A stretch of 64,000 bases of DNA, from NCBI GenBank assembly GCA_016866475.1, contig VGMF01000003.1:83661-147660 (forward strand), written 5' to 3'. The position numbers and the translations under genes were made by a program. Source of the DNA: Chlamydiota bacterium. GTDB lineage: Bacteria; Chlamydiota; Chlamydiia; Chlamydiales; RGXB01. The notes under the pieces were generated by a model, which had not been told where the DNA came from, did no database searches, and was given only the letters and a program-made list of their open reading frames with translations. This document shows positions 1 to 64,000 of the stretch, in pieces (the first letter of the stretch is position 1; each line of letters opens with the position of its first letter).

Positions 1-1281
1 ATGGAGGAGAGCTGCTCTTTTACTTTTGGTAGCGAGACAGTAGTCTGCTATTTATACAAATCCATCTACGAGGGGATACAAATCTATTTAGTAGATATGC
101 ATTCCACATCAAATTTTTTTCATAGAGACAGGATTTACGGTTACGAAGATGACGTGAGGCGTTTTTTAGCCTTTATTAAGAGTTCTCTAGAGCTGATATC
201 TCATCTCAAAAAAAACCCTCCGCTAATCCATCTTCACGATTGGCCTACTGCAGCAGCGCCGATACTTTTTGACGAGCTAAAGAGAACGATGCCACGTCCC
301 GCATTTTTGTTATCCGTACACAACCTAAGCTATCAGGGAATTACCCCTTACGAACCTCTCCAAGATGCAGGTCTGTTTTCACAAAAAGCGTGTAAGCTTC
401 TAGAAGATCTGTACGTCCCCTACCGATTCAATCTCTTACTTGGTGGATTAAGAGCAGCCGACCAGATTACTACCGTGTCTCCGACCTATGCTAAGGAGAT
501 TGAGACAATAGAACTGGGTAGAGGATTGCATGAAATTTTTCTTAAACGGGCTCAAAATTTTACAGGCATCTTGAATGGTTTGGATCCAGTAGAACTAGAG
601 CGTTATATAGAAATTCCGGCTGAAGTCAAGGAGCGCCACCTTTCCAAAGTTTTAGATTTAAAATCCAGGATGAAAAAAAAACTAGCCAACGAGCTAGGTA
701 TTGATTCCTCGGACTTCCCTTGGCTTATTTCCGTAACCCGCCTCGTAGATCAAAAAGCCCCCTATTTAATCTTGGAAGGAGCCAAGCAAATTTTAAGCAG
801 TGGAGGCGTTTTTATTTTAGTAGGCCTTGACGGCGACCACCATATCCGTAAAATGTTTACCGATCTTGAAGAGGTTTGGCAGCACACAAATAGAGTACGC
901 GTTGTCCTGGGATTTCACCCCAAGCTCGCAGAGCAACTTTTTGCAGCAGCCGATTTCAGTATCATACCTTCCATTTTTGAACCGTGCGGACTAACGCAGC
1001 TCTATAGCCTGTACTTTGCGACAATCCCTATTGTAAGAAGAACGGGAGGTTTGAATGACACCGTTTTTGATGTAGGTGAAAGTTCCCCTGAAAAACCTCT
1101 TAACGGCTATACTTTCTTAGACCCTGAGGTTTCGGCCTTACGCTGGGCGCTCGGGCGAGCTTTAAAAGAATACCAAACAGAAACCTACCTAGAGCGGCAA
1201 AAAAATGCTGTTTTGGTGGATATATCTTGGAAAAATTCGGCTCTAAGGTATATCGAGATCTACAAAAAAATGGCAAGATAG
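1..1281 (+). CDS. glgA: Glycogen synthase (probably 5'-truncated by the window edge)
   Basis: Motifs HLHDW, VHNLSYQG, ITTVSPTYA, GILNG, RLVDQKA, PSIFEPCGLTQL, TGGL. The N-terminal KxGGL motif is absent, so the true start probably lies upstream of the window. Confidence 0.93.
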   Translation: MEESCSFTFGSETVVCYLYKSIYEGIQIYLVDMHSTSNFFHRDRIYGYEDDVRRFLAFIKSSLELISHLKKNPPLIHLHDWPTAAAPILFDELKRTMPRPAFLLSVHNLSYQGITPYEPLQDAGLFSQKACKLLEDLYVPYRFNLLLGGLRAADQITTVSPTYAKEIETIELGRGLHEIFLKRAQNFTGILNGLDPVELERYIEIPAEVKERHLSKVLDLKSRMKKKLANELGIDSSDFPWLISVTRLVDQKAPYLILEGAKQILSSGGVFILVGLDGDHHIRKMFTDLEEVWQHTNRVRVVLGFHPKLAEQLFAAADFSIIPSIFEPCGLTQLYSLYFATIPIVRRTGGLNDTVFDVGESSPEKPLNGYTFLDPEVSALRWALGRALKEYQTETYLERQKNAVLVDISWKNSALRYIEIYKKMAR

Positions 1282-1298
1282 CTTTCAAAAAAGGAAAA

Positions 1299-1922
1299 TT
1301 AAGGGTGAATTTCATCTTGAGAAATGTTTTTGAAGCTTTTCTTAAGCGTTTCACTGCAGTGTACACCATATTCCACAAGGGATAGGACCGATAGTAACGC
1401 AGCAAGGCTCATGATCAAAAGGGATCCGGTCTGTAAAAAAGGCAAGTCGATCCAGCCCAATCCATAAAAAAATAGACCGACAAGCACCGCGCACAGTGCG
1501 ACCGACTGGTAAATTGTTTTGAGTTTGCCCGTCCATCTTGCCCCCATAGCCTCTTGTTGCAAAGCCAGAAGCGATCGTAAATAGACAACGCTGATCTCTC
1601 TGCACATCATTGTTATAGGGATCCAAAGAGGCAGGTCAAGGGGACTTCTTGTTAAAGAAAAAAAAATCGACAGGAAGACTATGCAATCGGACATCGGATC
1701 GAGAAGTTTTCCAATTTTAGTCACAATATTCCACTTTCGAGCTAGGTATCCATCAAGAGCGTCTGTGGCAAGCATAAAAGTTGCCAGGAGGAGCAGTAGA
1801 ACCGGTTGTGCCACGGCGTTCAAGCCGAATGTAGCAGGATAGAGATAGAGTACTAAAAAAAGAGGGCATAAAGCAATTCTTGACAGAGTGAGGGCTGTGG
1901 GAAGATTCAAGGGGAACTCCAA
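1299..1922 (-). CDS. pgsA: CDP-diacylglycerol--glycerol-3-phosphate 3-phosphatidyltransferase
   Basis: NLPTALTLSRI and TDALDGYLARK...TKIGKLLDP.SD CDP-alcohol phosphatidyltransferase motif; hydrophobic. TTG start at 1922 or 1910. Confidence 0.92.
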   Translation of the reverse strand: MEFPLNLPTALTLSRIALCPLFLVLYLYPATFGLNAVAQPVLLLLLATFMLATDALDGYLARKWNIVTKIGKLLDPMSDCIVFLSIFFSLTRSPLDLPLWIPITMMCREISVVYLRSLLALQQEAMGARWTGKLKTIYQSVALCAVLVGLFFYGLGWIDLPFLQTGSLLIMSLAALLSVLSLVEYGVHCSETLKKSFKNISQDEIHP

Positions 1923-2199
1923 CTTTTAACAACATTACCATTCCTCAATTTTTTTTCCTACTCCCCAACCATGACTATGGCAAAAAACTCTGGGGTAGAA
2001 AACAAAAAACCCCTTTGATCTTCTTCGGTAGGGGGGGGGAAATTTGACGTGGTAAAAATTCGTCTGAAAGAGTAAACTCAATTGAAATTTAAAAAGAGCG
2101 TACTGACCGGCTACCTATATACTTAAAAGTCGTCTTTTTGACTGCTCCGGACATCGCTTAAAAAACAAGAATGAAACGACTAACTCAAAATTACCCTGT

Positions 2200-5145
2200 A
2201 TGGACTTTCAAAATATCGTTATGCGACTCAATGAATTCTGGAGCAAACAGGGCTGTTGCATTGTAGCAGCCGACGATACCGAGAAAGGGGCCGGGACATT
2301 TTCGCACCACACCTTCTTGCGCTCTTTAGGTCCAGAGCCTTGCCGAATTGCCCATATTGACCCGTCCCGTCGCCCCAAGGACGGAAGATACGGAGAAAAC
2401 CCAAATAGGCTTCAGCTTTTTCATCAATATCAGGTTTTACTCAAACCGGCTCCGGAAACTATCGTTCAGCTCTATTTAGATTCACTAGAGGCAATCGGTT
2501 TAAGTCAAAAAGATCATGACATCCGATTTGTGCAAGACGATTGGGAATCCCCTACGCTTGGCGCCTGGGGTTTGGGATGGGAGGTCTGGTGCGACGGTAT
2601 GGAGATCACCCAATTTACCTACTTTCAATCGGTAGCAGGTATAGAAATGGAGGCGATCCCGGTCGAAATTGCCTATGGCCTTGAACGTCTGAGTATGTTC
2701 ATCAACCACAAAGCCTCTATATACGATGTCCAATTTGGCGGGGTCTACAGTTACAGAGACCTGTTCCATCTAAGGGAGGTGCAGGCAAGCCGGTATAATC
2801 TCGAAGAGGCCTCTGCCGACCTATGGTTTCATTTGTTCGAGCTTTACTCGAACGAGGTGAAGCGACTGATCAACAAGAAACTGCCGATCCCTGCTTACGA
2901 TTTTGTGAACAAAGCTTCCCATGCATTCAATATGCTGGATGCAAGAGGCTTTATCTCCGTAACAGAAAGGCAGTCCTATATTCTTAAGGTCAGGGAACTG
3001 GCAGCTTTGACCGCTAGGGAGTATCTTGATCTTAGAAAAGCGATGGGATTTCCTCTTTTAAAGCACCTCCGACCGGAAACGGGCGAAAAAATCGGCGACG
3101 CCGTGGTGCATCATGGCACCTCGACCCACGAGGATCTTCTTTTAGAAATATTTACCGAGGATCTGCCGGCCCACTATGTCCCTGCTCTCTCTCAAGAACT
3201 CGAAAAGCAGGTTCAGGATTTTCTTACCCTAAACAAATTGAGCTTCGCCGGTCTGGAATCCTACAGTACCCACAGGCGCTTGGCTTTAATTGTCCGAGAG
3301 CTTTGTACCAAAACGGAAGTTATGGAACAGGTCAAAAAGGGGCCAAGCGTGGTAGCCCTTTATACCCCCCAGGATGAACCTACTCCGGTTGCAAACGCCT
3401 TCTTTCACTCCATTCACAAAAAAGTACCCGCTTTAAAGGAGCTTAGGTCCGGCACCGATAAATCTCTCTGGATTGAAGAGGGGTATATTTTTTACAAAAA
3501 AACAATTGAATCGCAGGACACGGCCACCCTTTTACAAGAGAACATCCCAAAAATTCTCTTGAAACTCAAATCTCCTAAATCCATGCGATGGAATTCCACG
3601 AACATCCCCTTTGCACGTCCTATCAGAGGCTTAATGTGCCTCTACGGAGATAAAAACATCCCTTTCGAATTTGCTCAAGTTCCTACAAAAAAAGAGACCC
3701 ATGGTCACAGGCAGCGCTCCAATATCCGAATCCCTGTCGCACACGTGCGCGAATACTTGAAAAAACTCGAAGATAACTATGTTATTGCCGATCCGTCAAG
3801 ACGGCGTGAAATGATTTTAGGTGCCCTACCTGAGGGGACTAAAGGGGTCGAAAGGCTTATTGACGAGCTAGTCTACCTAAGCGAATATCCGGAAGTCGGG
3901 TTTGTAAAATTTGATCCGACCTTCTTACGCCTTCCTCCCCAGCTTATTGAGCTGGAGATGATCGTTCACCAGAGATATCTTCCTATTTATAAACACAACA
4001 AACTTTGCAATGAGGCATGCGTTGTCTTAGATGCTCCCCCAAAGGAGCACATTTTAGAAAACAACGGCCGTGTTTTAAGGGCAAGGCTATCAGATGGCGC
4101 CTTCTTTTTCGACGAGGATAAGAAATCAGGACTCCTAAACATGTGCGAAAAACTATCCAAGGTCGTCTTTCAAAAAGAGTTGGGAAGTTATCAGGACAAA
4201 GTAGACCGGATGCTGTCCATTGCTGCACATTTCAAAACCCTAATCGGCGATTCTTTTGAGAATGTTTCTAGAGCAATCTCCCTTTCAAAAGGGGACCTGA
4301 ATTCTAACGTAGTAGGAGAATTTCCTGAATTGCAGGGTTTGATGGGCTCGATCTACGCCTCACTAATCCCCGCTTCAGAAATGACAGTGAAAGCGATCGA
4401 AGAGCATTATCAACCACAAACAGAGCATGATCCTCTCCCTTTGACACAAGCCGGAAAAATCTTATCCCTCATAGATAAACTGGATAATATCATCGGATTC
4501 TCTACCATCAATTTAATAGCTACCTCCTCGAAAGATCCCTACGCTCAAAGACGGCAGGCACTATCAGTGGTTAAAATACTCAAAGAGTTAGGCTGGGAAA
4601 TCAATATTGCCGATGAAATCCATAAGATCCTCTCCTACTACAAAGAGACCCCCCACAAACTCAAAAATAGGGATGAATCGATCCATTTGATTCGCAGTCG
4701 TCTTAAAACGCTTCTTTTGGAGTCAGGTTCTAGCAAAGAAGAGGTCGAGGCTTTGATTGCAGCGATGGAGCTAAACATCGTAAAGATTTTTGCAACTGCT
4801 AAAGAGCTCCATGCTTTGCGTAAAGACTCTGTTGCATTCAAAGATTGGCTTGAGGTTTACCGACGAGTAAAAGGACAGGCATTTGATCACAAACTCCATG
4901 TAGAACCAACCCGATTCTTGACGTTGCAGGAAAAAGAGCTTTTTCAAGCGTTAAAAACACTCCCACACGAACCCCTTTTAGTCGAGCTTTTGGAACTGAA
5001 ACCGAAAATTGACGCCCTATTTGATCACGTTCATATCAACGATCCTGATCTAACGCTCAAGCACAATCGGCAACAGATGCTTTGGACTTCCCTTAAGCTT
5101 TTTGAAAAGCGGCTGGATCCTACTCCGCTTTTGGGGCTACTTTAA
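2200..5145 (+). CDS. glyQS: Glycine--tRNA ligase, fused alpha/beta subunits
   Basis: Alpha motifs (GAGTF, RRPKDGRYGENPNRLQ, DDWESPTLGAWGLGWEVW) followed in the same ORF by beta motifs (LLLEIFTEDLP, KSMRW, FARPIR, VLRARLSDGAFFF, GEFPELQG). Confidence 0.97.
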   Translation: MDFQNIVMRLNEFWSKQGCCIVAADDTEKGAGTFSHHTFLRSLGPEPCRIAHIDPSRRPKDGRYGENPNRLQLFHQYQVLLKPAPETIVQLYLDSLEAIGLSQKDHDIRFVQDDWESPTLGAWGLGWEVWCDGMEITQFTYFQSVAGIEMEAIPVEIAYGLERLSMFINHKASIYDVQFGGVYSYRDLFHLREVQASRYNLEEASADLWFHLFELYSNEVKRLINKKLPIPAYDFVNKASHAFNMLDARGFISVTERQSYILKVRELAALTAREYLDLRKAMGFPLLKHLRPETGEKIGDAVVHHGTSTHEDLLLEIFTEDLPAHYVPALSQELEKQVQDFLTLNKLSFAGLESYSTHRRLALIVRELCTKTEVMEQVKKGPSVVALYTPQDEPTPVANAFFHSIHKKVPALKELRSGTDKSLWIEEGYIFYKKTIESQDTATLLQENIPKILLKLKSPKSMRWNSTNIPFARPIRGLMCLYGDKNIPFEFAQVPTKKETHGHRQRSNIRIPVAHVREYLKKLEDNYVIADPSRRREMILGALPEGTKGVERLIDELVYLSEYPEVGFVKFDPTFLRLPPQLIELEMIVHQRYLPIYKHNKLCNEACVVLDAPPKEHILENNGRVLRARLSDGAFFFDEDKKSGLLNMCEKLSKVVFQKELGSYQDKVDRMLSIAAHFKTLIGDSFENVSRAISLSKGDLNSNVVGEFPELQGLMGSIYASLIPASEMTVKAIEEHYQPQTEHDPLPLTQAGKILSLIDKLDNIIGFSTINLIATSSKDPYAQRRQALSVVKILKELGWEINIADEIHKILSYYKETPHKLKNRDESIHLIRSRLKTLLLESGSSKEEVEALIAAMELNIVKIFATAKELHALRKDSVAFKDWLEVYRRVKGQAFDHKLHVEPTRFLTLQEKELFQALKTLPHEPLLVELLELKPKIDALFDHVHINDPDLTLKHNRQQMLWTSLKLFEKRLDPTPLLGLL

Positions 5146-5146
5146 A

Positions 5147-5178
5147 AAAAAACGGGGTAGTCCCCTACCCCGTTTTTT
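5147..5178. terminator. Intrinsic terminator after glyQS (bidirectional-type)
   Basis: AAAAAACGGGGTAG-TCCC-CTACCCCGTTTTTT perfect hairpin with A/T tracts, immediately after the stop codon. Confidence 0.85.
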
Positions 5179-5338
5179 CAGCGTACCACTCCCTTTTCTA
5201 CCGTTGACTATTCTCCCAGTCTAAAACATCTACTACTTGAACGCGGCTATCGGTTAAGAAAAAGAAAAAAAATCTAAAATCAGACCAATTTTTCGATTAA
5301 GATTGAGTAAAATCTGACAACGGATTTAAAATAACTCT

Positions 5339-5716
5339 ATGCTTATTAATGACTCCAATCCCCTAGTTCCAGATAAAGTCTACTCGAATAAAACTGTTTT
5401 ACCGGTTGGTGCGCTCCGTGCAACCCGCGTGGCACGCTATACCATACCAAATTACGGGAGTGAATCTCTTACAAAAATCGTTCCAAACTCGACCTCTCCC
5501 GATCTGCAAAAAGTTTTGGCCCTGTTACTTGAAGAGGTTGTTGCGCTCCAACACTCCCCGAAATCTAAGGATCGTTTGGAAGAAATTGAAAAAGACCTTA
5601 GACAAGCGCAAAAGCTTTTGCAATTGATCTTGAATAAACTAAGACCGGCCCAGGTTAAACCAACCACCTCCTCGAACCTCTATGACCTTTTATGTCGGGC
5701 TTTAGGCACTCGATGA
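5339..5716 (+). CDS. Hypothetical protein with coiled-coil-like C-terminal half
   Basis: 125-aa ORF filling the gap; its TGA overlaps the mutS ATG (ATGA at 5713-5716). Confidence 0.6.
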   Translation: MLINDSNPLVPDKVYSNKTVLPVGALRATRVARYTIPNYGSESLTKIVPNSTSPDLQKVLALLLEEVVALQHSPKSKDRLEEIEKDLRQAQKLLQLILNKLRPAQVKPTTSSNLYDLLCRALGTR

Positions 5717-8187
5717 GTCTCACTCTTGAACAAGAAATCGTTTTTGGCCCCTACAAAGTATCTGAGCTCTCCCCCATGATGCTCCAGTGGCATCAAATTA
5801 AATCAGAATGTTCGCAAGCTTTGCTTTTATTTAGACTAGGAGATTTTTACGAGGCCTTTTTCAATGATGCAAACGATCTTTCCCTAGCCTGCTCGGTCAC
5901 GCTTACAAAAAGGCAAGAGATCCCCATGGCCGGTGTGCCACAACACATGATAGAAACCTATCTGGATCGATTGATTCAAAAAGGGTTTATAGTGGCAATT
6001 GCCGAACAAGTTGAGGATCCGAAATCCACAAAAGGGATCGTCAAAAGAGCCTTGACCAGGGTCGAGTCTCCTGCGACATATGCGGGCTTGCTGGATCAAA
6101 AAGTGGTGCGTAAGCAATTCTTTGCCTCTATTTTTCAATTCAAGAACACGTATGGTCTTGCACTTGTAGATCTTTCCACTCAATATGCATCCGTCTATGA
6201 ACCGGAATCTAAATCACAACTGGTCGACCTTCTGATCAAAAAGCTCCCTAAAGAAATTCTGGTCGATCAAAAGTTCCAGGAGCACCAGGGGTTGTTTTTA
6301 CAAGACCTTGAAAAGTACTTTTCTTTTAGGCTTTCAGTGGGAAAAAGCCACTATTTTCATCACGACACCTCCGTTAGATTTCTTTTGAATCATTTTGGGA
6401 CTTTACAACTGGATGGACTAGGGATGACCGGTAAAACTGCTGCGATCAACGCAGCAGGTGCGCTGCTCCATTATCTTAAGGACCACCAGCAAAATATTCA
6501 AGCAATCCAAAGGATCCAAATAGAAACCGTTTCCGATCATCTTCTTATAGACCACAGAACAGATCGGCATCTCAATATCTCCTCGAGCCTGCTTGACTTT
6601 TTTGACCACACGATCACTGCTATGGGTGGAAGGCTTTTCAAAGAGGTGCTGGATAAACCCCTTATTGACCCGGTAAAAATTCAAGATCGGCAACAGATCA
6701 CTCTCTCGTTTTTAAAAAGACCGGATGTCCTGCAGGAGATCCGGTCTATTTTTAATCAGGTAGAGGATTTGGAGCGACTGCTTTATAGACTGCTCCATGC
6801 TCAAAATTCTACAAAAGAACTTTTCATGATCCATAAATCTTTGGGCCCCCTGCTCGGCCTGAAGGAAAAAATGGACCCTTTAAAAAATTCCGAAGCTTAT
6901 AAACTAGTACAAGAATTCCCCGACATAGCACCCCTCTTTGAACTTCTTAACACGCATCTACTTTTACCTAGCGATGGATGCGTCACTGGCGCGTTGTTCA
7001 AAAAAGGGGTCCATCCTCAAATAGACGCCCTCAGAGATTTCATGGAAAAGGGGGACCGCTGGCTGATCGATTACCAGGAAAAACTGAGGAACGATCTGGA
7101 CATCAAAACTCTCAAAGTGAGTTTTACAAGAGCTTTTGGATACTATATCGAGGTGAGTCGCGCACAAAGCCAAAAGATTCCTGCCACCTTTGTTCGCCGG
7201 CAAACCTTGGTACAACAAGAGCGCTACCTTTCCAAAGAATTGCAGGACTTTGAAGAGAAAACTTTAAGTGCAGAGGAGACACTCCAAAGGTTAGAGGAGA
7301 TCGCCCTTAAAAAACTCATCGATCAGGTGCTTTCACAGTCGGCTCTTTTGAAAAAAGTAGCCCATAGCGTTGCAAAAATCGACTTATTTCTCTCCCTAAC
7401 ATGTATAGCTCAAAAAGAGGGGTATGTTTGCCCCCGTATCGAGGTGGGTGCTAACCTGATTATTGAAGATGGGCGCCACCCGTTGATAGAAACACTTCTT
7501 CCTTACCAGGGATTCATCCCGAACTCCTTGCATCTATCGAATGATAAAAGACTCGGTATAATTACCGGCCCGAATATGGGGGGCAAATCCACATTCATAC
7601 GCCAAACAGCCTTAATCATTTTACTTGCCCAAATAGGGGCCTTTGTCCCGGCAAAATCGGTAACACTTTCCCCGTTTGACCGTATTTTTTCTCGTATAGG
7701 CGCCAATGATGATCTTTACAGAGGTCAATCGACTTTTATGGTGGAGATGTCGGAAACTGCTCAAATCTTGAGTAACCTAACCGACAGCTCTTTCATAATA
7801 TTGGATGAAATAGGCCGGGGAACCGGGACTTATGACGGGATCTCCATCGCTTGGTCAGTTCTAGAGTATCTTGCTAAATCCCCAAAACGACCTAAAACGC
7901 TGTTTGCAACGCATTACTCTGAATTGACGGATTGCATGGAGCTAATTGAAGGGGTGTTTAATTTAAAAGTACTTGTAAAAGAGACCCCCCAGGGGATCCA
8001 CTTTACCTATAAAATGGTAGAAGGGGCCTCAGACAAAAGCTATGGGATCCATGTTGCAAAACTGGCTGGGATGCCTTTACAAATTGTGTCTAGATCTCAG
8101 GAGATTTTAAAAAATCTGGAAAAGCAGCGTTCGCAAAGACCCTTACAAAAAGGGTTGCCCTCTAACGATCAGATTGTTATTTTTTAA
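5713..8187 (+). CDS. mutS: DNA mismatch repair protein MutS
   Basis: SPMM.QW, FRLGDFYEAF, IITGPNMGGKST, STFMVEM, LDEIGRGT, LFATHY, SYGIHVAKLAG. Start placed at ATG 5713 (the ORF track starts at 5692). Confidence 0.97.
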   Translation: MSLTLEQEIVFGPYKVSELSPMMLQWHQIKSECSQALLLFRLGDFYEAFFNDANDLSLACSVTLTKRQEIPMAGVPQHMIETYLDRLIQKGFIVAIAEQVEDPKSTKGIVKRALTRVESPATYAGLLDQKVVRKQFFASIFQFKNTYGLALVDLSTQYASVYEPESKSQLVDLLIKKLPKEILVDQKFQEHQGLFLQDLEKYFSFRLSVGKSHYFHHDTSVRFLLNHFGTLQLDGLGMTGKTAAINAAGALLHYLKDHQQNIQAIQRIQIETVSDHLLIDHRTDRHLNISSSLLDFFDHTITAMGGRLFKEVLDKPLIDPVKIQDRQQITLSFLKRPDVLQEIRSIFNQVEDLERLLYRLLHAQNSTKELFMIHKSLGPLLGLKEKMDPLKNSEAYKLVQEFPDIAPLFELLNTHLLLPSDGCVTGALFKKGVHPQIDALRDFMEKGDRWLIDYQEKLRNDLDIKTLKVSFTRAFGYYIEVSRAQSQKIPATFVRRQTLVQQERYLSKELQDFEEKTLSAEETLQRLEEIALKKLIDQVLSQSALLKKVAHSVAKIDLFLSLTCIAQKEGYVCPRIEVGANLIIEDGRHPLIETLLPYQGFIPNSLHLSNDKRLGIITGPNMGGKSTFIRQTALIILLAQIGAFVPAKSVTLSPFDRIFSRIGANDDLYRGQSTFMVEMSETAQILSNLTDSSFIILDEIGRGTGTYDGISIAWSVLEYLAKSPKRPKTLFATHYSELTDCMELIEGVFNLKVLVKETPQGIHFTYKMVEGASDKSYGIHVAKLAGMPLQIVSRSQEILKNLEKQRSQRPLQKGLPSNDQIVIF

Positions 8188-8196
8188 TTCAATACG

Positions 8197-9993
8197 ATGT
8201 ATCAACTACCCAATTTTTTAGAAGATTTAGCTTTAAAACCTGGTGTCTACCTCATGAGGGACAAGGAGAATCAGGTTCTGTATATCGGTAAAGCGAAAAA
8301 TTTGAAGCTTAGGGTAAAACAGTACTACAGTGGTCATGATACCAGGGAAATGATTCCTCAACTTCTGGAGCAGGTAGCAAAAGTTGAAACCATCATCACA
8401 CTTTCGGAAAAAGAGGCCCTGATCCTCGAATCGAGCTTGATCAAGCAGCACAAACCCAAGTACAACGTCCTCTTGAAAGACGACAAATCTTTTATAGGAA
8501 TTTTGGTTCGAGACCATCCTGACTGGCCAATGATAGAACTTGTGCGCCAAAAAGGGGTCTTAGATGAAAAGGGCGAATTTTTTGGCCCATTTACGAGCGC
8601 TTGGAAAACAAGGGAACTTTTTGAGCTCCTAACGAAAAATTTTCCCCTTCGCCAATGCAGCGATAAGGAGTTGATCACCCGAAAACGCCCCTGTATCCTT
8701 CATGCAATCAAAAGATGCCTTGCACCCTGCATGCAGCTTTGTACAAAAAGCGCCTACCAAGATCAGGTAAAAGGTGTGATCCGATTTTTGAAAGGGAACA
8801 CCTCCGATCTTTTGAAAACCTACCGAGATCAGATGGAAAGGGCCTCCGATGAGCTCCGGTTTGAGGAAGCGATGCAGTTGTTAAAAAAAATACAACACAT
8901 CGAACAGTATATCGAACATCAAAGAAGTCCAATCGCACAATGCCCCGATGATCTCGACGTGATCGGCTATGCGTATATTGGGAAAACAATTGCAGTGGTC
9001 ATCCTGATTTTCAGGGATGGGCAGCTTAAAGACAGGATCTTTATCGAAAAAGAAGATTCTCTTTGCACTCAAAACGAGGCTCTCGAAACAATTTTGACCC
9101 AGTATCTCACCGAGTCAACCAATAGACCTCATGAAATTCTCATCCCGACACAACTGGAATCCCAAGAGATTATAGAGGAACTTTTTTCCATCAAGGGAAA
9201 AATTCACGTACCCCAAAAAGGACTAAAGAAAAAGCTACTAGACATGGCTCAGGAAAATGCCCTTTCCTTCCTCCCTTCGATTGAAGAGCACGAGGGGTTT
9301 GATCTTTTACATGATTTACAAAAAACGCTAGACCTCAATCGTCTACCCGAACGGATAGAATGCTTTGACACTTCTAACTTAAGTGGCACAAATCCGGTGG
9401 CCTCCATGGTAACTTTCGTGGACGGGAAAAAAGAGCCCAAGGGGTACCGCCACTATAAAATCAGATCTCTAAAAGGGGATGATTATAGCGCCATGAAAGA
9501 AGTTCTGGAACGGCGGTATAGCAAGGGAGATTTACCGGATCTACTGATTGTTGACGGAGGAAAGGGGCAGCTCGGTATTGTCACTTCTCTTTTTCGCGAT
9601 TTAGGGATTGCAACCGTCGACATTATCGCCCTTGCAAAAGAGAGTGGACGCCACGACAAAGGCCTTACAAAAGAACAGGTCTTTCAACCTTTTTTTGAAA
9701 AACCCAAGTTGCTTCCACAAGGTCCTCTACTGTTTTTTTTACAACGAATCAGGGATGAAGCACACCGGTTTGCCATAAGCTATCATAAAAAATTGCGAGA
9801 AAAGAGGGTGATAACCTCGGTTTTAGATGAAATTGAGGGAATTGGTCCCCAAAAAAAAGATAGGCTTTTAAAACATTTCAAAAGCCTATCTGCTATACAA
9901 GACGCCTCTATTGAGCAATTACAAGAGGTCAAGGGGATTAGCGTGAAGGATGCAAAAAATATTCTCGCTAAGCTTCGTGCAAAGTCAAAATAA
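8197..9993 (+). CDS. uvrC: Excinuclease ABC subunit C
   Basis: PGVYLM..YIGKAKNL GIY-YIG domain, RIECFDTS, PDLLIVDGGKGQ, RIRDEAHRFAI, C-terminal HhH. Confidence 0.97.
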   Translation: MYQLPNFLEDLALKPGVYLMRDKENQVLYIGKAKNLKLRVKQYYSGHDTREMIPQLLEQVAKVETIITLSEKEALILESSLIKQHKPKYNVLLKDDKSFIGILVRDHPDWPMIELVRQKGVLDEKGEFFGPFTSAWKTRELFELLTKNFPLRQCSDKELITRKRPCILHAIKRCLAPCMQLCTKSAYQDQVKGVIRFLKGNTSDLLKTYRDQMERASDELRFEEAMQLLKKIQHIEQYIEHQRSPIAQCPDDLDVIGYAYIGKTIAVVILIFRDGQLKDRIFIEKEDSLCTQNEALETILTQYLTESTNRPHEILIPTQLESQEIIEELFSIKGKIHVPQKGLKKKLLDMAQENALSFLPSIEEHEGFDLLHDLQKTLDLNRLPERIECFDTSNLSGTNPVASMVTFVDGKKEPKGYRHYKIRSLKGDDYSAMKEVLERRYSKGDLPDLLIVDGGKGQLGIVTSLFRDLGIATVDIIALAKESGRHDKGLTKEQVFQPFFEKPKLLPQGPLLFFLQRIRDEAHRFAISYHKKLREKRVITSVLDEIEGIGPQKKDRLLKHFKSLSAIQDASIEQLQEVKGISVKDAKNILAKLRAKSK

Positions 9994-10483
9994 ATTCCTC
10001 TTTGTATCCAAGCTTGCGAGCTAAAAGGACACCTAGTTCATTTTCGATCCGCTTGAGTAAAATCTCCTTATCTTGAGTTTCAGGGAGATTTGTTAAAATC
10101 TCCAATTTCTGCTGGGGATGAAAAATAATTTCGAGTTGGTTATTTTGATTAGGCATCAAAGTCTTAAAATAACTCTCTACATACTCTTGGATAATAGATC
10201 GATCGATCAGAATCTTGGAACTCTTCAAAGATACCCGCAAAAAAGATTTGCGATACCCTAGCAATAAAAGAACCAAAAGTGTGAGACCATATAAAAGAAA
10301 TAAAAGCCCTACAAATGCCAGTGTCTTTGGCTCTAGGAGATTTTGCACCTGGCGCATCATCAGTTCCATCTGCCCTCTTAAGGGGACATTGACCGCAGCC
10401 GAAAGCGAAATGCAACCTAGCCCCATAAAAAAAATAAGGGAAAAAAGATGGATCAAGCTTAGTAAGACCGATTCAAAACGCAT
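9968..10483 (-). CDS. Membrane protein, AmaP-like (putative Asp23 membrane anchor)
   Basis: Two N-terminal hydrophobic helices plus a soluble domain; directly downstream of an Asp23-family gene. Confidence 0.6.
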   Translation of the reverse strand: MRFESVLLSLIHLFSLIFFMGLGCISLSAAVNVPLRGQMELMMRQVQNLLEPKTLAFVGLLFLLYGLTLLVLLLLGYRKSFLRVSLKSSKILIDRSIIQEYVESYFKTLMPNQNNQLEIIFHPQQKLEILTNLPETQDKEILLKRIENELGVLLARKLGYKEEFILTLHEA

Positions 10484-10484
10484 A

Positions 10485-10907
10485 CTAAAACTCGTCTTGG
10501 TAAATAGTTTGTTTGCTTGAGGTCTCCTCAGACAAGTGATCCGAGATCATCGATTTAAAAATTACATGCACAACGGATACTGTGTGTCCTGTAAATCGGA
10601 CAATCTGGTCAATAAGCTTATTTTGGATCTCCTCTGCCTTTTCGGGTATGGAGATTCCGTAGGCTATGTTTAGCTCCACTTTGATACTAATAGATTGATT
10701 TTTTGGGTCCTGCTCCACCATGATCCCTTTTGCCCCCAATCCTTCGCGACCTAAAAGATGATCAATAAAATTTCCCTCGATCAAAGCTATTCCATCTATT
10801 CCGGATAAACATTTGATCGTAATAGCCTGAAAAACTCTACTATCGATATCTTTTATAAAGATCGTGTCAGTTGAAGAAGTTTCATTGTTTTGCAGTAGCT
10901 GCGCCAT
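10485..10907 (-). CDS. Asp23/Gls24 family envelope stress protein
   Basis: I...VFQAI..CL..IDGI, GIMVE, ELNIAYGISIPEKAEEIQ..L...I...TG..V..VHV pattern. Confidence 0.85.
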   Translation of the reverse strand: MAQLLQNNETSSTDTIFIKDIDSRVFQAITIKCLSGIDGIALIEGNFIDHLLGREGLGAKGIMVEQDPKNQSISIKVELNIAYGISIPEKAEEIQNKLIDQIVRFTGHTVSVVHVIFKSMISDHLSEETSSKQTIYQDEF

Positions 10908-11040
10908 ACAAACCCTCTCGAATACGTTTTAAACGCAATTATGCAATAAGAAGTTTGAATTTTCCAAGTAAAAATTATTGAAGTGCTATTTGCATAGACA
11001 TTATCTATCGAGCCGCCAGCCTTTTAAAAGGGCTAGAAAC

Positions 11041-11093
11041 AAAAAAACCCTGAAGACGGAACCTTTTTAAAAAAAAGATACAGTCTATTCAGG
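11041..11093 (-). terminator. Probable terminator of the rpmJ-rpsN transcript
   Basis: Minus strand reads CCCTGAA-TAGAC...GTC-TTCAGGG followed by a T7 tract, just after the rpsN stop. Confidence 0.55.
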
Positions 11094-11115
11094 GTCACGT
11101 AAGGTGGGAGTTTTT

Positions 11116-11421
11116 TTACCAGCTCGCTTTCACGATGCCTGGAATCTCACCTTTGGAAGCCATTTCACGGAAAGTGATACGCGAAAGCTTAAATTTGCTG
11201 TAAACGCCTCTGCAGCGACCGGTGAACATGCAACGGTTTTTATAGCGGCAGAATGAGGAGTCTCTTGGCATTTTGCTGAGTTTTACAACTGCAAGAGCTT
11301 TTTCCTCGTCGGAAACGTTCACGCTTTTGATGATTTTACGCAAAGCATCTCTCTTTTCTTTGAGACGGGATGCAATTGCAAAACGACGATCGTTTTTTAC
11401 GATGCTGGATAATCTTGCCAT
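11116..11421 (-). CDS. rpsN: 30S ribosomal protein S14 (long, zinc-independent type)
   Basis: [10 protein letters not shown]..., PRDSS..R..NRC..TGR.RG...KFKLSRI.FREMA..GEIPG..KASW; 101 aa. Confidence 0.97.
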
Positions 11422-11424
11422 AGA

Positions 11425-11565
11425 CTACTTTTTTCTCCTCGATGGGCCCTTTTGACGTTGTTTGCGGTTCGGGTCGAGCTTGTTGATCACATAAAGCCGC
11501 CCTCTTCTTCGAACGAGTTTGTCTCCCGCCTGGGGGTTCGCAACGACTGAAGCGGATACTTTCAT
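11425..11565 (-). CDS. rpmJ: 50S ribosomal protein L36 (cysteine-free type); not in ORF track
   Basis: Translated by hand: [46 protein letters not shown]; ends 3 nt before the rpsN start. Confidence 0.95.
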
Positions 11566-11595
11566 TTTTGTCCTAAATAGGTTTTACTGTCGATT

Positions 11596-11661
11596 AGCAT
11601 ACCCATTTTAACAATTAAGGACAATCTTTTCCTTGCTCAAAACCCTTGTGCCGGTTAGACT
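11596..11661. promoter_or_regulatory. Back-to-back sigma70(sigma66)-type promoters for rpmJ-rpsN and rpmH-rnpA
   Basis: Minus strand TTGTCC-N17-TATGCT (11624-11596); plus strand TTGCTC-N17-TAGACT (11633-11661). Confidence 0.55.
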
Positions 11662-11707
11662 GGGTGGCATCTTGATTATTTAACCGCCAGAAAGGGACAG
11701 ACCTTTT

Positions 11708-11842
11708 ATGAAAAGAACATTCCAACCAAGTAAGCTGGTTCGCAAAAGACGCCATGGGTTTCGTGCGCGCATGAGCACTCCGTCCGGCCGCAGGATTCTT
11801 GCAAACCGCAGAGCTAAAGGGCGTTACAAATTAGCCGCCTAA
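11708..11842 (+). CDS. rpmH: 50S ribosomal protein L34; not in ORF track
   Basis: Translated by hand: [44 protein letters not shown]. Confidence 0.97.
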
Positions 11843-12153
11843 AAACGACTGGGGAGTACCGCCTGTTGAGGTCGCACTCCCAATCCCATTATGGCCAATG
11901 GATTATCATCGACCATGCCCACTTCTCCTCAGAGAAAAGTCGTTATGGGATCACAGTAACAAAAAAATTTGGAAAAGCACATGAACGAAATCGATTCAAA
12001 AGAATTGTTCGTGAAGCATTCCGTCTTACCCATCTGCCCTTAGGATTGTGGGTAAATATCCGCCCTTTAAAAAAACCAAAGTCAACTTTAGATATTAAGA
12101 ACGATCTGGATGGCTTCCACACAGCTCAACAAAGAGCAAAAACTGGCGGTTGA
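11830..12153 (+). CDS. rnpA: Ribonuclease P protein component (start uncertain: ATT 11830 or TTG 11866)
   Basis: [31 protein letters not shown] motif; downstream of rpmH; the conserved RLK...EY helix is encoded upstream of the TTG. Confidence 0.9.
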
Positions 12154-14119
12154 GACAACCGAGGGTAAAGTTTTAGTTTTAGCCGGTGCCGGAAGTGGAA
12201 AAACTTCGGTACTGATTCAAAGAATTGCTTACCTTATTGATCAGAAGGGGATCTTGCCTAGTAAAATTCTTGGCCTGACCTTTACCAATAAGGCCGCTTT
12301 GGAAATGCGTCAGAGGCTTGCCCGCATAGTCGCCCCTAAAGTAGCAAAACAGGTGCAACTCGCAACATTTCACAGTTTTTGTTATCAACTTTTAAGAAAA
12401 GAGATCTACCGCCTTGGGTATACTAAAAATTTTACCCTCGTGGACGAGTCTGAGGCCAAGCGCATTGTTGAACATATTGTTCGGGAAAAACTGGAATTTG
12501 AGGGGCGTCTTCCCTCAATTTCTTCAACATATGAGGCTTTGAAATCCAATCGGATTTCTCGAGATGCCCATCTGACCTCGTCCAGCAAATGGCATGATAA
12601 ACTCCTTACAGACCTGCCCGACCTTTTTCAGCGCCTGATGAAGGCGTACAACACCGTTGATTTTGACGGTCTCATAGAACTCAGCCTCTCCCTTTTCAAA
12701 GAGAACCCCGATCTTTTGGCCGAATACCAGGAAAAGTTTTCCCATATTATGATCGATGAATACCAGGACACCAGCCCCTTACAAGATGAGCTTGCTAAAC
12801 TTTTGGCCCGGGGGAAAAATAATTTATGCGTTGTAGGAGATGACGACCAATCGATTTATGCTTTTCGGGGCGCAAGAGTCGATCAAATCTTACAATTCCC
12901 ATTTGAGACCATAATCAAGTTAGAGCAAAACTACCGATCTACCCCCCGGATTCTGCAAGCGGCGAACAGTGTCATTCAAAATAACAAAACGCGACACAAC
13001 AAAGCCCTTTGGTCTGAAAAGCATCTCGGGGAAGAGATCCATGTATTTGTAAGCGATGATGAGAATACGGAAGCGGATGGGATCGTCCTGCGTATTCTTG
13101 AACTCAAAAAGAAGGGATTACGCTTCAAAGATTTTGCTATTCTCTACCGCTCGAATGTCTTGTCCAGGCCTATTGAACTCGCTTTTATGCGTGCACGCTA
13201 CAAAGATGCCGATGGTGCCACCGTCTGCTCTATACCCTACCACATTGTGCAAGGGACCGAATTTTATGAACGTAGAGAAGTTAAAGACCTTTTAGCTTAC
13301 ATGCGTGTTCTTTGTAACGATATGGATGAAACCGCTCTTTTACGAATTATCAATACACCAAGAAGGGGGATCTCTCATGAATCGCTTGAAAAGATCACCT
13401 CCTACCAGAGGAAAAACCAGCTCCCTTTGATCCATGTACTGAAAAAAATAAAAAAGGGGGAAGATCTCGGCATCCATCTTACCGTAAAAGCTCTTGAAGG
13501 GGTATCGCTTTTTATCGATTTGATAGAAAATGGATGCGAGCGGCTTAAAAACGGGGCCAGTCCCTATCAGGTAATGCTCGATCTGACCGAAAAAATCGAG
13601 TATAAGAAGATGATCTTGAACGAGGTGAAAACCGAAAAAGCAGAAAATTTCAAAATAGAAAACGTGGGCGAAACTTTAAAGATGATAGAGCGCTACGAGG
13701 AGTCCTTTGAGCCGAGCGAAGAGCATCCGCAACCCACGCTTTCGGATTTTCTTGCAAATTCCCATCTTGACCAGGATGGATTACAGCGCATCGATGCTGG
13801 CGACGAGATGGACAAAGTGCAGCTGCTCACTTTTCATAGTGCAAAAGGGCTCGAATTTAAAGCCTGCTTCCTCATAGGACTTGAGGATCACATCCTTCCC
13901 CATGAAAAAAGCCTGGCGGAAGGGGGGCTAGAGGAGGAACGCCGCCTTTTTTACGTAGCCATAACAAGGGCTATGCAATATTTGACCTTATCTATGGCCA
14001 CCTCCAGAAAAAAAATGGGGCAAACGATCGCTACAACCCCCTCAAGGTTCCTCCACGAAATCGAACCGAAAAATCTTAAGCCTTCGACCTGGAAACATCC
14101 TGCTTTGTACATCGATTGA
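12110..14119 (+). CDS. UvrD/PcrA/Rep family ATP-dependent DNA helicase
   Basis: LNKEQ, VLAGAGSGKT, LTFTNKAA, IDEYQDT, VGDDDQSIY.FRGA, LEQNYRS, TFHSAKGLEF, EERRLFYVAITRA. Confidence 0.95.
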   Translation: MASTQLNKEQKLAVETTEGKVLVLAGAGSGKTSVLIQRIAYLIDQKGILPSKILGLTFTNKAALEMRQRLARIVAPKVAKQVQLATFHSFCYQLLRKEIYRLGYTKNFTLVDESEAKRIVEHIVREKLEFEGRLPSISSTYEALKSNRISRDAHLTSSSKWHDKLLTDLPDLFQRLMKAYNTVDFDGLIELSLSLFKENPDLLAEYQEKFSHIMIDEYQDTSPLQDELAKLLARGKNNLCVVGDDDQSIYAFRGARVDQILQFPFETIIKLEQNYRSTPRILQAANSVIQNNKTRHNKALWSEKHLGEEIHVFVSDDENTEADGIVLRILELKKKGLRFKDFAILYRSNVLSRPIELAFMRARYKDADGATVCSIPYHIVQGTEFYERREVKDLLAYMRVLCNDMDETALLRIINTPRRGISHESLEKITSYQRKNQLPLIHVLKKIKKGEDLGIHLTVKALEGVSLFIDLIENGCERLKNGASPYQVMLDLTEKIEYKKMILNEVKTEKAENFKIENVGETLKMIERYEESFEPSEEHPQPTLSDFLANSHLDQDGLQRIDAGDEMDKVQLLTFHSAKGLEFKACFLIGLEDHILPHEKSLAEGGLEEERRLFYVAITRAMQYLTLSMATSRKKMGQTIATTPSRFLHEIEPKNLKPSTWKHPALYID

Positions 14120-14190
14120 GCGAGTTGTGCTCTTTGCTAATAGATAGGGGTGAGTTTTCTAGAACAAACAATCTTGGGTTTTTATAGCCT

Positions 14191-15015
14191 CTATCGAGAC
14201 TTCCACCAATTTCCGCCAAAACCAATTCTTAGAGATTTTTTCGTAACGGTCTGTAATTTTTTATTTCTACCGGTGGCACGAATTTTAGCGGCTGAGCCTT
14301 TAGGGTATTTTTCCCAGCGAATCTCAAATTCGGGGCTTTTTTTGGATTCGGGCTGGTTGAATTTGAGTTCCTCTTTCTTCGGATCTTGGATCCACTGATA
14401 AGCCGGATTGGCAGTTGATGCAACAAAACCGTCCCCTTCAGGCAGCTGCCCCCGACTGGATCCTGTTTCAATTCTGGTCTTTCTCCCGCGAACGTACTTT
14501 TGGGATTTGCGGATCGGATTTTCTGTTTCGCTCTCAGATTTTTTACTTTCAGAGGAGCTCCACAATCCACCGCTTCCTATCTGCACCTTTTCAGATTCGA
14601 TCTCGAGGAATTTGTCTCTTAAACGTTTGGCGTAATCGCGTGGACTCAAGTCTCTATAACCCGATTCCCTAAAAAGCTTTTCGGTACGGGGATCATAAAT
14701 CACTACAGTTGGGTAACGACCTACTCCAAATCTCTTTTTATACGTCATCTCATTCTTTCTTTTTCCGATATCGCGCGGAAAATCGACCTCGAGAATGATA
14801 AAATCATTTTCTACATTCCTTAGGAAATCCCGTTTGGAGAGAATTTTTTTCTTCATCTCTTCGCACCAATGGCACCAGCCAGAACCCATAAAGAAAATCA
14901 TTAAAGGCTTGTTTTCCCGCATTGCCCTCTGTTCAGCGACCTCAAATGGTTCTATATTGGCAAATAACGCTCGAGTGCAGGCAAATAAAAGAAATAATCC
15001 AGTTTTAATACGCAT
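14191..15015 (-). CDS. Exported thioredoxin-fold (DsbH-like) protein with long basic C-terminal extension
   Basis: Signal peptide MRIKTGLFLLFACTRALFA; KP...FF.GSGWCHWC, EVDFP, F.V.RYPT, GY. ATG 15015 preferred over TTG 15048. Confidence 0.8.
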   Translation of the reverse strand: MRIKTGLFLLFACTRALFANIEPFEVAEQRAMRENKPLMIFFMGSGWCHWCEEMKKKILSKRDFLRNVENDFIILEVDFPRDIGKRKNEMTYKKRFGVGRYPTVVIYDPRTEKLFRESGYRDLSPRDYAKRLRDKFLEIESEKVQIGSGGLWSSSESKKSESETENPIRKSQKYVRGRKTRIETGSSRGQLPEGDGFVASTANPAYQWIQDPKKEELKFNQPESKKSPEFEIRWEKYPKGSAAKIRATGRNKKLQTVTKKSLRIGFGGNWWKSR

Positions 15016-15171
15016 GTTTTCCTTACACTTGGAGCCCCAATTGAGCAACAGGATCTTGGTGTCAAGATGAGGATTCTACCTAGTTGTTTCTTTGCCAGAT
15101 TTTGCAATTAACTGGCAAACAGGATTGTATAGTTAGACCTTAGAAAACAATACAAATCTCACATTTAGACC

Positions 15172-16389
15172 TTAGGAAAGGTTAGAGATTATTAGTTTTA
15201 TTTCCACGTACATAAGCGTAATAGTGAATATCAGCAGCATCAATAATGATAGCCAGTGGGTCAACAGTTTCGATTGTGTAGGCATCCCCCTGAGGAATCT
15301 TCCTTTGAAGATAGCAAGTAAAGGGAAGATAGCAAATAACAGACTGCACATAACTCCCCCAAAAAGATTCAAAAGGAACAAAAATCCGTTAGGATTGATC
15401 AAGGCGGCCAAGGTTGGGGGCAAAAATGTCAAAATAACAAGTCCAAATCGATTAACGGCACGTCCCGTCCCATTCAAGGCATCAGCAAAAAAATCGGACA
15501 AACTCAAACACGTGCCCAATAGGGAGGTCGTATATCCAAAAAAGGCAAACCAGGTCCCCAGGATTATAATTGGGGAACCAGGGAGAAGGAAGCTGAGCGG
15601 TTCGATGAGGGATTGCCCTAAAAGCTTAGCCTCCCCGAGACTTTCGGGGCCATGCATAGGGACGATACCTTTAATCAGCAGATCCCACAAAATGTAGGCA
15701 ATCAGAGGAACAGTTGTCCCAATCAGGATACATAACCTTGTCTTTTTATAGTCTCGCTCCAGAAAATAGTAGATGCTTGGGATAAGCCCCTGATAGCAAA
15801 AAGCGATAAAAACGATAGGTAACCCGGACAATAATTGTCCTAAGGTACCGGAAAAAAGATAACTTAGGTGAAACTCTTGAAACCCTACCCATAAAAATCC
15901 GATAAAAGTCGTCAATGTACCTAAAACAATGTGAAGATTCACGCGACAGATGCCCTTTAACCCGATATGTAAGATGTGGCCGATAATGATCGAAACGATA
16001 ACAGGGGGAAGCCAAAAGGGAAAAATCGGAGGGAGCGCATTTTGAATAATCGAGCTGGCCCCAGAAATGGCTAACGTCATGAAAAAATAAAATAAAAAAA
16101 TGTATAATAACGCTACGATTGCGCAGGCAACCCAGCCTAATAATTCTTTAGAAATGGAGACAAAATGGGAGCCTGTATCCATCCACGTCAAGACCTCAAG
16201 CAAGACAAGGCCGATCCATACCGAAAAAATCCAGCAAGTGACATATAAGGAGATCGATCCCCACACCCCTGTATGTGCGGTAACAATAGGAAAAGTAACC
16301 ATCCCTGCCCCAATTACAGTACCGCAAATCAATAAAATGGCGTGCACCAGGGGCACCCAATTCTGCATCGTCTTTACTAAATTCTTCAT
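15172..16389 (-). CDS. Aromatic amino acid permease (TyrP/Mtr, HAAAP family)
   Basis: LLICGTVIGAGM, LPIVFIAFCYQGLIPS, TTSLLG..L.L.DFFAD; about 11 TM segments. Start at 16389 or 16368. Confidence 0.88.
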   Translation of the reverse strand: MKNLVKTMQNWVPLVHAILLICGTVIGAGMVTFPIVTAHTGVWGSISLYVTCWIFSVWIGLVLLEVLTWMDTGSHFVSISKELLGWVACAIVALLYIFLFYFFMTLAISGASSIIQNALPPIFPFWLPPVIVSIIIGHILHIGLKGICRVNLHIVLGTLTTFIGFLWVGFQEFHLSYLFSGTLGQLLSGLPIVFIAFCYQGLIPSIYYFLERDYKKTRLCILIGTTVPLIAYILWDLLIKGIVPMHGPESLGEAKLLGQSLIEPLSFLLPGSPIIILGTWFAFFGYTTSLLGTCLSLSDFFADALNGTGRAVNRFGLVILTFLPPTLAALINPNGFLFLLNLFGGVMCSLLFAIFPLLAIFKGRFLRGMPTQSKLLTHWLSLLMLLIFTITLMYVEIKLIISNLS

Positions 16390-16419
16390 TCGGGTTATCC
16401 TAAACGATGAGTAAATCCT

Positions 16420-17646
16420 GTGCAAGTGGGGTTTGAGGATTTTTTATCTATTTTTTGGGGAAAAACCCGGCATAAAGTGAAACAGGTCTACACAAAAGAA
16501 CATCACAACATTCCAATAGAAGGTGTCGATAAAGACGCCCTCTATGTTATAAAAAAACTTCAAAATGCAGGGCATACCGCCTATTTAGTGGGTGGATCGG
16601 TGCGAGATCTTCTTATGGGGGTAAGCCCCAAAGATTTTGACGTCTCCACCTCTGCCCGCCCTGAAGAGATCAGAGGGATTTTCAAAAATTGCTATATTAT
16701 AGGGCGCCGTTTCCGCTTGGCCCATATCCGCTTTGACGAAAAAATTATTGAAGTTTCCACATTTCGCAGCGGTGACCCCGAAACGGAGGATTTGATTGTT
16801 AGAGACAACGAATTCGGATCCCCCGAAGAAGACGCCCTACGACGCGATTTTACCATCAACGGGCTCTATTACGACCCCTCCACGGAAACTGTTATAGACT
16901 ATGTCGAGGGATTTGAGGACGCAAATAAAAGATTTTTAAGAGCCATCGGCACCCCCCATGTCAGATTTAAACAAGATCCGGTCCGGATGATCCGGCTTAT
17001 AAAATTTCAGGCACGATTCAATTTAAATGTCTGCCCACAAGCCCACCGGGCGCTGCTCGACTGCAAGGAAGAAATTTTGAAAAGCTCACCGGCACGAGTT
17101 TTAGAAGAATTGCTTCGGATGCTTGAATCGGGGTTTTCCTACCCTTTTTTCAAACAGCTTTGCGACGGGGGGATGATGCAACATCTTATTCCCACTCTTT
17201 CTGCCTACTGTGAATTGGCCGAGAAGAATGTGGTTTTTGAGCTGCTTGAAATCGCCGATTCCGTCCACAAAAAGTCCCGTTCCCGATTCGATCGGATTGT
17301 ACTTTTGGCAATTCTTGTCTTCCCTATATTCGAGAGACATATCCACATTTTGCAAAAAGGGGGGTCCCCTTTTCATCTTGGAAGAATTGAGAATGAGGCC
17401 TATTTCATCATTGAGGAATTCTTTTCTCCTTTTTTGGAAATCCCTAAAAGAATTGTCGGCACTCTAGCCATGGTGCTTACCGGGCAGTTTCGTATACGCC
17501 CACAGACTGGTAAATCGGTTCGTATCAGGTTGCCTCGTATCCCCGACTTTTCTCTTGCAGTAGACTTTTTGTATCTGGAAAGCCTCTACAACCCGCAACT
17601 CCGATCCATCTACGAACCATGGAAAAAGGCTTTGAAGAAATCTTAA
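16420..17646 (+). CDS. pcnB: Poly(A) polymerase I
   Basis: AYLVGGSVRDLL...PKDFD, PAP signature IIGRRFRLAHI, EEDALRRDFTIN, DPVRMIR. Start could be GTG 16420 or 16477. Confidence 0.92.
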   Translation: MQVGFEDFLSIFWGKTRHKVKQVYTKEHHNIPIEGVDKDALYVIKKLQNAGHTAYLVGGSVRDLLMGVSPKDFDVSTSARPEEIRGIFKNCYIIGRRFRLAHIRFDEKIIEVSTFRSGDPETEDLIVRDNEFGSPEEDALRRDFTINGLYYDPSTETVIDYVEGFEDANKRFLRAIGTPHVRFKQDPVRMIRLIKFQARFNLNVCPQAHRALLDCKEEILKSSPARVLEELLRMLESGFSYPFFKQLCDGGMMQHLIPTLSAYCELAEKNVVFELLEIADSVHKKSRSRFDRIVLLAILVFPIFERHIHILQKGGSPFHLGRIENEAYFIIEEFFSPFLEIPKRIVGTLAMVLTGQFRIRPQTGKSVRIRLPRIPDFSLAVDFLYLESLYNPQLRSIYEPWKKALKKS

Positions 17647-17647
17647 A

Positions 17648-18370
17648 ATGTTTAAGCATCAAATTCTAGAGCCCCAAATGACACTGCCGGGGCGACCTTT
17701 GGTCATCCTTTTTACTACAACGGCAAAAGAGGCTCTTGAAGTCCCGCCCCTTTGTCATCCTGCAAATTTTTTATTTGAGATGGGTATCAGAGTTCTTTCC
17801 TTCGACCTTCCACTCCATCATGACGAAATCCCTTCGTTCGGGGGGGTCAAAAGATGGACCCATGAGATGCAAAAAAACGCTAATGACCTACTGCTACCTT
17901 TTTTAAAAGAAGTTTCGGAATGGATGGATCAAAATCTTGACCCCTCTTCTCCCCTAGGCATTATGGGCATTTCGCGAGGAGGGCTTATCGCTGCCCTTTT
18001 GGCATCTATTAGAAAAAGGCCGGTCCCGTTGACCCTTTTTTCTCCAATGCTAGACTTGGACTACCCTTGGCTATGGGACGCATCCCAAAGCTTGCCCCCC
18101 TCTCTAGATTCCTATAGACTAAAGAATCACTCCCACTTTCTAAAAGATTGCCCTATTTACTTTTCCATAGGAAACAACGATGAGAGGGTTTACACCAAAA
18201 AATTACTCGATCTTTACAAGCTTATAGTTGAAGAAAAAGCTAGAGAGCAAACTAGAAATATCTTGCTGGAGCTCCACGTCTTCCCCTCTATCGGTATGTA
18301 TGGCCACGGAACCCCCGATCGGATTTTTAAAGAAGGGACAAAATGGATGAAAGAACAATTAACGGTTTGA
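17648..18370 (+). CDS. Alpha/beta-hydrolase fold protein
   Basis: VLSFDLP.H, GISRGG nucleophile elbow, G.ND.RV (acid), GHGTP (His). Confidence 0.75.
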   Translation: MFKHQILEPQMTLPGRPLVILFTTTAKEALEVPPLCHPANFLFEMGIRVLSFDLPLHHDEIPSFGGVKRWTHEMQKNANDLLLPFLKEVSEWMDQNLDPSSPLGIMGISRGGLIAALLASIRKRPVPLTLFSPMLDLDYPWLWDASQSLPPSLDSYRLKNHSHFLKDCPIYFSIGNNDERVYTKKLLDLYKLIVEEKAREQTRNILLELHVFPSIGMYGHGTPDRIFKEGTKWMKEQLTV

Positions 18371-19464
18371 GACCTTTGAGGGTATTCGCACTGACAACAG
18401 AACAAAGTGCCGAAGCCATTTTGAAAAAAGTCCTTGAGCCTCTGCGATCCGAGTTTAGCGATATTTATGTAGAAGGGGTCGTATCCAGAGAATTCCCTAA
18501 ATCTGAAATCAAACCTTTTTTATCGTCCGACAGCCTAAAAATCATGGGGCTTATCGATGTCATTCTCTCCTTGCCCCGCATTTTGAACATCCAAAACAAA
18601 ATCAAAAAAAGGATTTTGGAAGGGGATTTTGACATCGTTCTGACAGTCGACTCCTCCTCGTTCCATCTTCCGCTAGTAGAGAGCCTAAAAAAAGCAGGAT
18701 GCACTGCAAAATTTGTCCATGCCGTCTGCCCCCCTATATGGGCCTATAGGCCTAAAAGAAAGCCCCGCATAGCGAGAACTTTTGATCTGCTACTCCCTTT
18801 GTTTAAATTTGAGGCCCCCCTTTTTAACGACACCCCCCTCGCCTCTTTTTGGATCGGCCATCCTTTTCAAGATTATGCACCGGTAAAAAAGGGAGAAGAG
18901 GAAACCATACTACTGATTTTCCCCGGATCCAGAGAAAAGGTTATCAAACGGAATCTGCCTCTACAATTAGCCGCTGCGAGGCAATTTCCTTACAAAATCA
19001 TGATCAGCGTCTCCTCTTTGTCTTCAAAAAAACTCATAGAAAAGATAGCCCCCTCGACAGCTACATTTGAAAAAATTCCCCCTATCGAGATCTTAAGGCA
19101 AACCAAAATTGCCCTCGCGACCTCCGGGACGATCACACTTGAGCTAGCTCTTTTGGGAATCAAGACCGTAGTCACCTACAAAATCCCCCTGATTGACGCC
19201 ATTGCAGCGAAACTTGCCAAAATGAATGTCCCCTTCTTTGCCCTGCCCAATCTTTTAGCAAAAAAAGAGATCTATATCGAATTAATCCATCCCTTCCTTA
19301 CCAAAAAAAAATTAGTGGATGCCATACGCACCACCTTGGATCAAAAAAAACCGATCCCCGTAGACCTGTTGCGGGCGCAAATAAAGACAGAGCACACCGG
19401 TAAAGAACTTGTTAATAAAATAATTGAAAACACCCCCTTTATGAGACACTCTACAAGGAGCTAG
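18343..19464 (+). CDS. lpxB: Lipid-A-disaccharide synthase (divergent)
   Basis: L.IMGL.DV, VCPPIWAYR, GHP, FPGSR, SGTITLELALLG, LPNLLA...Y.EL. Confidence 0.85.
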   Translation: MDERTINGLRPLRVFALTTEQSAEAILKKVLEPLRSEFSDIYVEGVVSREFPKSEIKPFLSSDSLKIMGLIDVILSLPRILNIQNKIKKRILEGDFDIVLTVDSSSFHLPLVESLKKAGCTAKFVHAVCPPIWAYRPKRKPRIARTFDLLLPLFKFEAPLFNDTPLASFWIGHPFQDYAPVKKGEEETILLIFPGSREKVIKRNLPLQLAAARQFPYKIMISVSSLSSKKLIEKIAPSTATFEKIPPIEILRQTKIALATSGTITLELALLGIKTVVTYKIPLIDAIAAKLAKMNVPFFALPNLLAKKEIYIELIHPFLTKKKLVDAIRTTLDQKKPIPVDLLRAQIKTEHTGKELVNKIIENTPFMRHSTRS

Positions 19465-19540
19465 AACACTAAACTAAAGTTCTTAAGATCTTATCTTTCA
19501 TTTTATGTTTAGACCCGCTATACTGTGGCTACAGGTTTTT

Positions 19541-19990
19541 ATGTCCTCAGAACAGGTTCTAATCGATTTAAGAAATCTCGAAGGTGGAGAGCAGTGTACA
19601 TTAAAAGGGGTACTGCTAGCCGCGAGCCTTTCGTTAGATCCCTCTGAGACAAAACAATTTAGCGTTATCGATTACGAGCTAGAGCTCCAGATAGTAGGTG
19701 AATCTCTTATTGTCCGAGCAGATATTAGGGGCGAAAAAAAGCTCCCGTGCAAAATTTGCAACCAAACACTTCATTGCCCCATTGAGGTCAGTCGGGCGAG
19801 TGAGGTGGTATCGCTTGATGGCATTAAGGGCTATAAAATGGATCTTACTACCATAATCCGCAACCTCTTCCTTATGGAAGCGCCGGAAGTTGTCGAGTGT
19901 AACAGTGGCTCTTGTATCGAACGCGGTGAAGTAGAAAATTTTTTAAAGCGAAAAAGGCTATCCTCGTCCCCTTTCGATAGCCTAACATAA
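19541..19990 (+). CDS. YceD/DUF177 family protein
   Basis: Position upstream of rpmF; CKIC and MDLT..IR..FLME.P...C pattern. Start at 19505 or 19541. Confidence 0.8.
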   Translation: MSSEQVLIDLRNLEGGEQCTLKGVLLAASLSLDPSETKQFSVIDYELELQIVGESLIVRADIRGEKKLPCKICNQTLHCPIEVSRASEVVSLDGIKGYKMDLTTIIRNLFLMEAPEVVECNSGSCIERGEVENFLKRKRLSSSPFDSLT

Positions 19991-20006
19991 AGTTTTGGAG
20001 TATACC

Positions 20007-20192
20007 ATGGCAGTACCACGCAATCGCATGTCTAAATCTAGAACACTCAAACGAAGAACAGAGCATGCGTTTCAACCTACCCAATTGATTGAATGCCCCA
20101 ACTGCAAAGCCCACAAAAAATCTCACAGAATGTGTCTTTCTTGTGGTCACTACAAAGGCAAGAGTGTTTTTAAAGAAGCAAAAACAGCTTAA
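20007..20192 (+). CDS. rpmF: 50S ribosomal protein L32
   Basis: MAVPRNRMSKSR...CPNC..H...CLSCG.YKG; GGAG ribosome-binding site upstream. Confidence 0.96.
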   Translation: MAVPRNRMSKSRTLKRRTEHAFQPTQLIECPNCKAHKKSHRMCLSCGHYKGKSVFKEAKTA

Positions 20193-20356
20193 TCTTTCAG
20201 TAGACCTCCTTTAAGAGAGAATTTTAACACTTTCTAAGGTGGCCTACCAAAGCCTTATTAAAGAGGAAAAACTATTCAAAAAAAGTTTTTATCGTTATTC
20301 GATTCTAATTTTTTTTGTTGCAATCCTCCTAAAGAAATTTCTTTTCAGGCAATGCA

Positions 20357-21907
20357 ATGAAAGATTCAAAAGAGATTATGGTAAGTGTTGATTCAAAAGA
20401 GACGCGTGTGGCGCGCATGAATCAAAAACGACTTACCGAACTCAATATCGAGCGTAAAAAAAATAGGCTCATCTCTGGGAATATCTACAGGGGGAAGGTC
20501 ACAAACATCCTCAAAAATATCCAATCCGCCTTTATCGACATCAATGAAAACGAAAATGGGTTTATCCACATTTCCGACGTGATTGAAAACTCCCAAAAAT
20601 TGCAGGAGATGTTTGAGATCGATTTCGATTTCAAGGGGGAAAAAGCGGTCGAAGACGGCGATATTTCCTCCCACTTCAAATTGGACCAGTATATTCTTGT
20701 TCAAGTTGTGAAGGATCCGATAGGTTCAAAAGGGGCACGCCTCACTTCCAACATTTCGATTGCAGGTCGTTATCTTGTATTGCTTCCAAACTCCCCGTTG
20801 CGCGGTGTATCGCGCAAAATAAAAGAACAACCGGTCCGTAATCGGCTCAAAGACATTATCGAGAAGTTCGAACTCCCCTCAAAAATGGGATTGATTTGCA
20901 GAACCGCAAGCATAAAGGCGACTACGGATCAGCTCATCGACGAGGTGCGCGAACTGATCAACATCTTTGACGAAATCATCGAAAACTACCATAAGGCAAA
21001 AGGGCCCACCTGCCTTTATCGGGAGTCGGACATTACGAAAAAGGTCCTCCTCACTGCGATGGATAAAGGATACGACAGGATCTTGGTCGATCACTACCCC
21101 ATGTTCAACGAACTCAAGAAACTCTACGGACGGCACCCGGACCACCAGCTGTTGAAAATCGAATATTACCGCGATAACCTTCCCCTCTTTGAACGCTTTG
21201 GTGTGGATAAAGAGATTGAGAAGGCACTAAAACGGAAAATATGGTTGCAGAGCGGTGCCTACCTCTATTTCGATCGGACCGAAGCGATGCAGACTATCGA
21301 TGTTAACTCGGGTCGTAGCACGAGCAATATGGAGACAAAAGATGTCGAAGAGGCTCTTGTGCAAATCAACAAAGATGCTGCCCTTGAGATCGCGAGACAG
21401 CTACGGATACGTAATGTCGGCGGTCTTATTGTGATCGATTTTATCGATATGCGTTCAAAAAAGAATCAAAAAAGGGTCTTAGAGACACTCAAAGACGCCC
21501 TATTAGAAGATTCCGCAAAATGTACGGTTTTAGGAATGTCCGAATTTGGCTTGGTGGAAATGACACGCCAGCGCAATAAGGAATCCTTGATTCAAACTCT
21601 TATGTGCCCATGCCCCTATTGCAATGGCCAAGGGACAATACAAAGCCATGAGACCGCATCGATCGAGCTGGAACGTGCGATTAAAAAGCTTGTCATGGAC
21701 GGTGTAAAAGGGAGTGTTGAGATTACACTACACCCCGATCTTGACCGCTACATGGATGGGGAAGACAAGGAATTTTTGGATAAACTTGCTAAAAAAGAGT
21801 CTCTTAAGCTCATTTTTAAGACTGACAATGAACTGCATTTGAATGATTTTCAATTAGCCACACCAAAAGGGAGCTCTAGTGCCTCTAAAAAACACGTCTT
21901 TGTATGA
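20357..21907 (+). CDS. rng: Ribonuclease E/G family
   Basis: GNIYRGKV..I...IQSAFIDI, QVVKDPIGSKGARLT, TEAM.TIDVNSG, IARQLR.RN.GGLIVIDFIDM, CPYCNG.G. Confidence 0.93.
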   Translation: MKDSKEIMVSVDSKETRVARMNQKRLTELNIERKKNRLISGNIYRGKVTNILKNIQSAFIDINENENGFIHISDVIENSQKLQEMFEIDFDFKGEKAVEDGDISSHFKLDQYILVQVVKDPIGSKGARLTSNISIAGRYLVLLPNSPLRGVSRKIKEQPVRNRLKDIIEKFELPSKMGLICRTASIKATTDQLIDEVRELINIFDEIIENYHKAKGPTCLYRESDITKKVLLTAMDKGYDRILVDHYPMFNELKKLYGRHPDHQLLKIEYYRDNLPLFERFGVDKEIEKALKRKIWLQSGAYLYFDRTEAMQTIDVNSGRSTSNMETKDVEEALVQINKDAALEIARQLRIRNVGGLIVIDFIDMRSKKNQKRVLETLKDALLEDSAKCTVLGMSEFGLVEMTRQRNKESLIQTLMCPCPYCNGQGTIQSHETASIELERAIKKLVMDGVKGSVEITLHPDLDRYMDGEDKEFLDKLAKKESLKLIFKTDNELHLNDFQLATPKGSSSASKKHVFV

Positions 21908-22895
21908 AATGCTATCCCAGCCACATCTTTCAGAACAGTTTCGATCTAACATCATAGAATTTATAGATTGTTTTTGCGAAATTAGTGTTAGTAAAGGTTT
22001 GTCGGATGATTTTATCAAATGCAGTATTCAAGAACTTATCCAATATGTTCTTGAGCAGATTGAGTCCCCTTATCCTTTCCAGTCAATGCATATACCCCAG
22101 CAAGATGACAACCGTATGTACGAGATAGGGCTCAAGATTGCTGCTCCCCTTATTCACGGAACGCCCGAGATAGTGAACCTCGACAATCTCCTCGAGGTGA
22201 AGTCGCTTCTGGAGCGGGGTGAAAACGTGATATTCGCAGCGAATCACCAAACAGAACTTGAGCCGCAAATCTTAAGTCTTGCCTGTGATCCCTATGCAAA
22301 AGATCTATTTAAAAATACTTTTTTCGTCGCGGGAGAAAGAGTCACAACCGATCCTATCGCGGCCCCTTTTTCGAGGGGGCGTAAATTATTTTGTATTTAC
22401 GCTAAACGCTACGTGAGTGAAGACAAGAACATCGAGATGGAACGGAGAATGCATAATCTTAAAACGATCAAGCAGATGAAAGAGCTTCTCAACAAGGGTG
22501 GGGCTTGTATTTATGTTGCTTTGGGTGGAGGTCGTGACCGTCCCGATCACAATGGGCAGGTGCAGCTCACCCCTTTTGATCCCAGTAGCGTAGGCCTTTT
22601 TACCCTGCTAAGCCAAACTGCTTTGAAACCCACCCATATATATCCCTTGGCAGTATCGAGTTTCAACATCCTTCCTCCACCAATTTCTATCCAAAAAGAG
22701 CTTGGGGAAAGACGCTGGACTCGCGGTGGTTCTTTAAAAATTGCGATCGGCAAGCGTTTTGACTATTCTCCTTTTTTAAAAATTAAAGACAAAGATGAGT
22801 TGCATTCTGCTCTGACAAACGAGCTATTCTCCAAGTTGACTGCATTATACCAACCATTTGAAGGGGATATCGCACCCTTGAGAGCCATTCACTAA
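21879..22895 (+). CDS. Glycerol-3-phosphate acyltransferase, chlamydial/plastid type
   Basis: GENVI..ANHQTE.EP, FVAGERV..DP.A.PFSRGR.LFCIY, GGGRDRPD, HIYPLA, PPP...KELGE.R. Confidence 0.9.
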   Translation: MPLKNTSLYEMLSQPHLSEQFRSNIIEFIDCFCEISVSKGLSDDFIKCSIQELIQYVLEQIESPYPFQSMHIPQQDDNRMYEIGLKIAAPLIHGTPEIVNLDNLLEVKSLLERGENVIFAANHQTELEPQILSLACDPYAKDLFKNTFFVAGERVTTDPIAAPFSRGRKLFCIYAKRYVSEDKNIEMERRMHNLKTIKQMKELLNKGGACIYVALGGGRDRPDHNGQVQLTPFDPSSVGLFTLLSQTALKPTHIYPLAVSSFNILPPPISIQKELGERRWTRGGSLKIAIGKRFDYSPFLKIKDKDELHSALTNELFSKLTALYQPFEGDIAPLRAIH

Positions 22896-24739
22896 GATTT
22901 AGATTTTAAACGATACAAGCCCAGTGCCCATAGAGGAAACAACACCTCATACCCATGGTATTTCAAATAAAACACCCTTGGAAACCCCGGGGCGTTGAAC
23001 GTAGCATCTTTGAAATTGTCTTTTCTTGATAAAAGATAAAAGACCCCTCGCTCGACCTCTTTTGTGGGTACATTACCGGCAAATAGAAGAGTAATCAACA
23101 CAATTGCTGTGTGAAAAACTGTGCTTTTCTCTTGATTTTGTTTTAATGTAGGGGCGTAGGTGTCGCAAGATTCGCCCCATCCCCCATCTTCATTTTGTTT
23201 TGCGATCAAAAAATGGATCGATTTCTGTACCCACTCTTCTTTGGGATCGACTTTTACCTGCATCAATCCTAAAAGAGCAGAGAATGTTCCATAGAGATAG
23301 TTTGTCCCCCAACGCCCCCACCATGACCCGTCCTGCCTTTGAGTCTTTTTAAGGTAAAAAACGGCTCTTTGAATCGATTCTTTTAACGATATATCGTCAA
23401 GCTCCCCAAAAAAAGAGAGAACTCTTCCGGTGACATCTTCCGACGGAGGATCTAATAGAGCGCCATGATCTGCGAAAGGGATCAAATTTAAATAGTTAAA
23501 ATTCTGGTCTATAGAAAAGGCTGCAAAACCTCCATCTTTGGACTGCATTCCTTGGAGCCAATCCTTTGCAGCGTTAATATTTTTTTTATAGCGATTCTTG
23601 TCGACCGCCGCCATGGCCCATCCACACATGGCAGTGTCATCTAGGTCCGGATAAAAAGGGTTGTTATACTGGAAGGCCCATCCTCCCCCTCTCAACTCCG
23701 GCCTTGACAGGCTCCAATCACCTTGAACTCCGATTAATTGCTTTGTAGCAAGCCAGTCCAATCCTCTCAAAAGAGGCTCTTTTAGGTTATCCAAAGTAAA
23801 TCTTAAAGCGTGCATTCCGATGGATGTATCCCAAACCGGAGAAACGCAAGGTTGCATGAAGTGGTCGCCCTCAACATGAGCTTCAAGAGATAGGATTGCC
23901 TGCAACCCCTTTTGCACCATCGGGTGCTCCATGGAGTAGCCCAAGCTCAAAAGAGCCTTGATCTGATACTCCATGGCAGTATAGATTCCCCCTAATCCAT
24001 GCTCCTTATTATCATGATCCACAATCCATTTAAGTGCTTTTCTTTCGGCATAACGCCTCAATTTTGACGGAATCCAACAATCTAGTTTACGACCCACTTT
24101 GTCAATAAGGTAAAATATACCCCTCAAACCTTTGAAACTGGGTGGAATGTAGGGGACTAAAAGTTCTTTGACATCAATTTTTTTAGGGTTCTTTGCACTA
24201 AAATTTCTTGTCATGGCGAGTGAAAGCGGGATCACTACTGTCCTGGCCCAATAAGCAAATTTCTGCACGCTAAACGGAGACCATAAGGGCTGCAAGATCA
24301 GCTCAACGGGCATCCAAGGGGCTTCTTTGGGCTCTAGTTGTTTGAACTGAACAAGAGTATAACGGGTAAAAACATTAGCCGCTTTGAGACCCCCATGTTG
24401 GCAGATTTTTTTTGCAATTTTAAGCATGTAGGGTTCGTTTAGAGATTCCCCGGCGCACTTCAGAGCGTAGTAGGCTTTAATAGAAGCACTGATGTCATAA
24501 GGACCTCTAGGGTAACTCACCCACCCATCATCATGGATAGTTTTTTTTAGATAGGCAGCCAGTCTCCTTTCCATTGCCGGATCCCTAAAATCTATGGAGT
24601 GCATCAGCAAGATCATCTCCGCAGTGATTGTTGCATCACATTCAAGAGGAAAAACAAGGTAACCTGCGCTACTTTGAGCACGATAAGCTTTTTCTAAAAG
24701 CTGATTTATGAGCGCTGTGACTTCTTCAACAGGAGGCAT
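22892..24739 (-). CDS. shc: Squalene--hopene cyclase
   Basis: DATITAE, SIKAYYALK, YWART...PL, GLGGI, QPCVSPVWDT, GGWAFQY.N..YPDLDDTA, QW-type repeats (Q.KDGGF, Q..DGSW.GRWGTNY.YGT, QNEDGGWGE), GFPRVFYLKYHGY..FPLWAL. Confidence 0.95.
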   Translation of the reverse strand: MPPVEEVTALINQLLEKAYRAQSSAGYLVFPLECDATITAEMILLMHSIDFRDPAMERRLAAYLKKTIHDDGWVSYPRGPYDISASIKAYYALKCAGESLNEPYMLKIAKKICQHGGLKAANVFTRYTLVQFKQLEPKEAPWMPVELILQPLWSPFSVQKFAYWARTVVIPLSLAMTRNFSAKNPKKIDVKELLVPYIPPSFKGLRGIFYLIDKVGRKLDCWIPSKLRRYAERKALKWIVDHDNKEHGLGGIYTAMEYQIKALLSLGYSMEHPMVQKGLQAILSLEAHVEGDHFMQPCVSPVWDTSIGMHALRFTLDNLKEPLLRGLDWLATKQLIGVQGDWSLSRPELRGGGWAFQYNNPFYPDLDDTAMCGWAMAAVDKNRYKKNINAAKDWLQGMQSKDGGFAAFSIDQNFNYLNLIPFADHGALLDPPSEDVTGRVLSFFGELDDISLKESIQRAVFYLKKTQRQDGSWWGRWGTNYLYGTFSALLGLMQVKVDPKEEWVQKSIHFLIAKQNEDGGWGESCDTYAPTLKQNQEKSTVFHTAIVLITLLFAGNVPTKEVERGVFYLLSRKDNFKDATFNAPGFPRVFYLKYHGYEVLFPLWALGLYRLKSKS

Positions 24740-24829
24740 GCCATGTTACCTTGAAATAGGGATCAAAACATCCCATACTGGATTCACCAAAAACCTGTCA
24801 ACTAGGAAGGGTATCGCCTGAAACCGGTT

Positions 24830-25546
24830 TTAAGCCATATTTGTAAAAACGGCATCTACGTCGTCTAAATTTTCCAACCAGTCGATCAATTCTTCATTTT
24901 TTTTCCGATTTTCGTCATCAACCTCGACTAGAGATTTTGGAATTTGTTCAAAGTCCGCCGCCAGAATTTTTACCCCTTTTTGAACGAGTTTATCCTTCAC
25001 CTCCAATAGGTCGTCTAAACCGGTGAATAGAATAAATTCTTCATCATTAGATTCTATTTCATCCACCCCTACATCAAGGGCGGTAAGAAAAAGCGCCTCC
25101 TCTGTAATTGTCTGTTTCTGGATCCGGATCACCCCTTTTTTATCAAATTGAAACAAAACGCTACCGGGCGTTGCAATATTTCCGCCACGCTTGTTTGTGG
25201 CTATGCGCATATCAGAAGAAGTGCGATTTTTATTGTCGGTTATAATCTCAACGACAATCCCGACCCCCCCGTGTCCATAAAGCTCATAAGTGAGAGCGAA
25301 GTATTCCCCCTGATCGGTTGAGCTCGCTTTTTTAATGTTGCGATCAATGTTTTCCTGAGGAAAGTTTGCCTCCTTGGCCCGATCGATCGCTGCTTTGAGG
25401 CGGGGATTCATTTTTGGATCGCCACTACCCCCCTGCTTGACAGCTGTGATAATCTCTTTAGCAACTCGCGAAAATATTTTTCCCCTTTTCGCATCCACTT
25501 TTTCTTTACGTCGCCTGATGTTTGCCCATTTACTATGGCCTGCCAT
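24830..25546 (-). CDS. yebC: YebC/PmpR family protein
   Basis: MAGHSKWANI, NPRL, YE.YG.GG, TDNKNRT, LE.LDDV..VFTN. Confidence 0.96.
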   Translation of the reverse strand: MAGHSKWANIRRRKEKVDAKRGKIFSRVAKEIITAVKQGGSGDPKMNPRLKAAIDRAKEANFPQENIDRNIKKASSTDQGEYFALTYELYGHGGVGIVVEIITDNKNRTSSDMRIATNKRGGNIATPGSVLFQFDKKGVIRIQKQTITEEALFLTALDVGVDEIESNDEEFILFTGLDDLLEVKDKLVQKGVKILAADFEQIPKSLVEVDDENRKKNEELIDWLENLDDVDAVFTNMA

Positions 25547-25547
25547 T

Positions 25548-26054
25548 TTATAACCACTGCTGCATTAAAATTTTATCTCGATACGTCCCATCCTCTTCTT
25601 TCAAGAAATTAGAATGGACCCCATACTCTTCAAATCCTGCTTTAAGGTAAAGTCGACGGGCAGGATTGTCCCTATAAACTTCCAGGTGTAGCAATGAGAC
25701 GGCAAAATCTCTTTTTGCTCTGACTTTGATCTCCTCTAAAATCTGCTTGCCTACCCCCTTACCACGCATTTCAGGATGCACGATGATTGAAAAAAGAGAT
25801 TGATGTTTCAGCTTCTTTACCGGCGTCAGATAGAGATTAAAAAAGCCGACAATATTTCCCTCATTGCGCACCGTAAAAGCCGAGCCAAAGGTTTTTCCAA
25901 AATACCCAATCCAAATCTTGGATGCATCCTCTATCTCAAGCTGACTGATCATCGGAAACCATTTTAAAATATTAGGTTCACTAAGCCAACTTGTTAGAAC
26001 AGGGATCTCCTCTTCTTTAGAAACTTCATACTTCAATTCGATTGGATCTCTCAA
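25548..26054 (-). CDS. GNAT family N-acetyltransferase
   Basis: IIVHPEMRGKGVG, LHLEVY..NPA..LY.K.GF..YG. Confidence 0.88.
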   Translation of the reverse strand: MRDPIELKYEVSKEEEIPVLTSWLSEPNILKWFPMISQLEIEDASKIWIGYFGKTFGSAFTVRNEGNIVGFFNLYLTPVKKLKHQSLFSIIVHPEMRGKGVGKQILEEIKVRAKRDFAVSLLHLEVYRDNPARRLYLKAGFEEYGVHSNFLKEEDGTYRDKILMQQWL

Positions 26055-26553
26055 ACACTACCCTCGCTCTGGTTTCATCGTTAGAAAAACGGACGAATCC
26101 ATTTTGCATAAACACTTTCTTAAATGAGAGCTTCTCTAAAATAGAGAGTAAAGAACAACCCTCATAAATTTCACATTGAATTTTTTCTACAATTTCAAAT
26201 TTAAGGCTAAGATGCACTAAATTCCTTAAAAGCGAAGTTCCTACCCCCCTTTTTTGGAAAGCGGGATCTACGAGAAGATAGGCCGTGGCGTGAATCGCCA
26301 CCTTTTTATAGGGCAAAAGAAAAATAAATCCATAACCAACAGGAACACCATCGAAAACGGCTGTTAAGGCACACTTATACTTGGAGAAATTGACTAAATT
26401 TTTAATAAAAATATCGACATCTTCCTCAGATGAGAGAGGGAACCATTTTTGCAGTTCGGGCTGCATGAGCAGCCTCTTCAAATTTTCTTGGTCATTTTCT
26501 TGAAAATAACGGATATCGTACCGGTTGTCTTTGTTAATGTCCTGTTTATCCAT
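26026..26553 (-). CDS. GNAT family N-acetyltransferase (paralog of the neighbour)
   Basis: LVDPAFQKRGVGTSLL acetyl-CoA motif; shares KWFP and Y/V-KK..H motifs with 25548-26054. Confidence 0.85.
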   Translation of the reverse strand: MDKQDINKDNRYDIRYFQENDQENLKRLLMQPELQKWFPLSSEEDVDIFIKNLVNFSKYKCALTAVFDGVPVGYGFIFLLPYKKVAIHATAYLLVDPAFQKRGVGTSLLRNLVHLSLKFEIVEKIQCEIYEGCSLLSILEKLSFKKVFMQNGFVRFSNDETRARVVFERSNRIEV

Positions 26554-27651
26554 TACGATCCCCTGTTCTTTAAGTAGGACTCTACAAAAGGGTCCAAATC
26601 CCCGTCAAGAACACCCTCTACGTCTGATGTCTCAAATTCGGTCCTTAAATCTTTGCACATCTGATAGGGCTGTAACACATAACTGCGTATTTGAGAACCC
26701 CATCCGTTCACAAGCTGCTCTCCGCTGATATTTTTTAGCGCAGCCTCTTTTTTAGCCACTTCCAACTCGTAGAGACGGTCTTTTAACATCTTCATACACC
26801 GTTCTCTGTTTTGTATCTGACTCCTCTCTTGCTGTGAAGAAACAACTATCCCTGTTTTAAGATGGGTAATGCGTACTGCTGAATCGGTTTTGTTGACATG
26901 CTGGCCACCCGCGCCGGAGGCACGATAGGTATCAATACGAATATCCTCAGGTCTTACCTCGATTGGAATCTCCTCGTCCATAGAGGGGGCAACTTCTACA
27001 GACGCAAAGCTCGTGTGACGCCTCCCCGACGCATCGAACGGAGAAATTCTCACAAGCCGATGGACCCCTTTTTCTGCTTTACAAAAGCCATAGGCATAGT
27101 GAGATTCCACTTGAAAAAGTATATGCTTTAAACCAGCTACTTCCCCCTCAAGCCGGTCCAAAACCAGGTATTTCCAACCCCTTTTTTGAAACCACCTTTC
27201 ATACATTCTAGCCAACATAGAAACCCAGTCGCAGGACTCTGTCCCACCAGCACCTGCATTGATCTCCAAAGTGCAAAACTTGGGGTCAAGTTCCGACGAT
27301 AGCATTCGCTTCAGCTCAATCGAACGTAAATTTTTTTCTATAACACTAAGTTCAGACTCCATTTCAGCAATCAGTGCCGTGTCTTTTGACGATTTCGCCT
27401 CAGGGTAAAATGTTTCAAGATAGTCTGTTGTAGAAAGGATCTGTTCTATGGGCTGGATCCAATCCTTAAGAGCATTCGACTCAGCAATTTTTTTTCTTGC
27501 TTTTTCTTGATCCTCCCAGAACGCAGTGTCTTTCATCTCCTCGTCAAGTTCGCTAAGGCGCAGTTTTTTATAAGCCAAGTCAAAGAAACCTCGCTAGCTC
27601 AAGGATTCTGGTTTTTACGTCCTGTATTCTTGGTGTAAGATCGATCATCAT
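26553..27651 (-). CDS. prfB: Peptide chain release factor 2 (programmed +1 frameshift)
   Basis: 5' segment ATG 27651 MMIDLTPRIQDVKTRILELARFL, then CTT-TGA-C at 27585-27579, continuing in the +1 frame into SPF and GGQ motifs. Confidence 0.96.
27579..27594 (-). promoter_or_regulatory. prfB frameshift site
   Basis: GCGAGGTTT-CTT-TGA-C: internal SD-like GAGGT 5' of the slippery CTT TGA C. Confidence 0.9.
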
Positions 27652-27904
27652 AGAAGTTCATTCTACCCACTATCCCTTTTTTTTTCACGTTATTCAATCG
27701 ACATAAATATAATTTTATGTGCACTTGTTAATAGCTGGGATCCCCCCTGCTTTTATAATGTATCCAAACGTATTTTTTAAAAAAGGAACCTCTTATTTTT
27801 TGAAATACTTTTTTTAAATTAATATGCCCTTTACGATAAATGCGTTAAAAGTATAAAATTTTCACAATGATGGGACATAAAAACCTAATTTTTTTGGAGG
27901 ACAA

Positions 27905-28417
27905 ATGACATCAATAATTAATTCAGCATCTAGCGCAGCATATGCAGCTACAAGTTATCTAGGTACGGCTATTCGCAACGTAGGAAACCTTGCAGGTCGC
28001 ATCGTTACTACTCTTTCAAACTTTGTGCCCTCCCAGGTTTCCACAAAAGTTCAAGGACTTTTCAGCCCTATATCTAGAGCTTGCAGCGCCCTTCCAAAAC
28101 CAATCAAAGTTGCAGCTATTGTAGCAGGTGGGATCGCTTCTGTTGTTGCGCTTAAGCGTTTTTACAACATGAAATCTACAAATCAAAACAACGCTCAGAG
28201 GACTCAAAACGGTAGTTCGGGTGATGCCGAAAGCACAATGGTCTCAAATGACGAAGATCAAAAATCACTAAAAGAATTACCAGAGGCACCAGTCAGCGGT
28301 TCAGGTGATAAAGAAACCTCCGCAAATCAGAGCGACGTATTGAAAAACGATGGTCGTGATATTCAAAGCCACCCTCAGTTGGACCCTGTACCTGAAGAAG
28401 GCGAGAACAGAAACTAG
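27905..28417 (+). CDS. Hypothetical protein, candidate secreted or membrane-anchored effector
   Basis: GGAGG ribosome-binding site; S/A/T-rich N-terminus, one hydrophobic helix (VAAIVAGGIASVVAL), acidic low-complexity tail. Confidence 0.75.
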   Translation: MTSIINSASSAAYAATSYLGTAIRNVGNLAGRIVTTLSNFVPSQVSTKVQGLFSPISRACSALPKPIKVAAIVAGGIASVVALKRFYNMKSTNQNNAQRTQNGSSGDAESTMVSNDEDQKSLKELPEAPVSGSGDKETSANQSDVLKNDGRDIQSHPQLDPVPEEGENRN

Positions 28418-28478
28418 AGTAAAAGCAGTTTAAATAATTATTGAGCTGCTTCCTGGTTGATTTTTCCAAAAATCACTC

Positions 28479-28538
28479 ATTCCTTTAACCAGAGGATAAG
28501 ATTGCATTTGGCAATCCTTACACTCTGGTTAAAGGAAT
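28479..28538. repeat. Long imperfect inverted repeat between convergent genes
   Basis: ATTCCTTTAACCAGAG (28479-28494) pairs with CTCTGGTTAAAGGAAT (28523-28538); inner TAAG-ATTGC/GCAAT-CCTTA stem. Confidence 0.75.
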
Positions 28539-28579
28539 TCTCATTTCTTAGAATATTTTTATTTTCAAAGACCGGTAAA

Positions 28580-37427: not shown

Positions 37428-38669
37428 TTAATCTCTCTCTTTTTTTAACGCTGTACTTTTTATCAAAGCCTCCTTAGCCAGTCTTTGGATTGGCTCGAGC
37501 TGAATCTCCTTTTTGCCAAGATAGATTTCCAGAGGGCGCACGTACCCATCCATCAAACCAAGTCTCGTCCATTCAACAATATCGTTAGCTTCGGCAACTC
37601 TTTGGTAATTTTTTTTCAAAGACTCGTGATCTAAAAAAAGACTTGAGATCTCGTACTTTTTGACCAAATCCTTTTCAAAACCACCCCCTTGAAAATTTTT
37701 GCAACCCCATTCTTCCAAATCCAGCCTGCTATAGAAGTCGTTCAACGTTTTTCGCTCGTCTGAAACACCCACCAGCTCAATTGAGGCGGCACCAAGATAA
37801 ACGGCTATCCGGACACAAAAATTCAGCGTGTCGTAACCCCCCTCAAACAAAAGATCTGGAAGACCGGCCCAATTTGCAACATCCTGCTCAAAAGGGTATA
37901 AATTATTCTGACCCGCCCATATCAAATCCCCTTTACACATCTGCAAAAATTCCGTTTTGGCCCTTAATTGAAAAAAGGTTGGAATAGCATGCTCTGCATA
38001 TTTAGAGGCTTCCGGGTCGGGATCGATTAGCGTCGCAAAATCGGGTCTTATCCCTGCATCCATTAAATTTTTTGCAGCCGAGCCTGCTGCGATGACCCAA
38101 TGTGTTTTTTTTGCTTCCTCAATTAGTTTCAGGGTCTCTTTTTCCATCAAAGCACCCCCTACTATGAGCCAAGGAGCATGAAAATCCCCTTTCAATGAGG
38201 ACATGAGACTAAACTTAGGAAATGTGAGTAAGGAATGGAATACATTTCTAAAATGAGAAAGCCCGAGATTTTTTCCTTCTTGGTGCAAAGCCTCGAAATG
38301 GATCGCATCCTCCACAAAATTTCTAAAAAGTCTCGAGGGACCTTTAGTGAATACCTCAAATTTTTTCCCACCCAAAAAAAAGGGGAATTTTCTTTCTGTA
38401 GCTATGGTTACATTAGGTGCACTCAAAAGCATTTCAAAAACAGGATCTTCAAGGACTCCTCGAATTTTAGAGACCTCCTCCTCAACAAAAATCACCTCTT
38501 TGTCGATGAGGTCGGGCAAGGATTGGAGCCATTCTACTCCATCAAACAAAATAAGCTCTTTTTCAGAAAAGACTTTGGGCTCGTAAATAACCTTTTTTTG
38601 TTCTTGTTGGATTCGCACCAGCCATCCGAGAAAAGGATTTTTATCTATTAATCTTTCAATAACCTGCAT
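37428..38669 (-). CDS. Maf/MptE-like (DUF115) domain protein
   Basis: P.LIVGGA, VIAAGSA...L..AGIRPDF...IDP, G.DT.NF...IA.YLGA..I.LVG. Confidence 0.7.
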   Translation of the reverse strand: MQVIERLIDKNPFLGWLVRIQQEQKKVIYEPKVFSEKELILFDGVEWLQSLPDLIDKEVIFVEEEVSKIRGVLEDPVFEMLLSAPNVTIATERKFPFFLGGKKFEVFTKGPSRLFRNFVEDAIHFEALHQEGKNLGLSHFRNVFHSLLTFPKFSLMSSLKGDFHAPWLIVGGALMEKETLKLIEEAKKTHWVIAAGSAAKNLMDAGIRPDFATLIDPDPEASKYAEHAIPTFFQLRAKTEFLQMCKGDLIWAGQNNLYPFEQDVANWAGLPDLLFEGGYDTLNFCVRIAVYLGAASIELVGVSDERKTLNDFYSRLDLEEWGCKNFQGGGFEKDLVKKYEISSLFLDHESLKKNYQRVAEANDIVEWTRLGLMDGYVRPLEIYLGKKEIQLEPIQRLAKEALIKSTALKKERD

Positions 38670-39058
38670 AAATCCTCATAGGGCCTTAACTCTCCCAGAT
38701 AGCTAATCCCCCCTTTAGAAATTCTATACAATCCCTCATGGTCTTGACTCACCCAGGCGATAAAAGGGGCCTGAATCCAGTGATTGTATCCCAAAAGCTG
38801 CTGAAAAGCTGCCGCATTGGGTTTGTGGTGCTTACATTCAAACAACACTAATGGCCTCAAATTCTCTTGTTCGAAATGGTATGCCAGAAGGTCTATACGA
38901 CGATCTTTAGGCAGAGTTTTTGACCTCAAGTTTTGATTAAAATGGGGCAATTGATGTATCGCCCTCTCCTTGACAAGCAATTGAGAGGGAAACAAAAACA
39001 ATTTGCACAAACGATCCATCAGATCCTGACGGATCTTCTCTTCAGGATGGTTCAACAA
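38648..39058 (-). CDS. Stand-alone type I restriction HsdR N-terminal-like (PD-(D/E)xK) domain protein
   Basis: PEEKIRQ, .P..L...E, RRIDLL, P.VL.ECK, AFQQLLGYN. Confidence 0.75.
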   Translation of the reverse strand: MLNHPEEKIRQDLMDRLCKLFLFPSQLLVKERAIHQLPHFNQNLRSKTLPKDRRIDLLAYHFEQENLRPLVLFECKHHKPNAAAFQQLLGYNHWIQAPFIAWVSQDHEGLYRISKGGISYLGELRPYEDLCRLLKD

Positions 39059-39638
39059 CCTCTAAGACTCCATAGGTACCATTGTGGCGTTTATAAAGTG
39101 CCATTAAATTGAGTGATCTTTCGTCTTTAAACATCATACACGGCTCATCGGAAAGTTCCATCTTCATAATAGCCTCTTCAAGGAGCAAAGTCTTGAGAAT
39201 TTGCTTGGAATTACGTGTAATCGGCGGTAGCAGGGCTTCTTGAATCTCTTTGTAATTTTCCGATTCTATTTCTCTGTTTATAATTTCAGTATTATCTTCC
39301 CAGAACAGATGGTTTTTCATGCTATCTGCTTTTTTGTGGTGATCTTTCACAAGGTCATGATACTTTTTGAATTTAGCCTCTAGAATAGAAAATGCAGCAT
39401 CAATCGACGCATACAAGTCTTTTGTGCTTGCCTCGGCACGAACTTTTAGATGCATCGACGCATACACCAAGATCGTAAACTTATGCATGTACCGCTCGAT
39501 TCCGTAGGTAAAAAAAGCCCTTTGAATAGGGATACCAAACGAATGGTGATCAAGGACTTTTTGAAATTTATCTTCGGCATATTGGCGAATAGCATCGGTA
39601 AGAACAAGACTGCCTCTTGCAGTGTGATGTAGATCCAT
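39042..39638 (-). CDS. hpf: Ribosome hibernation promoting factor (long HPF)
   Basis: LTDAIRQYA..KF, DLYASID.A...LE...KKY, C-terminal LEEAIMKMELS....MF......ALYKR.NG.YG. Confidence 0.88.
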   Translation of the reverse strand: MDLHHTARGSLVLTDAIRQYAEDKFQKVLDHHSFGIPIQRAFFTYGIERYMHKFTILVYASMHLKVRAEASTKDLYASIDAAFSILEAKFKKYHDLVKDHHKKADSMKNHLFWEDNTEIINREIESENYKEIQEALLPPITRNSKQILKTLLLEEAIMKMELSDEPCMMFKDERSLNLMALYKRHNGTYGVLEVVEPS

Positions 39639-39670
39639 AATTTAGCCCTTTTAGGTAGAGTCCGCTTTAT

Positions 39671-40720
39671 CTAAGCTACTATAGAATTTATTTTGATACT
39701 TCTCAATCCTAAATTCCCAAGCTGGCCGCAAGCTGCCATTTCCTTTTCCCCTTTTGTTCCCCTAAGATACACCCGGTAGCCGTACCCCCGCAACCGATTT
39801 GCAAATTTTTGCGTTGCCTCAGCCGAAGGGGTTTTAAATCTTGCACGGCTTTGCGGGTTGTAAGGGATCAAATTGATCCTAAGATCGTCAAAGCCCTGGG
39901 AAAAAAGGGCTAATTCATCTGCCATCTCTAAAAAATCGGTAACGTCCGCAAGTAAAACGTATTCAAACAATAAAGTTCGTTTTGGATGGCTCCTTTGATA
40001 CTCTAAAAGGGCCTCTTTAAGCACTGCCATCGGAAACGCACGATTAATAGGCATTACCTTAGAGCGGATCGTATCATTGGATCCGTTAATGGAAATAGCC
40101 AATTTGACGCGAGGGTCTATCTCTTGGGTAAACCGCTTAAGAACATCTACTAACCCGCTAGTTGAAACAGTAATTCGGCTGGGGCCGAGCCCAAAACCGA
40201 ACGGGTCTATGAAAATGTTTATCGCCTGCTTTACCGCCTCGTAGTTGTCGAACGGTTCCCCCATCCCCATAAACACAAGATTGCGCACAGGAATTTTTCG
40301 CACAATTTTTGCGTAATAAAGCTGTAGCACGATTTCCTTGACCGTCAAACTACGTAAAAGGCCCAACCTCCCGGTTTCGCAAAAGGCGCACCCCATCTTG
40401 CAGCCGACCTGCGAGGAGAGACATAGGGTAAAACCAAAATCCATTTGAATTTCTACACTTTCTGCCTCTAAACCATCCGAAAAAGTCTGCAACCATTTCG
40501 ACCCTTTTTGCTCAAAGGTCGACGGGATCGAAAAATCGGTTAGTTTTAATACATCTTGCAAAAGTTTTTGAGCTGTAGGGAGTACATCGTTTGGATCGGG
40601 TAAACGCCCGTCTTTGTACCACAGTGTGTAAACCAGAGCCGCGATTTCTTTCCCTTTATTTAAAAGATCAAAGATCGCATCGACGTACTGTTTTTGAGTC
40701 AAACTGAAGATATCTATCAT
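39671..40720 (-). CDS. rlmN: 23S rRNA/tRNA m2A methyltransferase RlmN
   Basis: TLCLSSQVGCKMGCAFCETG radical SAM motif, NLVFMGMGEP, NLIPYN, AACGQL. Start at ATG 40720; the longer ORF runs into the tRNA. Confidence 0.95.
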   Translation of the reverse strand: MIDIFSLTQKQYVDAIFDLLNKGKEIAALVYTLWYKDGRLPDPNDVLPTAQKLLQDVLKLTDFSIPSTFEQKGSKWLQTFSDGLEAESVEIQMDFGFTLCLSSQVGCKMGCAFCETGRLGLLRSLTVKEIVLQLYYAKIVRKIPVRNLVFMGMGEPFDNYEAVKQAINIFIDPFGFGLGPSRITVSTSGLVDVLKRFTQEIDPRVKLAISINGSNDTIRSKVMPINRAFPMAVLKEALLEYQRSHPKRTLLFEYVLLADVTDFLEMADELALFSQGFDDLRINLIPYNPQSRARFKTPSAEATQKFANRLRGYGYRVYLRGTKGEKEMAACGQLGNLGLRSIKINSIVA

Positions 40721-40731
40721 AGTAAATATAT

Positions 40732-40805
40732 TGCACCGGGAGGGACTTGAACCCCCAACCACCTGGTTCGAAGCCAGGTACTCTATCCGGTTGAGCTACC
40801 GGTGC
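40732..40805 (-). tRNA. tRNA-Arg(TCG)
   Basis: GCACCGG acceptor, CCTGG-CT-TCG-AA-CCAGG anticodon arm, GGTTCAAGTCC; no encoded CCA. Confidence 0.96.
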
Positions 40806-40949
40806 AAAAAAGATGGTTATAAAATCGTTTTGGGCACCCAGATTTTACCTCCATAAGGGCCTTTAAGTCAAAATAAATCCAATAAAAGAATTCAGGTAAA
40901 GAAATCTATTTCAATAGGATCTTATCGGGACAAGCGGTAAAATAGATTT

Positions 40950-41504
40950 ATGGTTACACAAACAAAAGGGATTGTCTTGAAGGTGATCCGCTACAGCGAC
41001 ACCCAAGAGATCCACACCCTTTTTACTGAACAAATGGGGCTCATTTCCTTAATTACTAAAGTCAAAAAAAGGGGGAACCTGCCCCCCTTATACGAAGGGG
41101 AATTCACCCTTCGTAAAGGAAAAAATTTCTTTCAACTGGTCGATGCGAGACAAACGGCCCACCATCATCTCATCCGTGAACGCCTACTATCGATCGAGAC
41201 TGCATTCCAACTCATTCATATCTTGCTAAAAAGTCAAATGCCTCTAAAACCGGCACCTGCCCTCTATGCCCTGTTCAGCGCTTTTTTAAAACAGATCCCC
41301 TCTCTGGAAAACTTGCCTGCTCTAAAGGCTGTTTTCATCGCAAAACTTCTTCTTCACGAGGGGCATCTGGATCCCGACAACGAACTCTTATCGCAATTGG
41401 CCGTTTTGAAATCTTTTAAGGATATAGAGTTATTCATCCTCCCAAAAGGGGGAGAAAAAGAAATTGATAACCGTTTTGATGATGCTTATGATTTTATTTT
41501 CTAA
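40950..41504 (+). CDS. recO: DNA repair protein RecO (short)
   Basis: TKGIVLK...YSD...I.TLFT...G.IS, SQ...KPAP.LY.L, F..KLL.HEG. Confidence 0.85.
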
Positions 41505-41520
41505 AAAAATTAAAAGAAAT

Positions 41521-41603
41521 TGCGCAGAAGAGGACTCGAACCTCCACAGGATTTCTCCCACAACCACCTCAAAGTTGCGTGTCTACCATTCCACCATCTG
41601 CGC
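41521..41603 (-). tRNA. tRNA-Leu(GAG)
   Basis: GCGCAGA acceptor, CAACT-TT-GAG-GT-GGTTG anticodon arm, long variable arm, GGTTCGAGTCC; no encoded CCA. Confidence 0.96.
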
Positions 41604-41604
41604 G

Positions 41605-41904
41605 ATGAAAAGTAAAAGTGTTGCTACAAAGCTACTCCAAATCATAATTTCGGGCAACACTTTTATTGCCCTAAAGCTTATAAGGTTCTACCAGATCTTT
41701 CTTGATCCGTTAAAACCTAAATCCTGTCGATTTTATCCCTCCTGCTCAAACTACATGGCTGAAGCGATCCAAAAAAAAGGGTTGCTGAAGGGATTATGGA
41801 TGGGTTCAAAAAGAATTTTAAAATGCCACCCGTTTCATCCGGGAGGATTGGATCTTGTTGATGAGGAGGGGATTTCCAGCTCTCGTCCTACCGACAAGAC
41901 CTGA
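41605..41904 (+). CDS. yidD: Membrane protein insertion efficiency factor YidD
   Basis: [18 protein letters not shown]...G..KG.....[14 protein letters not shown]. The upstream part of the listed ORF overlaps the tRNA and is rejected. Confidence 0.92.
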
Positions 41905-42938
41905 CCCGTACCAATATGATTGATCTCGGCTATCTCCTCAACACTCACCCCGTAGTGGCGGGCTATTTGCCACAGAGTTTCCTTAGGCTCGACCCTATGG
42001 AGGATACGTTTTTTTTCCTCCACTACAACCGGTTCTACAGCCAATCTGTTTTCAAAAAAGCGCGATGCTTTTAAGCGCACCGCATCGCTTCTAGGGCTGT
42101 CAATAAGTTTTTTCACCCCCTCAACAACCCAGGGCTGGTGTTTCTCCACGAGGTCCAAAAGCTCGAGCACTTGTGCGTCCTCAAGAGAAAATAGATCCGG
42201 CTCGATCCAAAAATAGAGTGAAGCAACATTTTTCGATCTGCGCTCCAAAAGTGGGCGCAATAATGTTTTCACAGAACGCAGCGATTTTAAATCCACCTCA
42301 TCGGACAGCAAGAGAATCGATAAAATATTTTCGGGCTCCATAACTACTTTCGAAGCTTCAAAAATTCTTTGGAGCCTCTGAAATTCAGGGGTTGAAAAAA
42401 GGGCTTTTTTCAGTGAGTCGGGTGCTTTGTCTCCCAATCTTTTGCATTCATTGATTAGCCCCTCGACCGATAAAGGCCATAGCTCTGAATCCAGAAATTT
42501 TTTTACGAGAGAAAAATCGGCATCGCCTAGACCTGCAAAAAGGACTACCTTGATCCGCTCCCCCCCCTCGTTCTCAAAGAAAATCTCCCTTTTTTGCAGC
42601 CCCTCCTGAGCGAGTACCCTATCTATCGGAAAATAGTGAAATTGGGTCAATAGCCCTAATGCCAGATCACGCCTTAGAAACCCGCTTTCTACATGCTGAG
42701 ATTTTGAAAGCTCTTGTTGCAGCTGCTCATTTGACATGAAAAAAAATTGTTTTAAAACCTCGCCGCCTACTCCCCGATCCTTCCTGGCATCGATCACCGG
42801 ATCAATCAACTGGATGGTGGTCATCAACTCTTTTTTTTCCCAGGCCTTCAATATTTGCGTGGCAATAAACACCACATTGAACGTCAGTGAAAGGATTAAA
42901 ACAGTCAACAACTTGGTGGGAAAGCGATTTTCTTCCAT
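41835..42938 (-). CDS. Membrane-anchored LysM domain protein
   Basis: N-terminal TM segment; C-terminal [29 protein letters not shown].....[10 protein letters not shown] LysM domain. Confidence 0.88.
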
Positions 42939-43071
42939 TTACAAAAATAGATTTATACTTAAAAACCTATTTAAAAAGGAATCGGTTTTCCTCCTGTTTT
43001 TGAAAGTACGTTCGTTTTTTATATACATTCGAATTGAGTGAAAAGAGAAAAAGATTTACCCTTTAAGGGAT

Positions 43072-45039
43072 ATGAAAGTACCTCTTGATTGGCTAAAAGA
43101 ATTCATCGATATCAGTGATATCTCCCTCCATAATCTTGCAGAAGACATGACAACGCGCGGATTGGAGGTGGATGCCTTCAATGACCATTTTTTGGAAGTG
43201 AGTCAAACCCCCGACCTGGGTTATACTCGCTCCATATTGGGGGTGGCCCGATTTGTACGCCAATTTACAGACCTGCCGATCAAGATGCCCAAAATTGAAT
43301 CCGTCCCTTACATTCTTCAGGCGCCAAAAGTTTCGATTGATGATGTTGTAAAGGGGCATGTCCTCCAGTACTCTTTACAGGAGGTCCGTGGGATACAGAA
43401 CGGCCCCTCCCCCGATTGGATGCAATCTCGTCTCAAGTTAGCCGGAACGACCCCGAAAAACCTTATTATCGACGTCACAAATTATGTGCAAATCGCGTTT
43501 GGCCAACCGATGCACGCATTTGATGCAGATCATCTTGAAGGGTCGCTGCATGTCAGTATGCAAAACGGATCCCAACCTTTCAAAACCCTTCTTGATACGG
43601 ATGTCGAAATCCCCCCACATGCTATTTTGATCCAATCTAAAAACCGGACCGAGGCGGTGGCGGGTGTGATCGGAAGCAAAACAACCGCCATAAGTTCCAG
43701 CACATCCAATATCCTTTTAGAATCGGCACAATTTTCCCCGACCTCGATCCGTCGCACCTCCAAAAATATGCGCCTTTCTACCCCCTCATCGCAGCGCTTC
43801 GAAAACCAAATTGATCCGGATATGGTAGCAAAAGCCTTGGAATACGCCGTTTTTCTACTTCATACCCTGGGCAAAGGGACTGCCTCCCAACCAGTCCACC
43901 ATATCCTTTACAAGCTCAAACCCCATAAAACAAAATTGCACCTTGAGCGTGTCGAATCTCTCCTTGGAATAAAAACATCGATTGAAGAGCTCAAAAAAGT
44001 TCTAGAGCAGATCGATATGAAAATCCTTGAAGAAGACTCCCATGCGCTTTTTGTAGAGATCCCTCTTTATCGGACCGATTTGGCAAAAGAGATCGATTTG
44101 ATCGAGGAGATTATTAAAATTTTGGGGTTTGAAAGGCTTTTAGAAAAGACGGCTCAGATTCCTTTATCCGAAACACCTCCCGATCTTGAGGTCGAGTGTA
44201 GACGTTTGTTGCGCAAAAAACTTTTGCAACAGGGTTTGATGGAAATCATGACCCCCTCCCTTGTCAATAAAGAGCACCTGATCGGCCCTCATAGCAGCAT
44301 AGAGGTAAAAAATGCCCTCTCCGATCGCTCCGTTTTGCGTACGACACATCTATACGGAGCACTCGAATCGGTTTTGCACAATCAAAATCATGGCTGCAAT
44401 GCTTTGGAAGCATTTGAAATCGGCGCCGTTTACTATAAAGAAGGGGCCCATTTCAAAGAAGAGACGATGGTCAGCATCGTGATTGTGGGGCATGACAAGA
44501 GTTTGCTCGATTTAAAAGGGGTTTGCGAAACTCTTTTTGAACAGCTTCATGTTGAAAAAAGCATAACCATCGTATCGCATATGCCCAAGTTCCACCCTCA
44601 TAGGCAAGCGCATCTTGAGGTGAGAGGAAAACAGATCGCCCAGATTGGAGAGTTACATCCGCAGCTATTGAAAGAATTTGGGATTAAAAAAAGGGTCTAT
44701 TTTGCCGAAATAGCGATCCATACCCTCATGCATGTCATGCCTAAACTTTTCCATATCCAACCCATCTCTTCTTATCCTGCGATAGAACGCGATACAACGT
44801 TGGTAGTTCCCAAGACAATAACGTTTGGATTTATTGAAGCGCTTATTCAGCAGCATCGCCCCGCATTAATGCAAGAATACCACCTAAAAGGGATCTATGA
44901 CCCCGATCCTCAAGCCGCTATGCATAACGTTACCTTGCATTGGGTATACCGCTCTCTCGAACGTTCTTTAACACAAGAAGAGATCGATTTGAAGATGCAG
45001 GAGCTGCTTGAAAAACTGCAGCATGAAATCTACTCTTGA
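43072..45039 (+). CDS. pheT: Phenylalanine--tRNA ligase beta subunit (lacking B2 domain)
   Basis: MKVPLDWLKEF, SPDWMQ.RL, IDVTNYV...GQPMHAFD, ILLESA.F, R.DL..EIDLIEEI, LRTT, GELHP, YPAIERD. Confidence 0.95.
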   Translation: MKVPLDWLKEFIDISDISLHNLAEDMTTRGLEVDAFNDHFLEVSQTPDLGYTRSILGVARFVRQFTDLPIKMPKIESVPYILQAPKVSIDDVVKGHVLQYSLQEVRGIQNGPSPDWMQSRLKLAGTTPKNLIIDVTNYVQIAFGQPMHAFDADHLEGSLHVSMQNGSQPFKTLLDTDVEIPPHAILIQSKNRTEAVAGVIGSKTTAISSSTSNILLESAQFSPTSIRRTSKNMRLSTPSSQRFENQIDPDMVAKALEYAVFLLHTLGKGTASQPVHHILYKLKPHKTKLHLERVESLLGIKTSIEELKKVLEQIDMKILEEDSHALFVEIPLYRTDLAKEIDLIEEIIKILGFERLLEKTAQIPLSETPPDLEVECRRLLRKKLLQQGLMEIMTPSLVNKEHLIGPHSSIEVKNALSDRSVLRTTHLYGALESVLHNQNHGCNALEAFEIGAVYYKEGAHFKEETMVSIVIVGHDKSLLDLKGVCETLFEQLHVEKSITIVSHMPKFHPHRQAHLEVRGKQIAQIGELHPQLLKEFGIKKRVYFAEIAIHTLMHVMPKLFHIQPISSYPAIERDTTLVVPKTITFGFIEALIQQHRPALMQEYHLKGIYDPDPQAAMHNVTLHWVYRSLERSLTQEEIDLKMQELLEKLQHEIYS

Positions 45040-45094
45040 AGAAAATAAAGACTTTCAAGCATTCTTCAAACTAACTATTATGATGAGGTTTTTC

Positions 45095-46069
45095 ATGAAC
45101 CGGCGTGTTACTTTGGCTGCATTGGCTCTTATTGTGCTAGCTTCTTGCGGATCAAATAAGGATGCAGAGGTGATCGCACAACGTTACATACACAAGTATG
45201 GTTATGACGTATCCTATGAAGATTGGACAGGCCATGATTATCCGGGTCAAGTGATCACGACTCTGAAAAATGGTGTAAGCATTTCTGAAAGCTTCGAAGA
45301 GGGGCGTTTGCATGGACCAAGAACGATCACCTATCCCCACAGCCAAACTTTAAATCAGCTTGAGGTCTACTCCAAAGGGGAACTCAAACGTCGTGTAACC
45401 TACTCTGTGCGCGGAGTTCCCAGCATGGAAGAGCTTTTCTCATCCCCTACAGAAACAAAAGTAACGACCTGGTACCACTCGGGAAGCCCCCGCTCTCAAG
45501 AGGAGTACCTCGGTTCTATTTTGATTTCGGCCGAGTACTACAATCCACAAAATGAGGTGGAGTCTCGAATCGATGATGGTTCAGGACAAAAGACCTCGCG
45601 CAACGTGTATGGGGATCTGTTGTCTAAAGAGATTGTGCGCAATACCGAAACGGTCTACGTTGAAGAGTTTCATGCAAATGGAACACCAAAGCTAATCGCC
45701 TCTTTTGAAAATGGTGAACTTGAGGGAAAGCGTCAAGAATTTGCATACACCGGGGAGCCGCTACTAGTGGAGTATTATCACAATGGTCTTTTGGAAGGGC
45801 TCTCTACAAAATTCCAAAATGGCTGTAAGTACGAAGAGATCCCCTACAAACAAGGGGTGAAGCATGGGATCGCAAAACGCTTTGTGGACGGCGAATCTGT
45901 GATTGAAGAGACAAACTGGGCTTATAACAAAAAGCATGGTTCAAGCATCATTTATGTGGACGGGGTAGCGAAAACTACCTGGTTCTTCCAGGGGGCCAAG
46001 GTGTCTAAACCCCGTTTTGATGACCTTAACGGCCGTCTGGAAATGCTAGCCAGCAACGACCCCCTTTAA
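45095..46069 (+). CDS. Lipoprotein with MORN-variant (YwqK-like) repeats
   Basis: Lipobox LASC; repeated G.L.G...Y/F..NG motifs. Start placed at ATG 45095. Confidence 0.8.
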   Translation: MNRRVTLAALALIVLASCGSNKDAEVIAQRYIHKYGYDVSYEDWTGHDYPGQVITTLKNGVSISESFEEGRLHGPRTITYPHSQTLNQLEVYSKGELKRRVTYSVRGVPSMEELFSSPTETKVTTWYHSGSPRSQEEYLGSILISAEYYNPQNEVESRIDDGSGQKTSRNVYGDLLSKEIVRNTETVYVEEFHANGTPKLIASFENGELEGKRQEFAYTGEPLLVEYYHNGLLEGLSTKFQNGCKYEEIPYKQGVKHGIAKRFVDGESVIEETNWAYNKKHGSSIIYVDGVAKTTWFFQGAKVSKPRFDDLNGRLEMLASNDPL

Positions 46070-46093
46070 AGGTCTTTAACGATTGTTCCCGTT

Positions 46094-46125
46094 AAAGAGG
46101 GCCTCTACGAGGCCCTCTTTTCTTT
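46094..46125. terminator. Intrinsic terminator
   Basis: AAAGAGGGCCTC-TAC-GAGGCCCTCTTT-TCTTT. Confidence 0.85.
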
Positions 46126-46251
46126 AACCCCCTCACTTAGAGCCTCTAACAATTCCCCTAGTAAGATTTTATAAAAAATGATACAAAAAGGGTACGGGTA
46201 GAGCGAGATTGCCGCCTTACCGGCTATTGGAAATTCAAAAAAGGGGGGGCT

Positions 46252-46425
46252 ATGGATGAAGAGGCAGAAAAAAAAATCGCTATTCTTGAATCGATGAATG
46301 ACCAGCTACAAGCAGAGTTTAACCATTTGAATTCCTTATTAAAGGAACTTGGGTTTGATGAGGGGATAGAATCTCTTAAAATTGCCGCTGTAGAGTTAAT
46401 TCGTAAACGGAAGAACCTCGATTAA
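46252..46425 (+). CDS. Small hypothetical protein (57 aa); not in ORF track
   Basis: MDEEAEKKIAILESMNDQLQAEFNHLNSLLKELGFDEGIESLKIAAVELIRKRKNLD; purine-rich ribosome-binding site; amphipathic helical pattern. Confidence 0.75.
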   Translation: MDEEAEKKIAILESMNDQLQAEFNHLNSLLKELGFDEGIESLKIAAVELIRKRKNLD

Positions 46426-46499
46426 AACCTGACAAATCCGGCATCAAAATTTCGAGAGCGCCCTCCCCTTTTTATAGGCGAGAATACTCTCGTGGTTAT

Positions 46500-48830
46500 C
46501 TAAAGAATTTCTTCCAAAAGCTTTTCTAAGATCTCTTTTGAAACTCGCGACTCCTCAATCATCTGACTAGCAAGCTCGACTTTCCCCTTCTTGATAGATT
46601 CCATATGCTCTTCAATGGTATTGAGTACAATATAACGTCTTGCCAAAAGCGGCTTTTGACGGCCCACTCGATGGGCGCGATCGATCGCCTGGATTTCTGC
46701 CTGAGGATTCCACCACGGTTCAAAAAGCATCACAGTGTCGGCCTCGACAAGATTTAAACCAACGCCCCCTGCCTTCAATGTCATTAAAAAGACAGTTCCC
46801 CCCTCATGATTTTTAAAGTCTTGGACAATTTTATCCCGGTTGCGCGTTTTGCCATCCAAAAAGTAAACAGAAATTCCAAGCTCTTTCAGCTCCTTATCAA
46901 GGATTTCCAAAAGGGAGGAAAAATGGGAGAAAAAAAGGACTTTTTGCCCCCCGCCAACATGCTCGATCAAATCCTCCAAGACCCGATCAAACTTTGCAGA
47001 GGGGAGATCTAAATCAACGAGTTTAGGGCTTAAGACATGCTGTCTCAGTTTTGTCATTATGGAAAAAACGTGCCCTTCATTTTCTTTAAGTTTTGCAATA
47101 GATTCCGATCGAAGGGTATCGTAAGACACTTTTTGATCCTCGTACAAATCGATATAAATGATCTGCTCCATTTTTTCAGGCATCTCTTGAACAACCTCTT
47201 TTTTCAGACGTCGTAAAATAAACGGGCGCGTCAGAGTTTTAATTCGATCCGGATCTTGCGTATCCATTTCGGCCTCGAGCTCTGGTAATAGAATTGAAAA
47301 TAGATTGACCAGATCACACACATGGTTTTCAATCGGAGTACCTGAAAGTCCCAACTTAAACTTAGCATCTATTTTGCCGACAGCCTCAAACCCTTTCGTC
47401 TTTTTGTTTCGGAGTACTTGCGCCTCATCAAGAACCAAAAGCTCAAACGGTATTTCTTTGATGCTTTCTATGGAATTACGAAGCATTTGATAGGAGATAA
47501 GCGTCACCCCCGGTTCAATGCTCCCCCCTTTCCTGTCATAAATATGCACCTTCAAGGAGGGATAGAATTTTGTAATTTCGTGCTTCCACTGCGAAAGAAG
47601 AGTGAGAGGTGTAACGATCAAAGCCTTTTTATCGTTTAGAATACCCCCCATAAAAGCAATCGTTTGTACCGTTTTCCCAAGTCCCATCTCATCGGCCAAA
47701 AGCGCTGCAAACCGATTGTTATAGTGAAAATAAAGCCAGTCAAATCCCTCTTTTTGAAAAGGAAATAACTCCCCTTTGAAATCCTTTGTTATGCTCATAG
47801 AGCTAAACGGGATCAACCCCTCTATCCCCTCTTGATCTAAACGATAGAGGAGTTGCGGAGCATAAAACCGTTGGTAAACAAGAGTCTCTTTTTCAATTTT
47901 ATGGGGAATTTTTTGATACTTTTCTAAAACTTTGGCATCTAAAAAGAGGGATGCCTCCCCTTTTTTGAGGAGGATCTTCCCTTTTTGGTGTGCATCCAAC
48001 GCATCTTTGAGGCTAAAATTTCCCTGGTTAGTCCTAAATCCGGCATCCACGGTAAAAGATTTTTCCCCTATCGTTCTCTTTTCCTGATAATCATAAAAAA
48101 ATAAAATCGGTTCATTATTTGGCCCGACAATTTTGTAACCCAAACCATTCAGGAGGCTAAGGGCATCTTTAACCTCGTGGGTGGGGCAATAATGACTGGA
48201 GGAACCGATCGGTTTGTACGCATATCCGGCATCCATTAGGTCTTGATAAAACCTTTTTTTCCCCTCTTCAGTAGAGTTTTCGACACTAGGATTGATGAAT
48301 GCCCCCGTTTCATCTATAAGCCGGAGCGTGTAAACAGCGTCCTTGTCCTCGGGCATGAAACAGGACTCCACTACCTTTGTAATCTCCAAAACCCTGGGGC
48401 CCCACTCGGGTGGATCTATCAAAAACGAATCGGTAAACTCTTTGAGCTCTACCGGCTTCAGCTCTACAATAGAGTTGAAAAAGCGCTCCATTTTCGGAAA
48501 TCCTCCGTCAAATTTGCGGACGATCCCCTCGTAGACAAAAACATCGAGCGCATCCATTAGAATCAACGGGCAGACATGGAACGGGATTTTATGATTTTTA
48601 TAGAAAAAAAAGGGGTGCACCTGAAGCCCGTGTAGCTCAATCAGGACTTGGAAAGTGACGAAAGGGTCATAAAGAAGCTTTTTTCCCGATAGGCTTAGCT
48701 CCCCTTTTGAGGTCAGGGCCCGCAAAGTCTCTTCCCCCTTTTTCCCCTCTACCTGGAGCGTTTTATCCCCCTCTTTAATGGCAAAGGCGATCTTTTTCGG
48801 ATCATTTCCCCGAAGAAGGGTATATTTCAT
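46500..48830 (-). CDS. SNF2 family (DEAD/H) helicase
   Basis: LFPFQKEG..WL, LADEMGLGKT.Q, LDEAQ, LSGTPIEN, PFILRRLK, LKAGGVGLNL..AD, WWNP..E.QAIDRAHRVGR. Confidence 0.93.
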   Translation of the reverse strand: MKYTLLRGNDPKKIAFAIKEGDKTLQVEGKKGEETLRALTSKGELSLSGKKLLYDPFVTFQVLIELHGLQVHPFFFYKNHKIPFHVCPLILMDALDVFVYEGIVRKFDGGFPKMERFFNSIVELKPVELKEFTDSFLIDPPEWGPRVLEITKVVESCFMPEDKDAVYTLRLIDETGAFINPSVENSTEEGKKRFYQDLMDAGYAYKPIGSSSHYCPTHEVKDALSLLNGLGYKIVGPNNEPILFFYDYQEKRTIGEKSFTVDAGFRTNQGNFSLKDALDAHQKGKILLKKGEASLFLDAKVLEKYQKIPHKIEKETLVYQRFYAPQLLYRLDQEGIEGLIPFSSMSITKDFKGELFPFQKEGFDWLYFHYNNRFAALLADEMGLGKTVQTIAFMGGILNDKKALIVTPLTLLSQWKHEITKFYPSLKVHIYDRKGGSIEPGVTLISYQMLRNSIESIKEIPFELLVLDEAQVLRNKKTKGFEAVGKIDAKFKLGLSGTPIENHVCDLVNLFSILLPELEAEMDTQDPDRIKTLTRPFILRRLKKEVVQEMPEKMEQIIYIDLYEDQKVSYDTLRSESIAKLKENEGHVFSIMTKLRQHVLSPKLVDLDLPSAKFDRVLEDLIEHVGGGQKVLFFSHFSSLLEILDKELKELGISVYFLDGKTRNRDKIVQDFKNHEGGTVFLMTLKAGGVGLNLVEADTVMLFEPWWNPQAEIQAIDRAHRVGRQKPLLARRYIVLNTIEEHMESIKKGKVELASQMIEESRVSKEILEKLLEEIL

Positions 48831-49798
48831 GCTTCCACAGGCTCTTTTTGAGATAATTGCTTTTTTTCTTCATGGGAAAGTTTCCTGAAAGGGGTGGTAA
48901 CGGTACTAACGGAAAAAGGTCTGACACGACCTGTTTCAAGACAGCCCTCGCAGCAGCACCCTTTTCTTTGTTCTATACATTCGGGGCATGATAAAATTAA
49001 AGCATTGCAATCCATGTTTGCGCAATTGTAATACTGATCTACCTGGACGCTACAAAACTGACAAACTGAAATAGGGGTAGCTACGTCTTTACTGATGGGG
49101 ACTACCATCCTGTCATCAAAAACAAATAATTTACCCTTCCAACCTTTATTGCCATTTTCAAGACCATAACGGATGATGCCGCCCTTTAACTGGTACACCT
49201 TTTTAAAACCCATTTTTAACATCAACGATGAGTAGAGCTCGCATCGGATTCCACCGGTGCAATACATCATTACTTTGGTGTTCTCGGTGTCATATTTTTC
49301 CTTGAGCTTCTGAGCATACTCGGGAAACTCTCGGAACGTATTTAGTTCGGGAAGAAGTGCCCCCTCAAAATGGCCCACTTTCCACTCATAATCGTTTCTT
49401 GTATCGATGATGAGAGTACTATCGTCTTTTTCCCTACACATATTTTCCCACTCTGCCGGCTCCAGATGAACCCCCTTAATGGAGGCATCGACCTCTTTAT
49501 CCATAGCCACGAGCTGCTTGCGGTACTTGACGATCAACTTCGCAAAAGGGTGAGAGAAATGGTCATGGATCTTAATGTCTGCTTTGGGAAAAATTTGCAG
49601 CACACGGGAAGAATAGGTTTCCAAATTTTTTTTTGGCACCGAGCATTGGGCGTTGATCCCCTCCTCGGAGACATAGATACGTCCTTTGCCCTCAAGCTCT
49701 TCAAGAAAACTTTTGTGTTCCTTAATAAACTTTTGAGGTTCATCGACTTTGGTAAACGCATAGTAGGCAAGTACTTTGATTGTGTCGGGCCCGTGCAT
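48827..49798 (-). CDS. trhO: tRNA uridine(34) hydroxylase TrhO (YceA, rhodanese domain)
   Basis: GRIYVS.EGINAQ, IDTRNDYE..VGHF.GA, MYCTGGIRCE, QL.GGI..Y, GKLFVFD.R, NCAN..C. Confidence 0.92.
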   Translation of the reverse strand: MHGPDTIKVLAYYAFTKVDEPQKFIKEHKSFLEELEGKGRIYVSEEGINAQCSVPKKNLETYSSRVLQIFPKADIKIHDHFSHPFAKLIVKYRKQLVAMDKEVDASIKGVHLEPAEWENMCREKDDSTLIIDTRNDYEWKVGHFEGALLPELNTFREFPEYAQKLKEKYDTENTKVMMYCTGGIRCELYSSLMLKMGFKKVYQLKGGIIRYGLENGNKGWKGKLFVFDDRMVVPISKDVATPISVCQFCSVQVDQYYNCANMDCNALILSCPECIEQRKGCCCEGCLETGRVRPFSVSTVTTPFRKLSHEEKKQLSQKEPVEA

Positions 49799-49848
49799 AA
49801 AAAAAATCCTTAAAATCGACAATGAATGTACCACATCTTGATTTTTAC

Positions 49849-49877
49849 TTGTTTAAAAACTTGGTAATCCGTAATAT
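49849..49877 (+). promoter_or_regulatory. Putative sigma70-type promoter of rpsD
   Basis: TTGTTT-N17-TAATAT, followed by AGGAG ribosome-binding site. Confidence 0.45.
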
Positions 49878-49911
49878 TGGAGCTTCGATACGTCAGACAG
49901 TTAGGAGAACT

Positions 49912-50529
49912 ATGGCTCGTTATCGCGGCCCAAAAAATCGAATTGCTCGCAAGTTCGGCGCAAACATCTTCGGAAGACGCAAAAATCCACTCGCAACAAA
50001 GAGCAACCCACCCGGTATGCATGGCGCGAAAAGAAAGAAACGTTCCGACTTCGGCAATCAGTTACATGAAAAACAGAAGCTTGCAAGCTTCTACGGCGTT
50101 GTCCCTTTGAGAACTTTAAGCCGCTACTACAAAGAAGCTCTTAGAAAAGAGGGAAACACCTCGGATCTCTTCATTCAACAGCTCGAGTCCCGTTTGGACG
50201 TTGTAGTCTACAGAATGAAATTTGCACCTACAATTTTCTCAAGCCAACAACTTGTGTCCCATGGACATGTGTTGGTAAACGGAAGAAAGGTCAATATCCG
50301 TTCTTATCAAGTAAAACCTAATGACGTGGTAACTCTTAAAGAAAAGACTTTAGAGTTGTCTGTTATTAAAGATTCCTTGGCAAGCAACAGAGAACTACCG
50401 GCATACGTCAGCTTCGACCCTGCTACAAACAAAGGTTCTATCTTGATTCTCCCTTCCTTGGATCAGGTAAGCTTCCCACTTCATATCAACGTACCTGTTG
50501 TTTGTGAGTACTTAGCTTACACATCTTAA
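49912..50529 (+). CDS. rpsD: 30S ribosomal protein S4
   Basis: MARYRGPK, PPGMHG, QL.EKQK, LESRLD.VVYR, QLVSHGH..VNG.KV.I.SY.V. Confidence 0.97.
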   Translation: MARYRGPKNRIARKFGANIFGRRKNPLATKSNPPGMHGAKRKKRSDFGNQLHEKQKLASFYGVVPLRTLSRYYKEALRKEGNTSDLFIQQLESRLDVVVYRMKFAPTIFSSQQLVSHGHVLVNGRKVNIRSYQVKPNDVVTLKEKTLELSVIKDSLASNRELPAYVSFDPATNKGSILILPSLDQVSFPLHINVPVVCEYLAYTS

Positions 50530-50532
50530 AGG

Positions 50533-51405
50533 ATGAAAGGGCAAGATCTCGGGCCGCTGGTAGGCTGCCACAACTCCGCCTCAGGCGGAGTCCACAATGC
50601 TCTCTTAGAGGCCAAAAGTTTAAATGCTACGGCCTCTCAATTATTTACTAGCAATCAAAAGCAATGGCGCGGCAAAAAAATCTCCGACGAAGAGGTTGAA
50701 AAATGGGACCTGGCTAAAGCTGCATCAGACGTGAAGGTCGTGATCAGCCACGACGGCTACCTGATCAATTTGGGTTCGCACGACAAAGAACTTCTAGTAA
50801 AAAGTAGAGTTGCTTTCATAGAAGAAATTGAACGCTGCCTTGCTTTGGATCTAGACTTCCTCAATTTTCATCCGGGGACAGCAACGGATAAAAATCCTGA
50901 GAGGTGCCTCGATACTATTATCGAATCTTTACTCTCGTTTGCCCCCCTGTTCGAAAAAAAACGCAAACTCAAACTTGTACTGGAAGCAACGGCCGGACAG
51001 GGAAACACAGTTGGCCATACTTTCGAGCATATCGCGTATATCATAGAAAGTTGCCATCGTAAAATCCCGCTTGGAGTCTGCATAGACACCTGCCATATTT
51101 TTGCAGCAGGCTATGATATCCGGACATCTGCTGCGTGGGACAAAACACTGAAAGAGTTTGACAAAGTCGTAGGACTCAAGCATCTTGATTGCATGCATCT
51201 CAACGACTCTTTAAAAGGGTTGGGTTCACGCGTAGACAGGCATAGCTGCCTGGGTTTTGGGGAAATCGGGATTGAAGCTTTTAAGTTTGTGATGCAGGAT
51301 AAGAGGCTGAAACATCTCCCCAAATGTCTTGAGACCCCACAAAAAGAGGCCCGCTGGGAAGACGAGATACAAATGCTGAAAGATTTTTACTACGAAAAAC
51401 ACTAA
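50533..51405 (+). CDS. nfo: Endonuclease IV
   Basis: G.H.S.SGG, H.GYLINL, FHPG, LEATAGQG, C.DTCH.FAAGYD, HLNDS, DRH..LG.G.IG, LETP. Confidence 0.96.
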   Translation: MKGQDLGPLVGCHNSASGGVHNALLEAKSLNATASQLFTSNQKQWRGKKISDEEVEKWDLAKAASDVKVVISHDGYLINLGSHDKELLVKSRVAFIEEIERCLALDLDFLNFHPGTATDKNPERCLDTIIESLLSFAPLFEKKRKLKLVLEATAGQGNTVGHTFEHIAYIIESCHRKIPLGVCIDTCHIFAAGYDIRTSAAWDKTLKEFDKVVGLKHLDCMHLNDSLKGLGSRVDRHSCLGFGEIGIEAFKFVMQDKRLKHLPKCLETPQKEARWEDEIQMLKDFYYEKH

Positions 51406-51421
51406 ATCATTAGGATATTCC

Positions 51422-52756
51422 ATGATGGTTGATACCAAGCTAAAGCGGACAAAAATAGTTGATATTGACGCAAGCCTGATCGGCAGACACCTTTTCCTCC
51501 AAGGGTGGATCCGCACATCCCGCTCACAAAAAGGGGTCGTATTTATTGAACTGAATGACGGCTCGACCATAAAAAATATCCAGTTGTTATCCAATCAAGA
51601 AAAGACCTTGCTCACCGGAACATCGATCGCTGTGACCGGAAAACTCGTAGCAAGCCCCTCCCCCAAACAGCCCTATGAGCTCCAAGTTGAGACTTTGGAA
51701 GTCATAGGCGAAGCCGATAGCACCTTTCCCCTACAAAAAAAAGGGCACACGCTTGATTTTTTACGCGAAATCGCCCATTTGCGTCCGAGGACCAATACAT
51801 TTGGTGCCGTTGCAAGGGTGAGAAGCCGAATCGCATTTGCCGTGCATGAATTTTTTCAACAAAGAAAGTTTTTCTATGTGCAAACTCCTGTGATCACCTC
51901 ATCCGACTGCGAAGGGGCCGGGGAACTGTTTGAGCTTGTGACCGAGACCAAAAATTTTTTCGGGAAAAAAGCGTTTTTAACTTGCTCGGGGCAATTAAAT
52001 GGCGAATGTTTTGCCACTGCTCTTGGGGAGATCTATACTTTCGGGCCTACATTTCGGGCAGAAAATTCCCACACGTCGCGCCACCTTGCAGAGTTTTGGA
52101 TGATTGAACCTGAAATGGCCTTCTATGATCTCAAACAAAACATGGACCTAGCTGAAAGTTTTGTGAAACACCTTGTTAAAACAGCTCTAGATACGTGCCA
52201 AGAGGACTTGAGTTTTTTTGAGGAGCGTTATGAAAAGGGGCTAAAGCAACGCCTTGAGGTCGTTTTAAATCGCCCTTTTGAGCGTATTACCTATACTGAA
52301 GCGATTGAACTGCTCCTTAAATCCAATATAGAGTTTCAATATCCGGTAAAGTGGGGGAACGATTTACAATCGGAGCACGAGCGCTATATCGCTGAAACCG
52401 TTGTGGGAGGCCCCGTCATACTGTACAATTACCCAAAAACCTTAAAACCTTTCTACATGAAAGCGAATGAGGACGGTAAAACAGTAGCCTGTATGGATGT
52501 CCTTGTCCCTAAAATTGGGGAAATTATCGGCGGCTCGCAGAGGGAAGATAGCTTGGATAAACTTGAAAAAGGGATCCTTTCGCATGGTCTCAATCCAAGT
52601 GATTACGACTGGTACCTAGATCTTCGCAGATACGGTTCCGTCCCCCATTCGGGATTTGGTTTAGGCTTTGAACGTGCTGTCCAATTTATCACCGGTATCG
52701 AAAACATCCGTGATATTATTGCCTTCCCAAGAGCTGCCGGACTTTGCGAATTCTAA
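51422..52756 (+). CDS. asnS: Asparagine--tRNA ligase
   Basis: HLRPRTN, DCEGAGELF, GPTFRAENSHTSRHLAEFWMIEPE, DLQSEHER, EIIGGSQRE, PHSGFGLGFER. Confidence 0.97.
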   Translation: MMVDTKLKRTKIVDIDASLIGRHLFLQGWIRTSRSQKGVVFIELNDGSTIKNIQLLSNQEKTLLTGTSIAVTGKLVASPSPKQPYELQVETLEVIGEADSTFPLQKKGHTLDFLREIAHLRPRTNTFGAVARVRSRIAFAVHEFFQQRKFFYVQTPVITSSDCEGAGELFELVTETKNFFGKKAFLTCSGQLNGECFATALGEIYTFGPTFRAENSHTSRHLAEFWMIEPEMAFYDLKQNMDLAESFVKHLVKTALDTCQEDLSFFEERYEKGLKQRLEVVLNRPFERITYTEAIELLLKSNIEFQYPVKWGNDLQSEHERYIAETVVGGPVILYNYPKTLKPFYMKANEDGKTVACMDVLVPKIGEIIGGSQREDSLDKLEKGILSHGLNPSDYDWYLDLRRYGSVPHSGFGLGFERAVQFITGIENIRDIIAFPRAAGLCEF

Positions 52757-52893
52757 AAATTCTTTATGAGCCTCCGCCAATTTTTTAGGGTGGGGGCCGA
52801 ATTCTTTGACCTTAACCTATTTAATTAAATAGACTTATATACCGACCGAACTTTTTTCGACCTAAATTTACCTATTCTGCTACAATAAAGAGT

Positions 52894-53190
52894 ATGAAAG
52901 ATAAAGTTTCTGGAGGCGACGGCAGCACAGTACACTCCTATGACAGGGGTGATACCGGATCGCACAATAAAAAATACCCTCATGACGATGCCAGCGGCTC
53001 TGCATCCGCGACGGAACAATCGGGTGGACATATCAATCGTTACCTTAAGAAAATGTTCCACGGAATCTCCGAGAAAGACGCCAAGAAATTTATGTCAAAT
53101 CTCTATAATCAGTTGAACAACGAGATTAAAAGAGAAATCCAGAAGTCAAAAGAAAGACTCCAAAGGCTTAAAGAAGATGACAACGGATAA
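52894..53190 (+). CDS. Hypothetical protein
   Basis: 98 aa; polar N-terminus and helical basic C-terminus; overlaps the start of the next gene. Confidence 0.7.
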   Translation: MKDKVSGGDGSTVHSYDRGDTGSHNKKYPHDDASGSASATEQSGGHINRYLKKMFHGISEKDAKKFMSNLYNQLNNEIKREIQKSKERLQRLKEDDNG

Positions 53191-54139
53191 AGAATCGCTT
53201 ATCTACGAGGGAGAACAAGAGGTCCGCCTAGACCGCTTCCTTACAGATAGCTTCCCTTCTTTATCAAGAAATTATTTCGAAAAAGCGATTTCGACAGGGA
53301 GCGTACTCGTAAACGGGAAGCCTTCCAAAAAAAGTCTAAAGCTCCAACACCGCGACGCTGTTTTAGTCGAGTTTTTGCCCCTAGAGCCTCTGGATATCTC
53401 ACCTGTCCCGATGGACATTCCGGTCCTTTACGAAGACGAGGATTTAGCTCTTGTTTACAAGTCCCCCCAACTTGTTTGCCACCCCGGTGTGGGAACCCTT
53501 GAACCCACACTGATCCATGGGTTGCTTCACAGGTTCCAGGATCTAAAAAGCGATGACCCTATCCGCCCCGGACTTGTCCATCGATTGGATAAAGACACCT
53601 CCGGGATCATGCTTATTGCGAAAAATATGCATACTCACGAGCTTCTTTCAAGCGCTTTCAAAAATCGTTTGGTAAAAAAAACCTATCTTGCCCTTGTCCA
53701 TCGCAATTTATCGGCCACAACGGTTGATGCTCCGATCGGAAGGCACCCAACGGATCGAAAAAAAATGGGTATTGTTGAAACGGCAGGAAAAGACGCAACC
53801 ACTGCATTTGTCCCCGTGGCATTTTCTAAAAACTGCTCCCTTGTCCTTGCCTCCCCCAAAACCGGAAGGACGCACCAGATTCGTGTCCATCTGCAGCATA
53901 TCAACCATCCTATAGTGGGAGATCCCCTGTATGGTTTTTTTGGCTCCGATAAGCTCCTGAATCCACCCCGTATTTTACTCCACGCCCTTAGTTTGGAATT
54001 TATCCATCCCCACACTAAAAAGCTGATGCAATTTGAAGCGCACCTCCCCAAAGACTTTGAGGAGTTCCTTCTCAAAAGAGGTTTTGACCCAGATCAAATT
54101 GCTTCCTTAACTCAAAAACAGAACCTTGCAACAATTTAG
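53177..54139 (+). CDS. rluD: RluA/RluD family pseudouridine synthase
   Basis: S4 domain RLD.FL, RPGLVHRLDKDTSG, KTYLALV, TGRTHQIRVH, HPIVGDPLYG, LHA..L.F.HP. Confidence 0.9.
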   Translation: MTTDKESLIYEGEQEVRLDRFLTDSFPSLSRNYFEKAISTGSVLVNGKPSKKSLKLQHRDAVLVEFLPLEPLDISPVPMDIPVLYEDEDLALVYKSPQLVCHPGVGTLEPTLIHGLLHRFQDLKSDDPIRPGLVHRLDKDTSGIMLIAKNMHTHELLSSAFKNRLVKKTYLALVHRNLSATTVDAPIGRHPTDRKKMGIVETAGKDATTAFVPVAFSKNCSLVLASPKTGRTHQIRVHLQHINHPIVGDPLYGFFGSDKLLNPPRILLHALSLEFIHPHTKKLMQFEAHLPKDFEEFLLKRGFDPDQIASLTQKQNLATI

Positions 54140-54342
54140 ACGACGAAACTGTAATTCTAAATTTTTTTCGGGAGATTTAATCGCAACTCGTGTACTCTTA
54201 GACCAAAAGGCCTTTTTTTATAAATAGGTGTTTGTCTTTAATGGTGTCAGTTTTTATCACTAAGAGAAATTCTGAGGAAAAACTTTAAACCAAATATTAC
54301 CTTGAAAGGCCTAATGAATTGTCCCCCAATAGGAACTAGAAC

Positions 54343-54600
54343 ATGGAAGAATTCATCGGATATATCATCAAAAATCTTGTCACCAAACCAGAACAAGTCA
54401 CTGTCAAGCGCACATCTAGTGAGAATACAGATGTGTATGAAGTACGTGTTGCACCTGAGGATATGGGTAAGCTTATCGGCAAACAAGGGCGCACCATAAA
54501 TTCCGTTCGCACTCTTGTCGCCGCCACAAGCGCTCGTCTGGATGCAAAAAAACGGACACTTGTCGAGGTCTACGACGAAGGAAAAGAGAGACAAGAGTAG
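54343..54600 (+). CDS. khpA: KH domain RNA-binding protein (KhpA family), copy 1
   Basis: MEEFI.YI.KNLV..PE.V.V, V..EDMGKLIGKQGRTI..VRT. Confidence 0.9.
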   Translation: MEEFIGYIIKNLVTKPEQVTVKRTSSENTDVYEVRVAPEDMGKLIGKQGRTINSVRTLVAATSARLDAKKRTLVEVYDEGKERQE

Positions 54601-54662
54601 CTAAATAATTTCCTTTCTAGTAAGTTTGGTTTTTAACGAAAACTTCGAGAGGAATACCTGCT

Positions 54663-54926
54663 ATGAAAGAGTTCATCACTTATATCGTGAAGAACATCGT
54701 TGATCAGCCCGATCAGGTGAAAGTGGAAGCGATTCAAGGACATAATACAATGATCATTGAGGTTAAAGTCGCTAAAACTGACACCGGAAAGGTTATAGGT
54801 CGACAAGGAAAAACGATCCAAGCCATCCGCGCTCTGGTGGTTGCTGTAGCAAGCAGAGCCGGAGTTCGAGTGACCCTCGAGTTATTGGAAGCAGATGCAC
54901 CGTCACCTGTGCATACAACAGTTTAA
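54663..54926 (+). CDS. khpA: KH domain RNA-binding protein (KhpA family), copy 2
   Basis: MKEFI.YIVKNIVD.PD.V.V, VA..D.GKVIGRQGKTI.AIR. Confidence 0.9.
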   Translation: MKEFITYIVKNIVDQPDQVKVEAIQGHNTMIIEVKVAKTDTGKVIGRQGKTIQAIRALVVAVASRAGVRVTLELLEADAPSPVHTTV

Positions 54927-54932
54927 AAACTA

Positions 54933-54959
54933 GAGCCCCGGTAACCCGGGGTTTTTTTT
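54933..54959 (+). terminator. Intrinsic terminator after the KH pair
   Basis: GAGCCCCGG-TAAC-CCGGGGTTTTTTTT. Confidence 0.85.
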
Positions 54960-54971
54960 ATTGAAGTACCC

Positions 54972-57248
54972 CTATTTTATACAAGGGGCTATATCTTTCT
55001 TTCTAGAGGTGATAGATCCGGCCTCAAAGCTCAACACGATCCATGGTTTTTCACTTACAGATGCGGTACTTTTAAAACCTGCTATCTCATCGAAAAGAGT
55101 TTTGTACTCTTTGGGAACAAATGCTTCGATCCGTTTTTTTGCGTGCATTTGGATGAACATCATCAAAAAGTAGGAGAGTTGGGTAACACCTTCATCGGAG
55201 GAACTCGCAGTAATCCAAATCTCATCTTTATGATTTTGATTTGGTTTTAGACCCTTATAAAGATCCTCTGCACCCTCAACCGTTGTGAGCATCAGAATCT
55301 TAAGGGATTGCTCGGTCTTGTGCTCGTACCATGTTTTTGCCACGGCGTCATAATTCTTTTTCAGGGTTTTGATATTATTTGGGTACACCTTCAATTGGCT
55401 GACAAGCGCCTCTCCCTGTTTTTTCGTATCATTAAAGATCTTTAGCGACTGCAGACGTTGTTCTACGTCCTCCTCTTTTAGGCTATAGACAGTTTTGTAA
55501 AATCTGTAGAGTTCAGAGTTTTGAATGAGGGGCTTGAGCTGTGTAGGATCAATCACCTCGGTAATTTTATTTTGCTCCAAGGAGACTAATCGATTGACCA
55601 GTTCTACGACAATCTCATGGTCTAAAGCTGTTTTTTTAGACAAGAGATCCGTGTCATCCAATATCGCATACAAAAACATCTGATAATCGGCCGCTTCCCT
55701 TTTCGAGTCGCACCAACCAATCTGCATTGCCCGCGCTATCCTCTCCTCCAGGACCCGCTCCAATATCCTTAGCTGCCGTGTGTCAGACACATTTTTTGCC
55801 CCCTCTAAAAGCGCTGTATTAAGCTGCTCTTCTGTCGGTCCATCGGTCACCAGTTTTTTATTTATGTCAAAAGCTAATTTAGCCCCAATCACATTTGAGG
55901 ACTGCACATCCATAGTATAGATAGTGGCTACTTTTTGAGTTTTGACGTCCGTTTTGTGGTGGTCTATTATGGCTGCAATCTCTATGTAGCGGGGAATACC
56001 GATCTCGTTAGGATTGCTGAAGTCTCTCAAAACAACAAACCCTTGGGTAGGACTACGCAATCGGGAGGAGTAGATCACCCCTTCGACTTTACTGTCTCTT
56101 GTAACAAAAATTGCAGACCGGTCATGAATGCGCAAATTGATCTCTTCAATTGTTGTACGAGGATGAACGGAACTCTTTTTCTCCTCATAGACTTTCTCCT
56201 TGACCATCAAGGCAATAGAAAACGTATCTATATGCGAGCGTAATTTTCTAAAAGCATCCGAAAGAAGATTAAAAATCTGCTCCAGATCACCTATTTCACC
56301 CTTTTTATGCCGCTCGACAGCCGCATGGAACCGGTCAAATCCAAAGGAATAGATCCTGTCCATTTTCTGCATGAAATGGAGAATTGAGGACTCCAATCCC
56401 TGCTCCACATCCAAAACCTTTTCAAGAAAGGTGTGGAGATAATTTTTCCTTTTTAGAGCAAATTCCTGCACAGGCTCCAGCTCTTTAAATCGAAAGTTTA
56501 AAAGCCTTTTCACATCCCCTTCTTTAGATACAAGAGCTTGAAAAAAAGCGTTTTGGGCCCAACGTATACAGTGGTTCAGGCTGTCTGTAACCAATCGAAC
56601 CTTCTCAACATCTTCCGGTAGCCATCCACCGCAAAAATTCCCCTCTTTATCCACGACACAGCAGGCATGTTTAGAGCTTTCGGACGAAACATCCAAAGTT
56701 TTGTCCTCTAGACGGTGAATTTTTAGCCCCTCGGTTGTAGCCAAATCCAGGGCTACCAAGGTGAGCTCTGACCTGTTATCAGCAAACACCTGAAAAAAAC
56801 TAGGTCCGTATGTTTTTAAAAATAGGAGTTTTACCTCAAGAATTTCCTCAGGAGTATTTGGAACATTCCAATGGTGCAAATTTTGGGACACATCCATTTC
56901 AAATGCATCCATCCATCCGTTGAATGAGCTCACAACAGTATCAATATCGGGGCTCAGGTGTGCAGTCACCACAACAGAACCGGGCATCTGCCCGTTTGCT
57001 GCCACCGGGAAAAGAATTTGAGAGGCCTCCCTGGGGGCCTTGCGTCCCATAATCTTCTGCCGGATCTCCATCTGTTTTTCTTTGGAGAGGTTGCTATGGT
57101 TTTTCAAGTAGAATTCATAATCACAAATCGAAATCTGCATCCCTTCGGACCGCTTCCCTTCCAAATGTTTCACCACCTCTTTAAGTAAAAAGCAAGGGGC
57201 AGGTTGTTGAAGTATGTACTCAGTAAGGGTTTGAAAAACGTGCAACAT
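54972..57248 (-). CDS. Large DHH-family phosphoesterase, family II (Mn-dependent) pyrophosphatase-like
   Basis: VTAH.SPDIDT, IIDHHK and AIL.DT.LL motifs, separated by long inserts with CBS-like segments. Confidence 0.7.
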   Translation of the reverse strand: MLHVFQTLTEYILQQPAPCFLLKEVVKHLEGKRSEGMQISICDYEFYLKNHSNLSKEKQMEIRQKIMGRKAPREASQILFPVAANGQMPGSVVVTAHLSPDIDTVVSSFNGWMDAFEMDVSQNLHHWNVPNTPEEILEVKLLFLKTYGPSFFQVFADNRSELTLVALDLATTEGLKIHRLEDKTLDVSSESSKHACCVVDKEGNFCGGWLPEDVEKVRLVTDSLNHCIRWAQNAFFQALVSKEGDVKRLLNFRFKELEPVQEFALKRKNYLHTFLEKVLDVEQGLESSILHFMQKMDRIYSFGFDRFHAAVERHKKGEIGDLEQIFNLLSDAFRKLRSHIDTFSIALMVKEKVYEEKKSSVHPRTTIEEINLRIHDRSAIFVTRDSKVEGVIYSSRLRSPTQGFVVLRDFSNPNEIGIPRYIEIAAIIDHHKTDVKTQKVATIYTMDVQSSNVIGAKLAFDINKKLVTDGPTEEQLNTALLEGAKNVSDTRQLRILERVLEERIARAMQIGWCDSKREAADYQMFLYAILDDTDLLSKKTALDHEIVVELVNRLVSLEQNKITEVIDPTQLKPLIQNSELYRFYKTVYSLKEEDVEQRLQSLKIFNDTKKQGEALVSQLKVYPNNIKTLKKNYDAVAKTWYEHKTEQSLKILMLTTVEGAEDLYKGLKPNQNHKDEIWITASSSDEGVTQLSYFLMMFIQMHAKKRIEAFVPKEYKTLFDEIAGFKSTASVSEKPWIVLSFEAGSITSRKKDIAPCIK

Positions 57249-57362
57249 AATTTAACTCGTCGACATTTTGTCTAGATAGTTTATGGCTCAAATTCTTGTC
57301 GATAAGAACAAGGTTAAAAAGAAAGAGAGCCAAAAATTCTCTCTTAAAAAGAAGATAAAAAT

Positions 57363-57436
57363 TGAACCGAGCAGGACTCGAACCTGCGACCTACTGCTTA
57401 GAAGGCAGTTGCTCTATCCAGCTGAGCTATCGGTCC
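57363..57436 (-). tRNA. tRNA-Arg(TCT)
   Basis: GGACCGA acceptor, ACTGC-CT-TCT-AA-GCAGT anticodon arm, GGTTCGAGTCC; no encoded CCA. Confidence 0.96.
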
Positions 57437-57542
57437 GTAAAGGTGACAACATCTGGTCTTTGTTTCTTTAGAGCAAAGCCCGGACATCACCTTTTCTGCA
57501 CTATATTAGAGAATCTCTTGATTCGAATGCAAGGGTAAAGTT

Positions 57543-58418
57543 ATGCTCTCAAATGTCTTTATGTCGAAAGCGCTATATACAGAACTGAGTGAACAATTTT
57601 TTGCAATCCTGGGCCCTTGTGTGATCGAGTCGGAATCGCACACCCTGTATATGGCAGAAGAAATCGCACATCTTCGTCGTAAGACCGGTATCCCTATAGT
57701 TTTCAAGGCAAGCTTTGACAAGGCAAACAGAACCTCTTTGCACAGTTTTCGGGGTCCCGGTATCGATGAGGGGTTACGCATTCTAGAAAAGGTAAAGAAA
57801 AATTTCGATCTTCCGGTAACAACCGATATCCACGAGACTCCCCAGGCCTCAATTGCAGCTTCTGTTGTCGACATTTTGCAGATTCCAGCCTTTCTGTGCC
57901 GACAAACGGATCTGATTGTCGCCGCAGCAGAAACCCAAAAAATCCTTTCGATCAAAAAAGGGCAGTTTGTAGCACCTCAGGATATGTCACAAGCTGTGGA
58001 AAAGAGTCGATTGGCGGGAAATGAAAAGATTTTTTTGATCGAGAGAGGCACTACCTTTGGCTATAACAACCTGGTCGTGGATATGCGTTCTTTTCCCATG
58101 ATGAACAATTTTGCGCCCACCATCTTTGATGCCACCCACTCTCTGCAACTTCCCGGCAAGGGGGGCTCTTTTACCTCCGGGCAAAGAGAATACCTGCCCC
58201 AGCTTGCTTTCGGAGCGGTAAGCGCGGGGGCTAAAGCCCTTTTTCTCGAGGTCCATAATAATCCTAAAGAAGCTAAAAGCGATGCGGCTACGGTCTACCC
58301 CCTTGATCAGGTGGAGCCCCTTTTGCTTAAAGCCCATCACTTCAGCCTCCTTGCAAGAGATTTTTATCAAAATCATATGTCGCTAAGTGAGGATTTGTGC
58401 ACCTCAAAACGTCCTTAG
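57543..58418 (+). CDS. kdsA: KDO8P synthase
   Basis: GPCVIES, KASFDKANRTS, QIPAFLCRQTDL, KKGQF, ERGTTFGYNNLVVD, FDATHS.Q.PG. Confidence 0.96.
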   Translation: MLSNVFMSKALYTELSEQFFAILGPCVIESESHTLYMAEEIAHLRRKTGIPIVFKASFDKANRTSLHSFRGPGIDEGLRILEKVKKNFDLPVTTDIHETPQASIAASVVDILQIPAFLCRQTDLIVAAAETQKILSIKKGQFVAPQDMSQAVEKSRLAGNEKIFLIERGTTFGYNNLVVDMRSFPMMNNFAPTIFDATHSLQLPGKGGSFTSGQREYLPQLAFGAVSAGAKALFLEVHNNPKEAKSDAATVYPLDQVEPLLLKAHHFSLLARDFYQNHMSLSEDLCTSKRP

Positions 58419-58972
58419 GTCTATTAGCCTGGTTCATTTTTTTAGGGGTACTCTTCTTCATTTCCTTAACGAACGAGACGATTGCCACCGACGGGCTGGA
58501 TAAAAAAGTCGAGCCTAAATTTTATGCCGGATCCATTTTGCGGAGATCTCAGAATCTTCCAAATAATTTCTTTATGGAGGCAAAAAATGTAGAAAACACC
58601 TTGCAAACGGAGTATTCGTTTGGAGTCCACGGTGGGATGGATCGGTTTGAATTTTTTTGCGATAAACTGACGCTTGACCCCAAGACGGGTTTTTTGTTTG
58701 AAGGAGATGTCCGGTTTATTGATAAGCTCGATGACAAAATTCTTTTTGCCCCGTATGCACAAATGACTCCAGATGGGAGCTCACTAAAGATTTACGACAA
58801 CCCGATTATCATCCAAAAAAAAGGGACCCAATCGAAAATCAGAGCGAAAAGTGTTGTCTACCAAAAAACATCAGACGGCTTCGAGGCCTCTTTGGAAGGG
58901 CCAATTGAGTGTGTCGTGCAAGATATGGAGATTAAAGAGTTTGACCCTTTTAAACGTGAAAGGCCTCTCTAA
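58397..58972 (+). CDS. Membrane-anchored beta-rich protein, LptC/LptA-like by position
   Basis: N-terminal TM segment; lies between kdsA and lptB; F.G.V...D and I..NP beta-strand patterns. Confidence 0.55.
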   Translation: MHLKTSLGLLAWFIFLGVLFFISLTNETIATDGLDKKVEPKFYAGSILRRSQNLPNNFFMEAKNVENTLQTEYSFGVHGGMDRFEFFCDKLTLDPKTGFLFEGDVRFIDKLDDKILFAPYAQMTPDGSSLKIYDNPIIIQKKGTQSKIRAKSVVYQKTSDGFEASLEGPIECVVQDMEIKEFDPFKRERPL

Positions 58973-59663
58973 AGAGTATAACGGCCGGCTGGTAGTACAA
59001 AATATCAGCATAGAAATCGAACCGAATCAGATTGTTGGTCTCTTAGGACCTAATGGAGCCGGGAAAACGACGGCATTTTATATGATCATGGGGCTTGAAG
59101 ATCCGGATCAGGGGGAGATTTTTTTAGAAAATCGCCCCATAACAAACCTCTCTATCGATAAGCGGGCGAAATTGGGGATGGGCTATTTGGCTCAGGAGCC
59201 CTCAATATTCCGCCAAATGAGCGTTGAAGAGAATCTTTTAGTCGTTTTAGAAACAATGAAGCTAAAAAAGTTCGAAAAAAAGGAGCGCTTGGATCAGCTT
59301 TTAGAGGAGTTCAGGTTGACCCATCTTAGAAAAAAGCCCTCCCCTACCCTATCGGGGGGCGAGCGTCGTCGGCTCGAAATTGCGCGCACCTTAATCCAAT
59401 CTCCAAAGCTGCTTTTGTTGGATGAGCCGTTTGCAGCGATCGATCCGGTGACGATCGATGAGCTTAAAGAGCTGATTTTAACACTTTCAAAAAAAGGGAT
59501 CGGTTTCCTCATTACCGACCACAATGTAAGAGAAATATTTAAAATAGCTAATCGTTGCTATTTGGTACAAAAAGGGGTAGTGACCCACCAGGGGACCCCG
59601 GAGTACCTGTGCTCCAATCGGGAGGTGTTAGATTCCTACCTGGGGCACCAATTTACAATCTAA
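58941..59663 (+). CDS. lptB: LPS export ABC transporter ATP-binding protein
   Basis: GLLGPNGAGKTT.FYM, GYLAQEPSIFR, LSGGERRRLEIAR, LLDEPFA.IDP, LITDHNVRE, YLG..F. Start set at TTG 58941. Confidence 0.95.
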   Translation: MTLLNVKGLSKEYNGRLVVQNISIEIEPNQIVGLLGPNGAGKTTAFYMIMGLEDPDQGEIFLENRPITNLSIDKRAKLGMGYLAQEPSIFRQMSVEENLLVVLETMKLKKFEKKERLDQLLEEFRLTHLRKKPSPTLSGGERRRLEIARTLIQSPKLLLLDEPFAAIDPVTIDELKELILTLSKKGIGFLITDHNVREIFKIANRCYLVQKGVVTHQGTPEYLCSNREVLDSYLGHQFTI

Positions 59664-59823
59664 CTTAAGACTTTCGGGGTGATTCCCTTGACTTCTCCTC
59701 CCAAAAGGGGATAAAATAGGCGAAAAATTTCCACCCAATCGGGTGAAGTCTATTGGTAAGGGCAATCTCCTTTGCCCCCTTTAGAGACAATCAAAAAAAT
59801 CCATAAGCCGTCAGGAGTCGAAC

Positions 59824-60273
59824 ATGGAAACAGAAATGACACTTGCGATCATCAAGCCTGATGCAGTGAAAGCGCATCACGCCGGCGAGATCCTCTCAAT
59901 GTATGAAAAGCATCCGCAATTCAAGATCCGCGGGATCAAATTGATGCATATGGACCGCAAAACTGCAGAAGGTTTCTACGAGATTCATAGAGAACGCCCC
60001 TTTTTCGAGGAGCTTGTTTCATTTATGATGTCCGGCCCCTGTATCGTAATGGCTATTGAAGGGAAACATGCTGTTTCCGCCCATAGAGATTTCATCGGTG
60101 CAACAAATCCGCAGCACGCGCATGAGGCAACCGTGCGTAAGCGGTTTGGAACAAGTATCGGTAACAACGCCGTCCACGGATCAGACAGCCCCGAAAACGG
60201 TTTGAAAGAGGTGAATTACTTCTTCGATGTTTCCGACCTTGTCAACATCAACTGGGCACACAACTTCGCCTAA
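59824..60273 (+). CDS. ndk: Nucleoside diphosphate kinase
   Basis: TLAIIKPDAV, FY..H.ERPFF..LV.FM.SGP, GATNP, NAVHGSDS. Confidence 0.97.
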   Translation: METEMTLAIIKPDAVKAHHAGEILSMYEKHPQFKIRGIKLMHMDRKTAEGFYEIHRERPFFEELVSFMMSGPCIVMAIEGKHAVSAHRDFIGATNPQHAHEATVRKRFGTSIGNNAVHGSDSPENGLKEVNYFFDVSDLVNINWAHNFA

Positions 60274-60279
60274 CACTTA

Positions 60280-60316
60280 AAAAGGTGTCGGTAAATCTAC
60301 TGCCACCTTTTTTATT
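60280..60316 (+). terminator. Terminator after ndk
   Basis: AAAAGGTGTCGGTA-AATC-TACTGCCACCTTTT-TT imperfect hairpin. Confidence 0.7.
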
Positions 60317-60370
60317 TTTATTTTGACTAAATTGAAAATCAATTCTATTTTTATATCAAACAAGGTTTTT

Positions 60371-61189
60371 ATGTATAAAATAGTCTTAGGTTTATTATTT
60401 AGTTTTTCCTCTATCTATACTGCTACTAAGAAGGACTTGCGAACATACGCTAAACATTTTTCAGCTAATAACGGCTATAACTGCATAGATTCCACATGTA
60501 ATGGGGAAGCTCTCTTTGTCGAAAAATATCTCAACAAAGATACGTCCATAATTTTTGATGTTGGTGCAAATGTTGGAGCGTGGTCTGATTTGGTAATTGA
60601 ATATTTTCCTAACGCCCAAATTTATGCCTTTGAACCTACACCCGAAGCTTTTGTAAAGCTTAAAATTAAGCAGGATAAAAACAAATTAAAAGCATTTAAT
60701 TTGGCTATAGGTGAATGTGATGCACTTATGGATTTTTGGTGCTGGGGGAATCAAAACTTCGGTTTCCATGAATTAAACGGATTGTATTACCGCCCAAATT
60801 TGAAAGATTTCCTCCATACGCAACCATCTAAAATAAGTGTATCTGTAATTTCTTTGGATAAATTTTGTCGAATTCATAACATCCAAAAAATTGACTTTTT
60901 AAAAATAGATACCGAAGGGAATGAATGGGGTGTTTTACTGGGAGCTAAACAGCTTATCTCAGACGGAAAAATTGACACAATTCAATTTGAATACGGGGGT
61001 TGTTACCTCGACTCTTGCACAAAACTCGAGGATGTCTACAAATTTCTAAAATCTGAGGGATTCCACATTTACAGACTGGGAGCTTTAAGACCGATAGAAG
61101 TTGACGCATGGAAACCATCTCTGGAAAATTTCCAGTACTCAAATTACGTAGCATCTAAACAAAAGTTGCAAATAGAAAAATACAACTAG
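60371..61189 (+). CDS. FkbM family SAM-dependent methyltransferase with N-terminal signal-like segment
   Basis: IFDVGANVG, IYAFEP, SLDKFC....I..IDFLKIDTEG.E..VL.GA, IQFEY; visibly AT-richer than its neighbours. Confidence 0.9.
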   Translation: MYKIVLGLLFSFSSIYTATKKDLRTYAKHFSANNGYNCIDSTCNGEALFVEKYLNKDTSIIFDVGANVGAWSDLVIEYFPNAQIYAFEPTPEAFVKLKIKQDKNKLKAFNLAIGECDALMDFWCWGNQNFGFHELNGLYYRPNLKDFLHTQPSKISVSVISLDKFCRIHNIQKIDFLKIDTEGNEWGVLLGAKQLISDGKIDTIQFEYGGCYLDSCTKLEDVYKFLKSEGFHIYRLGALRPIEVDAWKPSLENFQYSNYVASKQKLQIEKYN

Positions 61190-61470
61190 TTTTGACGGGC
61201 GATCAAGCCCGTTTTTTAAAGGTATCCAAATGCTCCAGAGCTTTGCCTGTTCCTAGACAAACGGCAAGAAACAGACTGGGAGCTTTAGGACTGATAGAAG
61301 TTGACGCATGGAAACCATCTCTGGAAAATTTCCAGTACTCAAATTACGTAGCATCTAAACAAAAGTTGCAAATAGAAAAATACAACTAGTTTTGACGGGC
61401 GATCAAGCCCGTTTTTTAAAGGTATCCAAATGCTCCAGAGCTTTGCCTGTTCCTAGACAAACGGCAAGAA
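61071..61470. repeat. 200-bp tandem direct duplication (two copies)
   Basis: 61071-61270 versus 61271-61470 are identical except at 61088/61288 (A/G) and 61092/61292 (C/T). Confidence 0.95.
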
Positions 61471-62482
61471 GTGGATTTGGTGCTACAATGACGGGGAGGC
61501 CACACTCTTTAATGATGTGCTTATCAAGCCCTTTGATCAAAGCTCCCCCTCCTGCTAGAACAATTCCTCGCTCAACCAGATCTGCTGACAACTCGGGGGG
61601 GCATTTTTCTAGAATCATCCGAATGCTTTCGATGATCTGCTGGATTGGCTCCGCAAGGCATTCGCGTATTTCTACTGAGTTGATTCTTTTAGTGATGGGA
61701 AGGCCTGCCACCTGGTCGCGCCCCCTCACCTCCATTTCTAATTCATTCTCTCCGAGCGGATAGGCCGAGCCGATAGTGATCTTGATGTCTTCTGCTGTCC
61801 TTGGACCAATCATGAGATTGTACGTGCGGCGCATGTAATTGATGATGCACTCATCAAACTCATCTCCGCCTATTCTCAATGATTTTGACTCTACAATACC
61901 CCCTAAAGAGATAATTGCGATCTCAGTTGTACCGCCACCAATATCGACAATCATGCTGGCATAGGGCTCATGAACAGGGAGATCCACCCCAATTGCCGCA
62001 GCCATTGGCTCTTCAATCAGCATTACCTCCTGGGCTCCTGCGCGAATCGCAGAATCTTCGACCGCCCGCTTTTCCACCCCTGTGATCCCAGAAGGCACGG
62101 CGATCAAGATGCGCGGCCTGAAAAATGTCTTGGATGGGTTGACCCTGCGAATCAGCTCCTTAAGCATCCCCTCGGCTATTTCAAAATCGGCGATCACTCC
62201 GTCTTTCATAGGACGTACCGCGTGGATTTTGCGCGGTGTTTTCCCAAGCATCGCTTTCGCCTTTTGACCTACCGCCAACACCTCATTAGTCATAGAATCT
62301 ACAGCAACGACAGAAGGTTCCTGCAAAACAATCCCTTTGCCTCGCACGTACACTAATGTGTTCGCTGTACCTAGGTCAATACCAATGTCACTTGTAAAAA
62401 GGGCCGCAAAACGTTGCCAGCGTGACTGAAAGGCATCTGCAATTTGGGAGAGCAACTCCGACTTTTTAAGTGTAGGGTTCAT
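61403..62482 (-). CDS. mreB: Rod shape-determining protein MreB
   Basis: [57 protein letters not shown]. Confidence 0.98.
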
Positions 62483-62826
62483 GTTGATCCTAAAAGGTGT
62501 TTCTTTCTAAAAATATAAACCTATCAAACTTAGAAAAATTTGTCTCCAAATTTTAATAGTAGGTCTCTTTTGAAATTCCGGCAAACCAGTTCTTGGGGAT
62601 AATTTTATCTAAATTTGAATCATGGCCCCAGTCTTAAGTTTGTTAACAAGAAAAAAGGCCCTTATGGGGCCCATCTCTCATTAAACTAGTAGTGTTCACG
62701 CAAAATGATATTTTATGAACGGACCGCTTTTTTCAAAAATTCCTCTTTTTCCCGACCGGGAACATCCAATCTTCCATGCTATTTAACATCCATAAATTTG
62801 AAAAAAGGAAAAAATAGACTGTCCAT

Positions 62827-63954
62827 TTAAAGGCAGTTTTTTAATTCTTTTTGAAGTTTTTCGTGCAACCTTCCTAATCTTTCAAGCTGATCCTCCAGAG
62901 TGAATTTGGCGCTGAATATCGAATGGGCTTTTCTAGCTAACTTTTCTGCTTCAACAGGATGCTCAAGCACCCAAATCAAATGGGTGTAAATTTGGCGAAA
63001 CATCTCATCAGAAGGTAGCTTGTTATCTTTATCAATATCTATATACAGGACCGCATCTTTGAATTCTCGAGTAACAAAGCCGTGACGGTCACTTATGATC
63101 ACACTCCCTGCAGCCGCCGCTTCAAATATCCTGGGGGTAATGACCTCATAATCGAGATGCTCCTGGGAGTGTAATACCAGCACAACCCCTGCCTCTTTAA
63201 TAGCGTTGGTAACGCTTTTTCCGTCGTAAGGCAACTCCCCTTTGTAAGATTTGAGGTGCCAATTTTTCATCCCCTCTGTACCATAGACATCCATAAGCCC
63301 CGTCTCATCAAGCATCCGTAAACAATCATGATAAGGCTTGCTTTTTCTTAAAAGATCCCAATTGACCCCGCAGTAGAACAATTTTTTTGGTTCTAAGGGT
63401 TTGTATTCTGATTTAAGGCAGCTTGGAACCCATTCGATGATATCTCTCTTTTTCCCATGTTGATCTAAAAAAGATACGAAAGAATCCATTTTTTGCGGGA
63501 CACACAAATAGCCATCATATTGAAGAAGTTTTTTGCCGTGGATTCTAATATTTTCGTCATGGCTGCGTGTCATCGCCAGGTAATTTGGTATTTTCTTGTG
63601 AGAATATTTTCTTGGATACAAACTGATAATAAAATCGGAATCAAAGTTTTTGAATAATTGAGAAAGGCTTGTATAGCCTATCTGATTTTCGTCAAAAACA
63701 AATTTTACAGGGTGGGCGAGACTCCAATCATTTCTAAATAAAAAAGCTTTTCCCTTCCAACCTAGGTTTTTGGAGGCAATTTCTAGTCGCATTGCCAACT
63801 CCTCCTCACCTCCGGTAAAGGGTGTTGGAATGAGGACGTTATACGTTTTAGAGGGGAGGTTTTCAGCAGTTAAAAAAGCCGCTTGGTACAAAATTACAGC
63901 GACCAAACGTAGCAGATATTTTCTTAAATCAACTAATTTAAAATTAGTCCACAT
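62827..63954 (-). CDS. Glycosyltransferase (GT-B, CgeB/Glyco_trans_1_2-like) with N-terminal hydrophobic segment
   Basis: LFYCG.NW, VYG, YKG.LP, VVL.LH, RIFEAAAAG.VIISD, F.D.VLY, HP..A..LA..AH. Start at 63954 or 63966. Confidence 0.8.
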   Translation of the reverse strand: MWTNFKLVDLRKYLLRLVAVILYQAAFLTAENLPSKTYNVLIPTPFTGGEEELAMRLEIASKNLGWKGKAFLFRNDWSLAHPVKFVFDENQIGYTSLSQLFKNFDSDFIISLYPRKYSHKKIPNYLAMTRSHDENIRIHGKKLLQYDGYLCVPQKMDSFVSFLDQHGKKRDIIEWVPSCLKSEYKPLEPKKLFYCGVNWDLLRKSKPYHDCLRMLDETGLMDVYGTEGMKNWHLKSYKGELPYDGKSVTNAIKEAGVVLVLHSQEHLDYEVITPRIFEAAAAGSVIISDRHGFVTREFKDAVLYIDIDKDNKLPSDEMFRQIYTHLIWVLEHPVEAEKLARKAHSIFSAKFTLEDQLERLGRLHEKLQKELKNCL

Positions 63955-64000
63955 GTAATCTCTCAAATTAATTTAAGGTCTGGATTCCTAAATTAACTTA

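Follow-up and report, generated by a model that had tools for sequence, protein, structure and literature searches.

Hopanoid genes are classically arranged in an hpn cluster that consists of hpnCDE, shc (hpnF), hpnH, hpnG and hpnN. Chlamydiae are known from textbooks as bacteria that scavenge lipids and whose genomes are shrinking. The squalene-hopene cyclase (SHC) of Alicyclobacillus acidocaldarius (1gsz, 2sqc, 3sqc) has the same two-domain architecture, DxDDTA motif and cavity residues as the chlamydial protein described here. Shc1 of Schizosaccharomyces japonicus is an SHC gained by horizontal transfer, according to the accessible part of the report (PMC11976957). It likewise represents a hopanoid cyclase moved into an otherwise sterol-reliant lineage, but the recipient there is a squalene-making eukaryote, whereas the recipient here is a reduced bacterium that would also have acquired a squalene synthase (Sqs). 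Single-enzyme Sqs is described as prone to lateral transfer in the available part of the study of Santana-Molina et al. 2020 (PMC7306690). The accessible part of another article (PMC12414744) reports 'SHC-like' proteins of unknown function from PVC bacteria, and its 2025 supplementary alignment contains MBM3195757, a close relative of the present protein in a 67%-identity cluster, which is labelled squalene-hopene cyclase and passes unremarked in that part of the text. A published description of chlamydial hopanoid synthesis was not found in the literature. The present case seems to be a known kind of enzyme in an unexpected lineage, with chlamydial hopanoid synthesis seemingly undescribed.

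The shc gene (22892..24739, minus strand) is located 22.9 kb into the 64-kb stretch of DNA analysed (the window), inside a 161-kb contig of a metagenome-assembled genome of 28 contigs (1.42 Mb, 96.9% complete). It is likely that this gene is functional and completes a minimal hopanoid branch of unclustered genes, which was gained by transfer and is predicted to yield C30 products. The integrity of the gene, its motifs and partner genes, its distribution, its place in the phylogeny and its synteny, the selection on it and the continuity of the assembly were examined directly.

The shc ORF starts with ATG and encodes 615 aa without internal stops, according to the ORF list and the translation. 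The protein scores 579.7 bits with the NCBIfam equivalog model TIGR01507 (hopene_cyclase, EC 5.4.99.17, cut-off 431.1) over model positions 14-636 of 640, and the search of the whole genome with this model gives a stop-free match of 580.1 bits. Enzymes of this class form hop-22(29)-ene and hopan-22-ol from squalene. The scores with the tetrahymanol-synthase and oxidosqualene-cyclase models are 154 bits (cut-off 500) and 139 bits (cut-off 851) respectively. The Pfam domains SQHop_cyclase_N (PF13249, 275.5 bits, 6.3e-82) and SQHop_cyclase_C (PF13243, 375.5 bits) account for the two alpha/alpha-barrel domain architecture of SHCs. DLDDTA occupies residues 365-370 within YPDLDDTA and is aligned with D374-A379 of 1gsz, and FYLKYHGY occupies residues 590-597. 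Under the definition of the QW motif that we take to be the usual one, three canonical Q..G.W repeats (334, 467, 515) and one degenerate repeat (QSKDGGF at 399, with F replacing W) are present.

The phmmer alignment with the A. acidocaldarius SHC (1gsz) covers residues 12-610 (E 1.4e-113), and the chlamydial protein is identical to it at D374/D376/D377, D313, W312, F365, W169, I261, W489, Y495, F601, F605, L607, Y609, Y612 and E45. All nine of the residues that we assume to be the cavity aromatics of the Alicyclobacillus enzyme (W169, W312, F365, W489, Y495, F601, F605, Y609, Y612) are thus included. An Atlas model of the protein has a pTM of 0.92 and a TM of 0.97-0.98 to SHC clusters. The sequence confirms that the ORF encodes a full-length canonical SHC, and the enzyme looks intact and putatively active, as the initial annotation had proposed from the length and the same three kinds of motif. 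Compared with the Alicyclobacillus enzyme, the chlamydial protein has H451R, Y420F, E93K and R127N, which are the residues that 18 aligned SHCs usually have at these positions, and Y-T for Q262-P263, which is specific to the chlamydial clade. The latter change lies near the termination site and appears as GIYTAM where proteobacterial SHCs have AIFPAM. Near active-site positions, AFS or AFN is found in the chlamydial clade where others have AFD.

No other squalene or hpn gene is present in the window, and to this extent shc is solitary, as first described. The genome, however, contains an unlinked Sqs-type gene and a farnesyl diphosphate (FPP)-synthase-like (IspA-like prenyl synthase) gene, the latter on contig C2. 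A pathway gene that appears solitary in a window can therefore mislead, because its partner gene may be on another contig. The Sqs-type gene (G000:C4:126746-127636, 296 aa) is the only SQS_PSY gene in the genome, and shc is on contig C3. Its protein scores 129.8 bits with Pfam PF00494. The best of six NCBIfam models is squal_synth (TIGR01559) at 101.1 bits, ahead of HpnD (51.1), HpnC (40.8) and CrtB (37.8), and this score is below the cut-off of 286.75, so that the protein is termed Sqs-like rather than confirmed Sqs. It retains the motifs SRTFA, DTIED, YCYYVAG and NILKDIEQD. DTIED and DIEQD are aligned with DTLED and DYLED of human squalene synthase, and both of these Asp-rich motifs are invariant in an alignment of 43 sequences. 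Sequence matches reach 60 bits to squalene synthases versus 22-30 bits to CrtM. The predicted model has a pLDDT of 93.5, and its TMq is 0.81-0.84 to human and T. cruzi SQS (E ~1e-10 to 1e-8) and 0.58-0.61 to CrtM-type enzymes (E ~1e-5 to 1e-6). The predicted fold resembles that of squalene synthase more closely than those of dehydrosqualene or phytoene synthases.

The nearest named relatives of the Sqs-like protein are those of Methylococcales and other Gammaproteobacteria (35-40% identity), which have the catalytic motifs in common with it. In contrast to the Methylococcales proteins, it is not linked to shc and lies under the TIGR01559 cut-off, and it is shorter than its proteobacterial relatives by ~65 residues (296 vs ~360 aa), with no N-terminal extension, no C-terminal tail and two loops of 17 and 7 residues missing. 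NADPH-dependent squalene formation is therefore inferred for this protein. The MEP route to isoprenoid precursors, which had been read from ispD, is present: ispD (30338..30967, plus strand) matches TIGR00453 at 119.8 bits, below its cut-off of 181.3, and dxs, ispG and ispH elsewhere in the genome all exceed their model cut-offs.

The proposed check of the rest of the genome for squalene and hpn genes was run with the profile models TIGR03464/5/7, TIGR03470, TIGR03468 and TIGR03480; apart from the Sqs-type and FPP-synthase-like genes, a full hpn pathway is absent. The whole genome gives no match to the radical-SAM adenosylhopane synthase HpnH (TIGR03470, E <= 0.01), the nucleosidase HpnG (TIGR03468) or the transporter HpnN (TIGR03480). 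HpnE gives five matches in the whole genome, all under the cut-off of 283 (17-27 bits, first 27-42 model positions); these candidates were rejected as FAD-binding N termini only. With the single SQS_PSY gene, the three-enzyme HpnC/HpnD/HpnE squalene route was likewise not found in the genome. Thus, the genome has the cyclase in common with classical hpn clusters, but differs from them in the lack of clustering and of an HpnC/D pair, and in that HpnE, HpnH, HpnG and HpnN were not found at the family level. Because HpnH, HpnG and HpnN gave no match, the products are predicted to stay unextended C30 compounds. A sterol-free setting is made slightly less likely by an ERG4/ERG24 sterol reductase that is also encoded in the genome.

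Enzyme activity, product, membrane location and physiological role are inferred, and the pathway would probably operate as follows. The MEP pathway would supply IPP and DMAPP, the IspA-like prenyl synthase would convert these to farnesyl diphosphate, and the compact Sqs-type enzyme encoded on the other contig would form squalene. The DLDD aspartates of the SHC would then protonate the terminal double bond of squalene, which would be folded into the pentacyclic hopenyl cation. The predicted products are the C30 hopanoids diploptene and diplopterol, without extended bacteriohopanepolyols, and these would enter the membranes of the bacterium itself and order them in the manner of sterols. The gene content suggests that this lake-water chlamydial lineage is probably able to make simple hopanoids. 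The ancestor of the clade probably took shc from a lineage of the Gamma/Beta-proteobacteria type, and sqs from a similar source. The gene would have landed in the slot between rng-acyltransferase and yebC, which elsewhere holds an insulinase-type protease, and would have been kept by purifying selection since.

SHC is found in five of the six other species of the genus; in the sixth (G002), the genes on either side of the slot are truncated by the ends of contigs. Sqs is also found in five of the six, with the miss in a genome that is 72% complete (G003), and its slot is identical in 5/5 genomes. Surveys of 400 genomes each, which are samples with G043 left unscored in both, detect SHC in six genomes of the order, all of this genus (1/216 genera), and in four genomes of the phylum (1/212 genera). 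The survey of Chlamydiae that had been called for thus shows that shc is not widespread. Among the 80 matches listed in a search of metagenome contigs with alignment A3, two are chlamydial-type loci (L140, L141). The same kind of search with P0011 alone gives 36 pattern matches and no relatives. A search of genome contigs gives at least one chlamydial locus among the 80 matches listed and is unusable as a survey.

Chlamydial SHCs group together as a single clade (SH-aLRT 100), which is nested in a larger clade of 27 rows (support 99). The named members of the larger clade are all Gamma/Beta-proteobacteria, and a second tree agrees on this placement. The immediate sister of the chlamydial clade is P0122. 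The chlamydial clade is deep (59-62% identity to its outer members P0009-P0011), and its stem is long (0.85 + 0.96 changes per site); together with GIYTAM, this stem means that the product ratio or identity could differ. The nearest named SHCs among the matches listed are those of Methylomonas, Methylobacter, Pseudomonas, Paraburkholderia, Nitrosomonas and a Legionellales MAG (41-47% identity). In comparison with the Gamma/Beta-proteobacterial SHCs, the chlamydial proteins are 30-50 residues shorter N-terminally and have the long stem, and no hpn tailoring or transport gene was found in the genome that carries shc. The dN/dS values between G000, the present genome, and G001 are 0.104 (SHC) and 0.040 (Sqs), and purifying selection on both genes is strong. 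The GC content of shc is identical to the coding mean (43.8%), and its codon-usage score is at the 71st percentile; its GC content is ameliorated. The sequences point to one old horizontal acquisition of the chlamydial shc. The earlier suggestion of horizontal acquisition has thus become very probable from the clade nesting and the single-genus distribution. The SHC phylogeny proposed as a check supports nesting among SHCs of the Gamma/Beta-proteobacteria type, in trees that contain no named Planctomycetota or Verrucomicrobiota SHCs.

The shc gene is located between two conserved chlamydial blocks (rng-acyltransferase and yebC-GNAT-GNAT-prfB), in agreement with the initial annotation. The left block contains an RNase G/E family ribonuclease (20357..21907, plus strand; TIGR00757, 496.2 bits) and ends with a PlsB-like acyltransferase (21879..22895, plus strand), which is convergent with shc and overlaps it at the shc stop by 4 nt. 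This overlap is as first described, but the name GPAT is plausible only: the sole Pfam match is PF01553 (Acyltransferase, 47.8 bits), and no NCBIfam model matches this ORF. The acyltransferase is found in 40/41 genomes and adjoins RNase G in all 29 loci of relatives examined. The right block begins with a yebC/pmpR-family regulator (24830..25546, minus strand; TIGR01033, 302.4 bits), which is oriented like shc, lies 90 nt upstream of it and is present in 41/41 genomes. The shc slot is not an empty junction, because it is the site of an insulinase-type M16 protease in 24 of the 33 other chlamydial families. This protease is absent from the shc-bearing genus, which explains why partial ORFs 3' of the acyltransferase in other families gave almost no tblastn matches against G000. 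The slot is identical in all five genomes of the genus that carry shc and in the two metagenome contigs L140 and L141.

Self-made squalene is a likelier substrate of the cyclase than the host-derived squalene that the initial annotation had also considered, because Sqs is co-conserved with shc across the genus. It is improbable that the cyclase works mainly on host squalene while the SQS_PSY protein makes, for example, presqualene diphosphate or dehydrosqualene. The genome is that of an energy parasite (five TLC nucleotide-transporter matches) and encodes the ERG4/ERG24 sterol reductase, so that host isoprenoid lipids are probably within reach, and the SQS_PSY protein, at 296 aa, has the size of CrtM and scores under the squal_synth cut-off. 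However, Sqs and SHC share their narrow distribution and their strong purifying selection, both sequence and fold (TMq against CrtM-type enzymes ~0.6) favour squalene synthase over CrtM, and the HpnE amine-oxidase model revealed no carotenoid-pathway desaturase, only weak FAD-fold matches. It is also rather unlikely that the cyclase is a diverged one, with another pentacyclic or partly cyclised triterpenoid as its main product or with another polyprenoid substrate. The long stem and the substitutions GIYTAM and AFS/AFN are compatible with such divergence, as is the occurrence in PVC bacteria of 'SHC-like' proteins of the triterpenoid-cyclase superfamily, so far as the accessible text describes them (PMC12414744). 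Nevertheless, shc exceeds the hopene_cyclase equivalog cut-off by 148 bits, with the two other cyclase models far under theirs, conserves all initiation and cavity residues checked, and nests in bona fide SHCs rather than in a separate SHC-like clade.

Vertical descent of shc in this lineage from a PVC or chlamydial ancestor, with loss in all other lineages, is very unlikely, although its composition is indistinguishable from that of the genome, its clade is deep and the trees are without named PVC SHCs. Presence in one of 216 and one of 212 genera would require dozens of independent losses, and the slot holds another conserved gene in most other families. Vertical PVC descent is disfavoured because of this narrow distribution and of the well-supported nesting among Proteobacteria, in trees from which named PVC SHCs are absent. 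The notion that shc is foreign to the chlamydial genome and was placed in it by faulty binning or a chimeric assembly can practically be dismissed; it arises solely from the metagenome-assembled status of the genome, and no evidence for it was found. The gene has chlamydial genes on both flanks within its contig, contamination of the genome is estimated at 0.08%, and the arrangement recurs in the assemblies of five other species and in the two metagenome contigs. Both shc junctions are bridged without differences by contigs from 3/3 further lake-water DNA runs, counting DNA runs not flagged as a possible source, so that the check for a chimeric join gives none.

It is conceivable, but rather doubtful, that lake-water chlamydiae imported a two-gene squalene-to-hopene module, gave up the insulinase-type protease and gained their own sterol surrogate for the envelope. 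If so, the outer membrane of the infectious stage would be made stiffer by C30 hopanoids, and the bacteria could survive for long as free cells in the water column or grow in protists from which little usable sterol can be had. This lineage would be the first among chlamydiae to make its polycyclic membrane lipid instead of stealing it, and diploptene and diplopterol would have a new source in the plankton. A lineage that gains and keeps a de novo route to a sterol-like lipid would run counter to the chlamydial trend of reduction. It would provide a testable two-gene case of how an obligate intracellular bacterium accommodates a membrane-lipid module obtained by horizontal transfer, and an unexpected planktonic, host-associated addition to the possible producers of C30 hopanoid biomarkers in lakes and sediments.

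X20, a freshwater-sediment metatranscriptome, is the only RNA-library holder with matching contigs. These are a 269-nt contig on 23039-23307 (12 differences) and a 306-nt contig on 25459-25764 (4 differences), which are not counted as shc expression, because they come from a related strain and DNA carry-over is possible. A scan finds no terminator-like site on the minus strand between yebC and shc, and read-through transcription is therefore possible. Upstream of shc, a putative Shine-Dalgarno-like AAGGT (24748..24752, minus strand) is located 8 nt ahead of the ATG, and a promoter-like element (24772..24801, minus strand) consists of TTGACA at 24801-24796, a spacer of 18 nt and TATGGG at 24777-24772. 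Both sequences are present as originally described, but a consensus promoter scan omits the element, the -10 hexamer of which matches at 3/6 positions without the final T, and the four promoter-like matches in the region are not in excess of those in shuffled sequences (5.3 +/- 2.2). TTGACA is invariant in 7/7 aligned yebC-shc intergenic regions of relatives, the rest of which has diverged, and a -10-like hexamer beginning with TA is found at a similar distance from it in these regions. The element is retained as a candidate promoter because of this conservation of TTGACA.

The shc gene (22892-24739, minus strand) has 615 codons with an ATG start and zero internal stops, and its product (SHC) contains both squalene-hopene cyclase domains in a Pfam search, three canonical QW motifs and one degenerate one, and FYLKYHGY at residues 590-597. 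SHC scores 579.7 bits on the NCBIfam hopene_cyclase equivalog (cut-off, 431.1) and is far under the cut-offs of the tetrahymanol-synthase and oxidosqualene-cyclase models of NCBIfam. Among solved structures it is closest to the Alicyclobacillus acidocaldarius enzyme, to which residues 12-610 are aligned with an E value of 1.4e-113. The proton-donor motif DLDDTA at residues 365-370 matches D374-A379 of this enzyme, and D313, W312, F365, W169, I261, W489, Y495, F601, F605, L607, Y609, Y612 and E45 are also kept. SHC differs from this enzyme by H451R, Y420F, E93K and R127N, and the residues at these positions are family-normal in an 18-sequence SHC alignment. At the Q262/P263 site, GIYTAM is specific to the chlamydial SHC clade, whereas the proteobacterial enzymes have AIFPAM. 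The initial annotation, which described an intact-looking SHC with the catalytic motif, QW repeats and FYLKYHGY, is borne out by the ORF, the Pfam domains, the equivalog score and the alignment with one structure. The 4-nt overlap of shc with the convergent acyltransferase gene is confirmed by the coordinates, and TTGACA-N18-TATGGG at 24801-24772 and AAGGT at 24752-24748 are read in the sequence as it had described them. These features mark shc as a genuine hopanoid cyclase gene that is both intact and conserved.

The window spans C3:83661-147660 of the source genome (G000), which consists of 1,419,342 bases in 28 contigs, with an estimated completeness of 96.88% and an estimated contamination of 0.08%. 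The genome is regarded as chlamydia-like because the TLC family of nucleotide transporters is matched five times in it and because the rng-acyltransferase pair adjoining shc is common to every other family of the order examined. At least 0.91 of the sampled words of shc are present in 19 lake-water metagenome runs, 15 of which are flagged as possible sources. The junctions of shc were checked with contigs from three runs not flagged as a possible source (X16, X17 and X19). Both the acyltransferase/shc and shc/yebC junctions are crossed with 0 differences in all three runs (records 1 and 2 of X16, 11 and 12 of X17, and 18 and 20 of X19). An assembly artefact is ruled out by these spanning contigs, and the chimeric or contaminant join that the initial annotation had held up against its own reading was looked for in these runs and not found.

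That annotation called shc solitary, which is correct within the window but not for the whole genome. A whole-genome PF00494 search detects exactly one squalene/phytoene-synthase gene in G000, which is located on contig C4 (126746-127636, minus strand) and encodes a 296-aa Sqs-like protein. The best NCBIfam model for this protein is squalene synthase, ahead of HpnD, HpnC and CrtB, with a score of 101 bits that is well under the model cut-off of 286.75 bits. Its best solved sequence relatives are human squalene synthases (60 bits, vs 22-30 bits for CrtM-type enzymes), and its predicted model (pLDDT 93.5) gives a TMq of 0.81-0.84 to human and Trypanosoma squalene synthases and of about 0.6 to CrtM-type enzymes. 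Its nearest named relatives are the enzymes of about 360 aa from Methylococcales and other Gammaproteobacteria (35-40% identity), compared with which it lacks the N-terminal extension, the C-terminal tail and two loops of 17 and 7 residues, but keeps all conserved motifs. The GC3 of sqs is unusually high at 0.598, which ranks at the 99.4th percentile among 877 long ORFs, and its codon-usage score is average. Natural fusions of an SQS domain with SHC exist elsewhere (P0124, 1009 aa; P0128, 1038 aa), for one of which JGI uses the name 'squalene-hopene cyclase/farnesyl-diphosphate farnesyltransferase', and an Atlas structure cluster, whose commonest source is Myxococcota, has SQS_PSY in 100% of its members.

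An FPP-synthase-like prenyl synthase gene is present on contig C2. The MEP route, which the initial annotation had proposed from ispD in the window, is also supported by dxs, ispH and ispG, which exceed their cut-offs elsewhere in the genome. Whole-genome profile searches give 0 matches to HpnH, HpnG and HpnN, and the HpnE model gives short FAD-fold matches only. The absence of these three genes, together with the presence of the Sqs-like, FPP-synthase-like and MEP genes, predicts a minimal pathway in which FPP is converted to squalene and squalene to C30 hopanoids, with no lengthening of the side chain.

In the solved SHC, squalene lies in the central cavity, where its C3 is protonated by an aspartate and the cation cascade is steered by aromatic residues. 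By homology, C3 of squalene would be protonated by the DLDD aspartate in the cavity of the chlamydial enzyme, and the conserved aromatic residues would steer the cascade to the hopenyl cation, which would be quenched either by deprotonation, to give diploptene, or by water, to give diplopterol. The products would stay C30, because HpnH is absent. They would most likely serve to order the bacterium's own membranes, by analogy with hopanoids elsewhere. A full-length sterol reductase of the ERG4/ERG24 family is encoded in G000 as well (contig C7, 36408-37700; L264:1465-2757, plus strand; 430 aa, 201 bits). Host sterols are probably still handled by the organism, and the host need not be strictly free of sterols. 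The neighbours of the reductase gene are unrelated (a pterin-4a-carbinolamine dehydratase gene and an aldose-epimerase-like gene).

Of the six other species in the genus, five carry shc, and a search of 34 representatives from other families finds it in none. The genus member in which it is missed is G002, where the interval is unassembled: the acyltransferase gene is truncated by the start of a contig and yebC by the end of one. In two overlapping surveys, both of which are samples and leave genome G043 unscored, shc is found in 6 of 400 genomes of the order (one of 216 genera) and in 4 of 400 genomes of the phylum (one of 212 genera), in each case in this genus alone. Thus, shc is not widespread in the Chlamydiae sampled, the point on which the initial annotation had called for a survey. 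The sqs gene is present in five of the six other genus members, the exception being a 72%-complete genome. Outside the genus, Sqs gives two weak matches, a 30%-identical 377-aa SQS_PSY ORF in G015 (locus L016, G015:C35:2897-3652) and a fragmentary match in G032. G015 is from another chlamydial family, and no SHC was found in this genome. In the protein databases, the chlamydial SHC clade is represented by about ten more clusters, defined at 90% identity, that are 59-93% identical, beyond which identity falls to 48% for P0122 and 44-47% for proteobacterial enzymes.

The position of shc was described in the initial annotation as the junction of two conserved blocks. The blocks do flank shc, but the slot between them is not empty in other families. 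In 24 of 33 genomes of these families, an insulinase-type M16 peptidase gene of about 950 codons is located directly 3' of the acyltransferase gene on the same strand (L250-L258, compared with 22892-24739 of the window), and in five of these 24 (G025, G027, G007, G010 and G038) a convergent yebC follows immediately, precisely the setting in which shc lies in G000. The middle domain of the peptidase, PF16187, is detected in 31 of 34 other-family representatives and in none of the seven genomes of this genus. A tblastn search of G000 with three peptidase queries gives one weak 26% match elsewhere and nothing else. The shc gene, which runs on the opposite strand, thus lies where a conserved protease gene stands in other chlamydial families, and this lineage has lost that protease, either in one event with the insertion of shc or separately. 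An outer member of the SHC clade, P0010 (62% identity), sits on an 86.7-kb contig, 21.8 kb of which has the same order, pcrA ... rng-acyltransferase-shc-yebC-GNAT-GNAT-prfB ... glycosyltransferases, with an RNase G 85% identical, indicating that shc was already in the slot in a deeper ancestor.

The SHC phylogeny was built as two maximum-likelihood trees (65 rows, LG+G4; 42 rows, LG+C20+F+G4), which omit many of 150 listed cluster representatives, namely those that are fragmentary, fused or very long. The chlamydial SHCs form one clade in both trees (SH-aLRT 100) with P0122 as sister (99-100), and in the LG+C20+F+G4 tree this pair lies inside a 27-row clade with a support of 99. The named members of this clade are all Gamma- or Beta-proteobacteria (Pseudomonas, Paraburkholderia, Nitrosomonas, Methylobacter, Thiotrichaceae and a Legionellales MAG). 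Vertical descent within the PVC bacteria is unlikely, judging from the narrow distribution and this nesting, in trees that include no named Planctomycetota or Verrucomicrobiota SHC. The same two observations make the horizontal acquisition suggested initially very probable. The transfer is old: the GC content of shc (43.8%) equals that of the genome and its codon usage is ordinary. A single chlamydial lineage carries this cyclase gene of predicted activity along with a predicted squalene supply of its own, and an old horizontal transfer apparently brought shc to the locus of the lost protease. The Legionellales SHC (L055, CAJWRJ010000002.1; MAG titled uncultured Legionellales; 43% identity) is among the nearest named relatives, and Legionellales, like the chlamydiae, includes many intracellular bacteria.

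Both shc and sqs keep their positions across the genus, and their dN/dS values, taken for G000 against G001 as the closest relative, are 0.104 and 0.040 respectively, more distant pairs being saturated at synonymous sites. The yebC-shc spacer (90 nt) is poorly conserved overall, but TTGACA is invariant in seven of seven sequences, with a TA-initial hexamer at a similar distance after it. The invariance of TTGACA supports a dedicated promoter for shc, although a simple consensus promoter scan does not list the element. Read-through transcription from yebC is also possible, because a terminator scan detects no terminator-like site on the shc strand of this interval. The RNA library X20, a freshwater-sediment metatranscriptome, gives one shc-region contig, which belongs to a related strain and may stem from carried-over DNA.

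SHC as a kind of enzyme is well known, and chlamydial SHC proteins are already named by public annotation pipelines. A full-text search, which covered few supplements, found no published description of a chlamydial cyclase or of chlamydial hopanoids. In the accessible parts of three cyclase and hopanoid surveys (PMC7306690, PMC12414744 and the preprint PMC12324291), Chlamydiae are not named among SHC holders, and those of PMC12414744 mention PVC bacteria for an 'SHC-like' clade only. The supplementary alignment of PMC12414744 contains one sequence of the chlamydial clade, MBM3195757, labelled squalene-hopene cyclase, Chlamydiae bacterium, which is the same as protein P0283. A study of chlamydiae from sponges refers to sterol reductases but not to squalene or hopanoids. 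The presence of SHC in Chlamydiota, its minimal two-gene form and the history of its locus appear to be undescribed so far.

Between yebC and prfB, two GNAT acetyltransferase genes lie in tandem and overlap (168 and 175 aa; 25548-26553, minus strand), and the pair is kept in the related loci L140 and L141. The prfB ORF (26553-27578, minus strand) has a TTG start and agrees with the RF2 model only from position 20 onwards, the pattern that the usual programmed +1 frameshift near the prfB start would give. A depth spike with loose ends at 26888-27131, seen in all three DNA runs, represents contigs of other organisms on a conserved stretch of prfB. At 31923-32768 (plus strand), a family-11 glycosyltransferase gene (fucosyltransferase-type Pfam family, 58.5 bits) adjoins a GT2 gene, and in the deeper relative L141 this family occurs twice in tandem inside one 591-aa ORF (L141:1940-3715).
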